Positions 1-9,859 of a stretch of DNA of 9,859 nt are shown here, in pieces. The position numbers and the translations under genes are program-made. Each line of letters opens with the position of its first letter. Position 1 is the first letter of the stretch. Below the pieces are notes generated by a model. The model worked only from the letters and a program-made list of their open reading frames with translations. It was not told the DNA's origin and did no database searches. The stretch spans positions 1 through 9,859 of the forward strand of contig JANMQV010000157.1 of assembly GCA_031370645.1 (NCBI GenBank), read 5' to 3'. This DNA comes from Candidatus Eiseniibacteriota bacterium (GTDB lineage: Bacteria > Eisenbacteria > RBG-16-71-46 > SZUA-252).

Positions 1-2943
1 CATCCTGGCGCGGGCGCCCTTCACCTTCTCGAAGAGGAGAAGCGTCGAGAAGTGCGACATCCCTTCGCTCAGATAGTCGCCCCCCGGCCCGTTGGCCGGC
101 GTGAGGATGTTCCCCCACCATTGGTGCGCCGCTTCATGAGCCGTCACGAGGAACGTCGCGTTCATCTTCTCGTCGTTCTTTGTCAGGAAGCCGATGTTCT
201 CGCTGAACGTGATATTGGTCCCAAACCCCTGCGCATACCCCGCGAGCGCCGGGAATTCGGAGAGCTTCAGTTCGCGCCACGGGTACGGGAGGAACCACTC
301 CGAGTACCAGTGGCGCGCGGCGTCGAGCGTGACCGACATCTCCTCGATGTTGTACGGATGCTGCGCGGCGTAGTAGATGGTCGTCTCCTTGCCCCGCTTC
401 TCCTTCCACCGTCCGCAGATCACGTTCATGATCTTGATCGGGTGGTCGGTCTCCCAGACCTGGGTTCGAAGCCCGTCCTTCACACGATTGCTGGTGCAGA
501 TCCCGTCCGAGTTCAGCGTGTAGGCCTCGGGGCCGGTGATCGTCACCTGGGCGGGAAACCAGGCGGTAGCGCCGTAACTCGCGCGGGTGATCCCCTTCCA
601 GTAGTCGCGGGGGTACTTCCGCCGTTCCAGCTTGTTTTCCTTCGTCTCACCCACGCCTTCCATGAAGCCGAGCACCGGCATGAAGGAGGGCTCGAATCCG
701 GTCAGGACGACTCCGGAGGGAAGGACGAACTCCGATGTGCTTCTGCCGTTCTTCGTGACGCCGTTCGGGAAGTTCCCTTCCCAGCTCCATCCAACGACAA
801 CGCTGTCGCCCTTCGCGAGCGGACGGGGCGGCGTGAAGACGAAAAGATGAAGCCGGTCTTCTGGGGTGCAGGGCTTCCCGTTCATCGTCCACTTCAGTTT
901 CTTCCAATGGAGTCCGCCGGTCAGCGGAACCTGAGCGAGCGTCGTGTCGAGACTGTTCACGAGCGTCAGCGTCCCCTCGCTCGCGAGCCACTTCGACTCC
1001 GGCTTCAACCGGAGACGAACCTCGGCGCGGGCGATGTCGGGGAGCGGGGCGCCGAGCCAGGTTTTGAGATTCTTCGCCCAATAATCCTTCCGGGCCTTCT
1101 TGGCGGCGCCACCATCCATTCCCTGGCTCACCATGAAGGCGAGCGCGGCGCAGCAGGCGAGCGGGAGCGCGGCCGCGGGGAGAAGGCCGAACGCGGTTCG
1201 AACGGCGCGCGCCGGAGCCAGTTGATGAACGAGCCGAACGCCGTCGCGCCCGCGACGCTCGAAGAGCCGGACGGCGAGCACGGTGAAGAAAAGGGTCGCG
1301 CCGAGGACCATGAGTCGGTTCAGCACGAGCGCGGCGCGGTCGGTCTCGAAAAATCCGAGGTCGCTCCAGCGCATGACGCCCCAGAGCGGCCAATTCCCCG
1401 CCCAGCTGATTTTTCCCGAGAGGAATCGGTAGGCCGTGAAGATCAACGCGCTGAGCCCGGCGGCATAGACGGTGTAGCGATTCCCGAAGAGCGAATAGAG
1501 GAGCGTGACGAACGAAGTCCATGCGAGGAACGTCGGGACTAGGAGAAGCCCCCAAAGGAGAACGTAGGGGACGAGCGAGAAGGCGACCGTCCCCTGCACC
1601 GCCAGCGCGATGATGCAGGCGATGAACGACGCCACCAGCACCGCCACCGCGACGAGGCTGTTCGCGATCGACTTGCCGAAGAGATAGGCGCCGGTTCGCA
1701 TCGGCGTCGCGTAGAGGAGCGATGCGGTGCCCGTCGTTCGGTCGCGCTCCATCGATTCGACCGTGTAGTAAAGGAGCAACAGGCAGACCATGACGGAAAT
1801 CTGCTGCGCCACCGCCACCGCCGTGATGCCGGGGGTGAGGAGGAGCGGCGTATCGAAGGCTCCCACGGCGAGCAGCGAGTTACCGAGGGCCTGGATGAGA
1901 ATCAGGGAACTGAATACGTAGAGCCCCGGTTGGCGGATTAGCTCTCGGACTTCCACCAATGACACGGCGAGTGCCGACCGGAAGAATGCGACGCCCTTCG
2001 TCCGCATGCCAAGTTCGGCAACGCCGGCGTCGACCGGAAGCGCCCGGGGGGACAGATCCTCCGTGCGACCGACGCCCCCTCGCGCGACTTCCCCCGCCAG
2101 CGACGCCGCCACGGCACGCTGTGTGAGGAAGACGCAGCCGATCCCAATCACGAGCATCCACGCGCGGTTCATCCAGAAGAGGAGATCGTATGGAACGCTT
2201 GCCCTGTTGTAGAACTCGACGCCGCGGTCGACCTTCAAGTGGGTCTCGTTCAGCCAGCGATATCCGCTCGGCTCGATCAACTGGAGCACCTTGTTGACCG
2301 TCACCCCAAGCCACGAGGGAGACCAGGTCCAGAGGAAGAATCCGCAGGCAAGGAGCGCCGCCACCGGAAGCACAAACACGAGTACCGGATTTCGGCTCTT
2401 CTCCCCGACGTAGATCGACACTCCGCCGAAGAAGATGAAGAACGGGAGCCCTATCCATAGTGTGGGCCGTAGGTAGTGCCCCCAGGCGAAGGGACCTCGA
2501 ATCTCGTTCGCGTTCCCGTTCGGCACGACATGGTTGAAGAACGCGCTGGCGAGGGACTGCAGCAGCAGCAAGAGCATGAAGCCCGCGATCACGGCCGCGT
2601 AGCGCCCCCAGACATACTCTCCGGGCGTGAGCGGCGTGGCGTGGAGGATCGAGTCGACTTTCGATTCACGATCCGCGAGAAGCGTCAGCCCCGCCGCTTT
2701 CGCCAGGAAGAAGGCATAGAAGAGAAGCGTGAGGTAGGTCATCGTCTGCGTTTGCGCGAATTCCGATGTGATCCACGCCTTCGTCCCGCCCACTCCACTG
2801 TCTCCCGAACTGATCTGCATGTTCCCGCTCGAGAGACCGTACGCCGTTAGGACGATGATGAGCGCCAGCACGATGTAGAGCGGGCGCCGGAAGGAGTGCC
2901 GGAACTCGACGCCGAAGGTGGCGCCAAACCGACGAAGATTCAC
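1..2943 (-). CDS. ABC-2 type permease (tandem duplicated) fused to M1-family zinc aminopeptidase domain; 3'-truncated by window edge (>=981 aa)
   Basis: Absent from the ORF track because it has no stop inside the window. Manual reading finds no in-frame stop from GTG at 2943-2941 (GTGA overlap with the ATPase stop) to position 1. N-terminus is MNLRRFGATFGVEFRHSFRRPLYIVLALII. Two permease units carry matching motifs DRESKVDSILHATPLTPGEYVWGRY and ERDRTTGTASLLYATPMRTGAYLFGKS. A soluble region starts below ~1130 and contains PYPWRELKLSEFP...YAQGF...FSENIGF and HEAAHQWWGN...YLSEG (HExxH at 138-124, third ligand E at 66-64). Confidence 0.93.
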   Translation of the reverse strand, partial: MNLRRFGATFGVEFRHSFRRPLYIVLALIIVLTAYGLSSGNMQISSGDSGVGGTKAWITSEFAQTQTMTYLTLLFYAFFLAKAAGLTLLADRESKVDSILHATPLTPGEYVWGRYAAVIAGFMLLLLLQSLASAFFNHVVPNGNANEIRGPFAWGHYLRPTLWIGLPFFIFFGGVSIYVGEKSRNPVLVFVLPVAALLACGFFLWTWSPSWLGVTVNKVLQLIEPSGYRWLNETHLKVDRGVEFYNRASVPYDLLFWMNRAWMLVIGIGCVFLTQRAVAASLAGEVARGGVGRTEDLSPRALPVDAGVAELGMRTKGVAFFRSALAVSLVEVRELIRQPGLYVFSSLILIQALGNSLLAVGAFDTPLLLTPGITAVAVAQQISVMVCLLLLYYTVESMERDRTTGTASLLYATPMRTGAYLFGKSIANSLVAVAVLVASFIACIIALAVQGTVAFSLVPYVLLWGLLLVPTFLAWTSFVTLLYSLFGNRYTVYAAGLSALIFTAYRFLSGKISWAGNWPLWGVMRWSDLGFFETDRAALVLNRLMVLGATLFFTVLAVRLFERRGRDGVRLVHQLAPARAVRTAFGLLPAAALPLACCAALAFMVSQGMDGGAAKKARKDYWAKNLKTWLGAPLPDIARAEVRLRLKPESKWLASEGTLTLVNSLDTTLAQVPLTGGLHWKKLKWTMNGKPCTPEDRLHLFVFTPPRPLAKGDSVVVGWSWEGNFPNGVTKNGRSTSEFVLPSGVVLTGFEPSFMPVLGFMEGVGETKENKLERRKYPRDYWKGITRASYGATAWFPAQVTITGPEAYTLNSDGICTSNRVKDGLRTQVWETDHPIKIMNVICGRWKEKRGKETTIYYAAQHPYNIEEMSVTLDAARHWYSEWFLPYPWRELKLSEFPALAGYAQGFGTNITFSENIGFLTKNDEKMNATFLVTAHEAAHQWWGNILTPANGPGGDYLSEGMSHFSTLLLFEKVKGARARM

Positions 2944-3857
2944 GCGCCGACCCCCGCCGGCGCGGAAACGCTGCTACGACCGGGGAGCGCGCCGAGCTGC
3001 ATCAGGACCAGATAGGCGTCCTCCAACGAGACGGGAATCCGCTCGAACCCGGCTGGAGGCGTACCGGTAGGATCGTAGATTCGCGCGCGGTTCTGCCCTT
3101 CGACGAGAAGAACCTGGGTCACCGTCCGCTCGGCTCGAAGCGCCGGGAGATCGCCGACGGCCACGATGCCTTCATAGATGGCGCCGTCGATCGATCGGCG
3201 CGCCTCCGCCGGGGTGGTGACCGCCAATAGCCTTCCCTTCCGGATGACGGCGAATCGGGAGCAGAGAACGGCGACGTCTTCCACGATGTGAGTCGAGAGG
3301 AGTACGACCCGGTCGGCCGCCAGCTCCGAGAGGATGCGATAGAACCGCAAGCGCTCTTCGGGATCGAGACCGGCAGTCGGCTCATCGACGATGATGAGTC
3401 GCGGATTCCCGGCGATCGCCTGCGCGATGCCGAGCCGCTGCCGCATGCCGCCCGAATACCCCTTCACCGAACGCTTGGCGGCGAAGGTCAAATTGACGCG
3501 CTCGAGTAGATCGGCCACCAGTTTCTTCCGGCCGCCGGGCGCCTCCACCCCTTTGAGCTCGAGGAGGTGCGAGAGCATCGCCTCCCCGCTCAAGTGAGGA
3601 TAGAAACCGAATTCCTGCGGCAGGTATCCGAGCCGCGGCCAGAGCCGCTCCGGATTCTCGACGATGCTTTCGCCGTCGAGCGTCACCGTTCCCGAGGTCG
3701 GTTCCAGGAGCCCCGCGAGGATCTTCATGAAGGTGGACTTGCCGGCGCCGTTCGGGCCGAGGAGCCCGTACATGCCGGGCGCGACGTCGAGGTCGATCCC
3801 GTTGAGGGCGGTGACCGGACCGGGATAGACCTTGATCAGGGCGCGGACGGAAAGCAT
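2940..3857 (-). CDS. ABC transporter ATP-binding protein (ABC-2/drug-exporter type)
   Basis: Walker A GPNGAGKST, Q-loop YLPQ, signature YSGGMRQR, Walker B IIVDEP, H-loop LSTH. SD GGAGG at 3867-3863. The stop overlaps the permease start (GTGA). Confidence 0.97.
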   Translation of the reverse strand: MLSVRALIKVYPGPVTALNGIDLDVAPGMYGLLGPNGAGKSTFMKILAGLLEPTSGTVTLDGESIVENPERLWPRLGYLPQEFGFYPHLSGEAMLSHLLELKGVEAPGGRKKLVADLLERVNLTFAAKRSVKGYSGGMRQRLGIAQAIAGNPRLIIVDEPTAGLDPEERLRFYRILSELAADRVVLLSTHIVEDVAVLCSRFAVIRKGRLLAVTTPAEARRSIDGAIYEGIVAVGDLPALRAERTVTQVLLVEGQNRARIYDPTGTPPAGFERIPVSLEDAYLVLMQLGALPGRSSVSAPAGVGA

Positions 3858-3879
3858 GAATTCCTCCGGGAAACGGGGG

Positions 3880-3923
3880 AAAAAGAAGACCGGGCGTCGC
3901 GTTGAGTACGCGCGCCCGGTCTT
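3880..3923 (-). terminator. Rho-independent terminator after purA
   Basis: Minus strand reads AAGACCGGGCG-CGCGT-ACTCA-ACGCG-A-CGCCCGGTCTT-CTTTTT: an 11 bp plus 5 bp stem with one bulged A, then a U-tract, starting ~35 nt after the purA stop. Confidence 0.85.
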
Positions 3924-3933
3924 GGGAGTTTCA
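3907..3933 (-). promoter_or_regulatory. Putative ECF (SigW-like) promoter for the ABC ATPase/permease-peptidase operon
   Basis: TGAAAC (3933-3928), 17-nt spacer, CGTA (3910-3907). This resembles the B. subtilis SigW consensus TGAAAC-N16/17-CGTA and would initiate near 3900. Confidence 0.5.
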
Positions 3934-3957
3934 GCCGGTCAAGGGATCCTTCGGCGA

Positions 3958-5256
3958 CTACCGCCCTACGGCGGGGCTGGCGCGTCGAGCCGCCGACCGT
4001 TCCACGTTCTCTTCGCGCCCGGATCCGACGGAAACGAGTCGAATCGGCACGCCGGCCAATTCTTCCAGTCGGTCGAGATAGCGCCGCGCTTCCGGGGGGA
4101 GATCCTCCCAGTGGCGGGCCGAGGTCGTCGGCTTCTTCCATCCGGCGAACGTCTCGTGCACGGGTTTCACGGCCTCGAGTTCGGCGAGCGACTCCGGCAT
4201 CTCGACCACGCGCTTGCCGTTGATTTCGTAAGCAATGACGCACTTCACTTCGGGAAGCGAATCGAGCACGTCGAGCTTCGTGATGATGAGCGACGTGAGT
4301 CCGTTCACGCGGGCGGAGTGGCGAATCGCCACGACGTCGAACCATCCGCAGCGGCGCGGACGGCCGGTCACGGCGCCGAATTCACGGCCTTCCTCGCGGA
4401 GCCGCTCGGCCAATTCACCCGAAAGTTCCGAAGGAAACGGACCGTTGCCCACGCGCGTGGCGTAAGCCTTCGCGACGCCGATGACTTCCTGGATCAACGT
4501 CGGGCCGATGCCGGCGCCGGTGCAGGCGCCGCCGGCTGTCGCGCTCGAGGACGTGACGTACGGATAGGTGCCGTGATCGACGTCGAGATGCGTTCCCTGC
4601 GCGCCTTCCAAGAGCACGCGCTTCCCGGCCCGAAGGGCGTTGTTCACCTCGAGCGAGACGTTTACGACGAGAGGGCGGAGCATCTCGGCATCGCGCGCCG
4701 CGCCCTCTAGTACCTCGTCCAGCGGAGCGACGGGAGCGTCTTGGCCAACGAGGCGAAGCGTTCGATCGCGGAGGGAGCGAATTCGCTCCTCCCGGATAGC
4801 GGGATCGAGGAGATCGACGACGCGCATGCCGACGCGACCCGCCTTGTCGGTGTACGCAGGGCCGATTCCACGGCCGGTCGTGCCGATCGCTTTTCCGGTC
4901 GTTTCGCCGTGCTTCTCGATCACCTTGTGGTCGGGAAGGATGACATGCGTCGAGCCGGAGACGAAGAGCCGCCCGGCGACGTCGATCCCGCCCTTCTCCA
5001 CGCGTTCGCGTTCGGCGCGAAGCGCGGCGGGATCGAGAACCACGCCGTTTCCGACATAGCAGAGCGTCTGCGGTCGGAGAATTCCGGACGGGATCAGTTG
5101 AAGGATGAAGGTCTGGCCATTGAAGCAGACGGTGTGACCGGCGTTCGGCCCGCCCTGATAGCGGACGACAACGTCGGCCTCCTCACTCATGAGGTCGACG
5201 ATCTTACCCTTCCCCTCGTCTCCCCACTGGGCACCCACGATCACACGGCAGGACAT
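3958..5256 (-). CDS. purA: Adenylosuccinate synthetase
   Basis: Signature motifs GAQWGDEGKGK, QGGPNAGHT, IGTTGRGIGPAY, EGAQG...DHGTYPYVTSS, TRVGNGPFP, TGRPRRCGWFD, TKLDVL; 432 aa. SD GGAGGAGG at 5270-5263. Confidence 0.99.
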   Translation of the reverse strand: MSCRVIVGAQWGDEGKGKIVDLMSEEADVVVRYQGGPNAGHTVCFNGQTFILQLIPSGILRPQTLCYVGNGVVLDPAALRAERERVEKGGIDVAGRLFVSGSTHVILPDHKVIEKHGETTGKAIGTTGRGIGPAYTDKAGRVGMRVVDLLDPAIREERIRSLRDRTLRLVGQDAPVAPLDEVLEGAARDAEMLRPLVVNVSLEVNNALRAGKRVLLEGAQGTHLDVDHGTYPYVTSSSATAGGACTGAGIGPTLIQEVIGVAKAYATRVGNGPFPSELSGELAERLREEGREFGAVTGRPRRCGWFDVVAIRHSARVNGLTSLIITKLDVLDSLPEVKCVIAYEINGKRVVEMPESLAELEAVKPVHETFAGWKKPTTSARHWEDLPPEARRYLDRLEELAGVPIRLVSVGSGREENVERSAARRASPAVGR

Positions 5257-5325
5257 GCAGCGCCTCCTCCAAACGAAAACCGCGTGGCTGGCGCCGCGCG
5301 GCGATAGATTCGAATCAGCCGAGAA

Positions 5326-5354
5326 ACACTACCAGCAGGGGCCCGCCTCGTCAA
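5326..5354 (-). promoter_or_regulatory. Putative sigma70-type promoter of purA
   Basis: TTGACG (5354-5349), exactly 17 nt, TAGTGT (5331-5326), preceded by a TGn extended -10 motif; ~70 nt upstream of the purA ATG. Confidence 0.6.
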
Positions 5355-5411
5355 TCGGACCTCCCCGCGTGGGGCGCCCGGGCGAAACCTAACCGAATGT
5401 GATGAATCGGA

Positions 5412-6029
5412 TTACGAGAACGCGCCGTTCCGTCGGAACACGTCGTTGAACGCCGCCAGGGCCTCGTCCAGACCATGGACCACCACCGCGTCGGGGAGAT
5501 GATCCCGAAGCGTTTGGACAGGCCGGTAGAGGATCGGGTAGTCGGCCGATTGGAGGAGCGTGAGGTCGTTCAGGCTATCCCCCATTCCGATGATCTTGAA
5601 GCCCGCCTGCTTCATCCCTTGGACGACCATCGCCTTCCGCCCGCGAATCCGGAGTTCCCAGCCGACGATCCGCCCCGCCGCATCGGTCTGAAAGCGGTTG
5701 GCGAAGAGGTTCACGCCTCCGAGGCGCTCGATCATCGGCGTGGCGAATTCGTGAAACGTGTCGGAGATGATCATCACCTGGCAATGCTGCCGAATCCGCT
5801 TCAGGAATTCGGGAGCGCCCAGAAACGGCGGCACCTGGTAGGCCACGCGCTGCACTTCGGCCAGCGTGAGGCCGGCGCGATTCATGGCATCGACGCGCTT
5901 CGTCATCAACTCGTCGAAGTCGGCCGTGTCGCGCGTGGTGAGATGGAGTTCGGGGATGCCGTACTGCTCGCCCAAGTAGGGCCAGATCTCGGGGGCAAGG
6001 ACACCTTCTAGATCGATCGCGGCAAGCAT
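5412..6029 (-). CDS. thrH: Bifunctional phosphoserine phosphatase / phosphoserine:homoserine phosphotransferase (HAD family, ThrH)
   Basis: ThrH-type motif I DLEGVLAPEIW (DxE rather than DxD), plus TTRD, ISDTF, the conserved Lys (GRK) and motif IV GDSLND; 205 aa, in line with Pseudomonas ThrH. Confidence 0.92.
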   Translation of the reverse strand: MLAAIDLEGVLAPEIWPYLGEQYGIPELHLTTRDTADFDELMTKRVDAMNRAGLTLAEVQRVAYQVPPFLGAPEFLKRIRQHCQVMIISDTFHEFATPMIERLGGVNLFANRFQTDAAGRIVGWELRIRGRKAMVVQGMKQAGFKIIGMGDSLNDLTLLQSADYPILYRPVQTLRDHLPDAVVVHGLDEALAAFNDVFRRNGAFS

Positions 6030-6038
6030 TCCGCAAGA

Positions 6039-6590
6039 TTACTCGGATCGGGTTCCGAGGTCAAACGGGGTGCGCTCCACGATGGAGAGCGCACGTTCCT
6101 CGTCGCGAATCCGAAGGGCGAGGAGGAGCGCGTTCGCAATCCCCATGGCTAGGGCGGTACGCCAGGCGCCGAAGAGGAGCGGCAACGCCGCCAATTCGAG
6201 CACGACGCCGAGATAGTTTGGATGCGCGAGGTAGCGGTAGAGACCGCGTCGGACGCGCCTCTCGCCCGGCACGACGTAGAGGCGAGCGGTCCACCGGTCG
6301 CCAAGCGTGCGCATGGCTCCGGCACGGAGGCCTTCTCCCACCATCCAGAGCGTGAGCCAAAGGAGCCAAAAATCCCCGGGGCGAGTCCCGCACCCGACGA
6401 CCTCGGCGATCAACGCGAGGGGGAAGACGGCGTGTAACGCGATGAAATAGTGGAAGCGCACGCCCGGCGCCTCAAACCCGCCGCGCGAGCGGAGTCGAGC
6501 CTCGTTTCGCGCGGAAGCCTTTAGCTCCAGCACACGGCTAGCCGCCAAGAACGCGAGCGCGGCAGCGAGCGCGAGCGGGACGGTCGGCAA
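6039..6590 (-). CDS. Isoprenylcysteine carboxyl methyltransferase-family membrane O-methyltransferase (BpsB/SrsB-like)
   Basis: Hydrophobic 183 aa protein with RVLEL..S.RN...L..RGG.E, TLGDRWTAR, GLYRYLAHPNYLGV..E and RIRDEERAL. It lies directly after a type III PKS. The start (TTG, no clear SD) is uncertain. Confidence 0.9.
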   Translation of the reverse strand: MPTVPLALAAALAFLAASRVLELKASARNEARLRSRGGFEAPGVRFHYFIALHAVFPLALIAEVVGCGTRPGDFWLLWLTLWMVGEGLRAGAMRTLGDRWTARLYVVPGERRVRRGLYRYLAHPNYLGVVLELAALPLLFGAWRTALAMGIANALLLALRIRDEERALSIVERTPFDLGTRSE

Positions 6591-6602
6591 GGCGCTTCGC
6601 GA

Positions 6603-7715
6603 CTACGCGGGGACGCCGCGCATCAGGACGTATTCGGCGGAGAAGCCGGGGCCGAGCGCGGTCAGGAGCGCCCGCTCTCCCGGCGCGATGGCCCCGGTTC
6701 CGAGAAATCGCTCCAACACGAAGAGGCAGGTAGGGGACGACATATTGCCCCGCTCGCGGAGAATGTCGCGCGAGTGACGGAAGGCCGCGGCCGGAAGCGA
6801 GAGCGCCTCTTGGTACGCCTCCAGCACCTTCATGCCGCCCGGGTGCGAAACGACGTGCGCGATCTCCGAGAGGCGCATCCGCTGTCGCTCGAGGAAGCGA
6901 TCGACGCTCTCCCGCACCCACCCGCGGACGATTGCGGGAATGTCGCGTGAGAAGACGACGTGGAGCCCGTCGCCGTCGGTCTCCCAACCCATGACGTCGA
7001 GCGTGTCGGGCCAAAGCATGCTCCCGCTCGCTTCGATCTCGAGCGTCGTGCCTCCCCGTCCGTTCGCGGCGCGCGTGGCGCCGGCGGGATCCGTCGCGAC
7101 GACCGCCGCGGCGGCCCCATCGGCGAAGAGCGAAGCGGCGACAAGATTCCGTTTCGAGCGCTCGCGACGCTGGAAGGCGAGGCTACAGATTTCGACCGCG
7201 ATGAGGAGGATGCGCGTTCCGGGTGACGCGACGGCGAAGTCTCGGGCCCGGGCGAGGCCGGCGGCGCCCCCCGCGCAGCCGAGGCCCCAGATCGGGGTCC
7301 GCCTCACGTCGGAGCGCAACGACATGCGGTTCGAGATCGTGGCGTCGAGACTCGGCGTGGCGATTCCGGTGGAGGAGACGAAGACGACGTGGTCGACGTC
7401 GCTCGGAGTGAGTTCCGCCTGCTCGAGCGCGTGGGCGGCGGCCTCGGTGGAGAGCGCAACCGCCTGCTCGATATAGTGTTCGTTTCGCTCTCCGAACGAA
7501 TGATCCGCAGCGTACCACTCGAGCGGCATGCAGAGCCGTCGCGTTTCGATCCCGCCGTGGTCGAAGACCGGAAGGAGACGGCTCCAATCGCCGTTCGATT
7601 CCCCGCCGCCCGATCCATTCGAGAGGAGCGTCGCCAGGAGCGCCTTCGCGTCCTCTTGCCGCGCCACGTGCGACGGCACCGCGGTGCCGAGCCCGAGGAG
7701 GCGCGCGACGGTCAT
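6603..7715 (-). CDS. Type III polyketide synthase (chalcone synthase-like, BpsA/SrsA/Pks10-like), 370 aa
   Basis: Catalytic triad present in PIWGLGCAGG (Cys), SHPGG (His) and GNMSS (Asn); C-terminal ALGPGFSAE. Start taken as the ATG at 7715-7713 (MTVARLLGLGTAVP), which forms an ATGA overlap with the cupredoxin stop, rather than the track's 8057. Confidence 0.95.
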   Translation of the reverse strand: MTVARLLGLGTAVPSHVARQEDAKALLATLLSNGSGGGESNGDWSRLLPVFDHGGIETRRLCMPLEWYAADHSFGERNEHYIEQAVALSTEAAAHALEQAELTPSDVDHVVFVSSTGIATPSLDATISNRMSLRSDVRRTPIWGLGCAGGAAGLARARDFAVASPGTRILLIAVEICSLAFQRRERSKRNLVAASLFADGAAAAVVATDPAGATRAANGRGGTTLEIEASGSMLWPDTLDVMGWETDGDGLHVVFSRDIPAIVRGWVRESVDRFLERQRMRLSEIAHVVSHPGGMKVLEAYQEALSLPAAAFRHSRDILRERGNMSSPTCLFVLERFLGTGAIAPGERALLTALGPGFSAEYVLMRGVPA

Positions 7716-8125
7716 GGGACCACCACGAGCACTCCCCTCATCCCCTTCTTGGCGTGGCTGCCCACGTGACAGAAGAACCCGTATTCGCCGGGGTTTTTGG
7801 GCGTGAAGCGGACGACGTGCGTGCGCTTCCGGCCGACGCCCTGGCTCAGGCTGATCGTCGAGTCGGAGATGGAGAAATTGTGCGGGACGACGAGCGAGTG
7901 ATTGTGGAGCGTCAGCTCCACGGGGCGCCCGGCGTGAACGACGATCCGATTCGGCTCGAAGTAGAACGAATGGAGTTCGATCTTCGCGCGTTGCACGCCC
8001 GAGGCGTCGGCGCTCAGCTCCAGCGTTTGAACGGGGCGCGGCCCACCGGAGGCGCAACCGAACGAAAGCGCCGCGAGAAGGGCGAGCGAGAGGGCGATTG
8101 GAGCGATGCTGGGGGTGCGGCCCAT
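7712..8125 (-). CDS. Exported (probably lipoprotein) cupredoxin / type-1 blue copper protein
   Basis: Signal peptide ending LAALSFG-C24 (lipobox not fully canonical). Cupredoxin strands FEPNRIVVHAGRPVELTLHN and FTPKNPGEYGFFC. Type-1 ligand set PHNF ... C-x4-H-x4-M (CHVGSHAKKGM). SD AGGAGGA at 8143-8137. Confidence 0.9.
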   Translation of the reverse strand: MGRTPSIAPIALSLALLAALSFGCASGGPRPVQTLELSADASGVQRAKIELHSFYFEPNRIVVHAGRPVELTLHNHSLVVPHNFSISDSTISLSQGVGRKRTHVVRFTPKNPGEYGFFCHVGSHAKKGMRGVLVVVP

Positions 8126-8149
8126 AATGTTCTAGATCCTCCTGGATCG

Positions 8150-8196
8150 AAAAAGAGGGAGGGGAGAGCCGTACTGACCCTCCCCTCGATTTCCTC
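8150..8196 (-). terminator. Intrinsic terminator-like hairpin just upstream of the cupredoxin SD
   Basis: GAGGGGAGGGTC (8187-8176), loop AGTAC, GGCTCTCCCCTC (8170-8159): 12 bp including 2 G-U pairs. It can be extended by GAGG (8196-8193)/CCTC (8158-8155) and is followed by TTTTT (8154-8150). Confidence 0.75.
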
Positions 8197-8252
8197 CGGA
8201 TGGCGGTTGGGATTCGCCAGGCCCGCCACGGCTAGAGCGCACGATGACGCGA

Positions 8253-8291
8253 CTAGCTTCCGCCACCTCCGCTGAGTCCGATTTTATGCAC
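8253..8291 (-). CDS. Candidate 12-aa small ORF / leader peptide MHKIGLSGGGGS
   Basis: GTG CAT AAA ATC GGA CTC AGC GGA GGT GGC GGA AGC TAG. The GTG lies 7 nt after the GGAGG core of an exceptionally strong SD. No homology evidence is available. Confidence 0.4.
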   Translation of the reverse strand: MHKIGLSGGGGS

Positions 8292-8307
8292 TGGACCACC
8301 TCCTTTC
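8291..8307 (-). promoter_or_regulatory. Extended Shine-Dalgarno / 16S rRNA 3'-end complement (GAAAGGAGGTGGTCCAG)
   Basis: The plus strand reads ctggaccacctcctttc versus the canonical 16S 3' end CTGGATCACCTCCTTTC (16/17 identical; the difference gives a G-U wobble). Confidence 0.8.
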
Positions 8308-8318
8308 CGCGATACCTA

Positions 8319-8348
8319 ATTTTTCGGCCGATCATGTCGCTAGGTCAA
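8319..8348 (-). promoter_or_regulatory. Possible promoter for the intergenic RNA/leader
   Basis: TTGACC (8348-8343) followed after 18 nt by a weak -10 AAAAAT (8324-8319). The overlapping GCCGAAAA also resembles the sigma28 -10 GCCGATAA. It sits in a locally AT-rich stretch just upstream of the extended SD. Confidence 0.3.
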
Positions 8349-8390
8349 CCGGAAAAATCGTTCGGCCCTCAAGATAGTTTGTGAATTCGT

Positions 8391-9329
8391 TCACGTGCGG
8401 GAGGCCGTCGCGGCGCTCATCCGCTCTAGAATCATGCGCGCAATCTCGTCGCCGCAGGCTTCCTGTGCCTCGCGGGTCGAGGCGCCGATATGGGGCGACG
8501 CGACCATGTTGGGCAGCGACAGAAGCGGGATCGCCCCCGGGGGCTCCGCCGCGAAGACGTCGAGCGCCGCGCCGGCCAACTGCCCCGACTGAAGCGCCGC
8601 CACGAGTGCGGGTTCATCGACAAGGTCGCCCCGAGCGGCATTCACCAGCACCGCTCCCTTCTTCATCGATCCGATCCGCTTCGCGTCGAACATCCGCTTC
8701 GTCTCGGGAGTCACCGGGAGGTGAAGCGTCACGACGTCGGCCTGCGCGAGGAGTTCCTCGAGCGTCACCGGCTCGGCGCCCACGGCCCGAACGGCGGTCG
8801 CGGCGACGAGCGGATCGTAGCCGATGCAGCGCATCTCGAACGCGATCGCGCGCCGGGCGACTTCGCGGCCGATCTTCCCCATGCCGACGATGCCGAGCGT
8901 TTTCCCGCGGAGTTCACAACCCATCAGTTTCGACTTGAGCCACTCGCCGCGGCGAAGCGACGCGTCGGCCTCGGGGAGTTTCCGGAAGAGCGAGAGGAGA
9001 AGCCCGAAGACGAGTTCGGCCACCGCGATCGAATTGGCGCCGGGGACGTTCATCACTTCGATCCCCCGCTCCTTCGCGGCCGCGACGTCGATCGTGTCGA
9101 GCCCGGCGCCCGCGCGGCCGACCCAGCGGAGCCGCGGGGCCGCCTCCATCAACCGGCGCGTCACCTTCGTGGCGCTCCGGACCACCCACGCGTCGATGTC
9201 GGCCACCAGAGGCAGGAGTTGCTCCTCGGTGAGCCCGACCTGCTCCACGACATCCACGCCGGGTGCCGTTCGGAGGAGATCGACGGACGACTTCGGAATC
9301 GAATCGCTGATGAGAATCTTCATGGTCAT
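8391..9329 (-). CDS. serA: D-3-phosphoglycerate dehydrogenase, short form without regulatory domain
   Basis: VRSATKV, GRAGAGLD, N.PGANS.AVAEL, Rossmann ELRGKTLGIVGMGKIG, YDP, and catalytic Arg (NAARG), Glu (DVFAAEPP) and His (SPHIGASTREAQ). It follows a class V aminotransferase. Alternative start at 9323 (MKILISD). Confidence 0.85.
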   Translation of the reverse strand: MTMKILISDSIPKSSVDLLRTAPGVDVVEQVGLTEEQLLPLVADIDAWVVRSATKVTRRLMEAAPRLRWVGRAGAGLDTIDVAAAKERGIEVMNVPGANSIAVAELVFGLLLSLFRKLPEADASLRRGEWLKSKLMGCELRGKTLGIVGMGKIGREVARRAIAFEMRCIGYDPLVAATAVRAVGAEPVTLEELLAQADVVTLHLPVTPETKRMFDAKRIGSMKKGAVLVNAARGDLVDEPALVAALQSGQLAGAALDVFAAEPPGAIPLLSLPNMVASPHIGASTREAQEACGDEIARMILERMSAATASRT

Positions 9330-9338
9330 TGTCGCCGC

Positions 9339-9859
9339 CTACGCGACGGCGACCGGTGCGGTGGCGCGCCGGAAGTTTTCGTGCGCCGCGCGGACGGCCG
9401 TGCCCGGCTCGACGCGGTGCCCGTGATCGGAGAGCGCCGACTCGAATGCACCGACGAGCCGGAGAATGTCTCCCATGTCGTAATAGCCGATGTGACCGAG
9501 GCGGAAGATCTTCCCCTTGAGCGAATCCTGCCCGCCCGCGATCTTCACGCCGTAACGCTTCTCCATGGTCTTCACCACCGCACCGCCGTCGATGCCGGCC
9601 GGAACCGCGATGGCGGTGACGGCGTTACTCGGCACTTCGGCGAAGAGCGGGAGGCCGAGCGCGGCCACGGCCGCACGCGTCGCGTCGGCGTTCCGTTCGT
9701 GGCGAAGGAAGACGTTTTCCCGACCTTCCGCCGCCATCATCGATGCCGCGGCGTGCGCCGCGATCACGAGCGAGATCGCCGGCGTGAAGGGCGTATCGCC
9801 CTTCTCCAGCGAGGCGCGCGCCTTCGTAAGATTGAAATAGAACTTAGGCAGCGTCGCCT
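9339..9859 (-). CDS. Class V PLP-dependent aminotransferase (alanine-glyoxylate/serine-pyruvate family; probable phosphoserine aminotransferase), 5'-truncated
   Basis: The frame is open to the window edge: ...ATLPKFYFNLTKARASLEKGDTPFTPAISLV... then SNAVTA and IAGGQDSLKGKIFRLGHIGY, typical of this family's C-terminal half. The track's start at 9767 is internal. Confidence 0.92.
   Translation of the reverse strand, partial: ATLPKFYFNLTKARASLEKGDTPFTPAISLVIAAHAAASMMAAEGRENVFLRHERNADATRAAVAALGLPLFAEVPSNAVTAIAVPAGIDGGAVVKTMEKRYGVKIAGGQDSLKGKIFRLGHIGYYDMGDILRLVGAFESALSDHGHRVEPGTAVRAAHENFRRATAPVAVA

Follow-up and report, generated by a model that had tools for sequence, protein, structure and literature searches.

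The region between two minus-strand genes on a contig of Candidatus Eiseniibacteriota bacterium (GenBank assembly GCA_031370645.1, contig JANMQV010000157.1; the whole stretch of 9,859 nt that was analyzed is referred to as the window) contains a sequence of 17 nt that can pair without interruption with the 3′ end of 16S rRNA. This complementarity raises the question of what kind of gene it belongs to. The results described below make it likely that the locus is a free-standing gene for an RNA of about 164 nt of the rre/Ms_IGR-5 class, a tiny RNA resembling an mRNA, with the small ribosomal subunit as its site of action.

The predicted transcription unit and its complementarity to the 16S rRNA 3′ end

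The element is a compact unit on the minus strand, between the stop codon of a 2-hydroxyacid dehydrogenase gene (8391) and the ATG of a cupredoxin-like gene (8125). The genes and sites are, in the direction of transcription:

8391-9329, minus strand: 2-hydroxyacid dehydrogenase gene (Pfam 2-Hacid_dh_C, 5.3e-63), stop at 8391
8348-8319, minus strand: sigma-70-like promoter, −35 TTGACC at 8348-8343, 18-nt spacer, −10 AAAAAT at 8324-8319
8313-8150, minus strand: predicted whole transcript of about 164 nt, with a putative start at A8313, 5 nt 5′ of the 17-nt box, and an end at the T-run of the terminator
8307-8291, minus strand: 17-nt complement of the 16S tail (17c region), GAAAGGAGGTGGTCCAG, with the Shine-Dalgarno (SD) core GGAGG at 8303-8299
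8291-8253, minus strand: small open reading frame (ORF) of 12 codons, MHKIGLSGGGGS, GTG at 8291-8289, stop codon TAG at 8255-8253
8270-8263, minus strand: second SD-like box GGAGGTGG, the core hexamer GAGGTG of which ends 8 nt before the in-frame stop
8187-8150, minus strand: intrinsic terminator, stem 8187-8159 with 12 pairs (8 G-C), followed by a T-run to 8150
7712-8125, minus strand: cupredoxin-like lipoprotein gene (Cupredoxin_1, 1.3e-15), ATG at 8125

The original prediction had proposed a promoter and a terminator at the two ends of the element, and both were recovered. TTGACC-18-AAAAAT is the one promoter-like site in the region 7900-8600 (mean of 0.0 in 50 shuffles), no second site being found there, and hexamers resembling −35 and −10 elements were seen by eye at an equal distance to the motif in three relatives (L061, L101, and L024 of the comparison set introduced below). 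The leader GUAUCGCG aligns with GUACACNN of the same three loci and with position 1, an A, of the Ms_IGR-5 model. The promoter-like and terminator-like sites bound a predicted unit of about 164 nt, close to the approximately 165 nt of rre transcripts. The cupredoxin-like gene starts 25 nt past the T-run on the same strand and could receive read-through from this unit. Two further ORFs in the region, of 67 aa (8132-8335, minus strand) and 173 aa (7754-8275, plus strand), have no Pfam match and were treated as non-genes.

The predicted 17-nt complementarity at 8307-8291, including its single G-U pair, could be reproduced. GAAAGGAGGTGGTCCAG matches the window only once, even when two mismatches are allowed, and none of 200 dinucleotide shuffles contained a match. 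With the canonical 16S tail, which may not be that of the host, the box forms 17 of 17 contiguous pairs, one of them G-U, at a predicted −30.4 kcal/mol, compared with −8.7 kcal/mol predicted for GGAGG alone. As the tail, the reverse complement of the 17-mer of locus L001 (A variant) was used, and its letters are those of the string in the original prediction. To our knowledge, pairing of the rre class is the longest natural pairing of the Shine-Dalgarno type. Judged by the 16S rRNA structure of E. coli, a 17-bp duplex would gain its last three pairs only if the base of helix 45 opened, a point also raised by the original prediction. Hahn et al. (PMC5711450), in their account of the pairing, treat all 17 nt of the 16S tail as single-stranded. 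A remnant of an rRNA operon, or an antisense RNA to it, was rejected because the similarity to 16S rRNA is confined to these 17 nt.

That the last G of the 17-mer opens a GTG reading frame was absent from the original prediction, which had pointed to a second GGAGGTG at 8270-8263. This heptamer is present, but the window contains four copies where 1.13 are expected, a number attained by 8 of 200 shuffles. By itself it is therefore not significant, and its weight lies in its conservation in relatives.

Published counterparts and relatives in other phyla

A class of genes with this design has been described in alpha-proteobacteria as rre genes, with the representatives rreB and rreR (Hahn et al., 2016, RNA Biol 14:1353; PMC5711450). 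According to that report, rreB of Bradyrhizobium encodes an mRNA of 165 nt with a 14-codon ORF and a 17-nt 16S-complementary region that takes in the GTG's first base. The RNA is reported to co-sediment with 30S subunits, for which the most 5′ nucleotides of the 17-nt region are needed, and to be translated weakly, owing to the extension of the complementarity and to the GTG (PMC5711450). Measured against the canonical tail, the box of the window exceeds the 16 contiguous nucleotides of complementarity to the 16S 3′ end that are the minimum for rre genes, and it shows their overlap with the start codon, G8291 being both its last base and the base with which the GTG begins.

The likeness to rreB and rreR extends from the box that ends in the G of the GTG to the tiny ORF, a predicted length of about 165 nt, a putative promoter and terminator of its own, a predicted hairpin that takes up the start codon along with the 3′ part of the box and leaves the 5′ nucleotides free, and a genomic context that is not conserved. 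In contrast, the peptide is unrelated (12 aa versus 14 or 18 aa), position 12 of the box is G rather than A, which results in the G-U pair, and the RNA body has a second SD-like box that is paired to a CACC segment and lies 8 nt ahead of the stop codon. By the scores of the covariance model R2 (see below), the RNA of the window groups with sequences from Acidobacteriota and Methylomirabilis and not with rreB/rreR.

Long Shine-Dalgarno sequences also occur as the STAB-SD of the Bacillus cryIIIA mRNA and in type I toxin mRNAs, where they protect or regulate a long downstream message. The element shares with these a 5′-proximal SD-like sequence that would hold a 30S subunit. It differs in that the unit is predicted to be a terminated RNA of about 164 nt, and in that ribosome engagement of rreB shortened the half-life instead of lengthening it.

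An Rfam search of the window at gathering thresholds gave no match. A permissive search of 401 nt led to the family CC2171 (RF01867), albeit at 20.6 bits (E = 0.022), below the gathering score of 75 bits. For Ms_IGR-5 (RF02471, cut-off 45 bits), no match was obtained at E ≤ 10 in the 401-nt search or at E ≤ 1. CC2171 reportedly goes back to Landt et al. 2008, and Ms_IGR-5 is said to stem from Li et al. 2013. The consensus sequences of both families begin with the 17-nt box motif. That of CC2171 starts with the same GAAAGGAGGUGAUCCAGUG as the window, is of similar length, and ends in a terminator, but only the motif and the terminator of the window align with it. The cut-off of CC2171 was passed by two of six alpha-type loci scanned (L016 and L002, but not L013, L063, L114, or L099), and that of Ms_IGR-5 by L101 (67.7 bits), L024 (51.6 bits), and L015 (47.7 bits), with L061 (33.2 bits) and L003 (25.2 bits) staying below it.

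The consensus of Ms_IGR-5 consists of a leader with an A start, GGAAGGAGGUGGUCC, GGAC, GUGAGGUG, a UAG hairpin, AAUUCC, and CAGUCACC, and closes with a terminator. In the window, the elements follow one another in this order as well: leader, SD box, hairpin H1, second box with helix H2, stop-codon hairpin, AAUCC, and CACC arm. Two differences are that the consensus has CCGAG in place of the CCAGUG of the window, so that a GUG start is not evident in Ms_IGR-5, and that the CACC segment is unpaired in the Rfam structure, unlike in H2. CC2171 is a Caulobacter sRNA that, according to the preprint bioRxiv 10.1101/2022.01.24.477521, has been confirmed by Northern blot also in Methylorubrum. Ms_IGR-5 is described as a validated, uncharacterized, NAD-capped sRNA of M. 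smegmatis with an A as its corrected start (bioRxiv 10.1101/2021.12.14.472595). Discrete homologous RNAs of about this size have thus been reported from Bradyrhizobium, Caulobacter, Methylorubrum, and M. smegmatis.

The original prediction had not assigned the element to a named family. This view has to be revised, as the rre genes describe the class and two Rfam families share the 5′ motif, with the window scoring below both cut-offs. Within this described class the element is a divergent representative, and it is not new in kind. In the literature searched, which left most subscription papers outside, no work linking rre to Ms_IGR-5 or to other phyla was found. Among the matches listed for "extended Shine-Dalgarno" since 2016, only the original work of Hahn et al. 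treats the class, and the matches listed for the letters of the motif were papers on 16S primers only. The papers found to cite Hahn et al. (2016) were papers on trpL.

When 185,579 species genomes were scanned for the exact 19-mer GAAAGGAGGTGRTCCAGTG, which is the box including the GTG, at least 120 loci were found, compared with about 9 chance matches that are expected arithmetically at uniform composition. The comparison set comprises the 120 loci listed and the window, that is, 121 sequences, all of them chosen for the exact 19-mer; other variants, including actinobacterial ones, lie outside this sample. By their peptides, 31 sequences are rreR-like, 15 are rreB-like, 56 belong to an "MSHC" type, and 19, including the window, to the class "other", as MHKIGLSGGGGS fits neither the pattern of RreB (14 aa) nor that of RreR (18 aa). 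The "other" class includes the following loci by their deposited labels, many of which belong to metagenome-assembled genomes in which mis-binning is possible:

Acidobacteriota: L015, L024, L061, L115
Methylomirabilis: L101
Planctomycetota: L003, L029, L110, L030, L118
Gemmatimonadota: L046
Burkholderiales: L032, L039

The forms without a family name belong to these five groups.

Membership was assessed with covariance models built without the window. R1, a model from L101 and L024, set the window (22.6 bits) only slightly apart from alpha-type sequences, which scored up to 18.5 bits, and was replaced by R2, which was built from L101, L024, L061, and L015 and has 134 positions and 26 pairs. 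In an alignment over the full length, R2 gave the window 37.0 bits (E of about 5e-7 by a rough calibration), the best score of 117 non-training sequences, followed by L030 (28.5 bits), L032 (28.4 bits), and L003 (27.1 bits). Among the 121 sequences searched, scores did not exceed 28.5 bits in the 16 other non-alpha-type sequences, or 24.4 bits in those of the alpha type. A part of each of these scores is circular because every sequence had been selected for the exact 19-mer. The baseline for the motif only is about 7 to 24 bits, and the excess of the window over it stems from the rest of the RNA.

The genomic surroundings were not shared. A comparison of eight window proteins (tblastn) and of the window itself (blastn) with the 120 loci listed gave a single match, to an ABC ATPase at L056, and no neighbor common to the window and any of these loci was found.

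Predicted RNA structure and the small reading frame

The 176 nt from 8320 to 8145 are predicted to fold with −81.6 kcal/mol (z = −3.85), and none of 200 shuffles was as stable. The structural elements, all on the minus strand, are:

8297-8275, minus strand: hairpin H1, GGUCC at 8297-8293 with GGACU at 8279-8275 (minimum-energy fold and pairing probabilities)
8267-8198, minus strand: long-range helix H2, GGUGGCGG at 8267-8260 with CCGCCAUCC at 8206-8198 (minimum-energy fold)
8257-8231, minus strand: stop-codon hairpin GCUAG...CUAGC (minimum-energy fold)
8229-8200, minus strand: alternative hairpin GUGGCGG/CCGCCAU, read from the sequence and outside the minimum-energy fold
8214-8206, minus strand: conserved single-stranded AAUCCCAAC, which precedes the 3′ arm of H2

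H1 is predicted to enclose the 3′ half of the 17c region together with the start codon, and H2 to close the central domain. The two hairpins of the original prediction fared differently. The stop-codon hairpin at 8257-8231 is part of the minimum-energy fold; the one at 8229-8200 can form but is not, its 3′ arm CCGCCAU being taken by H2. Because both use this arm, the hairpin and H2 are mutually exclusive and possibly represent alternative states of a switch. The 3′ arm of the terminator and the U-tail, CCUCUUUUU, can furthermore pair by prediction with the 5′ GAAAGGAGG; as long as the U-tail is present, the 5′ box is unpaired with a probability of 0.00-0.21, and removal of the last 6 nt raises this value to 0.44-1.00.

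The same four elements, H1, H2, the central stop-codon hairpin, and the terminator, were predicted by RNAalifold for L101 and L024, with the 3′ half of the box paired to CUGGAC in H1, and GGUGNNNG of the second box paired in H2 to CNNNCACC directly ahead of the terminator. The single-stranded AAUCCCAAC aligns with AAUCCAA, AAUUCCAG, and AAUCCCAG of L061, L015, L101, and L024, as well as with AAUuCC of the Ms_IGR-5 consensus. The original prediction had suggested a search for covariation in related loci, and compensatory changes were indeed found. The alignment used for this purpose was model-based, as MAFFT on six non-alpha sequences misaligned the 3′ half; it contains only eight sequences, is fitted to the model, and has L115 visibly misplaced. 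In this alignment 91.6% of the cells were paired, compared with 33-52% when the partners were slid by 1-3 columns, and changes on both sides occurred in 9 of 26 pairs, a number that none of 500 shuffles reached. H2 was paired in 96.7% of the cells and four of its eight pairs had changed on both sides; H1 was 80.6% paired with no double-sided change, and the stop-codon hairpin, which corresponds to helices 3-5 of the model, was 100% paired in the sequences with letters there. Within this model-fitted alignment, the helix between the second SD-like box and the CACC-type segment is supported by covariation.

An ORF of 11-27 codons in frame 0 is present in 118 of the 121 sequences, and in none of them does a stop codon precede codon 11. 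The other two frames have their earliest stops at 0-1 codons and end within 27 codons in 86 and 66 of the 121 sequences, respectively. In the 14 non-alpha-type sequences, the ORFs have 11-26 codons. With a fixed pattern, an SD-like hexamer that ends 8-10 nt ahead of the in-frame stop was found in 10 of these 14, versus 18 of 104 alpha-type sequences. In L030 the distance is 7 nt, and L118, L032, and L039 miss the fixed pattern, although AGGGGC at 8 nt, GAGGAG at 10 nt, and AAGGAG at 10 nt from the stop, respectively, are visible by eye. Across the 14 sequences, the second box is read in all three frames (spacings of 8, 9, and 10 nt), and yet the stop codon is always in the frame of the GTG. 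The window is a case in point, as it reads the box as GGA GGU GGC and its relatives as GAG GUG, with the stop still in frame. It therefore seems that the reading frame is kept.

The substitution pattern within this frame is not of a coding type. Mean entropies at the three codon positions were 0.785, 0.768, and 0.731 for 28 unique rreR-type ORFs, and 0.337, 0.298, and 0.186 for 14 unique rreB-type ORFs, so that variability at third positions does not exceed that at the first two. Differing codon pairs were non-synonymous in 2867 and synonymous in 796 cases for the rreR type, and in 256 versus 34 cases for the rreB type. In addition, the peptides of separate clades are unrelated to each other. 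From these comparisons, we read the selection as acting on the RNA sequence and on the passage of ribosomes, and not on the peptide. Hahn et al. (PMC5711450) take the opposite view for RreB and RreR, and consider the peptides to be conserved within clades.

Alternative explanations and a possible mode of action

If the 12-residue peptide were the functional product, the RNA would be merely its mRNA, and the oversized SD sequence would set a low level of translation. The open frame that is kept in 118 of the 121 sequences would fit this explanation, as would ORF lengths that do not vary inside a clade (30 rreR-type sequences have 18 codons each, and 15 of the rreB type have 14) and the reported translation of RreB-EGFP fusions (PMC5711450). 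We nevertheless consider it unlikely, given the unrelated peptides of the clades, the third codon positions that are not more variable, the mostly non-synonymous differences, and the reading of the conserved box by the window in another frame than by its nearest relatives. Moreover, the synthetic RreB and RreR peptides are described as unstructured, and the presumed overproduction of RreB as having no effect on growth (PMC5711450). Similarly improbable is a non-coding RNA in which the SD-like boxes capture CCUCC-type sequences, for example, anti-SD-like seeds of sRNAs, and not the ribosome. Such an RNA would account for at least two SD-like boxes at conserved positions and for the filing of both Rfam families as sRNAs, but not for a conserved box that reaches well beyond the SD core, matches the 16S tail exactly, and ends at the GTG. 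The second box is normally base-paired within the RNA in the covariation alignment, and rreB was reported from 30S fractions (PMC5711450), both of which also count against such an RNA.

The position of the cupredoxin-like gene, 25 nt past the T-run and on the same strand, raises a further possibility, namely that the element is a cis-acting leader or attenuator of downstream genes (cupredoxin or type III polyketide synthase genes), in which translation of the tiny ORF decides whether the terminator forms. The order of ORF, alternative helices, and terminator is attenuator-like, and the lack of a second promoter-like site in 7900-8600 is compatible with it. A general role of this kind is argued against by the orientation of the next gene, which is the same in 39, opposite in 39, and without a next gene in 2 of 80 flanked loci, as judged by a crude, GC3-based heuristic gene call. 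Furthermore, the window and the listed loci have no neighbor in common, homologues accumulate as discrete small RNAs, and inspection revealed no antiterminator pairing to the 5′ arm of the terminator. With neither a constant co-oriented downstream gene among the 80 flanked loci nor, by inspection, an antiterminator, the leader-peptide attenuator was rejected, and we regard a cis-acting role as very improbable. Lastly, if the match were due to chance or simply marked an ordinary gene with a very strong ribosome-binding site, it would have precedents in 3 of the 120 listed loci, which are also the exceptions with respect to ORF length and look like ordinary genes: L056 with a 192-aa DUF1854 protein, L066 with a 57-aa signal-peptide ORF, and L068 with a 51-aa Cys-rich ORF. 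The ORF of the window, in contrast, is 12 codons long and sits between a putative promoter and a terminator, the downstream structure matches that of relatives from other phyla, and the motif is absent from all 200 shuffles. These observations refute this explanation, and its residual probability is negligible.

The reading as an rre/Ms_IGR-5-class RNA suggests the following sequence of events. Transcription from the own sigma-70-type promoter is predicted to run from near A8313 to the terminator at 8150. In the RNA, H1 would take up the GUG together with the 3′ half of the 17-nt box, and the second SD-like box would be locked in H2 by a CACC-type look-alike of the anti-SD sequence before the terminator, as predicted and as the covariation in relatives suggests. 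The exposed 5′ GAAAGGAG might serve as a toehold for the 16S 3′ tail, by analogy to the 30S binding of rreB and its dependence on the 5′ nucleotides, although this step is complicated by the predicted pairing of the toehold with the 3′ tail in the isolated RNA. From there, pairing could spread to up to 17 bp (about −30 kcal/mol) and open H1. Because such a duplex runs into the first base of the GUG, the start codon would be badly placed and the 12-codon ORF rarely translated, as was shown for rreB. A translating ribosome would have to unwind H2 and would stop with the second box 8 nt behind the stop codon. This conserved distance resembles the spacing between an SD sequence and the P site at initiation, so that the 30S subunit may stay tethered. 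Ribosome engagement could also set the lifetime of the RNA, since the replacement of GUG by UAG in rreB is reported to have increased the half-life from 10 to 37 min (PMC5711450).

The original prediction of an RNA of about 160 nt that binds 30S subunits or serves as a micropeptide mRNA fits the rreB experiments by analogy, given the same architecture. Its variant of a ribosome sponge is disfavored because a 20-fold overproduction of rreB is described as leaving growth unchanged (PMC5711450). The important product is probably something other than the 12-residue peptide itself. The covarying H2, the distance of 8-10 nt between the second box and the stop codon, and the lack of a coding pattern point to ribosome transit, rather than the peptide, as being under selection.

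Relative to the literature searched, several aspects appear to be new: the occurrence of the class beyond alpha-proteobacteria and the bridge from CC2171/rre to Ms_IGR-5, as well as the covariation in the helix formed by the second box and the CACC segment, the constant distance from this box to the stop codon, and the absence of a substitution pattern of the coding type. More speculatively, and with less than even confidence on our part, rre/CC2171, Ms_IGR-5, and the unnamed forms might belong together in a single class of 30S-binding RNAs, ancient and found in almost all bacterial groups, in which the SD boxes are locked by internal look-alikes of the 16S tail and the ORF is a track for ribosomes that is not kept for its peptide. 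The first box would capture a 30S subunit and the second would recapture it after one of the rare translation events, and the RNA would report on or regulate free small subunits, in the way that 6S RNA does for the polymerase.

The rre class is striking for its long pairing, with 30S binding proven in one species. The window extends the rre design to a lineage outside the alpha-proteobacteria, in a form intermediate between two Rfam families that are unlinked in the literature searched. Selection on ribosome transit, if confirmed, would open a way to study an RNA that possibly regulates small ribosomal subunits.

Mimics of the 16S rRNA tail inside the RNAs

The 5' box, that is, the 17-nt complement of the 16S rRNA 3' tail, has potential pairing partners within the RNAs themselves:

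window 8150-8170 with 8299-8307 (-), complementarity between the terminator 3' arm plus U-tail and the 5' box
L003:1347-1527 (-), Planctomycetota RNA
L029:1356-1527 (-), Planctomycetota RNA

In the window RNA, the 5' GAAAGGAGG is complementary to the terminator 3' arm and U-tail, CCUCUUUUU, and thus the RNA's own 3' end mimics the 3' end of 16S rRNA. The predicted ensemble of this RNA in the computed fold is dominated by this 5'-3' pairing. In both Planctomycetota RNAs, the loop of a downstream hairpin contains GGAUCACC, which copies part of the 16S tail letter for letter and could act as a decoy for the 5' box within the RNA; in the L003 RNA, GGUCCAG is repeated there as well.

RNA forms across taxa

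Two relatives of the window RNA that pass the Rfam Ms_IGR-5 cut-off were compared pairwise:

L101:127-327 (-), RNA in a Methylomirabilis MAG
L024:1493-1704 (+), RNA in a Polarisedimenticolia (Acidobacteriota) MAG

Over a stretch of about 200 nt, terminator included, the two RNAs share 80% identity. This identity is well above the expectation for two different phyla; it could reflect strong constraint, transfer or erroneous binning. The alpha-type 'MSHC' form, named for its peptide class, was found in L114, a MAG labelled Hydrogenophaga, that is, a beta-proteobacterium, which could reflect either transfer or a mis-binned contig.

Genomic neighborhoods

Other genes on the window include:

window 6039-8125 (-), cupredoxin-like lipoprotein, type III polyketide synthase (Pfam Chal_sti_synt_N, 5.3e-29) and ICMT-family methyltransferase, immediately downstream of the RNA
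window 2940-3857, ABC ATPase gene, adjoining the next gene
window 1-2943 (-), >981-aa protein with ABC-2 permease-like regions and a C-terminal M1 peptidase domain, with weak Pfam support (three of the four matches under the curated cut-offs)

The genes at 6039-8125 may belong together as a small set devoted to lipids or phenolic lipids. At two other loci, tRNA genes lie downstream of the RNA within a few hundred bases:

L015:967-1142 (-), two tRNA genes, Acidobacteria MAG
L063:1653-1723 (+), tRNA, Bradyrhizobium MAG

A passage in Hahn et al. (2016; PMC5711450) places rreB next to tRNA-Gly.

The 19-mer in front of longer open reading frames

The exact 19-mer (5' box plus GTG start) also precedes longer ORFs:

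L068:1348-1503 (-), 51-aa ORF, Streptomyces chromosome
L066:1330-1503 (-), 57-aa ORF whose start resembles a signal peptide, Geminicoccaceae MAG
L056:1517-2095 (+), 192-aa DUF1854 protein, Bdellovibrionota MAG

The 51-aa ORF, for which Pfam gave no match, is rich in Cys/Ser/Thr in its C-terminal half and resembles a ribosomal-peptide (lanthipeptide-like) precursor. For the Geminicoccaceae and Bdellovibrionota ORFs, the 19-mer is the ribosome-binding site, and therefore the box is not exclusive to the RNAs with tiny ORFs.
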